A stretch of 64,000 nucleotides of DNA from Nitrospinaceae bacterium (GCA_965223665.1 OZ245011.1:2880001-2944000), one strand, 5' to 3'; positions 1 to 64,000 are shown, counted from the stretch's first letter. Notes: generated by a model not told the origin, from the letters alone. Numbers and translations are program-made.

Positions 1-241
1 AGTGGTGAAAAAAATAAATTAAATAAATACTATAAAAATTCCCACAAAAATATCTTCAATTGATTATTGCCCCAAAATTGGATCTTAGTCCATCCGGCTA
101 AAATAAAGATACTCCAAGACGCTAGTCCTTAAAAAACAAAATAATTATTGATAACTCCAGCTCAGAGTCACTATATTTTGGCTTGAATTTTATAGTAGGT
201 TCAGTTAACCTTAGCGCTTTTTTACAAGCCCAAAAGGAAAT

Positions 242-1657
242 ATGTTAAAGACCACTTTGATTGGCCATGCATGTCTATGCATTCAATCCAGGGACACCAC
301 CATCCTTACAGATCCAGTTTGGTTTGATTATCTGTGGGAGGAAATTAACGTTCTGTGTCCCAGTATTGATTTGAATAAAAAGAATATACCGCCTGTGGAT
401 ATACTAAATATTTCCCACAGGCATCAGGACCATTTCGATGTTCGGACCCTGGCTTACCTGGCCCAAGACAATGGAATACTAAAGCCGGATGCCACAATAC
501 TGGCCCCCGAGGATCATTTAATATTAGATGTACTTAAAGAATTAGAATTTAAAAATATAAAGGTAGTTAAAGATTTTGAGCCAATCATTATTAAAGATGT
601 GACATTAACTCCCACGCCCTCTCGAAATCGATTAGGAACAGCACAAGATGATTTTCCTGAACATGGACTCTTGGTAAGTGATGGCGAAGTAACCGTATGG
701 AACCAGGTGGATACCATTGTAAACCCAGAAATAATAAGTCAAATCCTACAGATTGCCGGTAAGATTGATTTAGCCCATGCTCGTTTCGTTCCCTTATTGG
801 AAGGAAATTTCTCATATAACAAATCCTTTGCATTACCATTCGACGAATATTGTACGTTTCTGAATGTTGTGAAAGCCGTTGGACCTCGGATGGTAGTCCC
901 TGGATCTGCAGCTTTTCGATTTCGGGACGAATTTAATTTTTTAAATCGTTATTCCTTTCCAACAACTCAGGAACAATTTCTCAAAGATCTTTCGGCATTT
1001 TGTCCAGAAGTTCCTTCAAGCCCATACTTACCTGGTGATGTAGCACATGTTTCCGCTGAAGAGGTTAAAATTGAACAACAAGCATCGAATTTTGTTTGTG
1101 TTAAAGAAGAAGATAGTCATCGAGTAATATTTAAACCGGTCATGGAAGTATCTCCTGTAAAGACTCGAACCATAGATCAAGAACAACATAAAAAAGAAAT
1201 GTCGGAAATTCGTGAATTTATAGAATCCGAGCTACTAGATAGATTGCTCAAAAGTGATATGGCCGGTGGCTGGAAAGATTGGCAAATGGTTTACCAACTT
1301 GAAGTTTTTGGTCAAGACGACTCTGAGTGTTGGAGTATTGATTTTGGTGAATCTGAGCCAAAAATTCATAAAGGAACGTTAGGTAAAATCAATTTATATG
1401 AAGGAATCGCGGCTTCCGAGTTATTTAGTCTGATTCAAAAAACCACTTCATGGGATTTTGTAGCCTTATGTGGAAATTATCGAACATTTAATAATATTTA
1501 TCGCGTGACTAATGGCAATTTTGAATTTTGCGCGGCTGAGAAAACCCACGATTATGCTTTTGAGCCTTTGATGGTAGCTTTCCCCTGGGACTTAGAAATG
1601 GATCGCGAAAAATTTATGCAGGATGTCCGTAAATGGAAAGGGGTTCCTCAGCAATAA
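242..1657 (+). CDS. Metallo-beta-lactamase-fold hydrolase/oxygenase with long C-terminal extension
   Basis: GHAC..., TDPVW, and SHRHQDH (HxHxDH) metal motif; AAGGA RBS just upstream. Confidence 0.75.
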   Translation: MLKTTLIGHACLCIQSRDTTILTDPVWFDYLWEEINVLCPSIDLNKKNIPPVDILNISHRHQDHFDVRTLAYLAQDNGILKPDATILAPEDHLILDVLKELEFKNIKVVKDFEPIIIKDVTLTPTPSRNRLGTAQDDFPEHGLLVSDGEVTVWNQVDTIVNPEIISQILQIAGKIDLAHARFVPLLEGNFSYNKSFALPFDEYCTFLNVVKAVGPRMVVPGSAAFRFRDEFNFLNRYSFPTTQEQFLKDLSAFCPEVPSSPYLPGDVAHVSAEEVKIEQQASNFVCVKEEDSHRVIFKPVMEVSPVKTRTIDQEQHKKEMSEIREFIESELLDRLLKSDMAGGWKDWQMVYQLEVFGQDDSECWSIDFGESEPKIHKGTLGKINLYEGIAASELFSLIQKTTSWDFVALCGNYRTFNNIYRVTNGNFEFCAAEKTHDYAFEPLMVAFPWDLEMDREKFMQDVRKWKGVPQQ

Positions 1658-1691
1658 TCCGATTGATTCAACGGTAATTTCTCAAATCCAA

Positions 1692-2480
1692 TTATTTTCC
1701 AATTAATACACCACGCATGGAAGCACTCCTTCCTACCAAACCCTCAACGGGAAAATTGACGCTTTCTTCTTCCTGTAATGCAATGATATAAATTAAGGGT
1801 AAAAAATGTTCCGGAGTAGGTGAAGATAATCGGGCAATTTTTCCCATAGATTCAAACTCAATTATTTTTAAATGATCTTTATTTAGTAATGCCTGTTTAA
1901 TTTTTTCATCAAATTCAATGGCCCAATCATAAGGTTCATCATTTGGATCAAAGCTCAAAAGGCTTAGATTATGGACAATATTTCCACTTCCCAATATCAA
2001 TACTCCTTCATTCCTTAGAGGTTTTAATTCTTTTCCAATTTGATAATGCTCTTGCGGAGTTATAGTTTTATCTAAGCTTAACTGTAAAACAGGAAAATTT
2101 GCTTCGGGGTACATCCTGACAAGCAATCCCCAAGTCCCATGGTCCAATCCCCATTTCTTGTCTAAACCGATCTCAGTTATTTTAATCATAGATTGAATTT
2201 TTTTTGCCAACTCCGGATTTCCTTTTGCAGGGTAATGAATTTCATACAAAACTTGGGGAAAGTTACTAAAATCATGAATAGTCCGAGGCATTTCCATTGC
2301 TGTAATTAAAGTTCCACGAGTTTCCCAATGAGCAGAGATACACAAGATCGCCTTCGGTTGTGGAAGATTTTTCCCCAAAAGTTCCCAAGCTTTCGAATAC
2401 TTATTATCTTCAATCACATTCATAGGACTTCCATGTCCTAAAAACAATGCCGGCATTTTTCCAGGTAAAATCTCACTCAT
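1692..2480 (-). CDS. ygiD: 4,5-DOPA dioxygenase extradiol (LigB family)
   Basis: MPALFLGHGSPMN, ISAHW, WGLDHGTW, GSGNIVHNL, PTPEHFLPL motifs. Confidence 0.9.
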   Translation of the reverse strand: MSEILPGKMPALFLGHGSPMNVIEDNKYSKAWELLGKNLPQPKAILCISAHWETRGTLITAMEMPRTIHDFSNFPQVLYEIHYPAKGNPELAKKIQSMIKITEIGLDKKWGLDHGTWGLLVRMYPEANFPVLQLSLDKTITPQEHYQIGKELKPLRNEGVLILGSGNIVHNLSLLSFDPNDEPYDWAIEFDEKIKQALLNKDHLKIIEFESMGKIARLSSPTPEHFLPLIYIIALQEEESVNFPVEGLVGRSASMRGVLIGK

Positions 2481-2484
2481 GTTT

Positions 2485-2955
2485 TTATCTTAGACCTTTT
2501 TCCTTTAAAAATTTGGAAACTAACTGATCTACAGAAAGTTTTCCTCCACCGTAAAGTATAAGAACAGTTGCAATTCCAAGAACCAAAATATGGTATTCAA
2601 ATCCCTCTCCCGCTTGTTTACCGGACCAATTCATAAAAAATCCATTATTCCAATGAGCCGTAATCACGGCACCCAACATAATGGCAGCCATCCCTGCTGC
2701 ACTCAGTCTTGTTAAAAATCCCGTAATTAATCCTAAAGCACCAAAAAATTCACCTGCGATAACGAGAAGAGCAATTAGTGTTGGTATTCCCAATTGCTGA
2801 TTGAAAAAACCTAACGTACCGTCCAATCCATGGCCACCAAACCAACCCAACAATTTTTGAGCTCCGTGTGGAAAAATTACAATTCCCAGAGTCACTCTTA
2901 ATATTAGAAAAGAGAGGTTGTTTTCCGTTTGGAACAATTTATAAATGTATCCCAT
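2485..2955 (-). CDS. DoxX family membrane protein
   Basis: LRVTLGIVIFPHGAQKLLGWFGG...GEGFEYH; ATG at 2955 follows GAGGA RBS; 4 bp gap to ygiD. Confidence 0.88.
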   Translation of the reverse strand: MGYIYKLFQTENNLSFLILRVTLGIVIFPHGAQKLLGWFGGHGLDGTLGFFNQQLGIPTLIALLVIAGEFFGALGLITGFLTRLSAAGMAAIMLGAVITAHWNNGFFMNWSGKQAGEGFEYHILVLGIATVLILYGGGKLSVDQLVSKFLKEKGLR

Positions 2956-3086
2956 ATATCTTTTCCTCAAAAATTTTTATTTAAAAAGTCTTCCTTGAAG
3001 GAAAGAACTATTCTTTTTTTAACATTTTTTGTGTTTTAAATTTATACTAATTTTAGGAAACATTGATCGTTTAATTTTTTTTTAAA

Positions 3087-4217
3087 ATGTTAAAGAATCC
3101 GGAACCAACTATTCTAATAATTGACGGGGAACTATTTTTTACCACTCTAGTTCTAAGTTGTTTCTCTCGGATTCCTAATTTAAAGGTTCACGTATTATCC
3201 ACAGACCCAAATACTCCTGCACGACAAAGTGGACTTTCTGCTTCCTTTCATTTATATAACCCTTCCAATGATGAGGAATATATTGAAGCTATTCGCGAAG
3301 TTGCACAAAAAGTAAGTGCCACAGTTCTTTTAGCCGTAAGTCGTCTTGGAATACTTTTCACCATTAGAAATCTTAAAGTCCTTCAACAAATTGCACCGGT
3401 GGCTCCAGTTCCTCCATTAAACTCCTTTGAAACTGCCCAAGATAAAGGTTTATTAGCAGAGTTTCTTATTGAAAACGATTTTCCAATTCCCCCTACTTTG
3501 CAATGTACTTTAGACACAAAATTTTTCAATGAAATTGAGACAATGAAATTTCCTGTTTTATTAAAACCCAATATGGGTGCAAGCGGACAGGGGATAATTG
3601 AATTTAATAATTGTCCTTCATTGGTACAATACTTGGAAAATAATAAAAATATTCTGAAACCTTGTGTCATTCAAAGTAAATTAGTTGGCCAAGATATTGC
3701 CTGTAATGTTCTAGCTAAAGAGGGAAAAATTCTTGCACACACAGTTCAATTAGGAATTTTATCAAATCCTGTTAGGTTCAAACCTCCCAGTGTTGTGGAA
3801 ATGATTCAACACGAACCTGCTTTTGAACTCACACAAACACTTGTATCAAAGCTTAACTGGTCGGGAGTAGCTCAATTTGGTCTTTTTCTATCAGAAGATG
3901 ATGTGAAAGAGCCAGTTAAAATACTTGAAATAAATCCTAGATTTTTTGGGCGATTGCGAGGTTCGCTTATGGCTGGAATAAATTTTCCCTACCTTTCGGC
4001 TTTAACAGCTCTTGGTATACCCTTACCAGCCTCAAATTATAAAAATTGTAAATTTATAGAATTCCAGGACTGGTTAAAGGTTTTAATGTGTTCTCCCCTG
4101 AGAAAAGAAATGGCAAAAATTAATTCTTTAAAAATTGGTTGGAAGTATATTTTGGCCGATCCCAAACCTTTTTTAAATAACGTTCTCAATAAGCTAATTT
4201 CTCTTACAAAAAGATAA
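3087..4217 (+). CDS. ATP-grasp domain protein (carboxylate-amine ligase-like)
   Basis: AQDKG, FPVLLKPNMGASGQG and LEINPRF ATP-grasp motifs. Confidence 0.8.
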   Translation: MLKNPEPTILIIDGELFFTTLVLSCFSRIPNLKVHVLSTDPNTPARQSGLSASFHLYNPSNDEEYIEAIREVAQKVSATVLLAVSRLGILFTIRNLKVLQQIAPVAPVPPLNSFETAQDKGLLAEFLIENDFPIPPTLQCTLDTKFFNEIETMKFPVLLKPNMGASGQGIIEFNNCPSLVQYLENNKNILKPCVIQSKLVGQDIACNVLAKEGKILAHTVQLGILSNPVRFKPPSVVEMIQHEPAFELTQTLVSKLNWSGVAQFGLFLSEDDVKEPVKILEINPRFFGRLRGSLMAGINFPYLSALTALGIPLPASNYKNCKFIEFQDWLKVLMCSPLRKEMAKINSLKIGWKYILADPKPFLNNVLNKLISLTKR

Positions 4218-4260
4218 ACAAAAACCCGATAAAAAAACCTTTTATTCTTATTTTTTTAAA

Positions 4261-4297
4261 AAAAGAGATGCAACTCAATTTTATGAGTTGCATCTAC
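4261..4297. terminator. Intrinsic terminator hairpin between convergent genes
   Basis: AGATGCAACTCA-N6-TGAGTTGCATCT with an A-tract on the left (U-tract for the minus-strand gene). Confidence 0.75.
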
Positions 4298-4329
4298 TGA
4301 AATTCTACCATTTAAACTTTATACAGTAG

Positions 4330-6126
4330 CTACTTGGCAGTCAGTTCAAAGTTTGCACCTGTATTAGCTCCAGCAGTCACCGTAATTTCCTGGCTCATCT
4401 CTCCAACATAAGGATGCCATGCCGTTAACCAATAAGTACCTGCAGGGATTTGGTCGATCTTAAATGTTCCGTCTGCAGCACTTATAGAATAATAAGGATT
4501 CCATACTACTCTTGCATCAGCTTCCATAAAATTATGTTGATCACATTGTAGGAAGAAATGTTTATCCTTCTTTGGTTTAAACCTTTTAAATGATTTTGTG
4601 ACGTCGGTGATATCCCCCTTAGAAGGCAATGGTTTATTGAACAACGTCTTTCGGTTTGCTCCAACCACGGAGTATCCATGTGGGTTGTGCAAAATATTAA
4701 GATCTTGATTGGTAATGGTAAGTAATCCTTCCTTAACACCCTTCGGAGTTTTTCGTACGATAGAAACTTTAGGAAAGATATCACAGGTTTTAAAATCAAA
4801 GTTTTTAGTATCCTTAGACCAAGCCTTACCTTTCTCAATATTTTGTATGAAAACCACTGCATCCTTCAATTTACCATTGGTGGCAATCACTTTAGTCCTT
4901 AATCGTGTATTACCCTTAGCATCTGGATGAGTAGCACAAAATTCAGAATTTTTTCCCTTACTCAAATCTTCCAATATTGGGGCGGGTGGGTCACCTATTA
5001 ATTGAATCATTCCACTGATGGAACCCCCATTATTCACCGCTTCTTCTGAATATTTTTTATTTGGTTTTACATCTTTCGGGAGCTTACTCACCGCATTAGA
5101 AGGAGTAGAAGGTTTAGCAGGCGCCATAGCAGGCGGCGGTTCGGTAGCTGCAGCCATTTTGTTTTCTGGTTTAGGAGTTGGTTCTGCAGTTGCTTTATCT
5201 TCAGAAGTGGAACTTCCCATATAGGTAGACCTAATATATTTGACCACATCCCAAATGTCTTGATCCTTTAACGTTTTTTTATGGGCCACCATTCCAGTAC
5301 CTGGTGATCCATTTTTTATGATCCAAAACATTTGACCCGGGGAAACACTTTCCATAGTTTCTGCGCAGGTAAAGTTTCTGGGTTGAGGTTTTAATGCCGC
5401 ACCCAATTTTCCTTTTCCATCCCCATTGTCTCCATGACACATTTTACAAGCCATGGGTTTTGCAGACTTATTATAAATCTTCTTTCCGTTTTCTAAATTG
5501 GCGCTCGCGGTTTTATCCATATTTGCAATATTAGACGGAGCTCCTTTGGTTTTTCTCTTTTGAGGACATGGACCAGAAGCTTTCACCACTTTGTCAACCG
5601 TATCTTTCTTTGGTTCTGCAGGAGATTGGACTTCTGCTTTAGGATCAATAGATTCAGTAGGAGCCACTGGCTTGGACTCCACCATAGCTTCAGCTTTTTC
5701 TTCTTTCATTGGAGTTTCAGCTTTTTGCTCGATGGGTTCTGGTGGAGAAACGGGTTGGCTTTCAGTGACAATTTCAGTTTTTTCAGGTGCCTCATCCATA
5801 GCAGGTGGTTCAGATGGAGTTGCTTCTACAGATAACTCTTCCTTCTTTACTGAAAACAATAAATCTTTGGTATCTTTATCCAATTTTCCACTGGCAGAAA
5901 TTCCGTTTTCTTCCTGAAATTGTTTTAATGCTCTTTCTGTTTTAGGTCCCCATAGCCCATCTACCGGCCCTGGGTTCAGGCCTTTTTCAATCAAGGATTC
6001 TTGAGCCTTTTTGACCAGGGTATCTGCCAAGGCAGAAACCACCCCAATTTGAAGGATTAAAAAACTAATGACAGTTATAATAAAAATTCTATGACCCAGA
6101 GTAGTTTGAAATCTAGAATTATTCAC
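4330..6126 (-). CDS. Periplasmic fusion: peptidoglycan-binding domain + c-type cytochrome + cupredoxin-like/carboxypeptidase-regulatory-like domain
   Basis: Signal peptide; PGPVDGLWGPKTERALKQFQ (PG_binding_1); CKMCH haem motif with distal GTGM; HNPH...CDQHNFM; Pro/Glu-rich linkers. Confidence 0.75.
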   Translation of the reverse strand: MNNSRFQTTLGHRIFIITVISFLILQIGVVSALADTLVKKAQESLIEKGLNPGPVDGLWGPKTERALKQFQEENGISASGKLDKDTKDLLFSVKKEELSVEATPSEPPAMDEAPEKTEIVTESQPVSPPEPIEQKAETPMKEEKAEAMVESKPVAPTESIDPKAEVQSPAEPKKDTVDKVVKASGPCPQKRKTKGAPSNIANMDKTASANLENGKKIYNKSAKPMACKMCHGDNGDGKGKLGAALKPQPRNFTCAETMESVSPGQMFWIIKNGSPGTGMVAHKKTLKDQDIWDVVKYIRSTYMGSSTSEDKATAEPTPKPENKMAAATEPPPAMAPAKPSTPSNAVSKLPKDVKPNKKYSEEAVNNGGSISGMIQLIGDPPAPILEDLSKGKNSEFCATHPDAKGNTRLRTKVIATNGKLKDAVVFIQNIEKGKAWSKDTKNFDFKTCDIFPKVSIVRKTPKGVKEGLLTITNQDLNILHNPHGYSVVGANRKTLFNKPLPSKGDITDVTKSFKRFKPKKDKHFFLQCDQHNFMEADARVVWNPYYSISAADGTFKIDQIPAGTYWLTAWHPYVGEMSQEITVTAGANTGANFELTAK

Positions 6127-6226
6127 TTTTCCTCCTTACAATTTGATTTGATCCAAAAAGGCTCTAATAAACTATTCTAAAAATAAATTGATTGAATTTA
6201 AAATATTTCTGACCTGACAATACTTT

Positions 6227-6511
6227 TTACTTAAAGAATAATTTTTTTACTAAACCAATTATTGCCATCAAAGCTCCGCCTCCAACACCCCCACTTGCTA
6301 AACTACCAATAATACCTTCTAAACTCGCACCGCCGCTTGCAACACCAATTCCTAACATCCCTAAAAGTTGGCCACCTAAACCGCCACCTAAAATTCCTGC
6401 AATAGAATTTCCCACCGTTCCAAGCGAAAGGTTTTTTAATAAAGATCCCGCAACATTTCCACCTACAGCACCACTTACTAATTGAATAATTAAGGGTATT
6501 AAGTTTTCCAT
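6227..6511 (-). CDS. Small glycine-rich membrane protein
   Basis: Repeated GxxGG hydrophobic helices; AGGAGG RBS. Confidence 0.8.
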   Translation of the reverse strand: MENLIPLIIQLVSGAVGGNVAGSLLKNLSLGTVGNSIAGILGGGLGGQLLGMLGIGVASGGASLEGIIGSLASGGVGGGALMAIIGLVKKLFFK

Positions 6512-6807
6512 ATTTTCCTCCTAGTTGATTCCCAACTAATTGAGTTGATAGAGACAATTTTAAATACCTTATTTAAACCCTGGGGTGTCTATACCTAATA
6601 CCTATTAAAAGTTCTGCCTCCCTTTTCTTAAATTATTGTAGTTTTATGTAGTTATAGGCTTTTAAGACCATAGAACAAAAAAAGTTACTATTTTTTGATT
6701 GATTAATAATACCTAAAAGGGTTACCTTATGGAACCTTTTTAATATTAATTTATTTTAATTATCACCATAACAGGTTATATGCTTTTCTTTGTTGAAGGG
6801 AGGGAAT

Positions 6808-7011
6808 ATGTCTATCACCAGAGTAACTGAAGTCAGTTCTTCATCCACCAAAAGCTTTGAAGATGCAATTGAGTCTGGGATTGAAAGAGCTAATAAAACA
6901 ATAAGAAATGTAAAGGGCGCCTGGATTAACGATCAAAAAGTTGTTGTGGACAATGGAAAAATTACTGAGTATCGCGTCAATATGAAAATAAGTTTTATTT
7001 TAGAGGAGTAA
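6808..7011 (+). CDS. Dodecin family protein
   Basis: SSTKSFEDAIESGIERANKTIRNVKGAW...EYRVNMKISF; GGGAGGG RBS before ATG 6808. Confidence 0.9.
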   Translation: MSITRVTEVSSSSTKSFEDAIESGIERANKTIRNVKGAWINDQKVVVDNGKITEYRVNMKISFILEE

Positions 7012-7052
7012 TTTTAATTTCTAATTAAATTTTTATTAGGAGGTCATAGGTT

Positions 7053-7478
7053 ATGGGTTTTTTTGATTTTGTAGCTTCCATTGGAAATAAACTTTTTAAT
7101 CGAACCGAAGACGCAGCAGATAAAATTAAAGAACATATTGAAGAACAAAACCCTGGTATTAAAGATTTAAACGTTGAATTCGAAGAAGGAGTCGTTAAAT
7201 TATCCGGGATTAGTGATACTGCAGAAGCTGCGGAAAAAGCTGTGCTCATGGCCGGTAATGTTAACGGGGTCACAAAAGTAATATCTGAAATTAAAGCTCC
7301 TCCGCCAACCGAAAAAGTAGAGTTTTATGTCATAGTCAGTGGAGACACTCTCAGTGGAATTGCTAAAAAGTTTTATGGAAACGCAAGTATGTATCCTAAA
7401 ATTTTCGAAGCTAACCGAGAGGTTATAAAAGATCCTAATAAAATTTTTGTTGGTCAAAAAATTCGTATACCTCAATAA
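7053..7478 (+). CDS. BON + LysM protein (Kbp/YgaU-like potassium-binding protein)
   Basis: MGFFDFV..IGNKLF N-terminus, BON segment GNVNGV, LysM SGDTLSGIAKKFYG...IFEAN...GQKIRIP. Confidence 0.88.
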   Translation: MGFFDFVASIGNKLFNRTEDAADKIKEHIEEQNPGIKDLNVEFEEGVVKLSGISDTAEAAEKAVLMAGNVNGVTKVISEIKAPPPTEKVEFYVIVSGDTLSGIAKKFYGNASMYPKIFEANREVIKDPNKIFVGQKIRIPQ

Positions 7479-7480
7479 AT

Positions 7481-7519
7481 AAAAGGGACAGTGAAGCTCT
7501 CATAGTTTCTCTGTCCCTC
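7481..7519. terminator. Probable terminator hairpin
   Basis: AGGGACAG...CTGTCCCT inverted repeat between convergent genes. Confidence 0.5.
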
Positions 7520-7591
7520 AGTAATTCCCCTCCAAAATTCCTTTATTATTTTCTTAACTAAATTTTAAGTAACCTTCCTGTGAAAAGGAAT

Positions 7592-9061
7592 TTAAAAAGA
7601 AAAAGCAATGGATATATACGAATATAATGTGTTCCCCAACCTTGGTGCCAAAGGAGCCATTTTTTGAAAATCACCATCTATTCGATAAACTGTACCTCCT
7701 TCCAGTTGGGCATTGCCCATTATTTGCCATCTTCCCCGGATAAAAATTTGGTGGCCAAGAAATGAACCTGAGTTACCTGTTGAATCTTGCAAACCAGAAT
7801 TTCCAGACCATAAATCGGTTTTGGACGCGAGCCAAAAAACACGGTAATGGAAATATGCAGTCAATTGTGAAATAGGTTTAACGGTAAACTTAATACCCGG
7901 ACCGTGAATGTTGGACCGAATAAATGCCTGATGGATACTGGTAGGCCCAAAGTCGAAAACTGAGGCTCCAAAAAGAGTATCGAACTTTCCATTTTTTTTA
8001 TCGTTCGGATTGCTATCTCCACTGGCATAATCATAAGCTAAAATTAGTCGAGGCGACCATTTACAATGGAAGCTAAACCCAATTTCTAAATGATGAAAAT
8101 GAGCGAAATGATTTAGATCCAGAGTATCAATTTTAGAGTTGGTGGCACGGGATTTTCCGAATTGGAGAATCGACTCCCATTCATAATCCAACTGACCTTT
8201 TTGTTTTGGGTGGTAAATGCGAAAACCTGATGAATACAGTTTACGATTAGGGGTAGCCACATATTGGCTATCATCTTCATGGTAACCAATTAAATAGATC
8301 TCACCCTTGTGATTGAAAGGGAGATTGGAGGAAGAAATAAATAAGCCCCATAAAATTCGATCAAAACTTTCACTGTCAAAAGATACATCATTATTTAATA
8401 AACGGTTTTGAGAATGGGGTTTACGGTTCACCGGTAAAGTAATAAAAATGCGAAATTGATTTCCACTTTTTGACTGCCAAATTCCATCTAACCCTGTAAA
8501 AGCGTTTTTGGTATTTCGAAATCGATTCCGGGCAACCAAGCGTCGCTTTCCAACATCCATTGTTAAACGCCCACCTCTTAAAAAACTGTGGCTACCGATC
8601 TGAAAGAGATCATTTGAATACAACTGAAGATTAGCTTCCAAAAGTTCTACCGAATTTACAATTGAAGTGTTAATAGGCGTTCCAGAATCTGCTAATTCTG
8701 CCCTCGAATCCTGAAACTCTAATTGAATTCTGAATATTGAATTGAGATGTAACGTGGCTTGAATTAACGTCCGCAAGGATAAAACTTGATCACTTCCTCT
8801 GGCGCCTGATCGGAAAGGGTGAATCAAAGTTTCATAGCGAGTTCGATTTTGAAGAGAAAGTGACAACCAACTTGGTAGAAATCCATTTTTATTTAAAGTA
8901 AAAAGAGGTTCTAAAGGACCTAAAACCTTATCTTCAAAAATGTAAGGTTTTGGAAAATTATTTAAACTGGAATTTAGGGAGTTTTTAGCCCAACAACAGG
9001 AGGAGAACCAAAATAAAAATATTAAACACCACCCACTAAATTTTTTAAATCGCTTAACCAT
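7592..9061 (-). CDS. Alginate export family outer-membrane beta-barrel porin
   Basis: Signal peptide, RTRYE, QDSRA, GRLTMDVGKRRLVARNRFRNT, YDYASGD, C-terminal Phe. Confidence 0.8.
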   Translation of the reverse strand: MVKRFKKFSGWCLIFLFWFSSCCWAKNSLNSSLNNFPKPYIFEDKVLGPLEPLFTLNKNGFLPSWLSLSLQNRTRYETLIHPFRSGARGSDQVLSLRTLIQATLHLNSIFRIQLEFQDSRAELADSGTPINTSIVNSVELLEANLQLYSNDLFQIGSHSFLRGGRLTMDVGKRRLVARNRFRNTKNAFTGLDGIWQSKSGNQFRIFITLPVNRKPHSQNRLLNNDVSFDSESFDRILWGLFISSSNLPFNHKGEIYLIGYHEDDSQYVATPNRKLYSSGFRIYHPKQKGQLDYEWESILQFGKSRATNSKIDTLDLNHFAHFHHLEIGFSFHCKWSPRLILAYDYASGDSNPNDKKNGKFDTLFGASVFDFGPTSIHQAFIRSNIHGPGIKFTVKPISQLTAYFHYRVFWLASKTDLWSGNSGLQDSTGNSGSFLGHQIFIRGRWQIMGNAQLEGGTVYRIDGDFQKMAPLAPRLGNTLYSYISIAFSF

Positions 9062-9074
9062 CAATTCTAAATAT

Positions 9075-9132
9075 AGCGTTATATAAATAGGTATATTTCG
9101 AAAATTCGTTATATATTATTATATATAACGAT
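9075..9132. promoter_or_regulatory. Two tandem ModE-type operator boxes overlapping the porin promoter
   Basis: AGCGTTATATA-N6-TATATTTCGAA (9075-9102) and TTCGTTATATA-N6-TATATAACGAT (9105-9132); TTGACT (9140-9135)-N16-TAATAT on the minus strand. Confidence 0.75.
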
Positions 9133-9191
9133 AAAGTCAAACATTTTTAGACTTATAAAAAAATAATTAAGAATAAAAGATTTTATACAAT

Positions 9192-9410
9192 TTATTTAGG
9201 TAATTTAGAATTTTTGGGTTTTTTATGCGTATCGGCAAAAAAAACAATTACCGCAAGGATTAAAATCAAGGCCAGGATTAGCCAAGATTGAGTATTTTCT
9301 TTCCGAACTTCAAGAATATCATAGGTAAGAGTTCCATCAATTAGCAGGGCCAGAAATATGATAATTAATAATATAAGAAACTTTTTCAAAGTATAAACCT
9401 TACCAATCAA
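9192..9410 (-). CDS. Small two-helix membrane protein, hypothetical
   Basis: Two hydrophobic segments and a basic tail; GAGG upstream of a TTG start. Confidence 0.5.
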   Translation of the reverse strand: MIGKVYTLKKFLILLIIIFLALLIDGTLTYDILEVRKENTQSWLILALILILAVIVFFADTHKKPKNSKLPK

Positions 9411-9716
9411 TACCTCTATTACTAAAATTGTCTACGGCAATTTACCCAAGGCCCTAATTAATGGGGTTTTTTAAGGAAGTTTTCAATTATGTAAATCAAA
9501 AAACCTTCAATTTGGCTTAAATAAAAAATTCCTGAATTAAAAAACTTTTTATTACTAATATATATTTGGTGTGTGAATAGCTTACATATATAATAGCTTT
9601 GTTTTTCACTTGTTGAATTTTAACAAGTTATTGGAAAGTCGCAATGTTGAATTAACCACCCTGATCAAATCTGAAAATTTGGATTTATTAGCAATATATT
9701 AAAAAATAAATACTTT

Positions 9717-10724
9717 ATGGCTATCCCTTTACAACAGGCCCTAAAAGTAGGGTTATATTTGTTTAAGCAAAAATTGAAAGGTCGAAAACGGTATCCTCTC
9801 GTTTTAATGTTGGAACCTCTATTCAGATGTAATTTAGAATGTGTAGGTTGTGGCAAAATTCAGAAAACCAATGAAATCCTTAAAAAGTATCTTACTGTAG
9901 ACCAATGCTTAAATGCAGCAAAAGAGTGCGACGCACCCATTATTTCCATTGCGGGTGGTGAGCCATTAATCCATCCCGACATGGTGGAAATTGTAAAGGG
10001 GTTGGTCAAGCAGGGACGGTTTGTTTATTTGTGTACCAACGCTTTATTGCTTGAACGCCATTTGGATGAATTACCCAAGAGCCCTCAACTTACTTTGTCC
10101 ATTCATTTGGATGGTATGAAAGAACATCACGATCATATTTGTGCTGAAGAAGGAGTTTATGATAAAGCTATTTCCGCTATTCGTTCCGCTAAGAAAAAAG
10201 GTTTTCGTGTAACTACTAATACGACATTTTTCGATGGTGTTTCCGTTGAGGAAGCCGAAAGTTTCTTAGATCATGTACGACCTATGGGTGTGGATGGAAT
10301 GACAATTTCATCTGCCTTTCAATACCCCGATGCACCAGTACAAGATAATTTCTTTGGTCGAAACAGAACCATGGAGTTTTTCTCCGAATTACTCTCTAAA
10401 AATAAAAATGGCCGTTGGACATTTAACCATTCCCCGTTTTACTTAGAATTTCTTCAAGGTAAGCGCGATTATGATTGTACTCCCTGGGGTAATCCAAGTT
10501 ATTCCGTACTGGGTTGGCAACGTCCTTGTTATTTGTTAGATGAAGGATACGCCAGTTCTTTTAAAGAGTTAATGGAATCCACCCATTGGGAAAACTATGG
10601 TCATCGAAATCATGAAAAATGCAAAGACTGTACAGCTCATTGTGGTTATGAAGCCACTGCAGTGGAAGATTCTACTCGTGGTTTCAAAAATATGATTATT
10701 TCGGCTAAATCCATATTTTCATAA
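9717..10724 (+). CDS. hpnH: Adenosyl-hopene transferase (hopanoid radical SAM enzyme)
   Basis: YPLVLMLEPLFRCNLECVGCGKI, CTPWGNP, GWQRPCY, KCKDCTAHCGYE. Confidence 0.93.
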   Translation: MAIPLQQALKVGLYLFKQKLKGRKRYPLVLMLEPLFRCNLECVGCGKIQKTNEILKKYLTVDQCLNAAKECDAPIISIAGGEPLIHPDMVEIVKGLVKQGRFVYLCTNALLLERHLDELPKSPQLTLSIHLDGMKEHHDHICAEEGVYDKAISAIRSAKKKGFRVTTNTTFFDGVSVEEAESFLDHVRPMGVDGMTISSAFQYPDAPVQDNFFGRNRTMEFFSELLSKNKNGRWTFNHSPFYLEFLQGKRDYDCTPWGNPSYSVLGWQRPCYLLDEGYASSFKELMESTHWENYGHRNHEKCKDCTAHCGYEATAVEDSTRGFKNMIISAKSIFS

Positions 10725-10820
10725 AATTCCTGATGTTCAATTCTAGGTTTTTTATGGGTCATTTAGTTCAAGGTTTTCTTTCCTTCATTAATCTAAAGTA
10801 AAAATTCAAAAGGTAAAACG

Positions 10821-12197
10821 ATGAAGCTAGGAAGCTCTGGAATTGTTATTTCAGGCGCGGGTACTTCTGTGGGTAAATCATCGATTTCTATTGGGCTCAT
10901 GAGGTTGTTGAAGCGGCAGGGTCATAGTGTGAAACCTTTTAAAGTGGGACCTGATTATATTGACCCAGGCCATCATTACAGGGCAGCAGGAAATCCAAGT
11001 TACAATTTAGACTCATGGATGTCTTCCCCAGGATATATCAAACAAATTTATGATGAAGTCGTTATGGAAGGAGATACTGCCATTGTTGAGGGAGTGATGG
11101 GTTTATTTGACGGAGCCTATTCTACCAAACCTGATGGAACAACGGCAGAAGTGGCAAAAACTTTAGGTCTTCCTGTATTGCTGGTTGTAGAAGGTAAATA
11201 CATGGCACGATCTTTTGCAGCTCTAGTCCAAGGATTTACACAGTTCGATTCAAAGATTGATTTTATCGGAGTGATTGCGAATCGAGTGAACAGTAAAGGC
11301 CATAAGAAAATACTGCAAGAATCGATTGAGCATTACACAAATATGCCTTTTTTAGGAGCCATTCCTTCCAATAAAGAATTAGAAATGCCCAGTCGCCATT
11401 TAGGACTAAAACTAAGCGTTGAGCAAGAAGAAAATTTGTATGAAAGATGGGCAGATCATTTAGAAAAAAATTTAGATATTAGTGCACTTATTACAACAAA
11501 CCTTAATAAAACTCAAAGTTCTATTCCACATAATATTTCAGGTGTCAATCGATGGAATGTACAACCCAGATCAAAAAAGTTTAAAGTTGCAATTGCGAAA
11601 GATGAAGCTTTTCAGTTTATATATCAAGATACTTTAGATTTAATTCAAGCTTTGGGAGGAGAGATTCAGTTTTTTTCACCCCTGAAAGACACAACTTTAC
11701 CTACAAATTCAAACTTAATTTATTTTCCTGGAGGATACCCTGAACTCCATGCCAGTGAATTAGATAATAATATTTCACTTCGAAACCAAATATTGAATGC
11801 AGGAAATGAAAGAACTCTTATAATTGGTGAATGCGGTGGACTGATGTATTTAGGAAAATGTTTAAGGGACTTAGAGGGAGAAATTCATTCTATGGTTGGT
11901 TTGTTTGAATTTACAACCACCATGGAACATAAAAAACTAACCATAGGTTATCGTGAATTAGAGTTTTTTCCCGATTCAAAAGAGAAAGAACTAATAGTTT
12001 TAAAGGGACATGAATTTCACTGTTTTGAAATGGAAAATGATATTGAATCCTCCCATATGAAGCATCGCTGTCCAAAAACTCAATCACTAATTCAAGACGG
12101 ATATATATACCTTAACTGTTTTGCTTTTAGGTCTCATATCTATTGGCCTTCATCCCTTGAAGGATTTAATTTTATATTAAACAAGATAGAAAATTAA
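10821..12197 (+). CDS. cbiA: Cobyrinate a,c-diamide synthase
   Basis: GKS P-loop, FKVGPDYIDP, EGVMGLFDG, SRHLGL, GGYPEL, GECGG, GHEFH. Confidence 0.92.
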   Translation: MKLGSSGIVISGAGTSVGKSSISIGLMRLLKRQGHSVKPFKVGPDYIDPGHHYRAAGNPSYNLDSWMSSPGYIKQIYDEVVMEGDTAIVEGVMGLFDGAYSTKPDGTTAEVAKTLGLPVLLVVEGKYMARSFAALVQGFTQFDSKIDFIGVIANRVNSKGHKKILQESIEHYTNMPFLGAIPSNKELEMPSRHLGLKLSVEQEENLYERWADHLEKNLDISALITTNLNKTQSSIPHNISGVNRWNVQPRSKKFKVAIAKDEAFQFIYQDTLDLIQALGGEIQFFSPLKDTTLPTNSNLIYFPGGYPELHASELDNNISLRNQILNAGNERTLIIGECGGLMYLGKCLRDLEGEIHSMVGLFEFTTTMEHKKLTIGYRELEFFPDSKEKELIVLKGHEFHCFEMENDIESSHMKHRCPKTQSLIQDGYIYLNCFAFRSHIYWPSSLEGFNFILNKIEN

Positions 12198-12205
12198 AAA
12201 CAACT

Positions 12206-13051
12206 CTAAGTTTTTAAACTGTTAAACAAATCTTGGTATTTTACATTTCCAGGATTTAGTTGTATGGCCCTTTGAATTGATTCTTTTGCATCTATTGGTT
12301 TGTCAATTACCGTCTGAATCTGGGCAATTTGGTAATAAGCCTCCGGTTGGTATGGATTTATTGCAATGGATTGATTCAAGGCCTCTAAAGCTTTAGGGTA
12401 ATCTTCACGATCTTTATACAAGAGCCCTAAATGAAAATGAGTTAAAGTAGATTTAGAATCTAACTTTAAAGACTGCTGTAAGTACTTTTCGGCTTGATCT
12501 AAATTTCCTACCATCCGATAACTATCGGCAATGTTATTTAAATAAAGAGGATTATTCGATTCTTTTTGGATAGCGGTTTTATAATGTTCAATTGCTTTTT
12601 GGTACTCTTTCCGTGTTTTGTAAATATTACCGATATTGTTATATGCTCTGGAATCATTATCATCTTCCTGGAGCTGAATGGCTTTTTCCCACTGCTCTAA
12701 AGCTTTATCAGAATTTCCTTCCATATAAAAACACATGCCCAGGTTGATTCTAGCTTGTAAATGTTTCGCATCAATTTCGATAACTTTTTCAAACATTGTT
12801 TTAGCATTTTCGATTTGCTTCATTCCAAAATAGATTAAACCTTTTTTATCATAAGCCTCGGCATTTTTGGGATTCAGTTTTATAGCCAAATCAAATTCAT
12901 CCAATGAATTTTTAAATAATTTGTATTGAGCAAACTCAATACCAAGGCGGTAATGTTCGTTGGAGGCTTTGGGATCGATTAGTTGTTTTTCAGAAGAACA
13001 AGCAATCGTAAAAAGTAAAATTGAAATTGTAAAAATAAGTTTTTTATTCAT
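12206..13051 (-). CDS. TPR-repeat lipoprotein
   Basis: MNKK-hydrophobic-IAC lipobox followed by multiple TPR repeats. Confidence 0.8.
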   Translation of the reverse strand: MNKKLIFTISILLFTIACSSEKQLIDPKASNEHYRLGIEFAQYKLFKNSLDEFDLAIKLNPKNAEAYDKKGLIYFGMKQIENAKTMFEKVIEIDAKHLQARINLGMCFYMEGNSDKALEQWEKAIQLQEDDNDSRAYNNIGNIYKTRKEYQKAIEHYKTAIQKESNNPLYLNNIADSYRMVGNLDQAEKYLQQSLKLDSKSTLTHFHLGLLYKDREDYPKALEALNQSIAINPYQPEAYYQIAQIQTVIDKPIDAKESIQRAIQLNPGNVKYQDLFNSLKT

Positions 13052-13062
13052 GGGAAGTATTT

Positions 13063-13094
13063 GGAAAAGAAGGGACCGGCAGATAACCGGTCCC
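13063..13094 (-). terminator. Intrinsic terminator after the secreted-protein pair
   Basis: Minus strand GGGACCGG-N7-CCGGTCCC then TTCTTTTC. Confidence 0.8.
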
Positions 13095-13107
13095 AATATT
13101 AGAAAAT

Positions 13108-13740
13108 TTAGTTCATACCTCGTCCACCCGTTGGTACTCCACCGGAACCTAAGGTCACACCGGAGGACGGAAGAGTGGAGTCATGCATATCACCAATAAA
13201 TTCCATGGAGAATCCTGCGTTACTGGCTTCGGCAAAAACAACCCCCCACATTGCGATTTGGTTGAGGTTTTCATATTTGCCATTTCCATTTTGAACAGTG
13301 GGGGTCGTATTATCCGAAAGAATTCTAACGTTCCCCAACACCGCACCACTAGAGGTCGTAGTAATAAAATGGTCTCTTGCAGTAAAAGCTGCGTTATTGG
13401 TGGTTGGGTTAATTGAAGGATGGTTAGTAGCAACTATGAATAATTTATGGGTCTCACCTGCACCCACGGTAAAATTAATAGATGTACTTCCTACGATTTG
13501 ACCCGCAGTTGTTCCTTCTAATGAAACTGTCAACCCAATATTAGAAGCCGCAGTACTTAAAGAAGGATGAGTAAAAGCTAAAAACGAATAAAAACCACCA
13601 GCAGATGGACCACCTGGTACTACCTGAGCAAAAGGCGATACGGCCACTCGTGATCGGTCCACGGTTTGTGCCGTGGCAAACTGGACCAGCATTACAAACG
13701 CTGCCAGAGTTATAATTGTTATATGAATTAACTTCTTCAT
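13108..13740 (-). CDS. Secreted hypothetical protein (paralog B)
   Basis: Sec signal ending ATA, AAGGAG RBS, motifs shared with 13793-14383. Confidence 0.85.
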   Translation of the reverse strand: MKKLIHITIITLAAFVMLVQFATAQTVDRSRVAVSPFAQVVPGGPSAGGFYSFLAFTHPSLSTAASNIGLTVSLEGTTAGQIVGSTSINFTVGAGETHKLFIVATNHPSINPTTNNAAFTARDHFITTTSSGAVLGNVRILSDNTTPTVQNGNGKYENLNQIAMWGVVFAEASNAGFSMEFIGDMHDSTLPSSGVTLGSGGVPTGGRGMN

Positions 13741-13792
13741 AAGTTGTTCTCCTTAGTTTAACCAGCTATTCGGATAAAGTTTCAAGCCGATT

Positions 13793-14383
13793 CTAGTTTA
13801 CCCCACTGGGGAAAGTATTAGCTGCTTGGCCCGGGTGCGATGAGGAATCATTCATGTCTCCAATGAATTCCATAGCAAAACCCGTATTGGAGCCGGAAAA
13901 TACCACTGCACCCCAATAAGACAACCTCGTAATATCATTGGTACTTCCAGATTGAACAGGGTCAAATCTTATATACCCGGTTCCGCCGGCATTTGTTGAA
14001 CCAAGAATGACGGTATCATTCGGAAAATTGGCCACGTTAAACAAAGAATTCGAAGTCTGCAGGTTGGTGCCAAAAATAAAAATCTTGGAAGTCTGCCCAG
14101 CACTCACTGTAAAAGTCTGGGAGGTTCCATAAATATTTGCAGCGCCTTCGCCTCCATCACCTAAAAATGCTGTGACAGTTACACCAACATCAGAAGCCAT
14201 TCCACTTAAAGATGGATGAGCAATGCCTATAAAGGTGTAGGTAGATCCAGCATGTTGCCAATAGGGAGCGATAACTCTGCTAGACGGGTCGATGGCAAAG
14301 GCATTGTTTGCGCTTACTGCTAACAAGACAAATACAGCCATACCCGAGATCGAAATGGATCGGAAAATCCGTTTAATTTTCAT
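13793..14383 (-). CDS. Secreted hypothetical protein (paralog A)
   Basis: ATG 14383 after AAGGAG RBS; Sec signal ending AFA; motifs shared with 13108-13740. Confidence 0.85.
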   Translation of the reverse strand: MKIKRIFRSISISGMAVFVLLAVSANNAFAIDPSSRVIAPYWQHAGSTYTFIGIAHPSLSGMASDVGVTVTAFLGDGGEGAANIYGTSQTFTVSAGQTSKIFIFGTNLQTSNSLFNVANFPNDTVILGSTNAGGTGYIRFDPVQSGSTNDITRLSYWGAVVFSGSNTGFAMEFIGDMNDSSSHPGQAANTFPSGVN

Positions 14384-14652
14384 TAGAAATTTCTCCTTTA
14401 TATTCCGAATCTTCTTTTCAGAAGAAAATTGACAGACGTTAAAAAAAAGTTTTTCCAGGCAACGACCCCCTTCCAAAAATTAGAAATAAATAAGGTAATG
14501 TATTTTTATTTGAGTAACTTACTTCCAGTGTAAACCAATAAGTTTATATTTTTGAAAACAAATTCAATTATTCTTCCAAACTTTTTCTAAGTTATGAAAA
14601 AACAATCAAAATTAATATTCTTTGTCTAAAATGAGAAAAAATGCTTGATTTT

Positions 14653-14679
14653 CTATCGGTTGGAAATAGTAATACTTTA
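14653..14679 (-). promoter_or_regulatory. Sigma28 (FliA)-like promoter upstream of the paralog pair
   Basis: Minus strand TAAAGTAT-N11-ACCGATAG versus consensus TAAAGTTT-N11-GCCGATAA. Confidence 0.55.
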
Positions 14680-14997
14680 GGGGAGTTCAAATAATTAGAA
14701 AGAATTCCTATTTCAAATTTTTTACAATTTCCCGAAAAGTACAAATAAATTTTGTGAGATAATGCAATTTGGCTTAAAAATGTCGGGAATATCGTTTTGA
14801 TTGTAATAGAAAGATAAATCTAGCTTCCCTTTTTTGCCGCACCTGTTATTCTGTAAAAAGCTTGATTAACTACGATATTTGTCTTGCTCCAACGAACTAA
14901 CAATACAAGCATCAATCACAAATCCATAAATTGAGTTTTTTCAACTATTTGATATAATTGAACTAATTTAATCCCACACAATAAAAATACCGAGAAA

Positions 14998-15798
14998 ATG
15001 ATGAATAATCCAAGGGTCTTTACCATTAAAGAGAACCGCAGACTGGTTTTATTTTTATTCTGTCTGGTGCCTTTTTGGCTTGCTGCATGTGCTACCCAAA
15101 GTACAAAAAAAAATTCTGGAAATAAACTGGAAGCTCAAAAATACTATGACTTAGCCGAAAAGGCCTATTCTGTCAAACAAAAGGATGAGTTTTATCGAAA
15201 TTTAGATAAAGCTATCGAATTGGACCCTGAGGAACCCTATTTTCACCTTGTTAAAGGAGATGCTTATTTTGAAGATGTCAAACTTGATGCGGCAGAACAA
15301 GAATATTTAACTGCTATTAAATTAGGGATAGAAAATCCCGACGGTAATCGCCAACTGGGCCGATTATATATGCAAAAAAGGGATTGGGACAGTGCCATCT
15401 ATTATTTAAAAAAGGCAACTGAAGCGAGAAACTTAATAGCCCCTCATCAAATTTATAATTGGCTGGCTCTTTGCTATTATGCCAAGGGTGAATTGAGTAA
15501 CGCAGAAAAGACATGGGTTAAATCTTTAGGAATAAAAGAAAATGGTCAGATAAGGATGAATTTAGGCCTTATTTATAAAGAAGCAGCTGAATTCGAAAAA
15601 GCAAAAGAATCCTTAACTAAAGCAATTGAATTAGATTCCAAACTGGTTCGTGCACATTACGAAATTGCCCAATTGTATTTAAAAGATCGTAGATTTGCTG
15701 AAGCAAGGGAACATTTTCAGAAAGTGATTGATTTGGAGCCGTTAGGAAAATCGGCAAAAACATCTAAAGAATATTTAAAACTAATGCCTAGTGAGTAA
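14998..15798 (+). CDS. TPR lipoprotein, PilF/PilW-like type IV pilus biogenesis protein
   Basis: LAAC lipobox, TPR repeats, position directly upstream of a rodZ-like gene. Confidence 0.65.
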   Translation: MMNNPRVFTIKENRRLVLFLFCLVPFWLAACATQSTKKNSGNKLEAQKYYDLAEKAYSVKQKDEFYRNLDKAIELDPEEPYFHLVKGDAYFEDVKLDAAEQEYLTAIKLGIENPDGNRQLGRLYMQKRDWDSAIYYLKKATEARNLIAPHQIYNWLALCYYAKGELSNAEKTWVKSLGIKENGQIRMNLGLIYKEAAEFEKAKESLTKAIELDSKLVRAHYEIAQLYLKDRRFAEAREHFQKVIDLEPLGKSAKTSKEYLKLMPSE

Positions 15799-15801
15799 AT
15801 T

Positions 15802-16944
15802 ATGACCGAGGATTTTGGTTCTTATTTAAAACATGAACGTGAATTAAGGGGAGTTTCTCTTGAAGAAATTGCTTCTTTAACAAAAATCCATATCCGATAT
15901 TTAAATGCGTTGGAAAATAATCAATACGACGATCTTCCTGGAGAAGTATTTATAAAAGGATTTATTAGATCTTATGCTCGGGCCATCGGAGCCAATGTAG
16001 ACGAGTGGATAACGGCTTATGACGATTCAATTGGACGTGACCGTAGAGAAAAAATTATTATTGAATCTAACACAAACGATTCCATCAATGATGTTCAATC
16101 TAAACCAAAGAAAACTATCTTTGCTTTAGGGGCTTTCATAGTCCTTATTGTTATTATTGCATACATGGTTTCTCCAGAAAACCAGGCAAAAAAAAACCTT
16201 TCGAGTCAAAATATATTAGCCCCGGATAATATTGATAATGAGGTTTCTTCGGTACCCAGCTCTGAAGACCCTTTGTTCCCTTTAGAGGATAACCCAATTG
16301 CTGAAAAACAAATTTCAGAAGAAAGTATAGGTTCTTCGGTTGAAAAAGAAGAAATTAATCAGGTCAATTCCACATCTGATAGGGCTGAAAAGTCTCAGCC
16401 CTCCTTAAAACCAGAAACTCCCATAAAAAAAATTGAAATCGCACAAAAGCCCCCAAAATTGGAGGAAATACAAGAATCTCCTCGAATTGAAGAACCCAAA
16501 GAGCTTTCGGAAAACATTTCTGAGGTTCCAGAAGAACCGAAAATAGAAGATGTTTCCACTATCAACCAAGTAAAAGTAACGGAGAATATAGAACCAGATT
16601 CTAATGATGGAATTGTGGAAGAAAAAGAAGAAGATAATAAAAAAATCATAGAAAATGAAATAAATCAATCAAAGAGTTTGGCAGTTGAGGCAAAACCCTT
16701 TAAACTAGAAATACGCGTGAGTGAAAATTCTTGGTTTAATTTGACGATTGATAAAGGTCAGCAACAAGATTTTATTTTGCCCGCAGGGACAAATAAGCAA
16801 TTTCAGGCACAAAAAGCTATTCGCTTGACCATTGGAAATCGCCGAGGAACTCAAGTCATTTTAAATGAAGAAGAACTTAATTTGCCTGAAACGGCAGATA
16901 ATATTATTCGAGATTTAATTTTAAGCGAAGAAACATTAGGTTGA
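15802..16944 (+). CDS. rodZ: RodZ-like protein (HTH + TM + DUF4115-like C-terminus)
   Basis: FGSYLKHERELRGVSLEEIA...LPGEVFIKGFIRSYA, single TM, acidic linker, SW...LTIGN C-terminal domain. Confidence 0.82.
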   Translation: MTEDFGSYLKHERELRGVSLEEIASLTKIHIRYLNALENNQYDDLPGEVFIKGFIRSYARAIGANVDEWITAYDDSIGRDRREKIIIESNTNDSINDVQSKPKKTIFALGAFIVLIVIIAYMVSPENQAKKNLSSQNILAPDNIDNEVSSVPSSEDPLFPLEDNPIAEKQISEESIGSSVEKEEINQVNSTSDRAEKSQPSLKPETPIKKIEIAQKPPKLEEIQESPRIEEPKELSENISEVPEEPKIEDVSTINQVKVTENIEPDSNDGIVEEKEEDNKKIIENEINQSKSLAVEAKPFKLEIRVSENSWFNLTIDKGQQQDFILPAGTNKQFQAQKAIRLTIGNRRGTQVILNEEELNLPETADNIIRDLILSEETLG

Positions 16945-16947
16945 TTT

Positions 16948-18021
16948 ATGGCAAAAATTGATGCGTTTTTTAAATTAATGAATGAACAAGGGGCCTCCGA
17001 CCTTCACCTTGTTTCAGGTTCTCAACCCGTTCTTAGAATTAACGGGGATATGGAGCGTGTTAAATATAAAACTATTGAGAATGATGAATTGAAATCGTTA
17101 CTCTATGAAATTGCTCCTGAAAATAAAATTAAGATATTTGAAGAAACAGGGGATATAGATTTTGCTTACGAAATTCCAAATTTAGCAAGATACCGGGCAA
17201 ATTATTTCCAGCAAAAATGGGGAATTGGCGCTGTATTTCGTGAAATTCCCAGTAAAATTTTAACTGCGGATGAATTAGGACTCCCCTCAGTAATCAAAAA
17301 ATTGTCCATGTTGCATAAGGGGATTGTCTTGGTGACTGGGCCCACGGGTAGTGGTAAATCTACCACCCTTGCCGCAATGATGGATTATGTAAATAAAAAT
17401 AAAAAAGCACACATCATTACAGTGGAAGACCCCGTTGAATTCGTGCATCAAAGCCAAAGTTGCATTGTTAATCATCGGGAAGTGGGTTCACATACACAAA
17501 GTTTTAAATCGGCTCTGCGCGGCGCGTTGCGTGAGGATCCTGACATTATATTAGTGGGAGAAATGCGGGATTTAGAAACCATCGAATTGGCTTTGGAAGC
17601 GGCGTCTACTGGACATTTAGTTTTTGGTACATTACATACTCAAAGTGCCGCGAAAACTATTGACCGGGTAATCGATGTCTTCCCTGCCAATCAACAACCC
17701 CAAATTCGAACTACTTTATCAGAGAGTTTGAAGGGAGTGGTAGCGCAAAATTTATTTAAGCGAGTAGATAAGAAAGGCCGTATAGCAGTCTTAGAAGTGT
17801 TGGTCGTAACACCGGCCGCTTCTAATTTAATTCGGGAGGGCAAAACATTCCAAATTCCTTCTGTCATTCAGACAGGGAAGAAATATGGAATGCAATCATT
17901 GGACGATGCAATTTTAGAAGCCTTACAAGCTAAGAAAATAAGTGCTGAAGATGCCTATGATAAGGCAATTGTGAAAGAAAGATTTGTTCAATTTTTAAAA
18001 ACACCTCCGGAATTTATATAG
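16948..18021 (+). CDS. pilT: Type IV pilus retraction ATPase
   Basis: ASDLHL, GPTGSGKSTT, EDPVE, ALREDPDIILVGEMRD, GHLVFGTLHT, SNLIRE. Confidence 0.93.
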   Translation: MAKIDAFFKLMNEQGASDLHLVSGSQPVLRINGDMERVKYKTIENDELKSLLYEIAPENKIKIFEETGDIDFAYEIPNLARYRANYFQQKWGIGAVFREIPSKILTADELGLPSVIKKLSMLHKGIVLVTGPTGSGKSTTLAAMMDYVNKNKKAHIITVEDPVEFVHQSQSCIVNHREVGSHTQSFKSALRGALREDPDIILVGEMRDLETIELALEAASTGHLVFGTLHTQSAAKTIDRVIDVFPANQQPQIRTTLSESLKGVVAQNLFKRVDKKGRIAVLEVLVVTPAASNLIREGKTFQIPSVIQTGKKYGMQSLDDAILEALQAKKISAEDAYDKAIVKERFVQFLKTPPEFI

Positions 18022-18027
18022 AAGCGA

Positions 18028-19224
18028 ATGAGAAAAGCTGAAGTTGACCACATACTAACCTCTATGCTTGAGGCTTTTGGAAATATTTCCGACCTTAATA
18101 TTACTGTCGGTAAAGCATTTCAAGTAGAAAATTCGGGCCAGTTAAAAGATGTGCCCATGCATCCTCCGATCAAAAGTATTACCCCTTTTCAATCTGAAAT
18201 TATGGCGTTAAATGTCATCGCAAATGATCGGCGATTGACTGATAACTTAATACGTTCCGGATCCTGCGACTGCTCTTATTATATCCAGGGCAAAGCAAGA
18301 TTTCGTGTCAATATTTTTTCTCAAAGAGGAAACTACAGCATTGTAATGCGGAGGTTAGAGACACGGATTCCGTCTATTGAAGAGATGGGTCTTCCTCCAC
18401 AATTTGCAAAAGCAGCTGAAGAAAAAAATGGACTGATTCTTGTAACAGGTGCTACTGGAAGTGGTAAGTCCACAACGCTCGCAACTCTTTTGAATAAAAT
18501 AAATCATGAAAAATCGGTTCATATTATTACATTGGAAGACCCTGTAGAGTTTATGCATCCGCATTTACAATCTACTTTTAACCAAAGAGAGTTAGGTAGC
18601 GATTTTGATAACTTTGCCAGCGGTCTACGGGCCGCATTAAGACAGGCACCCAAAGTAATATTAGTGGGGGAAATGCGCGATAGAGAAACTGTAGAAATTG
18701 GAATGAGTGCCGCAGAAACCGGTCATCTTGTTATGAGTACTCTTCACACAGTTGACGCAGGTCAAACCATTAATCGTATAGTTGGTATGTTTAATCAAGA
18801 AGAAGAACAACAAATTCGTATTCGATTGGCTGATACATTAAGGTGGGTTATCAGTCAAAGGTTAGTTCCAAGATTGGGGGGTGGAAGAATCGCTTTGTTG
18901 GAAATTATGCAAAATAATATGCGCGTTAAAGAAGCAATCATAAATGGCGAAACCGAAGACAAAACCTTCTATGACATTATTAATAATGGAAGCGCTTACG
19001 GAATGTGGACCTTTGATCAAAATATTATTAAGCTTTATAAAGAAAGAAAAATATCTGAAGAAACGGCAATGGCTTATGCAACCAGAAAAGCAATTGTTGG
19101 TAGAGGAATTGATTCAATCAAATCTGACAGAGGTGAAAGCACTACAGATATTGAAGATCTCAGTATGGACGAGGAATATGATCGTGAGGCTGGGTATGGT
19201 AAAACCAAATATAAAAAACGTTAA
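18028..19224 (+). CDS. Second PilT/PilU family ATPase
   Basis: GATGSGKSTT, ALRQAPKVILVGEMRD, GHLVMSTLHT. Confidence 0.9.
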   Translation: MRKAEVDHILTSMLEAFGNISDLNITVGKAFQVENSGQLKDVPMHPPIKSITPFQSEIMALNVIANDRRLTDNLIRSGSCDCSYYIQGKARFRVNIFSQRGNYSIVMRRLETRIPSIEEMGLPPQFAKAAEEKNGLILVTGATGSGKSTTLATLLNKINHEKSVHIITLEDPVEFMHPHLQSTFNQRELGSDFDNFASGLRAALRQAPKVILVGEMRDRETVEIGMSAAETGHLVMSTLHTVDAGQTINRIVGMFNQEEEQQIRIRLADTLRWVISQRLVPRLGGGRIALLEIMQNNMRVKEAIINGETEDKTFYDIINNGSAYGMWTFDQNIIKLYKERKISEETAMAYATRKAIVGRGIDSIKSDRGESTTDIEDLSMDEEYDREAGYGKTKYKKR

Positions 19225-19251
19225 CTACTAAACCTATTTTTGGAGTATAGA

Positions 19252-19932
19252 ATGCAGGTTTCATGCAACCATTGCAATCGTAAATTGGATATCCCGGAGG
19301 AAAAGATTCCGTCCGGGCAAGCTTTCAATTTAACGTGCCCAGGTTGTAAAAATAAATTCAGGGTAGACAGTCATCTTGAAAAAACTGAACTTTATAAACC
19401 TGAAGAAGAAGATCGTGTAGATGAATATCAGTCTGTAGACACCACTTTAATGTTTACAGATGCAGAATTTGACAATGACGAAGAAGTTTTTGAAATCTAT
19501 GATGAAAACGATCAGGTAGCCTTAATTTTAGATTCTAAATATGAAGATGCATGGTCCGCTGCTTTATCCGGATTAGAATTTAAACTACAAACCGCTAATT
19601 CACCTGAACATGCTGTACATAAATTAAAATTCAGTAGTTTCAATGTGGTTATTCTCCATGAAAATTATGGAGAAACTACCTTGGAAACAAGCCCTTTATA
19701 CAACTATATTATCAATATGCCCATGTCAAGTCGGAGAAAAATTTTTGTGATTCTAGTGGGAAAAAATTTTAAATCTACCGACAATATGGAGGCTTTTGCC
19801 CATAGCGTCAACTTAGTCGTAAACGAAAGGGATATTGATAAGTTAGATGTAATCTTAAAGAAAAGTATTAATGAAAATAATATTTTTTATAAAATTTATA
19901 GAGATACCCTCCAATCATTAGGAAAATTTTGA
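19252..19932 (+). CDS. Zinc-ribbon protein with degenerate receiver-like domain
   Basis: CNHC...CPGC N-terminus, acidic linker, alpha/beta C-terminal domain; GGAG RBS before ATG 19252. Confidence 0.7.
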   Translation: MQVSCNHCNRKLDIPEEKIPSGQAFNLTCPGCKNKFRVDSHLEKTELYKPEEEDRVDEYQSVDTTLMFTDAEFDNDEEVFEIYDENDQVALILDSKYEDAWSAALSGLEFKLQTANSPEHAVHKLKFSSFNVVILHENYGETTLETSPLYNYIINMPMSSRRKIFVILVGKNFKSTDNMEAFAHSVNLVVNERDIDKLDVILKKSINENNIFYKIYRDTLQSLGKF

Positions 19933-19933
19933 T

Positions 19934-20353
19934 ATGAATTTCAGCGAAACTCCGACCATACAGCGTTATTCAGACGGTGATGTAATTGTTTCCGAAGGCA
20001 TCATTAGTAACAATGCTTACATTATTATTGAAGGAAAAGTCAACGTCACTAAGAAAGTGGATAAGAAAAATGTCTTAATTAATACATTAGGTCCGGGAGA
20101 AATATTCGGGGAAATGGGCCTGATTTCCCAAACCGTGCGTAGTGCTAGTGTGTTAGCAGTAGGCAATGTCACTATAGGTGTCATCGAAAAAGATCACTTT
20201 GATCAAGCTGTATCCCAACTTCCGGATGATTTAAAACTAATCATGAAAGCCCTTGTTGATCGGTTGCGGTTTACCAGTGAGCAATTGTCACGCATAGGAC
20301 TTGAACTAGAAAAAACAAGGAATGTGATTTCTTCCTTTTCAGTACAACAGTAA
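19934..20353 (+). CDS. Stand-alone cyclic-nucleotide-binding domain protein
   Basis: YIIIEGKV...GEIFGEMGLI...RSASV. Confidence 0.85.
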   Translation: MNFSETPTIQRYSDGDVIVSEGIISNNAYIIIEGKVNVTKKVDKKNVLINTLGPGEIFGEMGLISQTVRSASVLAVGNVTIGVIEKDHFDQAVSQLPDDLKLIMKALVDRLRFTSEQLSRIGLELEKTRNVISSFSVQQ

Positions 20354-20368
20354 TTTTCAAGAGGAAAA

Positions 20369-21565
20369 ATGCCAGTTTTCAAATATAAGACCACGGTACG
20401 GGGCAAAACTCAATCTGGAGAAGTAGAGGCAGAAAACGAAAAGGGCGCCATAGCAAAACTGCGCCAAAAAAATATTCGGGTTGATCGGGTAAAGAAAAAA
20501 TCACAAAGTGAATTTTTTGGCCCCAGAAAACAAAAAATAACAGATAAAGACATTGTGGTGTTTACTCGCCAATTTTCAACAATGGTAGATGCTGGCCTAC
20601 CACTAGTTCAATGTTTAGATATATTGGGAAAACAGGCGGATAATAAAACTTTCGGTGGAATTATTTTAAATGTAAAAGGTAACATTGAAGTGGGTGGAAA
20701 TCTTTCCGATTCATTGAGAAAGCATCCCAAAGTGTTCGATACCTTATACTGCAATTTAGTCGAAGCGGGTGAAGCAGGTGGAATTTTAGATACAATTCTG
20801 GCCCGACTTGCAAATTACATTGAAAAATCCGTAGCTTTGAAGAAAAAAGTTAAATCGGCTATGGTTTATCCAGCAGCGGTAATTACAGTTGCATTTGCCG
20901 TTGTTACATTTTTAATGATCTTTGTAATTCCAACTTTTGCAACAATGTTTGAGGGTAGTGGCCAGGAACTTCCTGGGCCTACTGCACTTGTTATGGCTGT
21001 AAGCCATTTTTTTCAGAATCAGTGGTACATAATTCTGGGAACACCTGTAGTTCTATTTTTTCTTTTCAAAAAAGTATACGCTACCGAACGCGGTAACATT
21101 GAGATCGATAGATTTGCACTTAAGCTTCCTGTATTCGGGATTTTAATTCGCAAAGTTTCTGTGGCTAAATTTACCCGAACCTTAGGAACATTGATTGCAA
21201 GTGGTGTGCCTCTTCTCGAAGCTATGGATATTTGCGCAAGAACCGCTGGAAATAAAATTGTAGAATTTGCAATTCTTCAAACCATAGAATCTGTAAAAGA
21301 AGGTGAAACCATTGCTGCCCCGTTAGCTCGCGCCGGCGTTTTCCCACCCATGGTAATTCAAATGATCGACGTCGGTGAATCTTCTGGTTCTTTGGATTCT
21401 ATGCTTTCTAAAATCGCTGATTTTTATGATGAAGAAGTAGATAACGCTGTACAGGCCTTAACCTCACTATTAGAACCTATGCTTATGGTGTTTCTAGGTG
21501 TTGTTGTTGGATTCATTGTCGTGGCGATGTATCTACCAATCTTTAAAATGGGTGATACTGTTTAG
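20369..21565 (+). CDS. pilC: Type IV pilus platform protein (GspF family)
   Basis: FTRQFSTMVDAGLPL, AGEAGGILD, KVKSAMVYP, LLEPMLMVFLG...MYLPIF. Confidence 0.93.
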   Translation: MPVFKYKTTVRGKTQSGEVEAENEKGAIAKLRQKNIRVDRVKKKSQSEFFGPRKQKITDKDIVVFTRQFSTMVDAGLPLVQCLDILGKQADNKTFGGIILNVKGNIEVGGNLSDSLRKHPKVFDTLYCNLVEAGEAGGILDTILARLANYIEKSVALKKKVKSAMVYPAAVITVAFAVVTFLMIFVIPTFATMFEGSGQELPGPTALVMAVSHFFQNQWYIILGTPVVLFFLFKKVYATERGNIEIDRFALKLPVFGILIRKVSVAKFTRTLGTLIASGVPLLEAMDICARTAGNKIVEFAILQTIESVKEGETIAAPLARAGVFPPMVIQMIDVGESSGSLDSMLSKIADFYDEEVDNAVQALTSLLEPMLMVFLGVVVGFIVVAMYLPIFKMGDTV

Positions 21566-21621
21566 TCGATCCACTCATTTAAATTTATTAATAACTCTTT
21601 CTACCTTCACCATCATCCGAT

Positions 21622-23379
21622 ATGGCTGGTCTTTGGGAAACTCCAGAAAAGGAGCAGCTTCTTAGAATAAAAACGATCATGGTTCTCAGGATCGTTTTTT
21701 TAACGGGATTTATTGCTCTAGCAATCCTATTTCAAATTGGAACAGAAAAAGAAACCCCCATTGGGCCTATTAGTTTAGTTCTAGGAATTGCTTACGTTTT
21801 ATCAATTTCCTATGCTCTCCTTTTAAAAATAGAGGTACGTCTTAACCGATTAGCTTGGCTTCAGGTTATAGGAGATACCTGTGTCATCGGAGGAATGATT
21901 TATTCTACCGGTGGCATTGAAAGTCCCCTTTCTTTTTTATTTCTTTTTGTAGTTATCTCAACCAGTGTAATGCTTCCCAAGGGGGCTTCGTATTTTGCCG
22001 CTTCTGGAGTAAGTATAGTTTATGGATTAATTGTAGATCTAGAATATTTTAAAATAATAGAACCTATATATTTCTTTCCAAAATCGAAAATATCATATTT
22101 TGGAGCTTATGGTTTTTACATTATTGCTCTTAATGTAACTTCATATTTTGCTGTTGCCTTTTTAAGTAGTTTCCTTGCCCACCGGTTATGGTTAATAAAG
22201 AATGAACTTCAAAATAAAAGTAAAGATCTAAAAAAGCTGCAATTGTTTCATAAAAATGTAGTTCAAAATATGGTCAGTGGGTTAATGACAACTGACTTAG
22301 TTGGCCGAGTTACTTCTGTAAATGCCGCCTGCGAATCGATTTCAGGGTTCTCTCTAAATGATTGTTTGGGACGATTTTGTTATGACCTTATTCCTATGAA
22401 ATCTCTGATTTCTTATTTTAAGAATCCAGACCCCACCCCTCCCCCATTACATCTTGAAGGCGAATGTATCAGAAAAGATGGAGAAAATATTTTAGTCTCG
22501 CTAAAAATAAGCTATCTCATCCACGTGGAAGACGAACCAACCGGACCAAAAGATCCCATTGACGGATACATATTTGTTATTGATGATCTAACAGAAATTA
22601 GAAAGATGGAAGAAAAAATGATGCAATCTGAACAATTGGCGGCGGTTGGAAAGTTTTCAGCAGGGTTGGCTCATGAAATCAGAAATCCGCTAGCTTCACT
22701 TAGTGGATCTATTCAGGTTTTAAAAAATGGGCTGAGTTTGGAGGGAGATTATCAACATCTTATGAATATTGTAATTAAAGAAACTGAACGATTAAATGGT
22801 ATTGTTTCAGATTTCCTGAATTATTCACAACCAAAAAAAACAAAGAACACCGTTATTGATTTAACTCAATTGTTAGAGGATGTCATTCTTCTATTAAAAA
22901 ATAGCAATGAATACGATCCTGCGATTGAAATAGATTTTGTTGCCCCTTCTGACCATGTCATTATTCAAAGTGAAGAGTCCCAAATAAAGCAAATGATATG
23001 GAACTTGTGTATCAATGGCATTCAAGCGATGACAAAGGTAGGCAGGTTGAAATTGGAAATTCAAACTGTGGTGGGTTACAAGCATAAAAGCTTTGAAACT
23101 TCACGAAAAGGGGTGCTAATTATGGTAATAGACCAAGGCAAAGGAATTCCTCCGGAAAAAATCGAAAAAATATTTGATCCTTTTTTTACAACCCGGGAAG
23201 AAGGAGTAGGATTAGGGTTACCCACCGTCCAAAAAATTGTTAAACGATTCGGAGGAAATATTGGAATCGAAAGTGAAGTCAATAAAGGAACTCGGTTCGA
23301 AGTATTTCTCCCTCAAGAAAGAGCTCTTCTTAGTGATCGGCAAAACAATTCTCAAGATTCTGCTCTTCAGCAACCTTGA
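21622..23379 (+). CDS. pilS: PilS-like membrane sensor histidine kinase with PAS domain
   Basis: Multi-TM N-terminus with TGGIESP, AHEIRNPL H-box, DQGKG/FDPFFTT/GVGLGL boxes; follows pilC. Confidence 0.82.
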   Translation: MAGLWETPEKEQLLRIKTIMVLRIVFLTGFIALAILFQIGTEKETPIGPISLVLGIAYVLSISYALLLKIEVRLNRLAWLQVIGDTCVIGGMIYSTGGIESPLSFLFLFVVISTSVMLPKGASYFAASGVSIVYGLIVDLEYFKIIEPIYFFPKSKISYFGAYGFYIIALNVTSYFAVAFLSSFLAHRLWLIKNELQNKSKDLKKLQLFHKNVVQNMVSGLMTTDLVGRVTSVNAACESISGFSLNDCLGRFCYDLIPMKSLISYFKNPDPTPPPLHLEGECIRKDGENILVSLKISYLIHVEDEPTGPKDPIDGYIFVIDDLTEIRKMEEKMMQSEQLAAVGKFSAGLAHEIRNPLASLSGSIQVLKNGLSLEGDYQHLMNIVIKETERLNGIVSDFLNYSQPKKTKNTVIDLTQLLEDVILLLKNSNEYDPAIEIDFVAPSDHVIIQSEESQIKQMIWNLCINGIQAMTKVGRLKLEIQTVVGYKHKSFETSRKGVLIMVIDQGKGIPPEKIEKIFDPFFTTREEGVGLGLPTVQKIVKRFGGNIGIESEVNKGTRFEVFLPQERALLSDRQNNSQDSALQQP

Positions 23380-23472
23380 AATTATTGTATATTTCAAATA
23401 TTCAAACCAAATTTAATGTTATACTTTCCTCCCGGTTCAACAAATTTTCTAAATTATTCAAACTATTTGTTT

Positions 23473-24294
23473 ATGAAACTACTTTTGTATTTGGGAATCG
23501 GCATTTTCTTTTTTGCCTGTTCCCATAGACCTACTCCCGACACTTCTCTTGAAAATATGGTTCAAATTCCCTCGGGTAAATTTCTAATGGGTGCCAAAAT
23601 TGAGAATGATCGTCATTGGGGAGATACTGACGAAGAACCCATACATGAGGTTTTTTTGGATACCTATTTAATAGATCGATATGAAGTAACCTCAAAAGAT
23701 TTTTCCGATTTTTTAAATCATCACAAAACAGATAGCAATAAATATATTGAATTGGGAAATGCCGTTACTATTGAAAAAGCCAACGGGGCTTTTCGTTCTC
23801 GTAAAGGATTGGAAAATTATCCTGCAAATCGTATTTCCTGGTTTGGTGCCAATACCTATTGTGAGTGGAAAGGAAAACGGCTTCCTACAGAAGCAGAATG
23901 GGAAAAGGCGGCAAAAGGTATTGAACAACAATATTTTCCTTGGGGAAATGAATTTCCCAATAACGAATGGGTTACATTTAGGAGAAAATTTTCTGAGTAT
24001 GGTTTTCAAGCAATGGAGCCTGTCAACTCAATGGAAAAAGGAAAATCTCCTTATGGTATTTATCATATGGCAGGTAATGTTTGGGAATGGGTTTCTGATT
24101 GGTATGCAGCCGATTATTATGATGAATCCCCCAAAAAAAATCCTCAGGGTCCTTCCTCAGGAATATCTAAAGTTCTTCGTGGGGGAAATTGGTACTTTAA
24201 AGCCTATTATATGAGAACAACCTACCGGTTTAATGAAAGACCGGATGTCTTTAAAGTATGGCAAGGGTTTAGGTGTGCGAAATCTTTGAAGTAA
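23473..24294 (+). CDS. FGE-sulfatase (SUMF1/formylglycine-generating enzyme family) domain lipoprotein
   Basis: FAC lipobox, GKFLMG, RLPTEAEWEKAA, MAGNVWEW, RGGNW, GFRCAK; alternative start 23416. Confidence 0.85.
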   Translation: MKLLLYLGIGIFFFACSHRPTPDTSLENMVQIPSGKFLMGAKIENDRHWGDTDEEPIHEVFLDTYLIDRYEVTSKDFSDFLNHHKTDSNKYIELGNAVTIEKANGAFRSRKGLENYPANRISWFGANTYCEWKGKRLPTEAEWEKAAKGIEQQYFPWGNEFPNNEWVTFRRKFSEYGFQAMEPVNSMEKGKSPYGIYHMAGNVWEWVSDWYAADYYDESPKKNPQGPSSGISKVLRGGNWYFKAYYMRTTYRFNERPDVFKVWQGFRCAKSLK

Positions 24295-25203
24295 TTATTT
24301 AAAAACTTTCTTTAATATCCATGGAACATTGACCTTTTTTTGACAATGCTTAAAAATAGCTGCGGTCAAGGGCATCAAGGTACAATGATCAATTAATATT
24401 CCTGCTTCACTAGAGTTAATTATTTCTAAAGGATTATCCCTTTTCCAAGTGGTGAAAGCCCAGTTGAACCACTGTTTACTTACAGCCATAGATTTTAAAG
24501 TCGGTAGTCTTTCCCCATGCATGTCAGTCTCATAAACAATATTTTCTTTTTGTCTCACCATGGTTTCATTTAATCGTTCTTCTGAGTTTTCACCAGATTG
24601 ACTGTAGGTTTTGGAATGTGGGTAAGAAAGATCTTGTCCCAAAAATATTATGGGAGAGCATCCCATTTCGAAAGCAAGGTGATAAGCCACTGAGAGCACA
24701 CTTCCACCTGGGGTCAAGGCCCCTACTTGCTGAAATTTATTTTGAATTTCAGATAAAATTGGAATATCCGGAGCATGCTGGTTATAAAAAACTATTTTAC
24801 TCTTCCAAACTTTTAACACTTGGGGGTGTACAATTGTTGGAGCAACTAATGTCATTCCTTGATGTGAAATACCGGTTATAAATTTTGTAATTTCCTCCTG
24901 GGGATCTAAACACACCACTAAAGATGGAAAAATATCCTGCTCAAGTAATGATTTTAAGGCTGCATCACAGGCAATGATTACAGCTTTATCTTTTACTTGC
25001 TTTAATAAGTAAATATTTTTATCTAAGGAGGGTCCAGCTCCAACCACAATAGCCGGGAGATCTAAAAATTTTTTTGCCAGAACTACAACACCAGGATTTC
25101 GTTTTATTTCTGGTAAATTAGTCAGGAAATTGTTTTTCCAAATTTCTGAGAAACGATTTATGGTTGCAGATTTTACCTCATTGATTTGTTTAATATTTTC
25201 CAT
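24295..25203 (-). CDS. Motility-associated factor (Maf)-like / MptE-like protein, putative flagellin glycosylation factor
   Basis: AIVVGAGPSLDKN, GGSV, GCSPIIFLGQDLSY; lies downstream of flgE. Confidence 0.75.
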   Translation of the reverse strand: MENIKQINEVKSATINRFSEIWKNNFLTNLPEIKRNPGVVVLAKKFLDLPAIVVGAGPSLDKNIYLLKQVKDKAVIIACDAALKSLLEQDIFPSLVVCLDPQEEITKFITGISHQGMTLVAPTIVHPQVLKVWKSKIVFYNQHAPDIPILSEIQNKFQQVGALTPGGSVLSVAYHLAFEMGCSPIIFLGQDLSYPHSKTYSQSGENSEERLNETMVRQKENIVYETDMHGERLPTLKSMAVSKQWFNWAFTTWKRDNPLEIINSSEAGILIDHCTLMPLTAAIFKHCQKKVNVPWILKKVFK

Positions 25204-25248
25204 TTATATAATTTAACAAAACTGAGGGAAAACTGACAATGGCAAAAT

Positions 25249-25283
25249 AAAAAAGCCCAGGAAAAAACCTGGGCTTATTTTTA
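25249..25283 (-). terminator. Terminator after flgE
   Basis: AAGCCCAGG-N6-CCTGGGCTT with A-tract on the left. Confidence 0.75.
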
Positions 25284-25289
25284 TAAATC

Positions 25290-26552
25290 TTATCGAGTTA
25301 AGTTTACGGTTTCCGTGAGCAAACTATCTGTTGTAGTGATTACACGGGCGGAAGCTTGGAAGGCTTGTTGAGTTTGAATTAAAGTAACAAACTCAGCAGC
25401 AAGGTCAACGTTAGATAATTCTAAAGTACTTCCTAATACTGAACCAAATGAACCTGTTTCAGGAAGTGAAATCACGGGTTGTCCAGAGGACCCCGATTCG
25501 GCAAAATGGTTTTGTCCTCGTCTGATAAGGCCTGTGGGTGCCAAAAAGTCTGCTAATGCAATTTTAAATAAATCCTGGGATTGTCCATTATTAAATAATC
25601 CACTAACAGTTCCATCAAAATCAACTGACAATCCAACTAAAATTCCTGTAGAAAATCCATCTTGAACTACCGAACTATTATTGGAAGGTGTAGAAAAAGC
25701 CGTAACCTTTCCATTACTCCCAACGCCGGTTGGATCCAATACGTTCCAAATCATAGTTTGAGTAGCAGCAGGTGGAGCAGCTCCAGAAAAATCAAGAACA
25801 ATATTAGGATTTACCACTCCCCCGGTTCCATTCACATCTTGTAATTGACCACTGGTATCAAAACTTAAGGTTCCTGATGCTCCGCTGGTCACAACTCCCT
25901 GACCTGGTGGTACAGTAATATCATAAGTCCATTCATTCGCGGTGGGGGAAGATACAGGAGTTTTAGTAAATTGAATATTCATGATGACCTGGGATCCAAC
26001 GGTATTGAATAACGAAATTGGAGAGTTAAAAGTAAAGCCAGCAGAAGCAGCACCATCTAAATTGGCTCCAAGTGTGAAGTTTGTGGTTGCTTGAGGAGAA
26101 GATTGTACACCGGCTAAATCCATATCTTCCAGGGTAGAACCAACCACATTGTTTGTAATTCGAAAACCTTGAAGAATTTCTCCACTAATTGTTTGAACTA
26201 AGCCGCTATCATTTATACGAAATTGTCCTGAGCGAGTGTAAAAGTTTCCGATTCCATCATTTACGATGAAAAATCCAGAACCATCAATTGCCATGTCTAA
26301 TTCCGAAGTTGTAGTTTCAAAGGATCCTTGCGAAAACGATTGTAAGGAACCCAGCAACTGAGTACCGCGTCCTACTTGGGTCGAAGTAGAACCATTGGAT
26401 AGCATAGTACTGAACAAATCTCCAAAGACCGCTTTACTTCCTTTAAAACCAAATGTATTTACATTCGAAATATTGTCACCGATTATGTTCATGGCTTGAG
26501 AATTCGTTCTCAACCCAGCGACCCCGGTGAACATTGAACCTAATAGTGACAT
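25290..26552 (-). CDS. flgE: Flagellar hook protein
   Basis: IGDNISNVNTFGFK, DMAIDGSGFF, YTRSGQF, LELSNVDLAAEF. Confidence 0.95.
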   Translation of the reverse strand: MSLLGSMFTGVAGLRTNSQAMNIIGDNISNVNTFGFKGSKAVFGDLFSTMLSNGSTSTQVGRGTQLLGSLQSFSQGSFETTTSELDMAIDGSGFFIVNDGIGNFYTRSGQFRINDSGLVQTISGEILQGFRITNNVVGSTLEDMDLAGVQSSPQATTNFTLGANLDGAASAGFTFNSPISLFNTVGSQVIMNIQFTKTPVSSPTANEWTYDITVPPGQGVVTSGASGTLSFDTSGQLQDVNGTGGVVNPNIVLDFSGAAPPAATQTMIWNVLDPTGVGSNGKVTAFSTPSNNSSVVQDGFSTGILVGLSVDFDGTVSGLFNNGQSQDLFKIALADFLAPTGLIRRGQNHFAESGSSGQPVISLPETGSFGSVLGSTLELSNVDLAAEFVTLIQTQQAFQASARVITTTDSLLTETVNLTR

Positions 26553-26570
26553 AATTACACTCCCTTGTAC

Positions 26571-27242
26571 TTAAGATTGAATAGATATTCTTGAGATTTC
26601 TTCCGCAGGTATTTTTTCACCGTTCACAATGGCAAATGCATTGTTATTCTCAAATAAAACATCGGTTACTTTTCCTGTGGTAAAGGTTTCTGAAGATATT
26701 TGGTTTCCAGACTCATCCGTGGCCCGGACATGAAAACTATATAAACCTGAACTTAAGGGTTTTCCATTAGAATCCAGACCTGTAAAGGGTACTAAGTTGG
26801 ATCCCTCAGAATTTGATCCTTCAAAGGTTTTTACCAACCCACCGCTTGCATTAAAAATATCAATGAAAACGTTCTCTGCATTTTGTCCCAATTGATAATT
26901 TAAATTCATGGGTTGCCCTGAAATATAATTAAAACTTTTTCCTTTAATGTCTACTTGTTTACCAATAAGATCAATCATCGAAGAATTGGTCATAGCTTTT
27001 TGTGCCGTAATCATTTCTTGCAAAGTGGTATTTACATTTGTGATTTGTTCCAAGGTACTGAATTGAGCTAATTGAGCACCAAAATCCTGACTTTCTAAAG
27101 GATTAAGTGGATCTTGAGAAGAAAGCTGTGTAACCAACAACTTTAAAAAATCATCTTTTCCTAAAGATTGCGATCCAGTAGTAGTTTTTTCAACAGCTTT
27201 TGTACTGACTTGATCTCTAATTCCATCCAATCCTGTATTCAT
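26571..27242 (-). CDS. flgD: Flagellar hook capping protein
   Basis: [22 protein letters not shown]...[11 protein letters not shown]. Confidence 0.95.
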
Positions 27243-27271
27243 AATTCCTCTCTAAAGGTATAACTAAAGTT

Positions 27272-28969
27272 TTATGCAAACAAACTAATAGATTGATTTT
27301 CATTAAAATATAAATTTCGGGTAACTATTTTCGAATCTTCTAAATTTCTTTCGATCTCATTTAAATTTTGACCAAATCCATTATATGGCTTTAAATTTTG
27401 TTCTCTCTGATTTGCAGTGTTTTGATTTTGGTCACCCCCGACAAGGACAGTAAAACTATCAATTTTTAAACCCTGACTGGATATGGAATCTTTTAATTGA
27501 TTTAAGTTTGTTTCAATAATTTGTTTTACAGAATGATTTTCTGCAACAATCAGAGTTTTCACTGTTTCCCCGCTAGAGGTAACATTCATACGAACCGTCC
27601 CCAAAGAAGGGGGATCCAATCGAATGTTAAATTCTCTATTCCCATTCATACCTCGAAGGGAAAATTTTTCTACTATTTGAGTAGTGACTGATTTTTCTAC
27701 TGTAGCCCTAGAGCTGTAGGTTTCTTGAAATGCAGGTTTTAAAGCCTCCACCGACTTGGTAGATGAATCCGATGCCCCCTGGGCTAATGATCCTAAAGTA
27801 CCATCGACACTGTGGTTTAAATTTGTAATGTTAGCTCCAGAAGTGTTGCCTAAAGTAAGGGATGAATTTACCGAAACTTTTCCCATCATATACGCTAAGG
27901 GTGACGGAAGACCTGAATCGACTCCTTTTTGTGTCATCAGGAGAGATGATATTTGCGTAGGGGACTCATTGTTTGGACTTGTTAAATTTAAAGTTTCAAA
28001 AGAAATTTTGGATTGTGCCTGTGATGTTTTTTCCGAAGACAATTTGGATACATTTTGACTCGAATGGCTAATATTATTTTTTAAACTTTTCTCTCCTTTT
28101 AAAATAGAATCAAAAGTTTTAGATAATAATTTTTCACTTCCAGATTTTCCTGCCCTGTTTGAATTGGATAATCCCTGTTGAATTTTTTCTATAATAGATC
28201 TCGCTTGATCTTCCGTAAGCCCAGCCTGCTTTAGTATTTCCAGTGCTAACTGTTCTGGTCGCAGGTTTGAAGATGAATTTCCGTTTCCATTAGTCAGTTT
28301 TTCTAATTCCGCGGTTAGCCCAGACGCACCCACTGCCTGCAGTAAATCAGGTAATGTTTTTATAATTTCCTGAACTTTATTTTGATCCCCTTTGAGATTT
28401 TGTAATATAGACTCAATTGTATCTGAATCTACTTTCAAAGCTTTAAGTTGATCTACCAGCGTTTGTTCATGGGTTTTATTTTGTGCGGTGGAGTTAGATT
28501 CCGTTGATTGGAGTTTTTCATTTATTGGGTTTGAATCTTTTTGAGAAACTGTGTTTTCATTTTTTGTGGTTTCGTCAGACTCTTTGAGATTAGAATTCGA
28601 GTTACTTTTGTTGTCTACTGATTTGATATTAGATTCTGGTTTATTATTTTTAGAAACTTCTTCCTTTGTATTTTTAAAATTTCGAGAATCATTGGAATTC
28701 TCTCTTATGGATCTTTCAGTTAAAGACTCAGGCTTAGTTTCTTGAGAATGATCAGATTTAGAATTTTCTATTCGCGGCGAGGGAGACTCTTCTTTATATT
28801 TAGATTGAAATGATGTGGAAGATTCTTTTACTTTTGGTTGGTGCATTTCTCCTTGAAATAATTGATCAAAACTTGTCTGACCATTGGAACGAATCCCAAA
28901 TTGACCCTGGCTGTTTTGATTCGGTTTGGTTCCGGTCAATAACCCAGTAATATTAATTTTATTCTCCAC
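27272..28969 (-). CDS. fliK: Flagellar hook-length control protein
   Basis: Low-complexity Ser/Asn/Lys-rich body, C-terminal IRLDPPSLGTV...L..QGL; upstream of flgD. Confidence 0.85.
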   Translation of the reverse strand: MENKINITGLLTGTKPNQNSQGQFGIRSNGQTSFDQLFQGEMHQPKVKESSTSFQSKYKEESPSPRIENSKSDHSQETKPESLTERSIRENSNDSRNFKNTKEEVSKNNKPESNIKSVDNKSNSNSNLKESDETTKNENTVSQKDSNPINEKLQSTESNSTAQNKTHEQTLVDQLKALKVDSDTIESILQNLKGDQNKVQEIIKTLPDLLQAVGASGLTAELEKLTNGNGNSSSNLRPEQLALEILKQAGLTEDQARSIIEKIQQGLSNSNRAGKSGSEKLLSKTFDSILKGEKSLKNNISHSSQNVSKLSSEKTSQAQSKISFETLNLTSPNNESPTQISSLLMTQKGVDSGLPSPLAYMMGKVSVNSSLTLGNTSGANITNLNHSVDGTLGSLAQGASDSSTKSVEALKPAFQETYSSRATVEKSVTTQIVEKFSLRGMNGNREFNIRLDPPSLGTVRMNVTSSGETVKTLIVAENHSVKQIIETNLNQLKDSISSQGLKIDSFTVLVGGDQNQNTANQREQNLKPYNGFGQNLNEIERNLEDSKIVTRNLYFNENQSISLFA

Positions 28970-29025
28970 CCACTAATTCCTTGTTAGGTTTTATTAACAC
29001 CATCCTGGTTTGGTTAACTTTAAAA

Positions 29026-29042
29026 AGCAAAAGGTATGCCAA
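29026..29042 (-). promoter_or_regulatory. Sigma54 -24/-12 promoter of fliK-flgD-flgE
   Basis: Minus strand TTGGCATACCTTTTGCT (GG-N10-GC). Confidence 0.8.
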
Positions 29043-29161
29043 ATGATAATTCGTTTCTAAAGAACGATTTTTGAATGAATTTTGATTGGAATAAATGGCC
29101 TGTATGTTAGGAAAGAAATGCCGAATAGGAAAAATTTGCTGGCAAGAAAATCATTACAATT

Positions 29162-29680
29162 TTAGAATTTAGGTTTATCACTGATCCATTCCTTAGGACT
29201 AAGAAACTCAAAAATTTGAATAATGTGTTGGGCAGCTTCTACAGATTCCAATTTAGTTAAATCCATATTTACCATTTTTTCATGGAAGAGGGTGTGAAAA
29301 TAATCTTTTATTCTTGAATCCTGGGTATTTACATTTTCTTGACTAAGAGGAATATCAGCTAAAATCCCTACGTCTATCCAAAATCCTCCACATTTTGCAC
29401 ACTGATTAATTTCATATTCGTAATTCTTGTCGAAAAAATGTCTATAAAGCAACGTTGTTGTACATTTTGGACATATATGGGTAACATCACGAAAAGAACG
29501 AATTCCAGAAGCACGGTTAATGGTAAAAAGGGACTTTCCCGAGGAGTTAGGACATTCTTTTAACTTTTTTATTGCTTCACGATCAAACCAAAATCCCCCG
29601 CACCCTCCATCACATGCATATACACAAATTGAAGAAATTAAGAATTTAGAAAGCTGGTTATTACAAGAGGGACAAATCAT
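29162..29680 (-). CDS. Double zinc-ribbon (zf-TFIIB-like) protein
   Basis: CPSC...CDGGCGGFWFD and CPKC...CAKCGGFWID repeats. Confidence 0.75.
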   Translation of the reverse strand: MICPSCNNQLSKFLISSICVYACDGGCGGFWFDREAIKKLKECPNSSGKSLFTINRASGIRSFRDVTHICPKCTTTLLYRHFFDKNYEYEINQCAKCGGFWIDVGILADIPLSQENVNTQDSRIKDYFHTLFHEKMVNMDLTKLESVEAAQHIIQIFEFLSPKEWISDKPKF

Positions 29681-29798
29681 TTTTATTTTCTATGATAAAA
29701 ATTTCCACTAAAACTTAATTCTTTACAGATCAATTTAAACAAATATTATTCAATCGCTTCATTCTTTGGAGTCGTTTGATAAAAACAATAAATATTAT

Positions 29799-30242
29799 TT
29801 AATAGTTTTTTATCAACATAGCTCCGGCAATTAATAAAAGACCTCCTAAAATTCTTCCTGTACTCATTGTTTGAATGGGAAAACCCAGTATACCAAAATG
29901 ATCAAAAATCAATGATGTCAACAACTGACCGGCAATAATAAACGCAATTAAGGTTGAAGCTCCAATTTTTGGTCCTACTAAAATACCCGTCCATACTAAA
30001 TATGCGCCTAAAGCACCGCCTGTCCATAGCCACCAGGGGATAGAAAGAGCCTTTCCCAAAGTGGGCCACGTGACACGAAAAAATATCACGTAGAATAGCA
30101 GTACTATAGTTCCACCAGCAAAAGATGAAAACGCTGCCCAAACGGTACTATCTACACGGTTTGCCAGTTGCGCATTGATACCCGCTTGTAATGGAATGAA
30201 GATTCCTGCAACAAAAGCCAGCAATAAATAAACATTTCCCAT
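29799..30242 (-). CDS. DMT superfamily transporter (YdcZ-like)
   Basis: QAGINAQLA, AAFSSFAGG, PWWLWTGGALGA, GQLLTSLIFDHFG. Confidence 0.88.
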   Translation of the reverse strand: MGNVYLLLAFVAGIFIPLQAGINAQLANRVDSTVWAAFSSFAGGTIVLLFYVIFFRVTWPTLGKALSIPWWLWTGGALGAYLVWTGILVGPKIGASTLIAFIIAGQLLTSLIFDHFGILGFPIQTMSTGRILGGLLLIAGAMLIKNY

Positions 30243-30405
30243 AATTACCTCTTATAAAATAAATCCACTCTGTAAATTAAATTCAGAGATTTCATTGATT
30301 AACTACTCAACCCAAAAAATAATCTTTTATCTTTTGAATGAGTTTTATTAAAGTAGAGCTAATTTGAATAAATAACAACTCTATTAAAAATATTTCGGTA
30401 ATTTC

Positions 30406-32034
30406 ATGAACCCATCCAAAAAAATTTATCCCATTCCTATTGTTGGGTTAGTTCTATTATATTTACTACTCAGATTACCCGGATTGACTTCCCTACCTAT
30501 CTCCTCTGAAGAAGCCACATTCATTCATTTTTCCCAAATCATTAGTTCAGAAATAAATGAACTTTTTATTTCCCAAGCAGATGGAAGACAACCGCTTTTT
30601 TCATGGTTGGTAATTCTCCCACTTCAATTTTTTGATGACCCGTTGTTTGCTGGGCGCATTATTTCTATTGTGGCGGGCTTAGCTTCCACAATTGGAATTT
30701 TTATTGTTGGTTGCCAACTTTGGAGATTCTCGGTTGGTTTTGTCGCAAGCTTAACTTATCTTTTTTGTCCTTATACATTTTTCTTCGACCGTTTAGCACT
30801 CCCGGATAGCTTAGTTTCTGCATTCGGTATTGCGTTATTCTGGACAACGGTAAAAATTGTTGAGAAAGAAAAAATTTTGGAAAAGCGTTTCTGGGTAATA
30901 GGAATTATATATGGACTAGCAGTAATGACTCAAACCAATGCTCTTTTTTTAGGGGTAATACCTATTAGCTTTTTTTTGGCATGGAAGACATTCCATAATC
31001 CTGGATTTTGGAAATCACTAAGGACCAGTGGCGCATTAGTAATGATTTTCATTTTAACTACTTTAATGTTGGGACCAGATGCAGTATCCGGAAGAATCAA
31101 TTTTTTTCATGATCCTGACATATATTTGAAACCTGGAACATTATTTCTTTTTCCATTGGATATTTGGTTTCATAATTTATCATTAGTCTGGGATTTATAT
31201 TTGGGTTTTTTGTTGCTCCCATTCATAATAATTCTAATAGTTGGTCTGTTTTATCTTTTTACAAAAAAAGATAAATATGAAATAGTTTTGTGGACTTGGG
31301 GTTTGTTACCGCCGTTAGCAATTTCTTTATTCAGTCAAAAAATCTCTTCCTCCTATTTTGTCACCTTCATACCTCCTTTAATATTAATTGGAAGTTTAAA
31401 TATTAATCGCCTGGCTCACACCCTTCTAAAAAAATTCAGACATTGGTTCTCCATTTTTAATCCCTCCTCTTTAGTTCCGCAAGGTATAGCATATAGCTTG
31501 TTTCTAATGCCCATTTTTTTAAACGGTGGGATTTATCAAATGACTCTGATTCATAATCCCATAGAATCACCATTGCCGAAATTAGATAGGGAACAATATA
31601 TTGAAGGACCAACATCAGGTTTTGGAATTCGAGAGGCTGCTAATTTTTTAATATCTATTTCTAAAAACTTTAAGGCAGGACCTGGTCATGAGTTTCCTAT
31701 AATTCTCCCAATGGAAGCCGGCAACCCCCAGGAAGGAATCACAGTTTATTTATTTAATGAGTCCACCATTCGCCGGGTCCCGGCTTTTTGGTGGCCAAAA
31801 AATGTTAACCTGATTCCCAAAGAGGTAAGGTTTTCTTTAAGACCTTCAATTTATCAATATTTTTCTGCCCTACGACGGGAAACACATTTGCTAGACCACG
31901 CTGCATTTATTTTTCCCGTAGGAAACTATAATTTAGAAAAATTTAAAAAATTCAATCCAGAATTTGAAGAGATTTGGCGAAAAACCAAACCAAAAAACGG
32001 CTCTTTAGTTATCCTTTTCCAAAAAAAGAGTTAA
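30406..32034 (+). CDS. GT-C fold membrane glycosyltransferase (ArnT/PMT-like)
   Basis: LRL...PISSEEA, DGRQPLFSW, FFDRLALPDS, many TM helices. Confidence 0.72.
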   Translation: MNPSKKIYPIPIVGLVLLYLLLRLPGLTSLPISSEEATFIHFSQIISSEINELFISQADGRQPLFSWLVILPLQFFDDPLFAGRIISIVAGLASTIGIFIVGCQLWRFSVGFVASLTYLFCPYTFFFDRLALPDSLVSAFGIALFWTTVKIVEKEKILEKRFWVIGIIYGLAVMTQTNALFLGVIPISFFLAWKTFHNPGFWKSLRTSGALVMIFILTTLMLGPDAVSGRINFFHDPDIYLKPGTLFLFPLDIWFHNLSLVWDLYLGFLLLPFIIILIVGLFYLFTKKDKYEIVLWTWGLLPPLAISLFSQKISSSYFVTFIPPLILIGSLNINRLAHTLLKKFRHWFSIFNPSSLVPQGIAYSLFLMPIFLNGGIYQMTLIHNPIESPLPKLDREQYIEGPTSGFGIREAANFLISISKNFKAGPGHEFPIILPMEAGNPQEGITVYLFNESTIRRVPAFWWPKNVNLIPKEVRFSLRPSIYQYFSALRRETHLLDHAAFIFPVGNYNLEKFKKFNPEFEEIWRKTKPKNGSLVILFQKKS

Positions 32035-32283
32035 TTTTTTCAATATAACTTCCTTATTTTTACCAAAAATTAAAAAATTTGTATAAATTTCTATATTTAA
32101 ATTTATAGATATGTATAGAATATGATATTGTTTATTTTTAAAGATATTTTAAAAAAAAAATTTAGTAAGTACATTTAAATTTGAACGACTAAATCGTTTT
32201 GGAGATAAATTTTTTATCCTTAATTTTTATTCCCTTTGGATTTCCTTTTTTTTATGAACACCCAGCAAAGTAAATCGATTTAA

Positions 32284-33219
32284 ATGGAAAATTTCAAAAA
32301 TCCTACAAAAAATTTGACCATAGGAGAATTATCTCGCCTTACTGGAATCACAACGCATACTTTACGCATGTGGGAAAAGCGTTATGGATCTCCAGAATCT
32401 TTACGCTTACCTTCAGGACACCGTCGTTACCCTAGAGAAGAAGTTCCCAGGCTTCGTGCAGTAGCAAAGGCTTTAGAATCTGGATATCGGGCCAGTCGTG
32501 TCGTTCGTGGAACTTTAGAAGAATTACAAAGCCTTCTAGGATTGAACATGACACTCAATTCGCGTTCTTCGGCATTAGGGAAACAAGATCCAGAAGGAAT
32601 GGTACAGGCTGAACAGGTTATGATTCAGAAATGGATCGAGGCAGTTCACAAGTATGATGATCAAGTACTGAGCCAAGGTTTCCACGAATTATGGGGAAAA
32701 CACGGTCCTTTAAAATTTGTTACAAAGTTTGCCATACCATTTATTCAGCAAGTAGGCTTATCCTGGGAAACGGGAGAATTAAATGTTTCCCAAGAACACT
32801 TTGGTTCTGAAAGATTGTCAGATTTTTTAAGCACTAAATGGCGACAATTAAATGACCGAAAGGATGGAAAATCCATTATCCTTACGACCCTTCCCGAGGA
32901 ACCACACCGTATTGGAATTCAAATGTGTGCTGTGGTTACTGCAATTACAAAATTTAAGGTCATTTACCTGGGGCCAGACACTCCCATTCCTGATATGGTA
33001 TCTGCAGTTAAAGCCAGTAAAGCCAAAATTCTTTCTATAAGTGTATCTTCGTCAATGAGTATTTTCCCTATTGAAGAAAATCTTTACCGAATTCGCAGCA
33101 GTTTACCTAAAGAAGTATTGATTGCCGTGGGCGGAGAGGGAGCCCCAAGAAATATTGCAGGCTTAAATTGTTTTGAAGATTTTTCCAGATACCATCAATG
33201 GTTGTTAGAAATGGAGTAA
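32284..33219 (+). CDS. MerR-family cobalamin-binding regulator (CarH/LitR-like)
   Basis: MerR HTH TLRMWEKRYG...SGHRRY; W-x9-EH (WETGELNVSQEH); ExHxxG (EPHRIG); YLGPDTP, VGG. Confidence 0.88.
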   Translation: MENFKNPTKNLTIGELSRLTGITTHTLRMWEKRYGSPESLRLPSGHRRYPREEVPRLRAVAKALESGYRASRVVRGTLEELQSLLGLNMTLNSRSSALGKQDPEGMVQAEQVMIQKWIEAVHKYDDQVLSQGFHELWGKHGPLKFVTKFAIPFIQQVGLSWETGELNVSQEHFGSERLSDFLSTKWRQLNDRKDGKSIILTTLPEEPHRIGIQMCAVVTAITKFKVIYLGPDTPIPDMVSAVKASKAKILSISVSSSMSIFPIEENLYRIRSSLPKEVLIAVGGEGAPRNIAGLNCFEDFSRYHQWLLEME

Positions 33220-33248
33220 AACCAACAAATAATAACCCCATTGATTAC

Positions 33249-33287
33249 AAAAAAACCCGTCCTTCCAGTTAGAAGGACGGGTTTTTT
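33249..33287. terminator. Bidirectional intrinsic terminator
   Basis: AAAAAACCCGTCCTTC-N6-GAAGGACGGGTTTTTT. Confidence 0.9.
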
Positions 33288-33293
33288 AATATA

Positions 33294-33368
33294 TGGCTCC
33301 GGAGACAGGACTCGAACCTGTAACCCAGCGGTTAACAGCCGCTTGCGCTACCATTGCGCTACTCCGGA
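33294..33368 (-). tRNA. tRNA-Asn (GTT)
   Basis: TCCGGAG/CTCCGGA acceptor stem, CT-GTT-AA loop, GGTTCGAGTCC, encoded CCA. Confidence 0.95.
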
Positions 33369-33488
33369 ATGGTATATAAGAAATTTGGGTTTTGTGATCT
33401 AAAATGCTTAATTTAAGCAATTTATCTTGATGGGTCAAGCAAAATTCAAGGTAATTTCCAATAGCTTCAAATAATTATGTCATCAATA

Positions 33489-34091
33489 TCAACTGGAAAT
33501 TTCAGTTCTACCTTCAAGGGATTTTTGCAGGGTGACTGGATCTGCATATTCGATGTCACTACCTACAGGCAAGCCCCTGGCAATTCTCGAAACCTTTACT
33601 GGAAGGGATTTAAGCATCCTTGCAATATAAATCGCGGTGGACTCTCCTTCCATATCCGGGTTGGTAGCTAGAATAACTTCTTTTACCTGCTGTTTTTCAA
33701 TCTTTTCTTTTAACTCGCCCATAGTCAAATCTTGTGGACCGATCCCATCCAATGGGGAAATTACCCCCATTAGCACATGATACTCACCTTTATATTCCCC
33801 CATATTTTCTAAAACATAAACATCATAAGGTTCTTCAACAACACAAATGAGATGATGATCGCGCCGAGAGTCTGAGCAAATATCGCAAGGATCTTTTTCG
33901 GTAATGCCATGACAATTTGAACACAAAACAATTTTTTCTTTTATATTTTCTATAGAGCGAGCCAATTTCTGTACATTTTCCTTAGATCCGCGCATAAGAA
34001 AGAAAGATAATCTCTCAGCAGTCTTTTGCCCGATTCCAGGCAGACGCTTTAACTCTTGGATTAAATCTGTAACTGCTGCAGGTCGCTTCAT
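33489..34091 (-). CDS. recR: Recombination protein RecR
   Basis: LPGIGQKTAERL, C4 zinc finger, EVILATNPDMEGE, RIARGLPVG. Confidence 0.97.
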   Translation of the reverse strand: MKRPAAVTDLIQELKRLPGIGQKTAERLSFFLMRGSKENVQKLARSIENIKEKIVLCSNCHGITEKDPCDICSDSRRDHHLICVVEEPYDVYVLENMGEYKGEYHVLMGVISPLDGIGPQDLTMGELKEKIEKQQVKEVILATNPDMEGESTAIYIARMLKSLPVKVSRIARGLPVGSDIEYADPVTLQKSLEGRTEISS

Positions 34092-34171
34092 TTATAGGAA
34101 TTAAATTAATAAATTCAAGGAGAGTCTTCTGTATGACTAGTCAAAAACAAAATTTAAATTCTGGATTCAGT

Positions 34172-34492
34172 CTAGGTAAATAATCCAGGAATTTTAAGAC
34201 CCCCGGTAACTTTGGATAACTGTTCCTGGGCTAAATCTTTAACTTTCCGGCGAACTTCGTTCATGGCACTGGTAACAAGATCTTCAAGTATTTCACGATC
34301 TTGCATATTTATTAGATCTTCTTCGATTTGAACTGAAAGAATTTCACCCGTGCCGTTGGCAACCACTTTAACCATTCCACCTCCGGTGGATACCTCTATT
34401 TTTTCTTTACTCAATTCTTCCTGGATTTCAGCCATTTTCGACTGCATTTCCTGAGCTTGCTTAAAAATATTACCAATACCTTTATTAAACAT
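34172..34492 (-). CDS. ybaB: YbaB/EbfC nucleoid-associated protein
   Basis: KQAQEMQ...GGGMVKV...LEDLV; lies between dnaX and recR. Confidence 0.95.
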   Translation of the reverse strand: MFNKGIGNIFKQAQEMQSKMAEIQEELSKEKIEVSTGGGMVKVVANGTGEILSVQIEEDLINMQDREILEDLVTSAMNEVRRKVKDLAQEQLSKVTGGLKIPGLFT

Positions 34493-34514
34493 TTTTAATT
34501 CCTAAATATAAAGA

Positions 34515-36152
34515 TTAGCGGATGATCATTCCACCAAAAATATCCATAGCATCTTTCAATATCTCATCTTCTGAAGGACTGGTTTCTTTATCATAACTTT
34601 TTGAAGAAACATTTTCTTCTTTATTTGTTTGGGAAGATTCAGGGGTATATTTTGTCTTCCCATGGTCCAATTTAACATTTATCAATCCTACTCCGCATAA
34701 TTCCTGGACCACTTCTTGAATTATTGAAAGATTTTCCTCCTTTTCCATTAATCCCAAGGTATAAGGATCAGCAAAACGTAAATGAACTTCTGAGTCATCA
34801 ATTTTTATCAGTTCACAATTTGCCAGAAAATGGTCAAAGGCACGTTTGCGAGAAACTGCTCTTTCTCTTATTTTAGACCAAAGTTTTTCGGCCGAAGATA
34901 AATTCTGATTAGGTTCATTGAAACTCTCTTGAACTAGGGAAGATTGTGTTTCTTTAGTTTCAGAAAGGTTTTTTTTTAAAGGAACTCCTTCCGGTAGACT
35001 GGAATTTGAGTTTTCGGGTTCCATCGAATTAATTCTTTCTATCAAGTGATCGATTTCTTGAAAAGGACGGATTTCCAACAATTGTAAAACTGCCATTTCA
35101 AATATGATTTTCGGTTGGGAACTACGTTTCATATCCCATTCCGTTTTGACCAATACGTTAAACATTTGTTGCAATTGATCCTTGTCCAATTGCTTTGCCT
35201 GTTCGATTAAGGGATCCAATTCAAAGGTAAATTGTTCTAATAATTTTGCCGAATTGGATGTAAGCTTTACTACCATTAAACTGCGCAAATACTCCAAAAG
35301 ATCGCGGCAAAAATATCCTAGATCTTTTCCACTCTCAATAATCCGTTGAACCTGTTCTAATAAATTAACTGCATTTTTTTGAACCACATAATCTATAAAT
35401 AATGTCAGTTCCTTCTGGCCCACCACTCCAAGAATAGATTCGACGGAACCAGGGTCCACTTCTTTTCCGCAAAATGCAATGACCTGGTCGAGCAAACTCT
35501 GCGAATCTCTCATACTTCCTGCCCCATTTTTGGCAATTTCTTCTAAACTCAATTTATCGATTTTAATTTTTTCTTGTTTAGTGATTAACTCCAATTGCTC
35601 AACAATTTGCATTTGGGACAACGCTTTAAACTCAAAACATTGACACCGCGATAAAATAGTTTCCGGAATTTTTATCAATTCTGTTGTTGCAAAAATAAAT
35701 ACGACCTGAGGAGGGGGTTCTTCCAAAGTTTTTAAGAGGGCATTAAAAGCGCTTTTGGAAAGCATATGCACTTCGTCAATGATATAAACCTTATATCGGC
35801 AACTGGTAGTACTGTACTGAACATTTTCAATGAGGTCGCGTACTTCAGCCACACCGGTATTGGAAGCACCATCTATTTCCAATACATCCAAATTACGACC
35901 TTCACGAATCTCAATACACTTTGGACATTGATCACAAGGGTCAATGGTTGGACCCTTTTCACAATTGAGAGCTTTAGCCAGGATACGGGCCGTAGTTGTT
36001 TTTCCTACCCCCCGTGTTCCCGAAAACAAATAGGCATGAGCAATACGATTTAATTCAATTGCATTACGGAGAGTTTGGACAATGTGTTCTTGCCCAATGA
36101 GTTCAGTAAATTTCTGGGGACGCCATTTTCGTGCCGAAACCTGGAATTTCAT
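34515..36152 (-). CDS. dnaX: DNA polymerase III subunit gamma/tau
   Basis: ARKWRPQ, GTRGVGKTT, IDEVHMLS, AFNALLKTLEEPP, SRC motif. Confidence 0.97.
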   Translation of the reverse strand: MKFQVSARKWRPQKFTELIGQEHIVQTLRNAIELNRIAHAYLFSGTRGVGKTTTARILAKALNCEKGPTIDPCDQCPKCIEIREGRNLDVLEIDGASNTGVAEVRDLIENVQYSTTSCRYKVYIIDEVHMLSKSAFNALLKTLEEPPPQVVFIFATTELIKIPETILSRCQCFEFKALSQMQIVEQLELITKQEKIKIDKLSLEEIAKNGAGSMRDSQSLLDQVIAFCGKEVDPGSVESILGVVGQKELTLFIDYVVQKNAVNLLEQVQRIIESGKDLGYFCRDLLEYLRSLMVVKLTSNSAKLLEQFTFELDPLIEQAKQLDKDQLQQMFNVLVKTEWDMKRSSQPKIIFEMAVLQLLEIRPFQEIDHLIERINSMEPENSNSSLPEGVPLKKNLSETKETQSSLVQESFNEPNQNLSSAEKLWSKIRERAVSRKRAFDHFLANCELIKIDDSEVHLRFADPYTLGLMEKEENLSIIQEVVQELCGVGLINVKLDHGKTKYTPESSQTNKEENVSSKSYDKETSPSEDEILKDAMDIFGGMIIR

Positions 36153-36169
36153 GGCTCATAAAAGTTAAA

Positions 36170-36280
36170 GGCAGAGTTGCTGGGGATCTCACAGCACCCA
36201 GAGTAACTTGTTACCGCTGCTTCCTTCCGGACCTGACGGGGTTCACAAGGCCCTGTTGCGTGAGGCCCAACAAAACTGCC
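36170..36280 (-). ncRNA. ffs: Signal recognition particle RNA (4.5S)
   Basis: Minus strand contains GTCAGGTCCGGAAGGAAGCAGC; ends GGCAG/CTGCC pair; directly upstream of dnaX. Confidence 0.95.
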
Positions 36281-36311
36281 AATTCGTAATTTAATTATTG
36301 TTAACTAATCT

Positions 36312-36746
36312 TCAGGATTTTTTTTCTATACTTTTAGTCGTCAAAGAAGAACCTTCTTTTTCCATTCCTCTTAAATCATCACTTTTAAAACCAATTCGTT
36401 TTGCCTGTTTATGCCCTGGGCGTTTTTTTAATGCAGTCAGTAAAACATTGGTTTGGGAAATATGCTGCATTACCTTAATCGGGTCCCCTTTGTCAGAATT
36501 CCCATAAAATATGATCATATCATTCCCATGGTAACCGATTCCGGTAATATAAATCGACCTATTTCCAAACGTTACAAAAGTACCTCCCACTTCCTGATCC
36601 GGTTGTAAATGTTGCTCAAAATCAGCAATATGCGCCATCAACTTCTTGAACATACATTCTGCTTCACCCGGAAATTCCACCGACGTGGCAACTTCGGCAG
36701 AAGGTGGGGTGCCGGCAGGAACTAATGGTTTTTGGTTTTCATCCAT
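36312..36746 (-). CDS. Hypothetical protein (DUF6173-like)
   Basis: FE..L..DQEVG..FVTFG...IGY...IIFYG...QHISQ...RIGF pattern recalled from memory. Confidence 0.6.
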   Translation of the reverse strand: MDENQKPLVPAGTPPSAEVATSVEFPGEAECMFKKLMAHIADFEQHLQPDQEVGGTFVTFGNRSIYITGIGYHGNDMIIFYGNSDKGDPIKVMQHISQTNVLLTALKKRPGHKQAKRIGFKSDDLRGMEKEGSSLTTKSIEKKS

Positions 36747-36882
36747 TGCAATTTCTTTATCACAAATCCAGAAACTTTTATTTCCCGAAATCCCTGCTTA
36801 TCAATCATTGGATTTTGTAACCATCCCAATGTTTGAATTGTTAGTCAATTTATTTATTTAAACTTGGTATTAATGAGCATAC

Positions 36883-36971
36883 TGGCGGAGAGGGTGGGAT
36901 TCGAACCCACGTTAGGGGTCACCTAAACACGCTTTCCAAGCGTGCGCCTTCAGCCACTCGGCCACCTCTCC
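36883..36971 (-). tRNA. tRNA-Ser (GGA)
   Basis: CACGC-TTGGAAA-GCGTG anticodon arm, long variable arm, GCCA end. Confidence 0.95.
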
Positions 36972-37117
36972 AAAATACCTGTTTTAAATCACAATTAGGT
37001 AAATACCTCTTCAATATCAATAATTTAAAGAGGGTCGTGTTTAATATTCCCCTAAACCCATGATTTTAATGGATTATAACACAAATGCCCTGACAGAAAA
37101 TATCCAAGGAAAATAAT

Positions 37118-38005
37118 CTAAATAGAGAGTTTAAATTTTTCCATTAAATCAATGGCAACTGGATTAGGAATTTTTCGAACGCTGGAAAGAAGCCAGAAAT
37201 CTTCATTTATTTGGGGAAGAGTTCCAATTTTGATCAATTTTTTTTCATCCACCAATTCTTTCCCTGCAAAGTCTGGAAGAGGAACTAATCCCATTCCTTC
37301 AGTTCCTAATAATTTCTGAACACTGGTATCCTGGGATTCAATTGTTATGTCTACCGAAATATTATTGGAACGAAAAAAGTGATCTAAATCATGTCGCAAT
37401 TTACTGTGTAGAGTGGGAAGGATGAAGGGTTGATTGGTAAGAGATTTGGGAAAATTTTCCTTTAAATGTCGGTATTGTCCAGTTCCAAAAATGGAAATGG
37501 GAACACTTCCAAGTAATTGGGAATTGAATTGTTCATCCAGATTAACGTTAGGTGGATAATTGGTTAAAAATAAATCAATTCTATGGCCTGAAAGTTCTCT
37601 TAATAAATAATCTCCATCACCTTCTAAAATAGTGGTAGAACAATTTCGGTTGGACCTTGCAAAACTCACCAATTGATGAATTAACCGTTTGGGAAGGCTT
37701 TCAAGGACTCCAAGGTGCAAATGAGTTCTTTTATTATAGTTTCCTTTTCGAACTACTTCTTGTAATTCGTCTCCCATAGCAAATATTTCGTTTGCATATT
37801 CAAGAACCATTCTCCCTTCTTCTGTAAGGATCAATTTCTTATTTTTTCGATCAAAAAGTTTAATTTTAAGGGAATTTTCAAGACACTTCAGCTGTGTACT
37901 TAGTGTGGGTTGACCCAACCGTAATTTTTGGGAAGCTTTGGAAATACTTCCTTCATTTGCGATAGTTTGGAAGTAGAACAAGTGATGATAATTCAACCAT
38001 GCCAT
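37118..38005 (-). CDS. LysR family regulator, NhaR-like
   Basis: WLNYHHLFYF...EGSISKAS.KL.LGQPTLSTQ...LTEEG. Confidence 0.85.
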   Translation of the reverse strand: MAWLNYHHLFYFQTIANEGSISKASQKLRLGQPTLSTQLKCLENSLKIKLFDRKNKKLILTEEGRMVLEYANEIFAMGDELQEVVRKGNYNKRTHLHLGVLESLPKRLIHQLVSFARSNRNCSTTILEGDGDYLLRELSGHRIDLFLTNYPPNVNLDEQFNSQLLGSVPISIFGTGQYRHLKENFPKSLTNQPFILPTLHSKLRHDLDHFFRSNNISVDITIESQDTSVQKLLGTEGMGLVPLPDFAGKELVDEKKLIKIGTLPQINEDFWLLSSVRKIPNPVAIDLMEKFKLSI

Positions 38006-38348
38006 AGTTTTATTAGTTTGTTTTTAACAAATCTAAAATTAAATTTTATTGAAATTTTAAAATCTAACTGAAAATATTCGCTTTAAACAAACTTTTCCCA
38101 TATTTTAATTATTAAAAACAACTTAAACTATATAGATACTATTCAGAAATTAATTATTCCAAATATTTGTTTATTTAATATTTTTATTGATCTAATAATT
38201 AGGCGCTTAGTTTTATCAAATTCTGAAATTTTATTTGTTTTTTTAGAATAAATCAATAAAAACCATTGAATTTATTAATGTTAATAATTTTTGGTGGTTT
38301 TTTCCAAGAAATGATCTATTACAAAAGGATAAAACTGAGAAAAAAATT

Positions 38349-38385
38349 AAAATGGCTCACAGGGAATTTATTGTGAGCCATTTTT
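38349..38385 (-). terminator. Terminator after tRNA-Arg
   Basis: AAAATGGCTCACA...TGTGAGCCATTTT inverted repeat. Confidence 0.8.
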
Positions 38386-38388
38386 AAA

Positions 38389-38465
38389 TGGTACGCCCAA
38401 GAGGACTCGAACCTCCGACCTACGGTACCGCAAACCGTCGCTCTATCCAGCTGAGCTATGGGCGC
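38389..38465 (-). tRNA. tRNA-Arg (GCG)
   Basis: GCGCCCATAGCTCAGCTGGATAGAGC...; anticodon arm ACGGT-TTGCGGT-ACCGT; GGTTCGAGTCC; ACCA end. Confidence 0.93.
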
Positions 38466-38490
38466 ATTTTTTTTAAATATTCAATGGATG

Positions 38491-39120
38491 TCAACTGATT
38501 GAAGCGGGTACTGAATCCATCAGCTGTAATCCAAATTGTTCGTGTTCAAACGCGTAAAGGGTAGGGTAATTCTTAAAAATCCAACCCTTATATAATTCTT
38601 TTCCTTTTTCTTCAATAACCAAATAAATAGCCGGATTTCCTAATTCATTATCGACAGAGGTAATTGTGGTTTCATCCATCATAAAATTAGGAAAAAACGG
38701 ACCCACTTTCACCCTGATCTCACTATTAGGTAATGAAAAAGTGGAACCTAATGAAACCAATTCCATTGCATTGTTTTCTTCATCTGCCTTATCGCGGATC
38801 AGTATTTTAACGGCTTTCCATTTTCCTTCAACACTTTTTGGTACAACCGTTTTTCGTTCTTTAGCTGATTGCGATTTTGCAATTGACTGATGATTTTCCA
38901 AGTCGGTTTTAGACCCCTCCGCTAGCTGGTTATCCGAAAGTGGTGGTGCTACCTTGGTTGCCGAGCCCTCAGGTTTATCAAAATTCTTTATCCCACTTTG
39001 GGAAACATCAATAGCTCCCTCAATAGGCTTTGGATCAGGCTCCGCTCCACAACCAAAAAGTAAAAATAACGCAAAAAATCCTAGCAAATTTACCCGATTT
39101 TTTCGGAAAATGGTGTTCAT
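38491..39120 (-). CDS. Lipoprotein with DUF2155-like C-terminal domain
   Basis: LFGC lipobox; NPA...GWIF..YP...FEH motif. Confidence 0.65.
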   Translation of the reverse strand: MNTIFRKNRVNLLGFFALFLLFGCGAEPDPKPIEGAIDVSQSGIKNFDKPEGSATKVAPPLSDNQLAEGSKTDLENHQSIAKSQSAKERKTVVPKSVEGKWKAVKILIRDKADEENNAMELVSLGSTFSLPNSEIRVKVGPFFPNFMMDETTITSVDNELGNPAIYLVIEEKGKELYKGWIFKNYPTLYAFEHEQFGLQLMDSVPASIS

Positions 39121-39248
39121 ATATAGTTTTTGACCTTTTTTATTATGAAGGAATATTATCAAGGTTAAGCGAGATTGGCTACAAAATTTATTTGCCCTTA
39201 TTTTTATTAGAATCCAAAAGAATAAGGGTTTATAGGCAAATTGCTAAA

Positions 39249-40094
39249 TTATTTTTTGGCAAGGATGATGATATTAGAGAGGTAATTGAACAAAAAGGAA
39301 TTTCCTATTTTATCGCCCAATTTTTTAGGGACCATAGTGACGATCTTTTCCAGTAAAATTTTTATAAACCAGGGAACAGAAACATAGTTTCCTTTTACCG
39401 AGATAAACGCCTCAAATTTCTTAAATCCAACAGATTTTAAAGATTTTTCTAATTCCTGAAACGTCCATTCCTTAAGATGAAAGCCTGTTGCCACATCATC
39501 AAAATATCTGGAAACGTCGTGTGGACCTGATAAACGATTGGGTGTCAGAAAAAAGTATCTACCCTTTTCTTTCAAAATTTTATAAATACCCTCAAAGTGA
39601 TGGATGCAATCCTCTGGGTGCAAATGCTCAATCAACTGGTCGCTGAAAGCTATATCCACCGAATTGTCTGGCAATGGAATAAACGCTCCATCAGCAATTA
39701 CAATTTCAACATTCTCGGGTAAATTTTCTTTGTTAATAATGACGTCCGTAACATCAAGCGCATAAACTTTTTTAACAAATTTGGACAGAAGAATTGATAA
39801 GGCACCGTCTCCGGTTCCCACTTCTAAAAATGTATCCTCAGGTCTGATAAACTTTTTTAGCCCCTTTAATTTCTTTTCTATTCGAAGACGCTGGACTTCA
39901 GGATCTTTCGAAACCTTTAAACGGGGATGATGAGGAATTTTTTCAAACAATTCGTCATACAAACTTGACAGCATATTTGTCCGATCTTCTCTTTTACAAT
40001 CCACAAATCTCCGGGCAAGTTCTTTCTCTAAAAGATAATGCTCCCTAATTTTTTGGGCTTTTTCAGGAGAATCAGGCAGTGGAATTTTGGGCAT
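39249..40094 (-). CDS. Class I SAM-dependent methyltransferase
   Basis: FLEVGTGDG, PLPDNSVD, IEHL, LTPN. Confidence 0.85.
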   Translation of the reverse strand: MPKIPLPDSPEKAQKIREHYLLEKELARRFVDCKREDRTNMLSSLYDELFEKIPHHPRLKVSKDPEVQRLRIEKKLKGLKKFIRPEDTFLEVGTGDGALSILLSKFVKKVYALDVTDVIINKENLPENVEIVIADGAFIPLPDNSVDIAFSDQLIEHLHPEDCIHHFEGIYKILKEKGRYFFLTPNRLSGPHDVSRYFDDVATGFHLKEWTFQELEKSLKSVGFKKFEAFISVKGNYVSVPWFIKILLEKIVTMVPKKLGDKIGNSFLFNYLSNIIILAKK

Positions 40095-40264
40095 AATATT
40101 GGTTTTTTAAAATGATAATGGTTTTAACATTATATAGTTGTTCTTTAATCCCCACAATAATTTAGTAAAGAAACTCTATTTCTGGGCTTTTTTCAATGAA
40201 AGGGCAATCGGTTTTCATGGAAGAACAAAGTTGGAAGTAAGATTTCAAAAGTTTATTTTTACTT

Positions 40265-40936
40265 TTATCCCCAAGCAACTCCAGAAGTTAATTCAAAGTC
40301 ACAATACTCAATGAGCAATACTCGCCTCTGTGAAGGAAAGGTGGCCTTACTGGAAGAATGTAACACAAGAGGGTGCATGGTTATCAATGAACCTGCATTT
40401 GCATGACAAACATAAGGAATATTTACCCTATCTTTAGTATATTTCTGAATCATCTCTTTTGACATGATTCCTCCGAAATGGCTCCCGGGAAAAACTTTTA
40501 AACAACCATTCTCTTCGTCTGCACCATCTAGATGAATGCGAAAAATTATCATTTGGTTGAGCACCTCAACAGGAGGTTGAACATGATGAATTCCCTCTTT
40601 CAAACTCCAGGGACCCCATCCGGTTAAATTAAACTTTTTTGAAACTGCAACCGTTCGGTCCTGGTGCCAGGGGACTAGCCAATTATTTGTTTCTGTTTTA
40701 TTAAAAAGGATAACCCTTACTAGCTGAGGATTTCTTTTTAGGTATTCTTTAGCAGACTTCACAAGCAGGTTAGAGGAAACCAAATTTTTGATTGTAAAAA
40801 GTTTTTTTTCTGCGCACCTAATTCCTCCCTTACCCATGGGTAAATCGACCTCTTCAATTTCGCTTATTATAGATTCAATTTTAGGAGGTTTTAAATAGTC
40901 ATTAATTATTTTGAATCCATAATTAAAGAAATTCAT
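40265..40936 (-). CDS. Phytanoyl-CoA dioxygenase family (Fe/2OG) protein
   Basis: WHQD, NGCLKVFPGSH, LHSS...RRVL. Confidence 0.85.
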   Translation of the reverse strand: MNFFNYGFKIINDYLKPPKIESIISEIEEVDLPMGKGGIRCAEKKLFTIKNLVSSNLLVKSAKEYLKRNPQLVRVILFNKTETNNWLVPWHQDRTVAVSKKFNLTGWGPWSLKEGIHHVQPPVEVLNQMIIFRIHLDGADEENGCLKVFPGSHFGGIMSKEMIQKYTKDRVNIPYVCHANAGSLITMHPLVLHSSSKATFPSQRRVLLIEYCDFELTSGVAWG

Positions 40937-40990
40937 TCTTGTTTAATTCTTAAGGGGGAAAAATAAAAAAGGAAAAAATATGAGGGTAAA

Positions 40991-41082
<92 letters not shown>

Positions 41083-41101
41083 AATTTGAAAATTACAATT
41101 T

Positions 41102-41716
41102 TTAAAAATTTTTCTCTTGAACTGCTACAGCAAAGTCTTTGTCCACCACAATGGTAGATGAACCGCCCATTCCACCTGTGATATAACCTAAAGCCATATG
41201 CCTAAATTTTTTCTGGTGAGCGGTAAATTCTATTTCTACCGAACCTTCACCTCCGGGATGAAACGTTTCTATAACTGTTTCACCAGTAGCAACATCCGGA
41301 AACGCATACTTTTCATTACGAGGTCCAAATATTTTAATTTCTTCAAGAATTGCTGGGCTTTGGTTAACAATCTTGATTTCTACTTCGTTAGCAATCCACA
41401 AGCCAGCATAAAAACAAAAACCTGCAATCGGATAATTAAGAACCAGTAAAAAAATAACCCCCAGGTATTGCTTTTTAAGAGAGCGATCCCTAAATATTTT
41501 TTTGAGAGTTTTAGAAATATACCTTGAAACTAATACTATCAGCGAAACTAAATTTAGTGGAACCGCTATATAAAGCAATGCGATTCCTGTAAACGGTACC
41601 CAGGTAATTCGGGTAACATACCAAACCCACAATATGAAAATTCCTATCACCATTGGGGTTAACGCGATGACATAAAAATTTTTACTCAACCGATCGGGAT
41701 TGCTCACAGTATCCAT
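41102..41716 (-). CDS. Hypothetical membrane protein (3 TM + small beta domain)
   Basis: Three hydrophobic helices then IVNQS...GYITGGMGG beta-rich domain. Confidence 0.7.
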   Translation of the reverse strand: MDTVSNPDRLSKNFYVIALTPMVIGIFILWVWYVTRITWVPFTGIALLYIAVPLNLVSLIVLVSRYISKTLKKIFRDRSLKKQYLGVIFLLVLNYPIAGFCFYAGLWIANEVEIKIVNQSPAILEEIKIFGPRNEKYAFPDVATGETVIETFHPGGEGSVEIEFTAHQKKFRHMALGYITGGMGGSSTIVVDKDFAVAVQEKNF

Positions 41717-41774
41717 TTAATTAGGATACCGAGATACTTATCTATTAGCAATAATCGGGTAACAACCAAAGGAG

Positions 41775-41857
41775 CGGAGGGAGTAGGATTCGAACCCACG
41801 GAACTTTCGTTCAACGGTTTTCAAGACCGCCGCCTTAAACCACTCGGCCATCCCTCC
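41775..41857 (-). tRNA. tRNA-Ser (TGA), CCA not encoded
   Basis: GCGGT-CTTGAAA-ACCGT anticodon arm, long variable arm; 3' end reads CCCTCC-G-CTC. Confidence 0.92.
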
Positions 41858-41944
41858 TTGTATTTTGCCATTACTAGTTGCCAGTATTCTTTAGACGGTA
41901 TTCTAGCAAGGAAAAAATATTCAGCAACCCCAAAAAATCCAGGA

Positions 41945-43228
41945 TTATTTAACAGAAATAGATGTCAATCCATTCATATAGGGGCGAATGACTTCAGGAA
42001 TTTCAATACTGCCATCTGCTTTTTGGTAATTTTCCAGAACTGCAACAAATAAACGGCCCGCGGCCAATCCCGAACCATTTAAGGTATGGACCAATTCAGG
42101 TTTTCCACCTGTTTTTCTCTTAAATCTTATTTTTGCTCGCCGGGCCTGGTAGTCGGTAAAATTGCTGCATGATGAAATTTCTCTATAAGCATTTTGACTG
42201 GGTATCCAAACTTCCAGATCAAAAGTTTTTGCCGCAGAGAACCCCAGGTCCCCAGTACACAAATTGGCTACCCGGTAGGGCAGCTTAAGTTTCTCTAGAA
42301 TCGATTCCGCATCTTTAACTAATTTATCCAGTTCTTCATAGGATCTTTCAGGAGAAACAAATTTCACCAGTTCCACCTTGTCAAATTGATGCTGACGAAT
42401 AATACCCTGAGTATCTTTTCCATGAGAACCGGCCTCCCTTCGAAAACAGAGAGTATACGCCGCATAGGCAACAGGCAATTCTTCTTCTTTTAAAACTTCA
42501 TCGCGATGATAATTTGTCACAGGTACTTCCGCAGTAGGGATTAGATAAAAAGGATCTTCATTGAGTTTAAATAAATCCTCTTCGAACTTAGGAAGTTGCC
42601 CCGTTCCTTCTAATGTTTGTGCCTTTACAAGAACCGGAGGATAAATTTCCTGATAACCATTTTCCCGAGTTTGAATATCCAACATGAATTGGATTAATGC
42701 TCTTAATAATGTAGCGCCTTTTCCTTTAAACACCGCGAAGCGAGCCCCAGAAATTTTTGCAGCTCGTTTCAAATCTAATATATCTAACCCTTCTCCAAGC
42801 TCCAGATGATTTTTTATTTTAAAATCAAATTCCGGTTTTTCTCCCCAATATCTTAGAATTTCATTCTGTGATTCATCTTGACCTACAGGTACAGAAGGAT
42901 TGGGTAAGTTTGGAATTTTTAACAGAATCGAACGTATTTGATTTTCTGAGTCTCGGGTAACCTCTTCGAGATTTTTTATTTCAAGATTCATTTTCTTGAC
43001 CTGTTCCATCTGTTCAGAAGCATCTTTTCCTTCCCGTTTTAAATTGCCCACTTCTGCGGAAAGTTTATTTTTTTGATTTTTTAGAGTTTCCATTTGCTTT
43101 TGCTTATCCCGATGCTCCCCATCTTTTTGAATTAAACCATCCAGGTCCGCAGAAGTGCTTGCACCTCTTTGGTTGAGTTGATCTTTTATGGATTGAGAAT
43201 TTTCACGAATGTGTTTTATATCGAGCAT
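41945..43228 (-). CDS. serS: Serine--tRNA ligase
   Basis: [47 protein letters not shown]. Confidence 0.98.
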
Positions 43229-44094
43229 TAGCGTCTGGACCTTTTTCTACTTCGTCTTTTATATCTGGGTATTTTCTTTTTAGAACGCCCACCCTTTTTG
43301 ATGCGTTTATTAATTCCCTCTAATTTCATTTTGATCAGGGCAGGATAGGGATAACTGTTTTCCATACTTTTGAATCGATTATAAGCCAGTTTCAATTTTC
43401 CTTCATCTTCTAAACAAGATGCCATGATAAATTCCATTTCATGGTTGAATCGACTTCCTGGATATTCAACTTTAAAATTAGAATATTGATCACGGGCATC
43501 TGGACAACGTTTTAACGAATAAAGTATTTCTGTGATCCTGTAATAAGTTTCTTCACTCCAGGGGTTGTGCGGATATTGCTCCAACAACATTTCTAATTCG
43601 ACCAGTGCCTGTTCATAATTATTTTTTTTGAGATAAATAATAGCAATTCGGAATTGGTGCTCCGGTTTAACCTCGGCATTATCAAAATTGTTAATTAATT
43701 TTTGATATTCAATAATTGCCTGGTCTAAATCCTCAAAAGAGTTTTCTACAATATCTGCAATATTTTTTTGAGCTTCATAAGCAAATTTGCCTGGAGGAAT
43801 CATTTCCACTACTTCCTGGAAATAACTGATGGCTTGTTCAGCCTCTCCCAATCCAAAATAATATATTTCACCCAGTCTATATAATGCTTCTTCTGCAAAA
43901 GGTCCGGAAGGTTTAATTTTTAATATTGATTTGAAAATTTCTACAGCACTATGGTTTCTACCTTCGACCCATTCTATATTGGCCTTTGTAAGTAATTCTT
44001 TTACTCGGGAATCTTCACAGCTCATGAAAAATAAAGCTACAAAAATAAGACCCATGAATCGCAAAGCCCAATTTCGGTATGAAATTAATTGCAT
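43228..44094 (-). CDS. TPR lipoprotein (BamD/CpoB-like)
   Basis: FMSC lipobox-like, TPR repeats, basic C-terminal tail; stop overlaps serS start. Confidence 0.7.
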
Positions 44095-44143
44095 AAAAAA
44101 ATTTTCGGAAGTTTAAGAATATGAAAACAAACTAAAAAACCAA

Positions 44144-44173
44144 ACGCCCCACAGTTTTTTTTAACTGGGGGCG
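44144..44173 (-). terminator. Probable terminator after gyrA
   Basis: CGCCCC(A)CAGTT...AACTGGGGGCG inverted repeat. Confidence 0.6.
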
Positions 44174-44244
44174 GAAATCCTCATTAAAAACATCTTTATG
44201 AATATACTTAGAAAAAACTTTTCTTATTCTTTAATATAAAAAGA

Positions 44245-46662
44245 TTATTCGACAAATTTTTCTACTGCCATTACACGATTGTCGTCTTCAATACGAGTAA
44301 GACGCACTCCCTGGGTATTGCGACCCATGGTGGAAATTTCATTCACCATCATTCGAATAATATTTCCTTTGGAGGTTACAATTAAAAGTTCGTCATTTTC
44401 ATTTACCTGTTCAACAGCAACTACAGAACCAATTTTCTCATTACATTTGATTGTAATAACTCCAAGACCACCACGCCCTTGTACTGGGTAATCATCCAAA
44501 GGAGTTCGTTTTCCATAACCCTTTTCTGTAACGGTCAAGATAGAGTTTCCAGGTTCAACAATATCTGCACCTACAACATAATCATCGCCCCGAAATCGAA
44601 TTCCCTGCACCCCTCGTCCTGTACGACCAATAGCTCGAACATCAGATTCATTAAAGCGAATGGACATACCCTCTTTAGTGACCAGCAACACATCTTTGGA
44701 ACCATCACTTAATTTAGCCGCAATCACACGATCACCAGCATCAACCGTTAACCCTATGATTCCGCCCTGTCGAACATTGCTATAAGCCATAAGAGATGTT
44801 TTTTTAACAACACCTCCCCTTGTGATGCAAATCACGAATTTATCTTTTTCAAATGTTTTCACCGATAAAATACTGGCGATTTTTTCATCGGGCTGTAAAT
44901 TGATTAAATTGGCAATTGATTTACCTTTCGCCGTTCGGCCTGCCTCAGGGAGGTTATACACTTTTAGCCAATGAATTTTTCCAATACTCGTAAAAATTAA
45001 TAGATAATCCAGGGTCGAAGCAACAAACAACTGATGGACCACATCCAGTTCAACAACCCCCATCCCTTTAACGCCTTTTCCACCCCTCTTTTGTGATCGG
45101 TAGTTTGCTATATTCTGTCGCTTAATATAACCACTTCGAGAATAGGTCACCACAACATCCTCATCTGCAATCATATCTTCGATGTGAATTTCAGCTTCAT
45201 CCGTTTCAATTATTTCTGTACGACGGTCATCACCATACTTATCTTTGATTTCCGTCAACTCGTCTCGAATAATTTTTAATTTTACATCTTCATTCGCCAA
45301 AATATTTTCAAATTTTGCTATCTCCTTTCGGGTCGCTTCCAACTCATCCACAATCTTTTGCCGTTCCAACCCGGTCAATCTCTGCAAACGCATATCCAAA
45401 ATAGCTTTTGCTTGAATTTCAGAGAGTTCAAACTGGTTCATTAAACCAGTTTTTGCCTCACTAGGGTCAGCTGCTTGACGAATTAGCTTCACCACTGCAT
45501 CCATGTTATCGATGGCTATTTTCAGACCTTCAAAAATGTGCTCTTTTTCCCGTGCTTTTTTGAGATCAAATTCAGTCCGACGAGTAACAATCTCTTGACG
45601 AAAAATAATAAACTGATGCAACATTTCCTTCAGGTTTAGGACCTTGGGTTCTTTTCTTACCAAAGCAAGCATAATAATCCCAAAGGTCTCCTGCATCTGC
45701 GTGTTTTTATAAAGCGTATTCAGCACCACCTGGGAGTTGATACCTTTTTTAAGTTCAATAACGACCCGAATTCCATCACGATCCGATTCATCCCTTAAAT
45801 CAGAAATTCCTTCCAGACGTTTATCTCGAACCAGTTGTGCAATTTTTTCCATTAATCGAGCTTTATTAACTTGATAGGGTAATTCGCGGACAATAATATA
45901 TTCACGGTCGCCTTTAGCATTATTTTCAATTTCAACCCGGGCTCGTACTTTTATTTGTCCCCGACCTGTGTGATAAGCAGATCGAATTCCTGAGGTACCA
46001 AATATCAAACCCTGAGTTGGAAAATCTGGTCCAGGAACAATTTGAATAAGATCTTCAATTGTACTATCCGGTTCATTTATCAAATGAATAGTGGCATTAA
46101 CTACTTCTCTTAAATTATGGGGAGGAATATTTGTGGCCATTCCTACTGCAATACCAGAAGCACCGTTTACCAATAATTGAGGGAAAGCAGCAGGTAAAAC
46201 TGTCGGTTCTGTCAATGATTCGTCATAATTTGGAACATATTGAACCGTATCCTTCTCCAGATCCCGCAGCATTTCCTGGGTAATTTGTTCCATCCGAATT
46301 TCTGTATACCGCATTGCAGCTGCAGAATCCCCATCCACCGATCCAAAATTTCCCTGGCCATCTACCAAGGGATATCGCAGGGAAAAAGGTTGTGCCATTC
46401 GTACGATCGTGTCATAAACAGCCATTTCTCCATGGGGATGATATTTACCTATAACATCACCAACAATACGGGCTGACTTTTTGTAGGGTCTATTAAAGGT
46501 ATTGCTTTGCTCATGCATTGCAAAAAGCGTTCGCCGATGAACCGGTTTTAAACCATCTCGAATATCAGGTAATGCCCTGCCAATAATAACGCTCATGGCA
46601 TAGTCGAGATAAGCACTACGCATTTCATCTTCAATATTTATTTTCTCAATTATTTCGCCCAT
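44245..46662 (-). CDS. gyrA: DNA gyrase subunit A
   Basis: [25 protein letters not shown] catalytic Tyr, GyrA-box QKRGGKG. Confidence 0.98.
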
Positions 46663-46818
46663 AAATTTTTAAACAGATTTAAGTTTTGATGATTAGCTCG
46701 CCTTTTGTTAAGGAGCTCTTTCAGGAGGACTTTTTCATTCTTAATGTTCCGTGGAATTTGCTTTCTTGAAAAAATCTAAATTTTTTTTTAAAAATCAGAG
46801 AATATGTATGACGGAAAA

Positions 46819-49422
<2,604 letters not shown>

Positions 49423-49660
49423 TTACTAGTATTAATCTAAAAAATAGTTAAAGAATAAAAACTTTTAGTAGAAGTTGTAGGGGCTGTGAGTAAGTGGGAA
49501 AATACCGTAATTATTGAATTTTAAAGGAAAATATTAAAGAATAATTTCTGAAATACTCGAGTCACTCCAGCACCGGGTGGGGAAAAATCCTTTCCTTATA
49601 TATTATACTCTATTTTAAGCAATTATATTCACAAAATTTTGACCGTTTTTCCACAATTTT
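49423..49660. other. Probable replication origin (oriC) unwinding region
   Basis: TAG TAG AAG TTG TAG trios (49466-49480), GGGC, DnaA-box-like TGTGAGTAA/GTGGGAAAA (49485-49502); further boxes ATATTCACA (49625-49633) and TTTTCCACA (49647-49655); immediately downstream of dnaA. Confidence 0.8.
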
Positions 49661-50998
49661 CTAACTTTCCAGAGACTTGATAATTTGCTGAACGGTCTTG
49701 GATAACTCATTGTTTTCTTTCAAAATACCGGTAATTTTTTTATGGGAAAATATGACGGTGGTATGATCTTTACCCCCAAACTGTTTTCCAATTTCCGGTA
49801 AGGAAGATTGAGTGTATTCGCGGCAAATATACATGGCAATTTGCCGTGGGATGGAGATGTCTCGAGAGCGTTTTTTGGACTTCAAATCGGTTACTTTAAT
49901 TTGAAAATATTGGGCAACCGTTTTTTGAATATTATGGATGGTAAAGTTGCGATTTTTGTCTACAGTAAAATCTTTCAGAACTTCCTTGGCTAATTCTAAA
50001 TTAAGATCTCTTTTCGTGAAAGAGGCATAAGCGATCACCCTTAAGAGTAATCCTTCTAATTCTCGAATATTGGATTTGATATTGTTTGCTAAAAACATCG
50101 CTACATCTTGAGGGATTTTCTTTTTATGGGTCTCCGCTTTTTGAAATAAAATAGCCATTTTTGTTTCTAAATCGGGCGGCATGATATCTGCGATCAACCC
50201 ACTTTCGAAACGGGACCGGAGACGCTCCTCTATTTTTTGCATATCTTTCGGATATCGATCACTGGATATTACAATTTGCTTATGATATTCGTAAAGTGAA
50301 TTAAAGGTATAAAAAAACTCTTCTTGTGTTCTTTCTTTTCCTGCAATAAATTGAACATCATCCACCAATAAAACGTCTAAGGGGCGATATCTTTCCCTGA
50401 ACTGAGGCATTCTGTCTTTTTTGATGGATTCAATTAAATCAATGGTAAAACTTTCCGCAGAAATGTAACGTACTCGAATGTTCGGATTATTTTTGACGAT
50501 TTCATTTCCAATGGCATGGAGCAAATGAGTTTTCCCTAAACCCACGGCCCCATAAATAAACAATGGATTGTAATTTTGAGCGGGGTTTTGAACTACAGCC
50601 TGACAAGCGGCGTGAGCAAATTGGTTATTGGGTCCAATGACAAAATTTTCAAAAGTATATTTTATATTTAAAAAGGTTAAATTTGTTGGAGATTTGAACT
50701 CATTAATATCTTCTTTTTTTTTCGTTTTATTTTTTAAGGTAATTTCTTCAGAACTTTGAGGCTCTCCCACCAAAAATTGAACTTTTAAATCTTTTTTGGA
50801 TACATTGTTGAGAGTTTTTTGAATTAGATCAAGGTAGTTTTCTGTTAAACAACGTTCGAAAAATTGGTTGGGGACAGCTAAGGTAAAGTTCCCATCTTCC
50901 TGATTGCAGGGATAGATAGGTGTAAACCAAGTTAAAAAATTTTCTGGAAGAATTTTTTTTTCTATTTCATCAAGACAGTTTTTCCAAAGAATTTCCAT
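49661..50998 (-). CDS. dnaA: Chromosomal replication initiator
   Basis: YNPLFIYGAVGLGKTHL, DDVQF, RLRSRF, NIRELEG, GGKDHTTV. Confidence 0.98.
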   Translation of the reverse strand: MEILWKNCLDEIEKKILPENFLTWFTPIYPCNQEDGNFTLAVPNQFFERCLTENYLDLIQKTLNNVSKKDLKVQFLVGEPQSSEEITLKNKTKKKEDINEFKSPTNLTFLNIKYTFENFVIGPNNQFAHAACQAVVQNPAQNYNPLFIYGAVGLGKTHLLHAIGNEIVKNNPNIRVRYISAESFTIDLIESIKKDRMPQFRERYRPLDVLLVDDVQFIAGKERTQEEFFYTFNSLYEYHKQIVISSDRYPKDMQKIEERLRSRFESGLIADIMPPDLETKMAILFQKAETHKKKIPQDVAMFLANNIKSNIRELEGLLLRVIAYASFTKRDLNLELAKEVLKDFTVDKNRNFTIHNIQKTVAQYFQIKVTDLKSKKRSRDISIPRQIAMYICREYTQSSLPEIGKQFGGKDHTTVIFSHKKITGILKENNELSKTVQQIIKSLES

Positions 50999-51425
50999 AA
51001 GGCACTTTAAGAAAAGTTTTTGGGTGGGGAGTTAGGAATATATAAGACGAGATTTAGGAAATCAATAGGAAAAAAAACGAAAATGGATTTTTATTCGCTA
51101 AGTGTTTTGAAATAGAAGTTTTTCAGGAAAAATTTTTTTTAAAAAATTATTTTTTTCCGCCCACAATTTTAACCTTTCAAGGTATTACCTGTTGGGTCTA
51201 TTTTTTATTCATTTGAATCTAAATAAGTTAATCGCTTTTATTAAGAATTAAGGTTTTAATTGGGCGGGTACCGAGTAATAGAAATTGTTTCAATAATGTC
51301 ATAATTTTTAGGACAGACCAAGTTAAGATATTGTTTTTGTAATATTCACGATTAAAATTTTAATTGAAATGGAGTTTAAAATTTATTTAAAACAAATAAA
51401 AAATTGAGTTGTAATTTTTATTTCT

Positions 51426-52991
51426 TTAAACTTTATTGACTTGAAGAGATAATTTTTTATTGAAAGAATAATTTGATAAGTCTTGCTCCCTTATTTGAGG
51501 AAACGAAATTTTTACCAAGGTTCCTTTTCCCAAATTACTTGTAACATCAAGTTGGCCATTGAGCTTGCCAATTAAGTTTCTAATTATGCTATAACCTAAG
51601 CCGGTCCCTGCTTCTCCCTCAGTGCCTAGATCAGATGTTCTAGAGAAAGGTTGAAAAATAGAATTTAACTTTTCTTTAGACATTCCCACTCCATTATCCC
51701 GAATTGCTAATTCCAATCGGTCATTTTCGACCTCCTGAAGTAATAATTCGATTCGACCTTCTTTTGGAGTGAACTTGATTGAATTGGTAATTATATTGGT
51801 CACAATTCTTTGTAGAGCTGTATGGTTTCCCAGGATCCAATCAGTTTGGCTTTTGGTTCTGGACTCAATGGTAATATTTTTGCTTTTTGCCATAGGATTA
51901 AGAGTTGAAAGAGTATCCTCTATCGATTCCTGAATAGAAATCGGATAAGTTTCCAATGGCTGATCTTCAGTTTGAATTTGACTAAGACTTAGCAAATCAT
52001 TGACTAGGGATATTAAAAACTCTGAAGAAGAAAATATTTGTTTTGCGTAATTTTTCGTAGTTTGATCATCCACGGTTTGGGAGGACATTATTTCCGCGTA
52101 ACCTTTTATTGAAGTTATGGGACTTTTTAAATCATGTGAGCAAATTGCTAAGAAATTGTCTTTTAGTTTGTTTAATTTTTTTAGTTCTTCAATATTTTTT
52201 TTAAGATTTTTATTTAAAATTACCACGTTGAGATGAACATGAAGTCGGGCCAAAAATTCTTCTTTTGTAAAAGGTTTGGATAAATAGTCTGTACCCCCAG
52301 CTCGGAACATTTTTAATATATAAGACTGTTCATTTAATGAGCTAAGGAAAAAGATAGGAATATTTTCATTTTTCATTCCATACCTGATTTTTTTGCAAAG
52401 TTCCTCTCCAGACATTTGAGGCATAATTACATCAGTGACAATGAGATCAATTTTTGATTGATTTTGTTTATAAATTTCTAGGGCTTCATAACCATTTTCT
52501 GCCTCTAGGACATCGATTCCTTCTGCGGTTAAAATATCTTTCAAAAGAAAACGCACTACTTTAGAATCTTCTGCCACCAAGGCTGTCAGACCATTGAAAA
52601 TAGTTTTTGGGTTTAATATTTTTTGAATTCTGTTAACCAATTCACCTTTTAAAATGGGTTTTGATAAAAATTCAATGGCTCCATGGTTAAACCCTTTAAT
52701 TCTTTCTTCAAATGTATCTTGTTCTGTAATAAAAATGACCGGAGGGGGGAGAAAGTCTTTTAATTTTAAACTTTTTTTCCATTCGGATGATCTTAATCTT
52801 TTATAGGTTTCAAAACCGTTTAGATTGGGCATTTCCACATCCATGGTAATTAAATCCACGGATGTGGAAAGTAATATATCCAAGGCATCGAATCCGTTTG
52901 AAGCTTCAAAAACCTGGAAACCGTGGTTTTCCAATTCTATTTTGATATTTTTTCTAATTGATTTATTGTCGTCGACGACGAGAATTCTCAT
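51426..52991 (-). CDS. Cytoplasmic hybrid kinase REC-REC-HisKA-HATPase
   Basis: Two receiver domains (VVDD...DVEMP; AEDS...DVIMP), SHDLKSP H-box, NSIKFT, DNGVG, GTGLG. Confidence 0.9.
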   Translation of the reverse strand: MRILVVDDNKSIRKNIKIELENHGFQVFEASNGFDALDILLSTSVDLITMDVEMPNLNGFETYKRLRSSEWKKSLKLKDFLPPPVIFITEQDTFEERIKGFNHGAIEFLSKPILKGELVNRIQKILNPKTIFNGLTALVAEDSKVVRFLLKDILTAEGIDVLEAENGYEALEIYKQNQSKIDLIVTDVIMPQMSGEELCKKIRYGMKNENIPIFFLSSLNEQSYILKMFRAGGTDYLSKPFTKEEFLARLHVHLNVVILNKNLKKNIEELKKLNKLKDNFLAICSHDLKSPITSIKGYAEIMSSQTVDDQTTKNYAKQIFSSSEFLISLVNDLLSLSQIQTEDQPLETYPISIQESIEDTLSTLNPMAKSKNITIESRTKSQTDWILGNHTALQRIVTNIITNSIKFTPKEGRIELLLQEVENDRLELAIRDNGVGMSKEKLNSIFQPFSRTSDLGTEGEAGTGLGYSIIRNLIGKLNGQLDVTSNLGKGTLVKISFPQIREQDLSNYSFNKKLSLQVNKV

Positions 52992-53326
52992 ACTACCCTT
53001 TTTTAGCTAATTCTTATATTAGCCAGAGTAATGGCAAAAACGGTTTTTTACAACTCATTACAATCAAGAAATTAATTGATGAAGAAAAAAAAAATTAATA
53101 ATAAATTTCGGTAACAGGAAAATTTTGGAAGAATTAAAATTTTAAATTTTTGAATAAAAAATAGGATTGATTGTTTCTAAAATTAATAATTATTTTGAAA
53201 AGTCAAAAGATATTTTAATGGATTGGTGGGAATTCAAATTTTGTAAATAAAAAAATCTTTGTTTTTAATACGAATTTATTGGAATAAGAGAAATTAAAAA
53301 CAAAAATATTAGAGGGGGTTCCCAAA

Positions 53327-54880
53327 TTAACCTGGAAAAGTAAGGGAAGGGGGATTTTTAGGGTTCTCTAAATTTTTTTTATAAAAATTATTTAAAATAG
53401 CGTTCCCTTTTTCATTTTTTTTAACAAATAATTTACTCATGGGATCCTGATATATTTTTTCCCAATTTTTCAAATTTTCCATTTTTTTGCTGAAGGGACT
53501 TTTCAGAGCTGTTACCACATACTGAGTTGGAAATTTTTCCAATAAAATGTTGTTGTTATCGGATTGTATTCTTAAGGCTTCATTTAATTTTATTAGTTTT
53601 TCTGGATATACTGTTCGGAACCTTCCATCAATGGCAACCTTGGAAAGAGGAAAATGCCAAATGAAAAACTCTCCCCAATCGAAAGGAACCAAAAGGTTTC
53701 CTTGAATATTATTCGCTTTCATAAATTGTGCTAAATAAGTTGGATAAACCTGCGGTTCTACCATTATCTTAAACTTGGATCCAGAATAATTATTGAATAA
53801 AAAATACGATTGGCAAAGGAAGAATATGACTAAACAAGCATTGGTTACGGACCGAAAATCATTTGATAATTTTGAAAATACTTGTTTAAAATTGATTTGT
53901 TCTGTCCATTGAGTTACTTGAAATGGTAGATAGGTTGCTAAAAGAATTACTGCCAGTACGGTGTGGCGTTGATGTTTATATCCATAAAAAATTGCAAATA
54001 ACAGGACTAATAATTCCCATGGCCGTTTATTTTTTGTAGTAAATATGCTTAACACAAATAATAAGGAAAGTATTTTATACTGCCAAAAATCCCAACCTCT
54101 CCATGGGACAGGAGCCCACTCGGAAATGTTTCTGGGAAGTCCTAATGATTGGATAAAAAATAACCATAGCTTATAGCCATAAGGGTTTATTAATACTGCG
54201 ACACAGGAAAGCATAAAACACTGCAATAAAATTTTTGGAAAGGGCTCTTTAGTTATTAACTTTTGAATTATTTCAACAAAAGTTATAACCCCAAAAATTC
54301 CTAATCCTGCTACCACCCCACCATGACAATTGACCCACGCTAAAAAAATTACCGGAACCCAATATAATGATTTTTGTGCTCCATCAAAATGTTTTTGTAT
54401 TTGCAGAATAAGGAGTGTAAGAAAAAATAGGGTAAGTAAATGAGGTCGAGTCATAAAGGCTGGACCCATGACACTTGTGATTAGAGGAAAGGTAACGAAA
54501 TAAGCTGTATAGTTATTGGAACGTGAAAAATAATAGTTCGATAATAAATGAATCACTGCAAATCCAAGTAGTAACTTAAAGGCAAGTAGACCTGTGGAAT
54601 CGAAAAACCGGAAAATTAGAAAAAATCCAACTTCAGTCAACCATTCATGGTTTATCCAGGTTTCACCAAATGCGGTATAGGAATATGGATCCGTGACATG
54701 GACTTTTCCTTCTCGCCAAATATCCTCACCAAATTTAATATGACCCCAAAGATCTGGATCGGCAGTTACATAAGAAAATTGGATTAATGCAATAGAATAG
54801 ACAAGTAATCGGGCCAATATGTGAAAGACTTTGTTGGAAAAATAGGAATGGGAAAACGGTTTTATTGGTGAAGTATCCAT
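53327..54880 (-). CDS. Polytopic membrane protein, probable GT-C fold glycosyltransferase
   Basis: DPDLWGHI..G, DPYSYT, WINHEWL, RPH, WVNCHGG, INPYG, IDGR motifs. Confidence 0.6.
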   Translation of the reverse strand: MDTSPIKPFSHSYFSNKVFHILARLLVYSIALIQFSYVTADPDLWGHIKFGEDIWREGKVHVTDPYSYTAFGETWINHEWLTEVGFFLIFRFFDSTGLLAFKLLLGFAVIHLLSNYYFSRSNNYTAYFVTFPLITSVMGPAFMTRPHLLTLFFLTLLILQIQKHFDGAQKSLYWVPVIFLAWVNCHGGVVAGLGIFGVITFVEIIQKLITKEPFPKILLQCFMLSCVAVLINPYGYKLWLFFIQSLGLPRNISEWAPVPWRGWDFWQYKILSLLFVLSIFTTKNKRPWELLVLLFAIFYGYKHQRHTVLAVILLATYLPFQVTQWTEQINFKQVFSKLSNDFRSVTNACLVIFFLCQSYFLFNNYSGSKFKIMVEPQVYPTYLAQFMKANNIQGNLLVPFDWGEFFIWHFPLSKVAIDGRFRTVYPEKLIKLNEALRIQSDNNNILLEKFPTQYVVTALKSPFSKKMENLKNWEKIYQDPMSKLFVKKNEKGNAILNNFYKKNLENPKNPPSLTFPG

Positions 54881-55052
54881 TCTTAATAATTTAAGGGGTA
54901 GATTCCTTTGACCTCAAGAAAAAAATGAGGGTTTTGAATAATCAGATAAATTTAGAATTCTATTTTTTTATAAAGTTCCATGTTTGAAATCCCAAATAAG
55001 AGTGCCATAATAAAGAAAAATTGAATTATGCAGTTTTATTTAGGAGAGTGGT

Positions 55053-55841
55053 TTGAAAATCATTGTATGTATAAAACAGGTTGTTGATACAGGTGCTAGC
55101 CTTGAAATTAAAGATGGTAGGGTAAATTTTGAGGGGAGTCCGCGAGTATTGAATCCTTATGATGAATTTGCCGTAGAAGAAGCAGTTAGAATTCGTGAAA
55201 ATCAACCTGAGGCCGAAATAACCTTAATTACACTTGGACCAGATAACTATAAAGATACCCTGCGTAAAGGACTTGCTATGGGGGCCGACCAAGCTGTACA
55301 TTTGTTGGACCCTTCCTTTGAAAATTTGGATTCTTTAGGAATAGCACGAGCATTGTCCATGGCCATAAAAACTATGAGCTACGATTTGGTATTGTGCGGC
55401 CGACAAGCGGTTGATGATGACATGGCTCAGGTGGGGCCTTGTTTGGCCACTTTGTTAAAGATTCCCTGTGTAACAGTTATTACTGAGCTTACATTTTTTG
55501 AAGATTTTTCAAAGGCCACGGTAACCAGGCAAATTGAAGGAGGTTCGGAAATTATTGAAACTTCCTTGCCGGCCTTGTTTACCTGTCAAAAAGGGTTAAA
55601 TGAACCAAGGTTACCTTCTTTAAAAGGAATTATGGCTGCAAAAAAGAAAAAAGTGACCACCCTCAGTGCCGCTGATATTGGGTTCGACTCAGCTACAATG
55701 GGTGTGGGGGTTAATAAAACAGAGCAAATCGAATTATCCCTGCCACCCTCTAGGAAAAAGGGAGTGATTCTTGAAGGATCGGTAGCTGAAGTAAGTGCTG
55801 AATTAGCCTCTACCTTACGTAATGAGGTAAAGGTAATCTAA
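55053..55841 (+). CDS. etfB: Electron transfer flavoprotein beta subunit
   Basis: IVCIKQV, NPYDEFAVEEA, ALMGAD-like GLAMGAD, GRQAVDDD, NEPRLPSLKGIM; TTG start after AGGAG. Confidence 0.93.
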   Translation: MKIIVCIKQVVDTGASLEIKDGRVNFEGSPRVLNPYDEFAVEEAVRIRENQPEAEITLITLGPDNYKDTLRKGLAMGADQAVHLLDPSFENLDSLGIARALSMAIKTMSYDLVLCGRQAVDDDMAQVGPCLATLLKIPCVTVITELTFFEDFSKATVTRQIEGGSEIIETSLPALFTCQKGLNEPRLPSLKGIMAAKKKKVTTLSAADIGFDSATMGVGVNKTEQIELSLPPSRKKGVILEGSVAEVSAELASTLRNEVKVI

Positions 55842-55908
55842 TATTATTCCGTTAGGTTTTTTAGCATTACTCATTAATTAAGTTCCAGACTCTTATTGAG
55901 AAATTATT

Positions 55909-56070
55909 TTGGAAACTACTGCTAAAATTTTTTGGGAAAAAAATAAAGCTCGAATTGGAATCGGTTTTTTAGTGACTTATGTTTTTCTCCTGGGATTAGG
56001 TACGGTGGGAGAGTTGTGGGACATTGAATGGATTCTGGACCTTCCTCTTTTTCGCCCTCCAGGAAAGTAG
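55909..56070 (+). CDS. Putative 53-aa single-TM small protein (not in ORF track)
   Basis: Manual translation METTAKIFWEKNKARIGIGFLVTYVFLLGLGTVGELWDIEWILDLPLFRPPGK*; TTG start, weak GAG RBS. Confidence 0.55.
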   Translation: METTAKIFWEKNKARIGIGFLVTYVFLLGLGTVGELWDIEWILDLPLFRPPGK

Positions 56071-56295
56071 TTTTTCTACCAGCTTGAATTTAATGTGGGT
56101 TCTATTTCCCGTTTTTACAATGATTTTTGTCAACTCGTGCATTTAAAACTCCACTAAATTATTCTAATCTTCTTTTTAGAAGTTCTGATAATTCTTTTAA
56201 TAAAAAAGGCTTTTCAGTGGATTGACCTGGGGTAAGGTTTCGCGATAGTCTTGTTAAGATAATAAAGATTTTTGCCTGCGGGCGGAGGAGGTTTT

Positions 56296-56862
56296 ATGGC
56301 GACTGCAAATCATGCCGGAAACCCAATTAACGACGGCGCGACTCCAAAAATGGCGGATGAAATTCTTCAATTTTCAGAAAAGTTAAAAAGATTCTTTCTT
56401 GAAGTTCTGGAAGCTTTTCGTTATTTGCTGGAACAGGGTATACGCAAAAGTTGGAACCGAGTGAAGGAAGAAGTGGCTTTTCTTTGGAAACGTTTTACCG
56501 CCTTTGATTTTGTTTGTGGCAACTTAAGTCTGGCGGCTTTGGGTGCTAGCATTTTAGTATTTTTTTCGGGATTTGGTGTCCTCGGTTACCAAATCTTTTT
56601 ATGGCTAAAAGATGGAGTTTGGACCGAATTTCCTTTAATGAAAGCTTTCAATTATTTTTTTGAAAACACGGCGCTACAGGAATGGGTACAAAATCCAAGT
56701 TCCTGGTTGGGCCTCCACCAATTGGTGGAATGGAATTTGATAAATATTCCTATTTCGTTGGTGTTAATTGTTAATGGAATTGGTGGAATCGGGTTTATGA
56801 TTTTTGTTATTTCTTCAGCACTTCTGATTCGACGATTTCAATTCAAACATCGCGAAGCCTAA
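56296..56862 (+). CDS. Hypothetical membrane protein
   Basis: GGAGGAGG RBS before ATG 56296; two to three TM segments. Confidence 0.7.
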   Translation: MATANHAGNPINDGATPKMADEILQFSEKLKRFFLEVLEAFRYLLEQGIRKSWNRVKEEVAFLWKRFTAFDFVCGNLSLAALGASILVFFSGFGVLGYQIFLWLKDGVWTEFPLMKAFNYFFENTALQEWVQNPSSWLGLHQLVEWNLINIPISLVLIVNGIGGIGFMIFVISSALLIRRFQFKHREA

Positions 56863-56971
56863 ATTTTTAAAAAATTGCAATTAATTTTTGCCCTCAATAA
56901 AAATTCACTTTTTTACTGAGGGTTTTTTATTTAATTGGGTACCCCAGCTTTCCTTGAAAATTAATATAAGT

Positions 56972-57310
56972 TTAATTGACTGGGAGATGTGGAGACTTTG
57001 GATTTATAAAGTAGTTAAAAATCCGTTTATATATTTCTATAATTATCCAGACAGGCAGGGAAGCTAAAAAAATCCAGCTCCAATCCATTAGTTTAATGGG
57101 AACAGTTTGGAAGTATACATTTAAGGGGCTATAGATTAATAAGAAATGCAACAGGATTGATATCCACACGGCCATTAATATTTTTAGATTCGAAAAGAAA
57201 CCAATTTCAAAAACAGATTTAGTGGCAGAACGGCAATTTATGGCATTGAACATTTGTTCAAAATCATGATGGAAAAGGCTACCGACTGAGAATAAGTGAA
57301 ATCATGATTG
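56972..57310 (-). pseudogene. Frameshifted C-terminal remnant of a cation-transporting P-type ATPase
   Basis: FTYSQSVAFSIMI in one frame continues as FEQMFNAINCRS...FFSN...FQTVP...EIYK in another; rest of the ATPase absent. Confidence 0.75.
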
Positions 57311-57381
57311 TTTAAATACAATGAGTGTCAGGTTAAGGTACCTAAGTCTGAATCGAGAGAAGATGACTTTAAATCTAATAA

Positions 57382-58806
57382 TTAATTCTTTTTTGAAAGA
57401 TATTCATGAATTCCAATGGCAGCTTTTTTACCTGCTCCCATAGCCGAAATTACCGTTGCGGCTCCTGTTACAATATCTCCACCCGCAAAAACTCCCGGTT
57501 TTGAGGTTTGTTGAGTGGGTAAATCTGCTACTTCAATATGTCCTTCTGAATCTGTTTCTAAGTCAGATGTACTTCTGGAAATTAACGGATTAACCCCGCT
57601 TCCAAGTGCGATGATCACGGCATCCGCCGATAGAGAAAACTCACTTCCTTTGATTGGAACAGGACGTCTTCTGCCAGAATCATCTGGTTCCCCCAATTGC
57701 ATTTTGGTGCATTTCATATTGGAGATCCATCCGTCCTGGCCTTTTAATTCAAGGGGAGAAACTAAGAAATGAAACTCTATTCCCTCTTCTTTTGCGTGCT
57801 TGATTTCTTCATTTCTGGCAGGCATTTCCTCTTGAGTTCTTCTATAGATCAGCATTACTTTTTCTGTGGTCGGTAGTCTCAAAGCGGTGCGGGCCGCATC
57901 CAGGGCGGTGTTGCCTCCTCCTATTACCGCAAAAATTTTATGGGGATGAATTGGAGTATCAAAGGAAGGAAATTCCCAAGCATGCATTAAATTGATTCGC
58001 GTTAAAAACTCATTGGCGGAATAAACGCCATTCAGATTTTCTCCGGGAATTCCCAGAAAGTAAGGTAATCCGGCCCCTGTACCTATAAATACTGCATGAA
58101 ATCCATCTTCTTTCATTAATTCATCAAGTGATTTTATTTTTCCGATGACATAATTTAATTTTATCTCCACTCCCAATTGTTGGAGGTATTTTAATTCACT
58201 TTCTAAAATTTCTTTAGGCAGGCGAAATTGAGGTATGCCATAAAACAGCACTCCACCGGGTTTGTGCAGAGCCTCGAAGATGACTACCTCGTAACCCCAC
58301 TGTGCTAAATCTGCGGCTGCTGCTAAGCTTGCCGGGCCTGCTCCAATGATGGCTACTTTTTTTCCATTGGAGGGAGGTTTTGAAAGCGGTTTATTTTCTC
58401 GTTGGGTTCGCTCGTAATCTGCGACAAATCGTTCCAATTTTCCAATTGCTAAAGGCTCTCCTTTAATGCCGATGACACAATGTTTTTCGCATTGGTCTTC
58501 TTGGGGACAGACACGACCCGTAATGGCAGGAAGCGGGTTTGATTCTTTTATGACTTTGGCGGCTTCTAAAAAATTTCCTTCAGCAACTAATTGGATAAAA
58601 TCGGGAATATGTACTCGAACTGGACACCCCAAAACACATTTAGGCTTTTTGCATTGGATACAGCGGGAAGCTTCAAGTCGTGCCATAGCGGGTGTATACC
58701 CGAGATCAACTTCCTGGAAATTCTTTTTGCGGGTTTCCGGGTTCTGTTCACGGGTTGGGGTCCGAGGAATTTTATTGCCCTTTTTTTTTGTTTTATCTTT
58801 GTCCAT
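57382..58806 (-). CDS. nfnB: NfnB/SudA (GltD-like large subunit of NADH-dependent ferredoxin:NADP+ oxidoreductase)
   Basis: EASRCIQCKKPKCVLGCPV, GRVCPQEDQCE, IIGAGPA, IGGGNTALD, GGDIVTGAATVI; alternative start 58815. Confidence 0.88.
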   Translation of the reverse strand: MDKDKTKKKGNKIPRTPTREQNPETRKKNFQEVDLGYTPAMARLEASRCIQCKKPKCVLGCPVRVHIPDFIQLVAEGNFLEAAKVIKESNPLPAITGRVCPQEDQCEKHCVIGIKGEPLAIGKLERFVADYERTQRENKPLSKPPSNGKKVAIIGAGPASLAAAADLAQWGYEVVIFEALHKPGGVLFYGIPQFRLPKEILESELKYLQQLGVEIKLNYVIGKIKSLDELMKEDGFHAVFIGTGAGLPYFLGIPGENLNGVYSANEFLTRINLMHAWEFPSFDTPIHPHKIFAVIGGGNTALDAARTALRLPTTEKVMLIYRRTQEEMPARNEEIKHAKEEGIEFHFLVSPLELKGQDGWISNMKCTKMQLGEPDDSGRRRPVPIKGSEFSLSADAVIIALGSGVNPLISRSTSDLETDSEGHIEVADLPTQQTSKPGVFAGGDIVTGAATVISAMGAGKKAAIGIHEYLSKKN

Positions 58807-58830
58807 TTGTATCACATTATAATCAATAAT

Positions 58831-59694
58831 TTACGGTTGGATTACTTCATCCAAACCACAAACTGCTTGCGTGTCATTTAGGTATTTTTCCTTTGATTGA
58901 ATTTCTTCCGGAAGATAGGATTTTAATCTTTGAAGTAATCCGGAAAAATCCACTTCGTGTCCGTCAAATTCAGGACCATCTACACATGCAAATTTCATTT
59001 CATTACTAACCATAACTCGACAAGCGCCACACATTCCCGTTCCATCAATCATGATTGGGTTTAGGCTGACCACTGTTTTTATATGATAGGGTCGGGTCAA
59101 TTCCGAAACGGCTTGCATCATTAGGAGAGGTCCAATTGCCATCACTCGATCTATTTGGATTTCTTGTTCTAATAAATTTTTAAGACAATCGGTAACGAAT
59201 CCTTTATCTCCTGAACTTCCGTCATTGGTAACGACAAAAACCTGTTTAGACACTTTGTGCATTTCGTCTTCCAGTAAAATGAGTTCCTGAGTGCGTGCCC
59301 CAAGAATCGATATGGTGTTGTTCCCTGCTAAAGTCATTTCACGGGCAATAGGATAAAGAGCTGCAATACCAAAGCCTCCGCCCACCAAAACCACGTTTCC
59401 AAAGTTTTCTATTTCTGTAGGATTTCCCAATGGACCGGCTACGTCTAAAATAAAATCTCCTGTTTTCAGGGCACTCATTTCAATAGAAGTTTTACCCACG
59501 GCTTGAACAAAAAAAGTAAGGGTTCCTTTTTCTCGATCAAAATCTGCAATGGTAATGGGAATACGTTCTCCTGTTTCATCTAAACGAATGATGACAAAAT
59601 TTCCGGGTTTTGCTTTACCGGCAATGTCCGAAGCCCTCACTACATAACGATACACTTGGGGGGCAAGATGATTTTTTTCTAAAATTTCGTACAT
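58831..59694 (-). CDS. nfnA: NfnA/SudB small subunit
   Basis: GERIPITIAD, GPLG, GGGFG, MIDGTGMCGACRV...FACVDGPEF (Asp/Cys3 2Fe-2S motif). Confidence 0.9.
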   Translation of the reverse strand: MYEILEKNHLAPQVYRYVVRASDIAGKAKPGNFVIIRLDETGERIPITIADFDREKGTLTFFVQAVGKTSIEMSALKTGDFILDVAGPLGNPTEIENFGNVVLVGGGFGIAALYPIAREMTLAGNNTISILGARTQELILLEDEMHKVSKQVFVVTNDGSSGDKGFVTDCLKNLLEQEIQIDRVMAIGPLLMMQAVSELTRPYHIKTVVSLNPIMIDGTGMCGACRVMVSNEMKFACVDGPEFDGHEVDFSGLLQRLKSYLPEEIQSKEKYLNDTQAVCGLDEVIQP

Positions 59695-59925
59695 AGAATT
59701 AAACTGTTCCCCTATTGTTATACTTGGTTTTATTAATAGGGAATTTTGTAATCACTTTATTCCATCAAAATTTGAATTGCGTTAGTAAGGAATATTTTCC
59801 TGTTCCTATATATCTTATTATATAAAGAATAAAGTAAGAGAGGAAAGGTTTGTTGCGGTCTAAAGGTTGTGATAATTTACTAATCAGATGTTCTAATCGA
59901 AAATTTTTATTAAGAATAAAAAATC

Positions 59926-61086
59926 ATGAACCCGCAAACCACTATTGATCCTCAAGGGTTAAACCAACTCATTGAAAGCTTGATTAAAACTGGCTATCAG
60001 GTTATGGGGCCTACGCTGCGTGACGGTGCCATTATTTACGACACCATTTCTAAAGTGGAGGAACTGCCTCAAGGGTGGACGGACGAACAAGATGGAGGTT
60101 TATATCGGCTAAAAAGACGATCCGATCAAGCCTTTTTTGGTTATGTGGTTGGACCTCATTCCTGGAAAAAATTTCTCCATACTCCCCATAAACGATTGTG
60201 GCGAGCAGAGAAAAAAGATGAGACTTTTCAAATAATTCCGGATAACCGTGAAACCAAAAAACTGGCTTTTATAGGAGTCCGTTCTTGTGAACTTCACGCC
60301 ATTGCTATTCAGGACAAAGTTTTCTTACAAGGTGAATATGTTGACGCGTCCTACCAGGACGCAAGAAAAGACTTGTTAGTGATTGCGGTTAATTGTGGGC
60401 AAGCAGGGGGAACTTGTTTTTGTGCTTCCATGAATACCGGCCCTAAGGCAAGCTCTGGTTATGATTTGGTTTTGACAGAAGTTATAAATACTGACCAACA
60501 TTATTTTGTTGTAGAGGAGGGAAGTGAGAAGGGAACTTCTTTACTAAAGAAAATTCAGCATAAGGTGGCTGAGAATAGTGAAATAGAATTAGCAGAAACA
60601 ATTCATAAAAAAGCGGCGCAACAAATGGGACGAACTTTAGATACCACAAATATCAAAACATTGCTATATAACAATCCTGATCATCCCCGATGGGATAATT
60701 TGGCCGAACGTTGTTTGTCCTGTGCCAACTGTACCATGGCTTGTCCCACTTGTTTTTGTTCAACCGTAGAAGATGTGACCGATGTTACCGGGAACCATGC
60801 TGAGCGCTGGCAACGATGGGATTCATGTTTCACCATGGATTTTTCCTACCTACATGGGGGAAATGTCAGATCCTCTACAAAATCCCGGTATCGTCAATGG
60901 ATGACCCATAAACTGGCCAGTTGGATGGACCAGTTTGATTCATCCGGTTGTGTCGGCTGTGGCCGCTGTATCACCTGGTGTCCGGTGGGGATTGATTTCA
61001 CAGAGGAAGTTCGAGTCATCCGCGAAACATCAATTACCAAAAACAATAAATCTTCGGACAATGAGGCATCCCATGAGAAACCTTGA
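59926..61086 (+). CDS. Group 3b [NiFe]-hydrogenase (sulfhydrogenase) beta subunit, 4Fe-4S
   Basis: CLSCANCTMACPTCFC and CVGCGRCITWCP. Confidence 0.92.
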   Translation: MNPQTTIDPQGLNQLIESLIKTGYQVMGPTLRDGAIIYDTISKVEELPQGWTDEQDGGLYRLKRRSDQAFFGYVVGPHSWKKFLHTPHKRLWRAEKKDETFQIIPDNRETKKLAFIGVRSCELHAIAIQDKVFLQGEYVDASYQDARKDLLVIAVNCGQAGGTCFCASMNTGPKASSGYDLVLTEVINTDQHYFVVEEGSEKGTSLLKKIQHKVAENSEIELAETIHKKAAQQMGRTLDTTNIKTLLYNNPDHPRWDNLAERCLSCANCTMACPTCFCSTVEDVTDVTGNHAERWQRWDSCFTMDFSYLHGGNVRSSTKSRYRQWMTHKLASWMDQFDSSGCVGCGRCITWCPVGIDFTEEVRVIRETSITKNNKSSDNEASHEKP

Positions 61087-61534
61087 ATCAATAATTGCAA
61101 CCCATCCCTTTTTTGAAAATTTGGAAAACAAATATTTGAATCAGGTCACAGGATGTGCCTCAAATGTAAGATTTGAAGCGGGTAATTTCATTCACCGTTA
61201 TCGGGAGGAAGCCAACAGTTTTTACATCATTCGCCAGGGAAAAGTAGCTTTAGATATTTGCCCTCCCGGGAAAAAACCAGTCACAGTTCTCACACTAAGC
61301 GAAGGGGAAATTTTAGGATGGGCCTGGATGGTTCCACCCTATCAATGGCATTTTGACGTGCAAGCTTTAGAACTTACAAGAGCTATTGCATTTGATGGAA
61401 AGTGTTTAAGAAATAAATGTCAAAAGGACCATGGATTAGGGTATGAATTACTGAGCCGCCTTGTTCCCATCATGGGCCGTGCTATGGATGCCGCCCAATT
61501 ACAGCTTATGGATGTTTACGGAAAAAATAATTAA
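61073..61534 (+). CDS. Cyclic-nucleotide-binding domain protein inside hydrogenase operon
   Basis: HPFF...FYIIRQGKV...GEILGWAW; ATG 61073 overlaps beta-subunit end. Confidence 0.85.
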   Translation: MRNLESIIATHPFFENLENKYLNQVTGCASNVRFEAGNFIHRYREEANSFYIIRQGKVALDICPPGKKPVTVLTLSEGEILGWAWMVPPYQWHFDVQALELTRAIAFDGKCLRNKCQKDHGLGYELLSRLVPIMGRAMDAAQLQLMDVYGKNN

Positions 61535-61544
61535 GGTGCAAGTA

Positions 61545-62384
61545 ATGGACTCATTAGTCCTAAATCCGATGGTTCCGGAACTTTATCAGGTAAACGAGAA
61601 ACTTGCTGAAACTTACGACACCTTTACTCTGTCTTTAAGTTCCGAAAGTTCTTCCAATGATTTTATTTATCTTCCCGGACAATTTAATATGCTCTATGCG
61701 TTTGGCGTTGGAGAAGTGCCTATTTCGATCAGCGGCGATCCTCGGGAATCCAAGCATTTGCTTCACACGATTCGTGATGTGGGAATGGTAACTCATGCTC
61801 TTCATAAATTAGAGCCGGGCCAATCCGTTGGGTTGAGGGGACCGTTTGGAAGTTCCTGGCCGATTGAAAAAGCCAAAGGAAACGATGTAGTCATAATAGC
61901 AGGTGGAATCGGGTTGGCGCCATTGCGACCTGCGCTTTATGCAATGCTTTCCAAACGAGACCAATATGGCGATATTGCTCTTCTTTATGGAGCCCGTCGC
62001 CCGGAAGACTTACTATATACGAACGAATTTGAAACTTGGAGAGGTAGATATGGAATCCAGGTTAAAGTTACAGTGGATTCCTCAGAACGTGAATGGCGTG
62101 GCAACGTGGGGGTAGTGACTACTCTAGTCCCAAGGGTCACATTCGACCCCGCAAATACTGTTGCTATGATCTGTGGACCGGAGGTGATGATGCAATTTGC
62201 ATCTTTAGAATTACAACATTGTGGAATTTCGGACGAAAATATTTTTCTCACAATGGAGCGAAACATGAAATGCGCCATTGGATTTTGTGGGCATTGTCAA
62301 TATGGACCTGCATTTATTTGTAAAGACGGTCCGGTATTTTCATTGGATCGTGTTCAACACCTTTTGGAAATTCGCGAGATTTGA
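61545..62384 (+). CDS. Group 3b hydrogenase gamma subunit (FAD/NAD(P)-binding, 2Fe-2S)
   Basis: [44 protein letters not shown]. Confidence 0.92.
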
Positions 62385-62386
62385 TT

Positions 62387-63172
62387 ATGACCCGTAAATC
62401 AAAACCAAAATTAGCGGTTTGGAAATTTGCCTCGTGTGATGGTTGTCAATTAAGTTTATTGGATTGCGAAGATGAATTGTTATCGGTGGCGGGCGAGATT
62501 GATATTGCTAATTTTCCCGAGGCTTCCCGTGCCATATCCCCGGGTCCTTACGATTTATCCCTGGTGGAAGGATCAATTACAACTCCACATGATAAAGAAC
62601 GTATTCATGAAGTCCGAAAAATTTCGAAATATTTAATTACTATTGGAGCTTGTGCTACAGCAGGTGGAATTCAGGCACTTCGAAATTTTAAGGATGTTAA
62701 TGAATTTATTTCCGTCGTTTATGCTACGCCACACTATATAAAAACATTAGATCAATCCACCGCAATTTCTGAACATGTCCAAGTTGATTTTGAATTAAGG
62801 GGGTGTCCTATAAATAAAATGCAATTGGTGGAAGTCATTAGTGCATTTTTACATGAGCGCAAACCCGTTACGCCACCCCACAGTACATGCATAGAATGTA
62901 AATTGCGGGGAACCGTTTGTGTGATGGTGGCACAGGGAAAAATGTGTTTGGGCCCGGTAACTCACGCGGGATGTAACGCCATTTGCCCTGCCTACAATAG
63001 AGGGTGCTATGGTTGTTTTGGCCCCAAGGAATCTCCAAACCCAAGTTCATTGAGTCATTGGGAAATAGAAAAAGGAACCACCAGTGATGAGATTATGAGA
63101 GTCTTCCGGGGTTTTAATGCTTATGCAGAACCCTTTCGCGTGGAAAGTGAGCGCCATGACAAAGAAAAGTAA
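62387..63172 (+). CDS. Group 3b hydrogenase delta (small) subunit
   Basis: [32 protein letters not shown]. Confidence 0.92.
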
Positions 63173-64000
63173 GATCATTAAGGTGGACTACCTGGCCCGG
63201 GTGGAAGGCGAAGGATCTCTTTTTATTAAAATTAATGAAGATACTATTGAGGATGTCCAATTGAAAATATTCGAACCTCCGCGATTTTTTGAAGCATTTT
63301 TAAGAGACAGGAATTTTTTAGAAGTTTCCGATATCAATGCGCGGATTTGTGGCATTTGTCCTGTTGCTTACCAAATGAGTACCGTCCATGCCATGGAAGA
63401 TATTCTTGGGATTCAACTTGAAGGTCCTCTGCGGGAATTACGCCGATTATTATATTGTGGCGAATGGATTGAAAGCCATGTGTTACATATTTTTATGCTT
63501 CATGCTCCAGATTTTTTGGGATATGAAGATTCTATTCGGATGGCAGAGGACCATAAAGAAATTGTTGAGCGTGGATTAAGAATGAAAAAAGCGGGCAATA
63601 GCATTGTAGCCTTGTTGGGAGGACGTGAAATTCATCCGATAAATGTGCGGGTGGGCGGTTTTTATAAAGTGTTTACCAAAAAAGAACTTCAAATTCTAGC
63701 TGAAGAATTAAAATGGGCACGGGATGCTGCTTTGGAGACTGTTCGATGGGCCAGTCAATTAACGTTTCCTGATTTTGAAAAAGATTACGAGTTTGTCGCG
63801 TTACATCATCCAGAGGAATATCCATTTAACGAAGGAAAATTAATTTCCAACAAAGGGTTAAATATTGAAGTTTCCGAATATGAGAACCATTTTGAAGAAG
63901 AACATGTTGAACGATCGACGGCTTTACATTCAATCCTTAAGGAACGCGGGGCTTATTTTGTCGGACCTATGGCGAGATTTAATCTGAACTTTGATCAACT
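63156..64000 (+). CDS. Group 3b [NiFe]-hydrogenase alpha (large) subunit, truncated by window end
   Basis: Manual translation [20 protein letters not shown]...EPPRFFE...[11 protein letters not shown] (RxCGxC L1 motif); absent from ORF track because no stop in window. Confidence 0.92.

Follow-up and report, generated by a model that had tools for sequence, protein, structure and literature searches.

What are the two small secreted proteins encoded side by side next to a type IV pilus cluster in this Nitrospinaceae genome, and what do they do together with the TPR lipoprotein whose gene follows theirs? The window, by which we mean the whole 64,000-nt stretch of DNA analysed (GCA_965223665.1 OZ245011.1:2880001-2944000), carries the three genes, here called A, B, and TPR, in the arrangement set out in Table 1. 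A reading made from the sequence alone had proposed that they form a new surface or fibre system, with the secreted pair as abundant polymerising subunits and the lipoprotein as a scarce chaperone or pilotin.

Table 1. Features of the A-B-TPR unit and its nearest pilus gene, in window coordinates
Feature	Position	Strand	Description
Gene A	13793..14383	minus	196 aa, ATG at 14383; predicted secreted, free-standing beta-sandwich domain, A-type (PYWQ)
A-B spacer	13741..13792	minus	52 nt, contains AAGGAG
Gene B	13108..13740	minus	210 aa; predicted secreted, free-standing paralogue, B-type (P[YF]AQ, C-terminus RG-x-N)
Terminator-like hairpin and U-rich tail	13072..13094	minus	between B and the TPR gene; 9 bp, 7 G-C
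TPR lipoprotein gene	12206..13051	minus	281 aa, Cys18; TPR_1 E 1.5e-45
Presumed pilW (neighbour, outside the unit)	14998..15798	plus	divergent TPR gene heading the pilT/pilU/pilC cluster

The description of A and B in the sequence-only reading is largely borne out. Both genes lie on the minus strand at the positions it gave, both are preceded by AAGGAG, and both products begin with a basic-hydrophobic, signal-like stretch, as read by eye from the sequence, in keeping with the Sec signals claimed for them. Counts of composition agree with the description of the mature regions as Cys-free, low in charge, and rich in Gly, Ser, Thr, and Asn: there is no Cys in either, 43% of residues are G, S, T, or N, and the charged residues number 14 in A and 17 in B. 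Pairwise alignment gives 36% identity over 195 columns (E 4e-27), and the series of shared, ordered motifs that had been listed is present in both proteins, except that the "SRV" words are out of register. The conserved core of the domain can be written [VI][SA]P[YF][WA]Q. The C-terminal G-x-N on which both proteins end is frequent without being universal, since among 262 full-length family members G-[VILMT]-N closes 146, a GPxAP-like sequence 60, and some other ending 56; as for the suggestion that these residues serve as an assembly or sorting signal, what is shared at the C-terminus is a whole domain of about 165 aa, reaching well beyond the last three residues. That the proteins could not be placed in any known family holds in Pfam, NCBIfam, and Foldseek. 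Scans of A and B against Pfam and NCBIfam returned no family match up to E 1, 41 family domains had no credible match there at E 0.1, a search of PDB sequences with the domain profile returned nothing, a deep-branching member found only azurin-type matches among PDB sequences at E 0.25 or worse, and Foldseek gave no match for the A or B model at E 0.001 or better. The evidence supports the view that A and B belong to a secreted all-beta family without an assigned name.

This family extends far beyond the small free proteins. A profile built from 41 domain rows retrieved 38 longer homologues and 1,367 of similar length, with 198 representatives at 50% clustering. Among the 150 listed of these 198 representatives, 48 are at least 350 aa long and match strongly, and in 47 of the 48, among the matches listed, the domain lies within 20 aa of the C-terminus; judged by a simple measure of hydropathy, most of the long representatives listed also begin with a hydrophobic stretch. 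Ahead of the domain these long proteins, which we call cargoes, carry among others M12 reprolysin-like or S8 peptidases, propellers of the GSDH, SBBP, and FG-GAP kinds, and Calx-beta, PKD, HYR, or He_PIG domains, and a family scan of 24 cargoes left 6 without any family at E 1e-10. One genome, G007, is especially rich, with 46 domain matches, 43 near full length and 3 fragments. Its near-full matches comprise 41 in long frames of 484-5,370 aa and 2 free genes, the latter being one A-B pair followed by TPR. The retrieved loci cover 30 of the 46 matches and include 29 of the long frames, of which 28 terminate in the domain, 16-19 aa past the conserved motif, and one carries it at the N-terminus. 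These profile comparisons establish, at the level of sequence, that the domain of about 165 aa recurs at the C-terminus of many large, secreted proteases and adhesins and is also encoded free, as A and B. In the source genome, a profile search found the domain in A and B themselves and nowhere else, so this genome holds the core unit without a cargo.

In a tree of 127 domains, unrooted save for the midpoint and containing many weak nodes, the A-type and B-type sequences form two deep clades with support 1.0. The nearest free domain is an A for 63 of 74 cargo tails and a B for the other 11. Concerted evolution of cargo tails with the free A of the same genome was considered as well. The tree hints at it, and pairwise scores match it only in part: in G007 the genome's own free A comes first for 11 of the 28 tails, is among the three best for 13, and falls lower than 20th for 10, whereas for cargo tails outside G007 it is one of the three best in 8 of 9 cases.

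If A, B, and TPR act together, their linkage should extend to relatives, and it does. Of 33 related loci surveyed, 11 keep A-B-TPR in the same order adjoining the pilus cluster, and 2 further ones are cut by contig ends. The TPR orthologue is missing from two loci that carry A-B, another 11 place A-B in a second setting with no TPR gene alongside, and a 12th of this kind is cut after A; one locus is a B fragment, and 5 hold long fusion proteins only. In a distant family, the TPR orthologue comes directly after a single free gene, so the link to TPR probably predates the duplication that gave A and B. The A-B spacer measures 52-56 nt in 12 of 12 loci of the A-B-TPR arrangement, and the genes adjoining the unit in relatives include no conserved processing protease or transporter. 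All named homologues come from Nitrospinota, except at one locus (L005) whose record is labelled Alphaproteobacteria. Separately, the Atlas places Acidobacteriota clusters at 0.94-0.95, known from the Atlas score alone.

Gene content follows the same lines across 120 Nitrospinota genomes. The domain was detected in 67, or in 65 when the remnants in G073 and G074 are scored absent, and the TPR orthologue in 59, always as a single copy. With the two remnants counted as absent, 56 genomes have both, 52 neither, 9 the domain only, and 3 TPR only, and the 12 discordant genomes are mostly fragmented assemblies. We attach no P value to this co-occurrence because related genomes are not independent; the shared absences do span several separate genera. 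In 32 genomes with readable adjacency, a non-random sample chosen from the 56 with both, no more than 214 nt separate a domain match from the start of the TPR gene, while in G088 that gene lies on a different contig from both domain matches. The remnant in G073 comprises the final 45 aa of a tail, preceded by a propeller-like fragment that is out of frame, and we read it as a decayed cargo gene. Judged by these comparisons of gene order and gene content, A, B, and TPR form a conserved three-gene unit whose members are inherited and lost jointly.

Downstream of the pair a GC-rich terminator had been proposed, with the TPR lipoprotein gene beyond it on the same strand. The hairpin (13094-13072) has a predicted stability of -19.1 kcal/mol (z -5.79), which none of 200 shuffled sequences equals, and when predicted folds are scored by eye, a strong hairpin with a U-tract stands 3' of B in 12 of 12 loci of the first, A-B-TPR type, the window included. 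Its position is kept across loci though its sequence changes. Loci L005 and L006 also show a hairpin and U-tract after B, while no comparable strong terminator was seen by the same scoring in 10 of 10 A-B loci examined of the second type. The gene beyond it matches TPR_1, and at least 90% of the 13 orthologues compared share its Cys18, which occupies a lipobox-like position; no AGGAG-like site precedes the gene. We regard its product as a candidate chaperone or anchor.

Placement of the terminator had been taken to mean abundant A and B and scarce lipoprotein, and a relative offers some indication that this is so. The accessible part of Table S10 of PMC13768755 gives in situ transcript values in 8 samples for Ca. 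Nitromaricola pontica, in which the order, strands, and lengths of a run of genes agree with our locus: a pair of twitching genes, then genes of 939 and 795 nt, then genes of 609, 645, and 846 nt on the opposite strand. We assign the last three as A, B, and TPR by synteny, their sequences not having been seen, and the values are noisy, with many zeros. On this assignment, presumed A has a mean of 653 (row 197 of 2,895, or about 194th of some 2,892 genes), presumed B a mean of 1,018 (row 70 of 2,895, about 67th of 2,892), and presumed TPR a mean of 187 (row 2,254 of 2,895, about 2,251st of 2,892); the same table gives 6,963 for nxrB and 3,746 for nxrA. These noisy, synteny-assigned values would place A and B among the highest 2-7% of transcripts, lower than nxrAB and well above TPR, which fits a terminator between B and TPR and agrees with the expectation of an abundant pair and a scarce lipoprotein. 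Codon bias is uninformative on A and B expression, since in the same test GroEL stands at only the 52nd percentile.

How these proteins leave the cell is suggested by the secretion genes that accompany them. The source genome has a type II secretion operon. Of the 65 genomes with the domain, 54 yielded a full-length GspD and the other 11 did not, and GspD was also found in 22 genomes without the domain. A search for SprA found none in 5 genomes, the control being silent as well. Type II secretion is a plausible exit route for A, B, and the cargoes.

A structural model of A, predicted from the 41-row alignment, gives some indication of how the domain may fold. The model (pLDDT 82.6, pTM 0.80) comprises some nine strands, with a tail of about 20 residues that is predicted at low confidence. 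In a fold search against 48,161 chains, its top match was TM1070 (Z 10.0, rmsd 2.7, 104 of 116 residues aligned, 9% identity) and its second the Anabaena ASRT protein (Z 7.1), followed by unrelated sandwiches at Z 6.6 and below, several carbohydrate-binding modules at Z 5-6, and the ENA pilus subunit at Z 4.9. TM1070 also ranked first by probability in Foldseek (0.99, E 0.032), where EcpA and FaeG reached 0.09 or less. A pilin-like fold seems less likely, the best match of A being the ASRT fold. The model of B is weak (pLDDT 63), with its last strands unformed and with Ig-like matches only, at Z 6.0 or lower, and TM1070 appears in neither of its lists, so that the ASRT fold call draws on a single model. 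We predict from that model that the A domain is a beta-sandwich of the ASRT (ASRAH) fold with a flexible, conserved C-terminal tail. Three predictions of an A+B complex scored 0.39, 0.08, and 0.23 against a mark of 0.32, the controls not having been folded.

The top two matches of A belong to the ASRAH group (PF07100, PDB 2II7; TM1070, PDB 1NC7; De Souza et al. 2009), and according to the accessible text of PMC2739507, TM1070 assembles as a tetramer to whose cleft the dimer interface contributes, the secreted ASRAH versions occur as dyads or tetrads and are, like our domain, also fused to enzymes, and the fold is proposed to bind sugars. None of 41 family members matches the PF07100 or PF18986 profile at E 0.1. 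PF07100 was found in 0 of 11 genomes, with a Thermotoga control detected, and in a genome search for PF18986 (DUF5719) the control gave no signal; DUF5719 also appears among Atlas neighbours at below 0.9, a lead only. At the signature position at the end of strand 2, a near-absolute Asn in ASRAH, whose equivalence between the families we infer, 99 motif matches have His in 92, Asn in 6, and Val in 1, the deep-branching members resembling ASRAH in carrying Asn there. ASRAH proteins also have a conserved Trp at the start of strand 1; among rows preselected by a motif that includes the residues concerned, a Trp that may correspond to W7 of TM1070 is invariant in 30 A-type rows, and Ala is invariant in 24 B-type rows. 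Our domain differs from ASRAH in being about 165 aa long, in its insertions and conserved tail, in having one strong copy per chain where ASRAH has dyads or tetrads, and in occurring as a free secreted paralogue pair with a dedicated TPR lipoprotein. Given the weak B model, the absence of a profile link, and His in place of Asn, we liken the family to ASRAH rather than file it there.

The interpretation we favour, tentatively and with the chance of being wrong slightly the greater, is that A, B, and TPR constitute a cell-surface display module in which oligomers of free A and B take up cargo tails and TPR serves as chaperone; it combines sequence comparison, the structural model, and analogy with better-known proteins. 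If this is how the unit works, A, B, and the cargoes would be exported by Sec, with the type II secretion system as the probable next step, and free A and B would associate into mixed dimers or tetramers like those of ASRT-fold proteins, which would sit on the outer surface, probably via a surface glycan. Because each chain has one strong copy of a fold that acts elsewhere as a dyad or tetrad, the partner would have to come from another chain. Free A and B could supply it, and an A-type tail, or less often a B-type tail, could then replace a free subunit in the oligomer, so that the cargo would be held at the surface. The scarcer TPR lipoprotein would bind the domain, perhaps its tail, as a chaperone or membrane anchor. 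TPR domains often bind C-terminal peptides, but the C-terminal tail sequence of the domain varies. Beside this variation and the weak B model, what speaks against the display module is the second type of A-B locus, with neither an adjacent TPR gene nor a strong terminator, the separate contigs in G088, the discordant genomes, the incomplete overlap of GspD with the domain, the partial match of cargo tails to their own genome's A, and the one carrier with an N-terminal domain. That A and B might be the two subunits of an undescribed ASRT-fold coat or fibre, assembled with TPR after type II secretion and accepting up to about 40 different proteases and giant adhesins whose tails replace a free subunit, is a proposal we consider doubtful.

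Several other arrangements would account for part of this evidence. If A and B were instead the major subunits of an open polymer, a fibre, a sheath, or an S-layer-like coat, with cargoes as minor or tip components and TPR as assembly chaperone, then the strong ribosome-binding sites, the conserved terminator, and the G/S/T/N-rich, all-beta character of the subunits would all be expected. So would the retention of A and B in the source genome without a cargo, from which it follows that the free pair has a job of its own. The Atlas also names Slr4 (PF19526) among its neighbours, and this S-layer protein of Pseudoalteromonas tunicata, of about 57 kDa and predicted beta-helical fold, is, as far as the accessible text of PMC7821379 describes it, likewise a secreted beta-rich protein of a marine Gram-negative bacterium linked to type II secretion. 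The similarity is a weak one of Atlas features (0.81-0.84, a lead only), and A and B have no Slr4 match in Pfam. The best fold match of A is moreover to a family that forms closed tetramers, with the ENA pilus subunit at a far lower score, and the presumed A and B transcripts, high as they are, lie 4 to 11 times below those of nxrA and nxrB in the noisy N. pontica data, less than would be expected for a cell-covering S-layer. We think the open polymer unlikely. A stand-alone glycan anchor, comparable to CBM or SLH domains, is improbable in our estimate: cargoes would bind LPS or exopolysaccharide by themselves, and free A and B would be cross-linking lectins. The sugar binding proposed for the ASRAH fold, the carbohydrate-binding modules among the next structural matches, and the one carrier with an N-terminal domain would suit such an anchor, which leaves unexplained the near-strict C-terminal position among the matches listed, the conserved free tail, the bias toward A over B, and the co-inheritance with one lipoprotein.

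The position of the domain could also be that of an export signal, read by TPR, with free A and B as cargo-less substrates or accessory factors. Strict C-terminal placement on unrelated secreted proteins of up to 5,370 aa, the conserved tail, the co-inherited lipoprotein, and the type II secretin in most carriers are all compatible with such a signal; we nevertheless judge it improbable, since the source genome and many others with exactly two matches keep the free pair without a cargo, a highly transcribed pair consisting of signal alone is hard to explain, and no conserved processing protease or transporter adjoins the unit. There remains the pilus next door, of which A, B, and TPR might be accessory parts. 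The unit is indeed divergent from the type IV pilus cluster, as had been claimed, and its placement beside pilW-rodZ-pilT is conserved in many relatives; we take the first of these genes to be pilW from its position and TPR content, the other neighbour names coming from motifs and position. A functional tie was considered and rejected, since pilW and pilT are retained in 4 of 5 well-assembled genomes without an intact unit. In three of these (G036, G025, and G073), pilW faces the gene that follows TPR in relatives, so that the flanks of the unit are adjacent and the link of A/B-TPR to the pilus is positional; in G023, which also lacks an intact unit, pilW has another neighbour. In the second A-B setting and in the single-gene form the pilus genes are elsewhere, A and B have no class III prepilin signal, as read from the sequence, and no pilin match was found in Pfam or NCBIfam. 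A role in the pilus is, on this evidence, hardly credible.

C-terminal domains that direct large proteins to the cell surface have precedents. The type IX CTD is a beta-rich domain that ends many unrelated Sec-exported proteases and adhesins, and our domain resembles it in its extreme C-terminal position on proteins of these kinds. None of 41 members matches the type IX CTD models TIGR04183 and PF18962 in NCBIfam or Pfam, and our domain is about twice as long, has another predicted fold, occurs in the phylum Nitrospinota, and has free-standing copies as the conserved core of its family. In the WxL/WxLIP clusters of Firmicutes, the gene for a helper accompanies those for small, free-standing versions of a domain that is also found at the C-termini of large proteins. 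This is the arrangement we propose for A, B, TPR, and the cargoes, in a Gram-negative host, with a TPR lipoprotein as the helper and a different predicted fold, and there is no WxL match for A or B in Pfam. In the open literature, as distinct from subscription papers, we found nothing on surface display in Nitrospinota or on the A/B family, and the accessible parts of PMC10839748 and PMC8026999 contain nothing on surface layers or pili. C-terminal surface tags as such are already known; the A/B domain, the free paralogue pair, and the TPR partner appear to be undescribed.

An unnamed domain family thereby gains a defined genetic unit and a list of cargoes, in organisms of wide importance: the accessible text of PMC10839748 describes Nitrospinota as the most abundant known nitrite oxidizers of the marine water column. 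If these chemolithoautotrophs hold proteases and adhesins at their surface, some as long as 5,370 aa, this bears on their attachment to particles, biofilms, or hosts, and the proteases also bear on a possible use of organic nitrogen. Should the display module exist as proposed, the ASRT fold would be extended from presumed sugar sensor to protein docking, and a coat or fibre with plug-in cargoes, if that is the form it takes, would mean that the main nitrite oxidizers of the ocean possess a new, modular architecture for surface display. The surface-display idea is testable because, going by the source names, two cultured lineages carry the family, Ca. Nitronauta litoralis (P0049) and Ca. Nitrohelix vancouverensis (P0265).

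GspD was not found in the 4 near-complete genus g3 genomes searched, and these same genomes also lack the unit of paired genes A and B with the TPR lipoprotein gene. In the window, the TPR gene is separated from a radical-SAM gene by what we take to be a cobyrinate-diamide-synthase-like gene, likewise at locus L001, and in several relatives a gene of ~155 aa replaces it at this position. The 598-aa protein of the window presumably begins with a peptidoglycan-binding-like region and contains linkers rich in Pro/Glu as well as a haem motif, CxxCH.

One genome carries a duplicated unit (Table). In the second locus type, where an A-B pair has no adjacent TPR gene, an M12 protease cargo gene directly adjoins the pair (L007, L012, L013, L015, L021, L023 and L028), lying upstream, downstream or convergent to it.

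Features and coordinates
Feature	Location	Strand
Type II secretion operon, last gene full-length GspD	G000:C1:1266650-1278421	
598-aa secreted-looking protein	window, 4330-6126	-
Cobyrinate-diamide-synthase-like gene (presumed)	window, 10821-12197	+
Duplicated unit, A-B-TPR-A'-B'	G041:C12:701194-705349	
A-type tail remnant	L070:1325-1640 (G073)	
Domain match with internal stop codons	G038:C104:1536-2039	
Domain match with internal stop codons	G056:C1:58909-59400	
Domain match with internal stop codons	G004:C371:2344-2787	

G073 is a single-contig genome without the unit; it bears an A-type tail reduced to the last 45 aa, behind a propeller-like fragment that is out of frame. The internal stops in three other domain matches may reflect decay or assembly errors.

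A single long carrier (P0223, locus L062 of the relative G007) has the domain N-terminally, directly behind a signal-like stretch; by eye, this 1,476-aa protein shows repeats of Calx-beta-like and YD/RHS-like kinds.

Beyond Nitrospinota, unnamed Acidobacteriota clusters of 166-212 aa score 0.94-0.95 against B by feature similarity in the ESM Atlas and may represent a distant branch.
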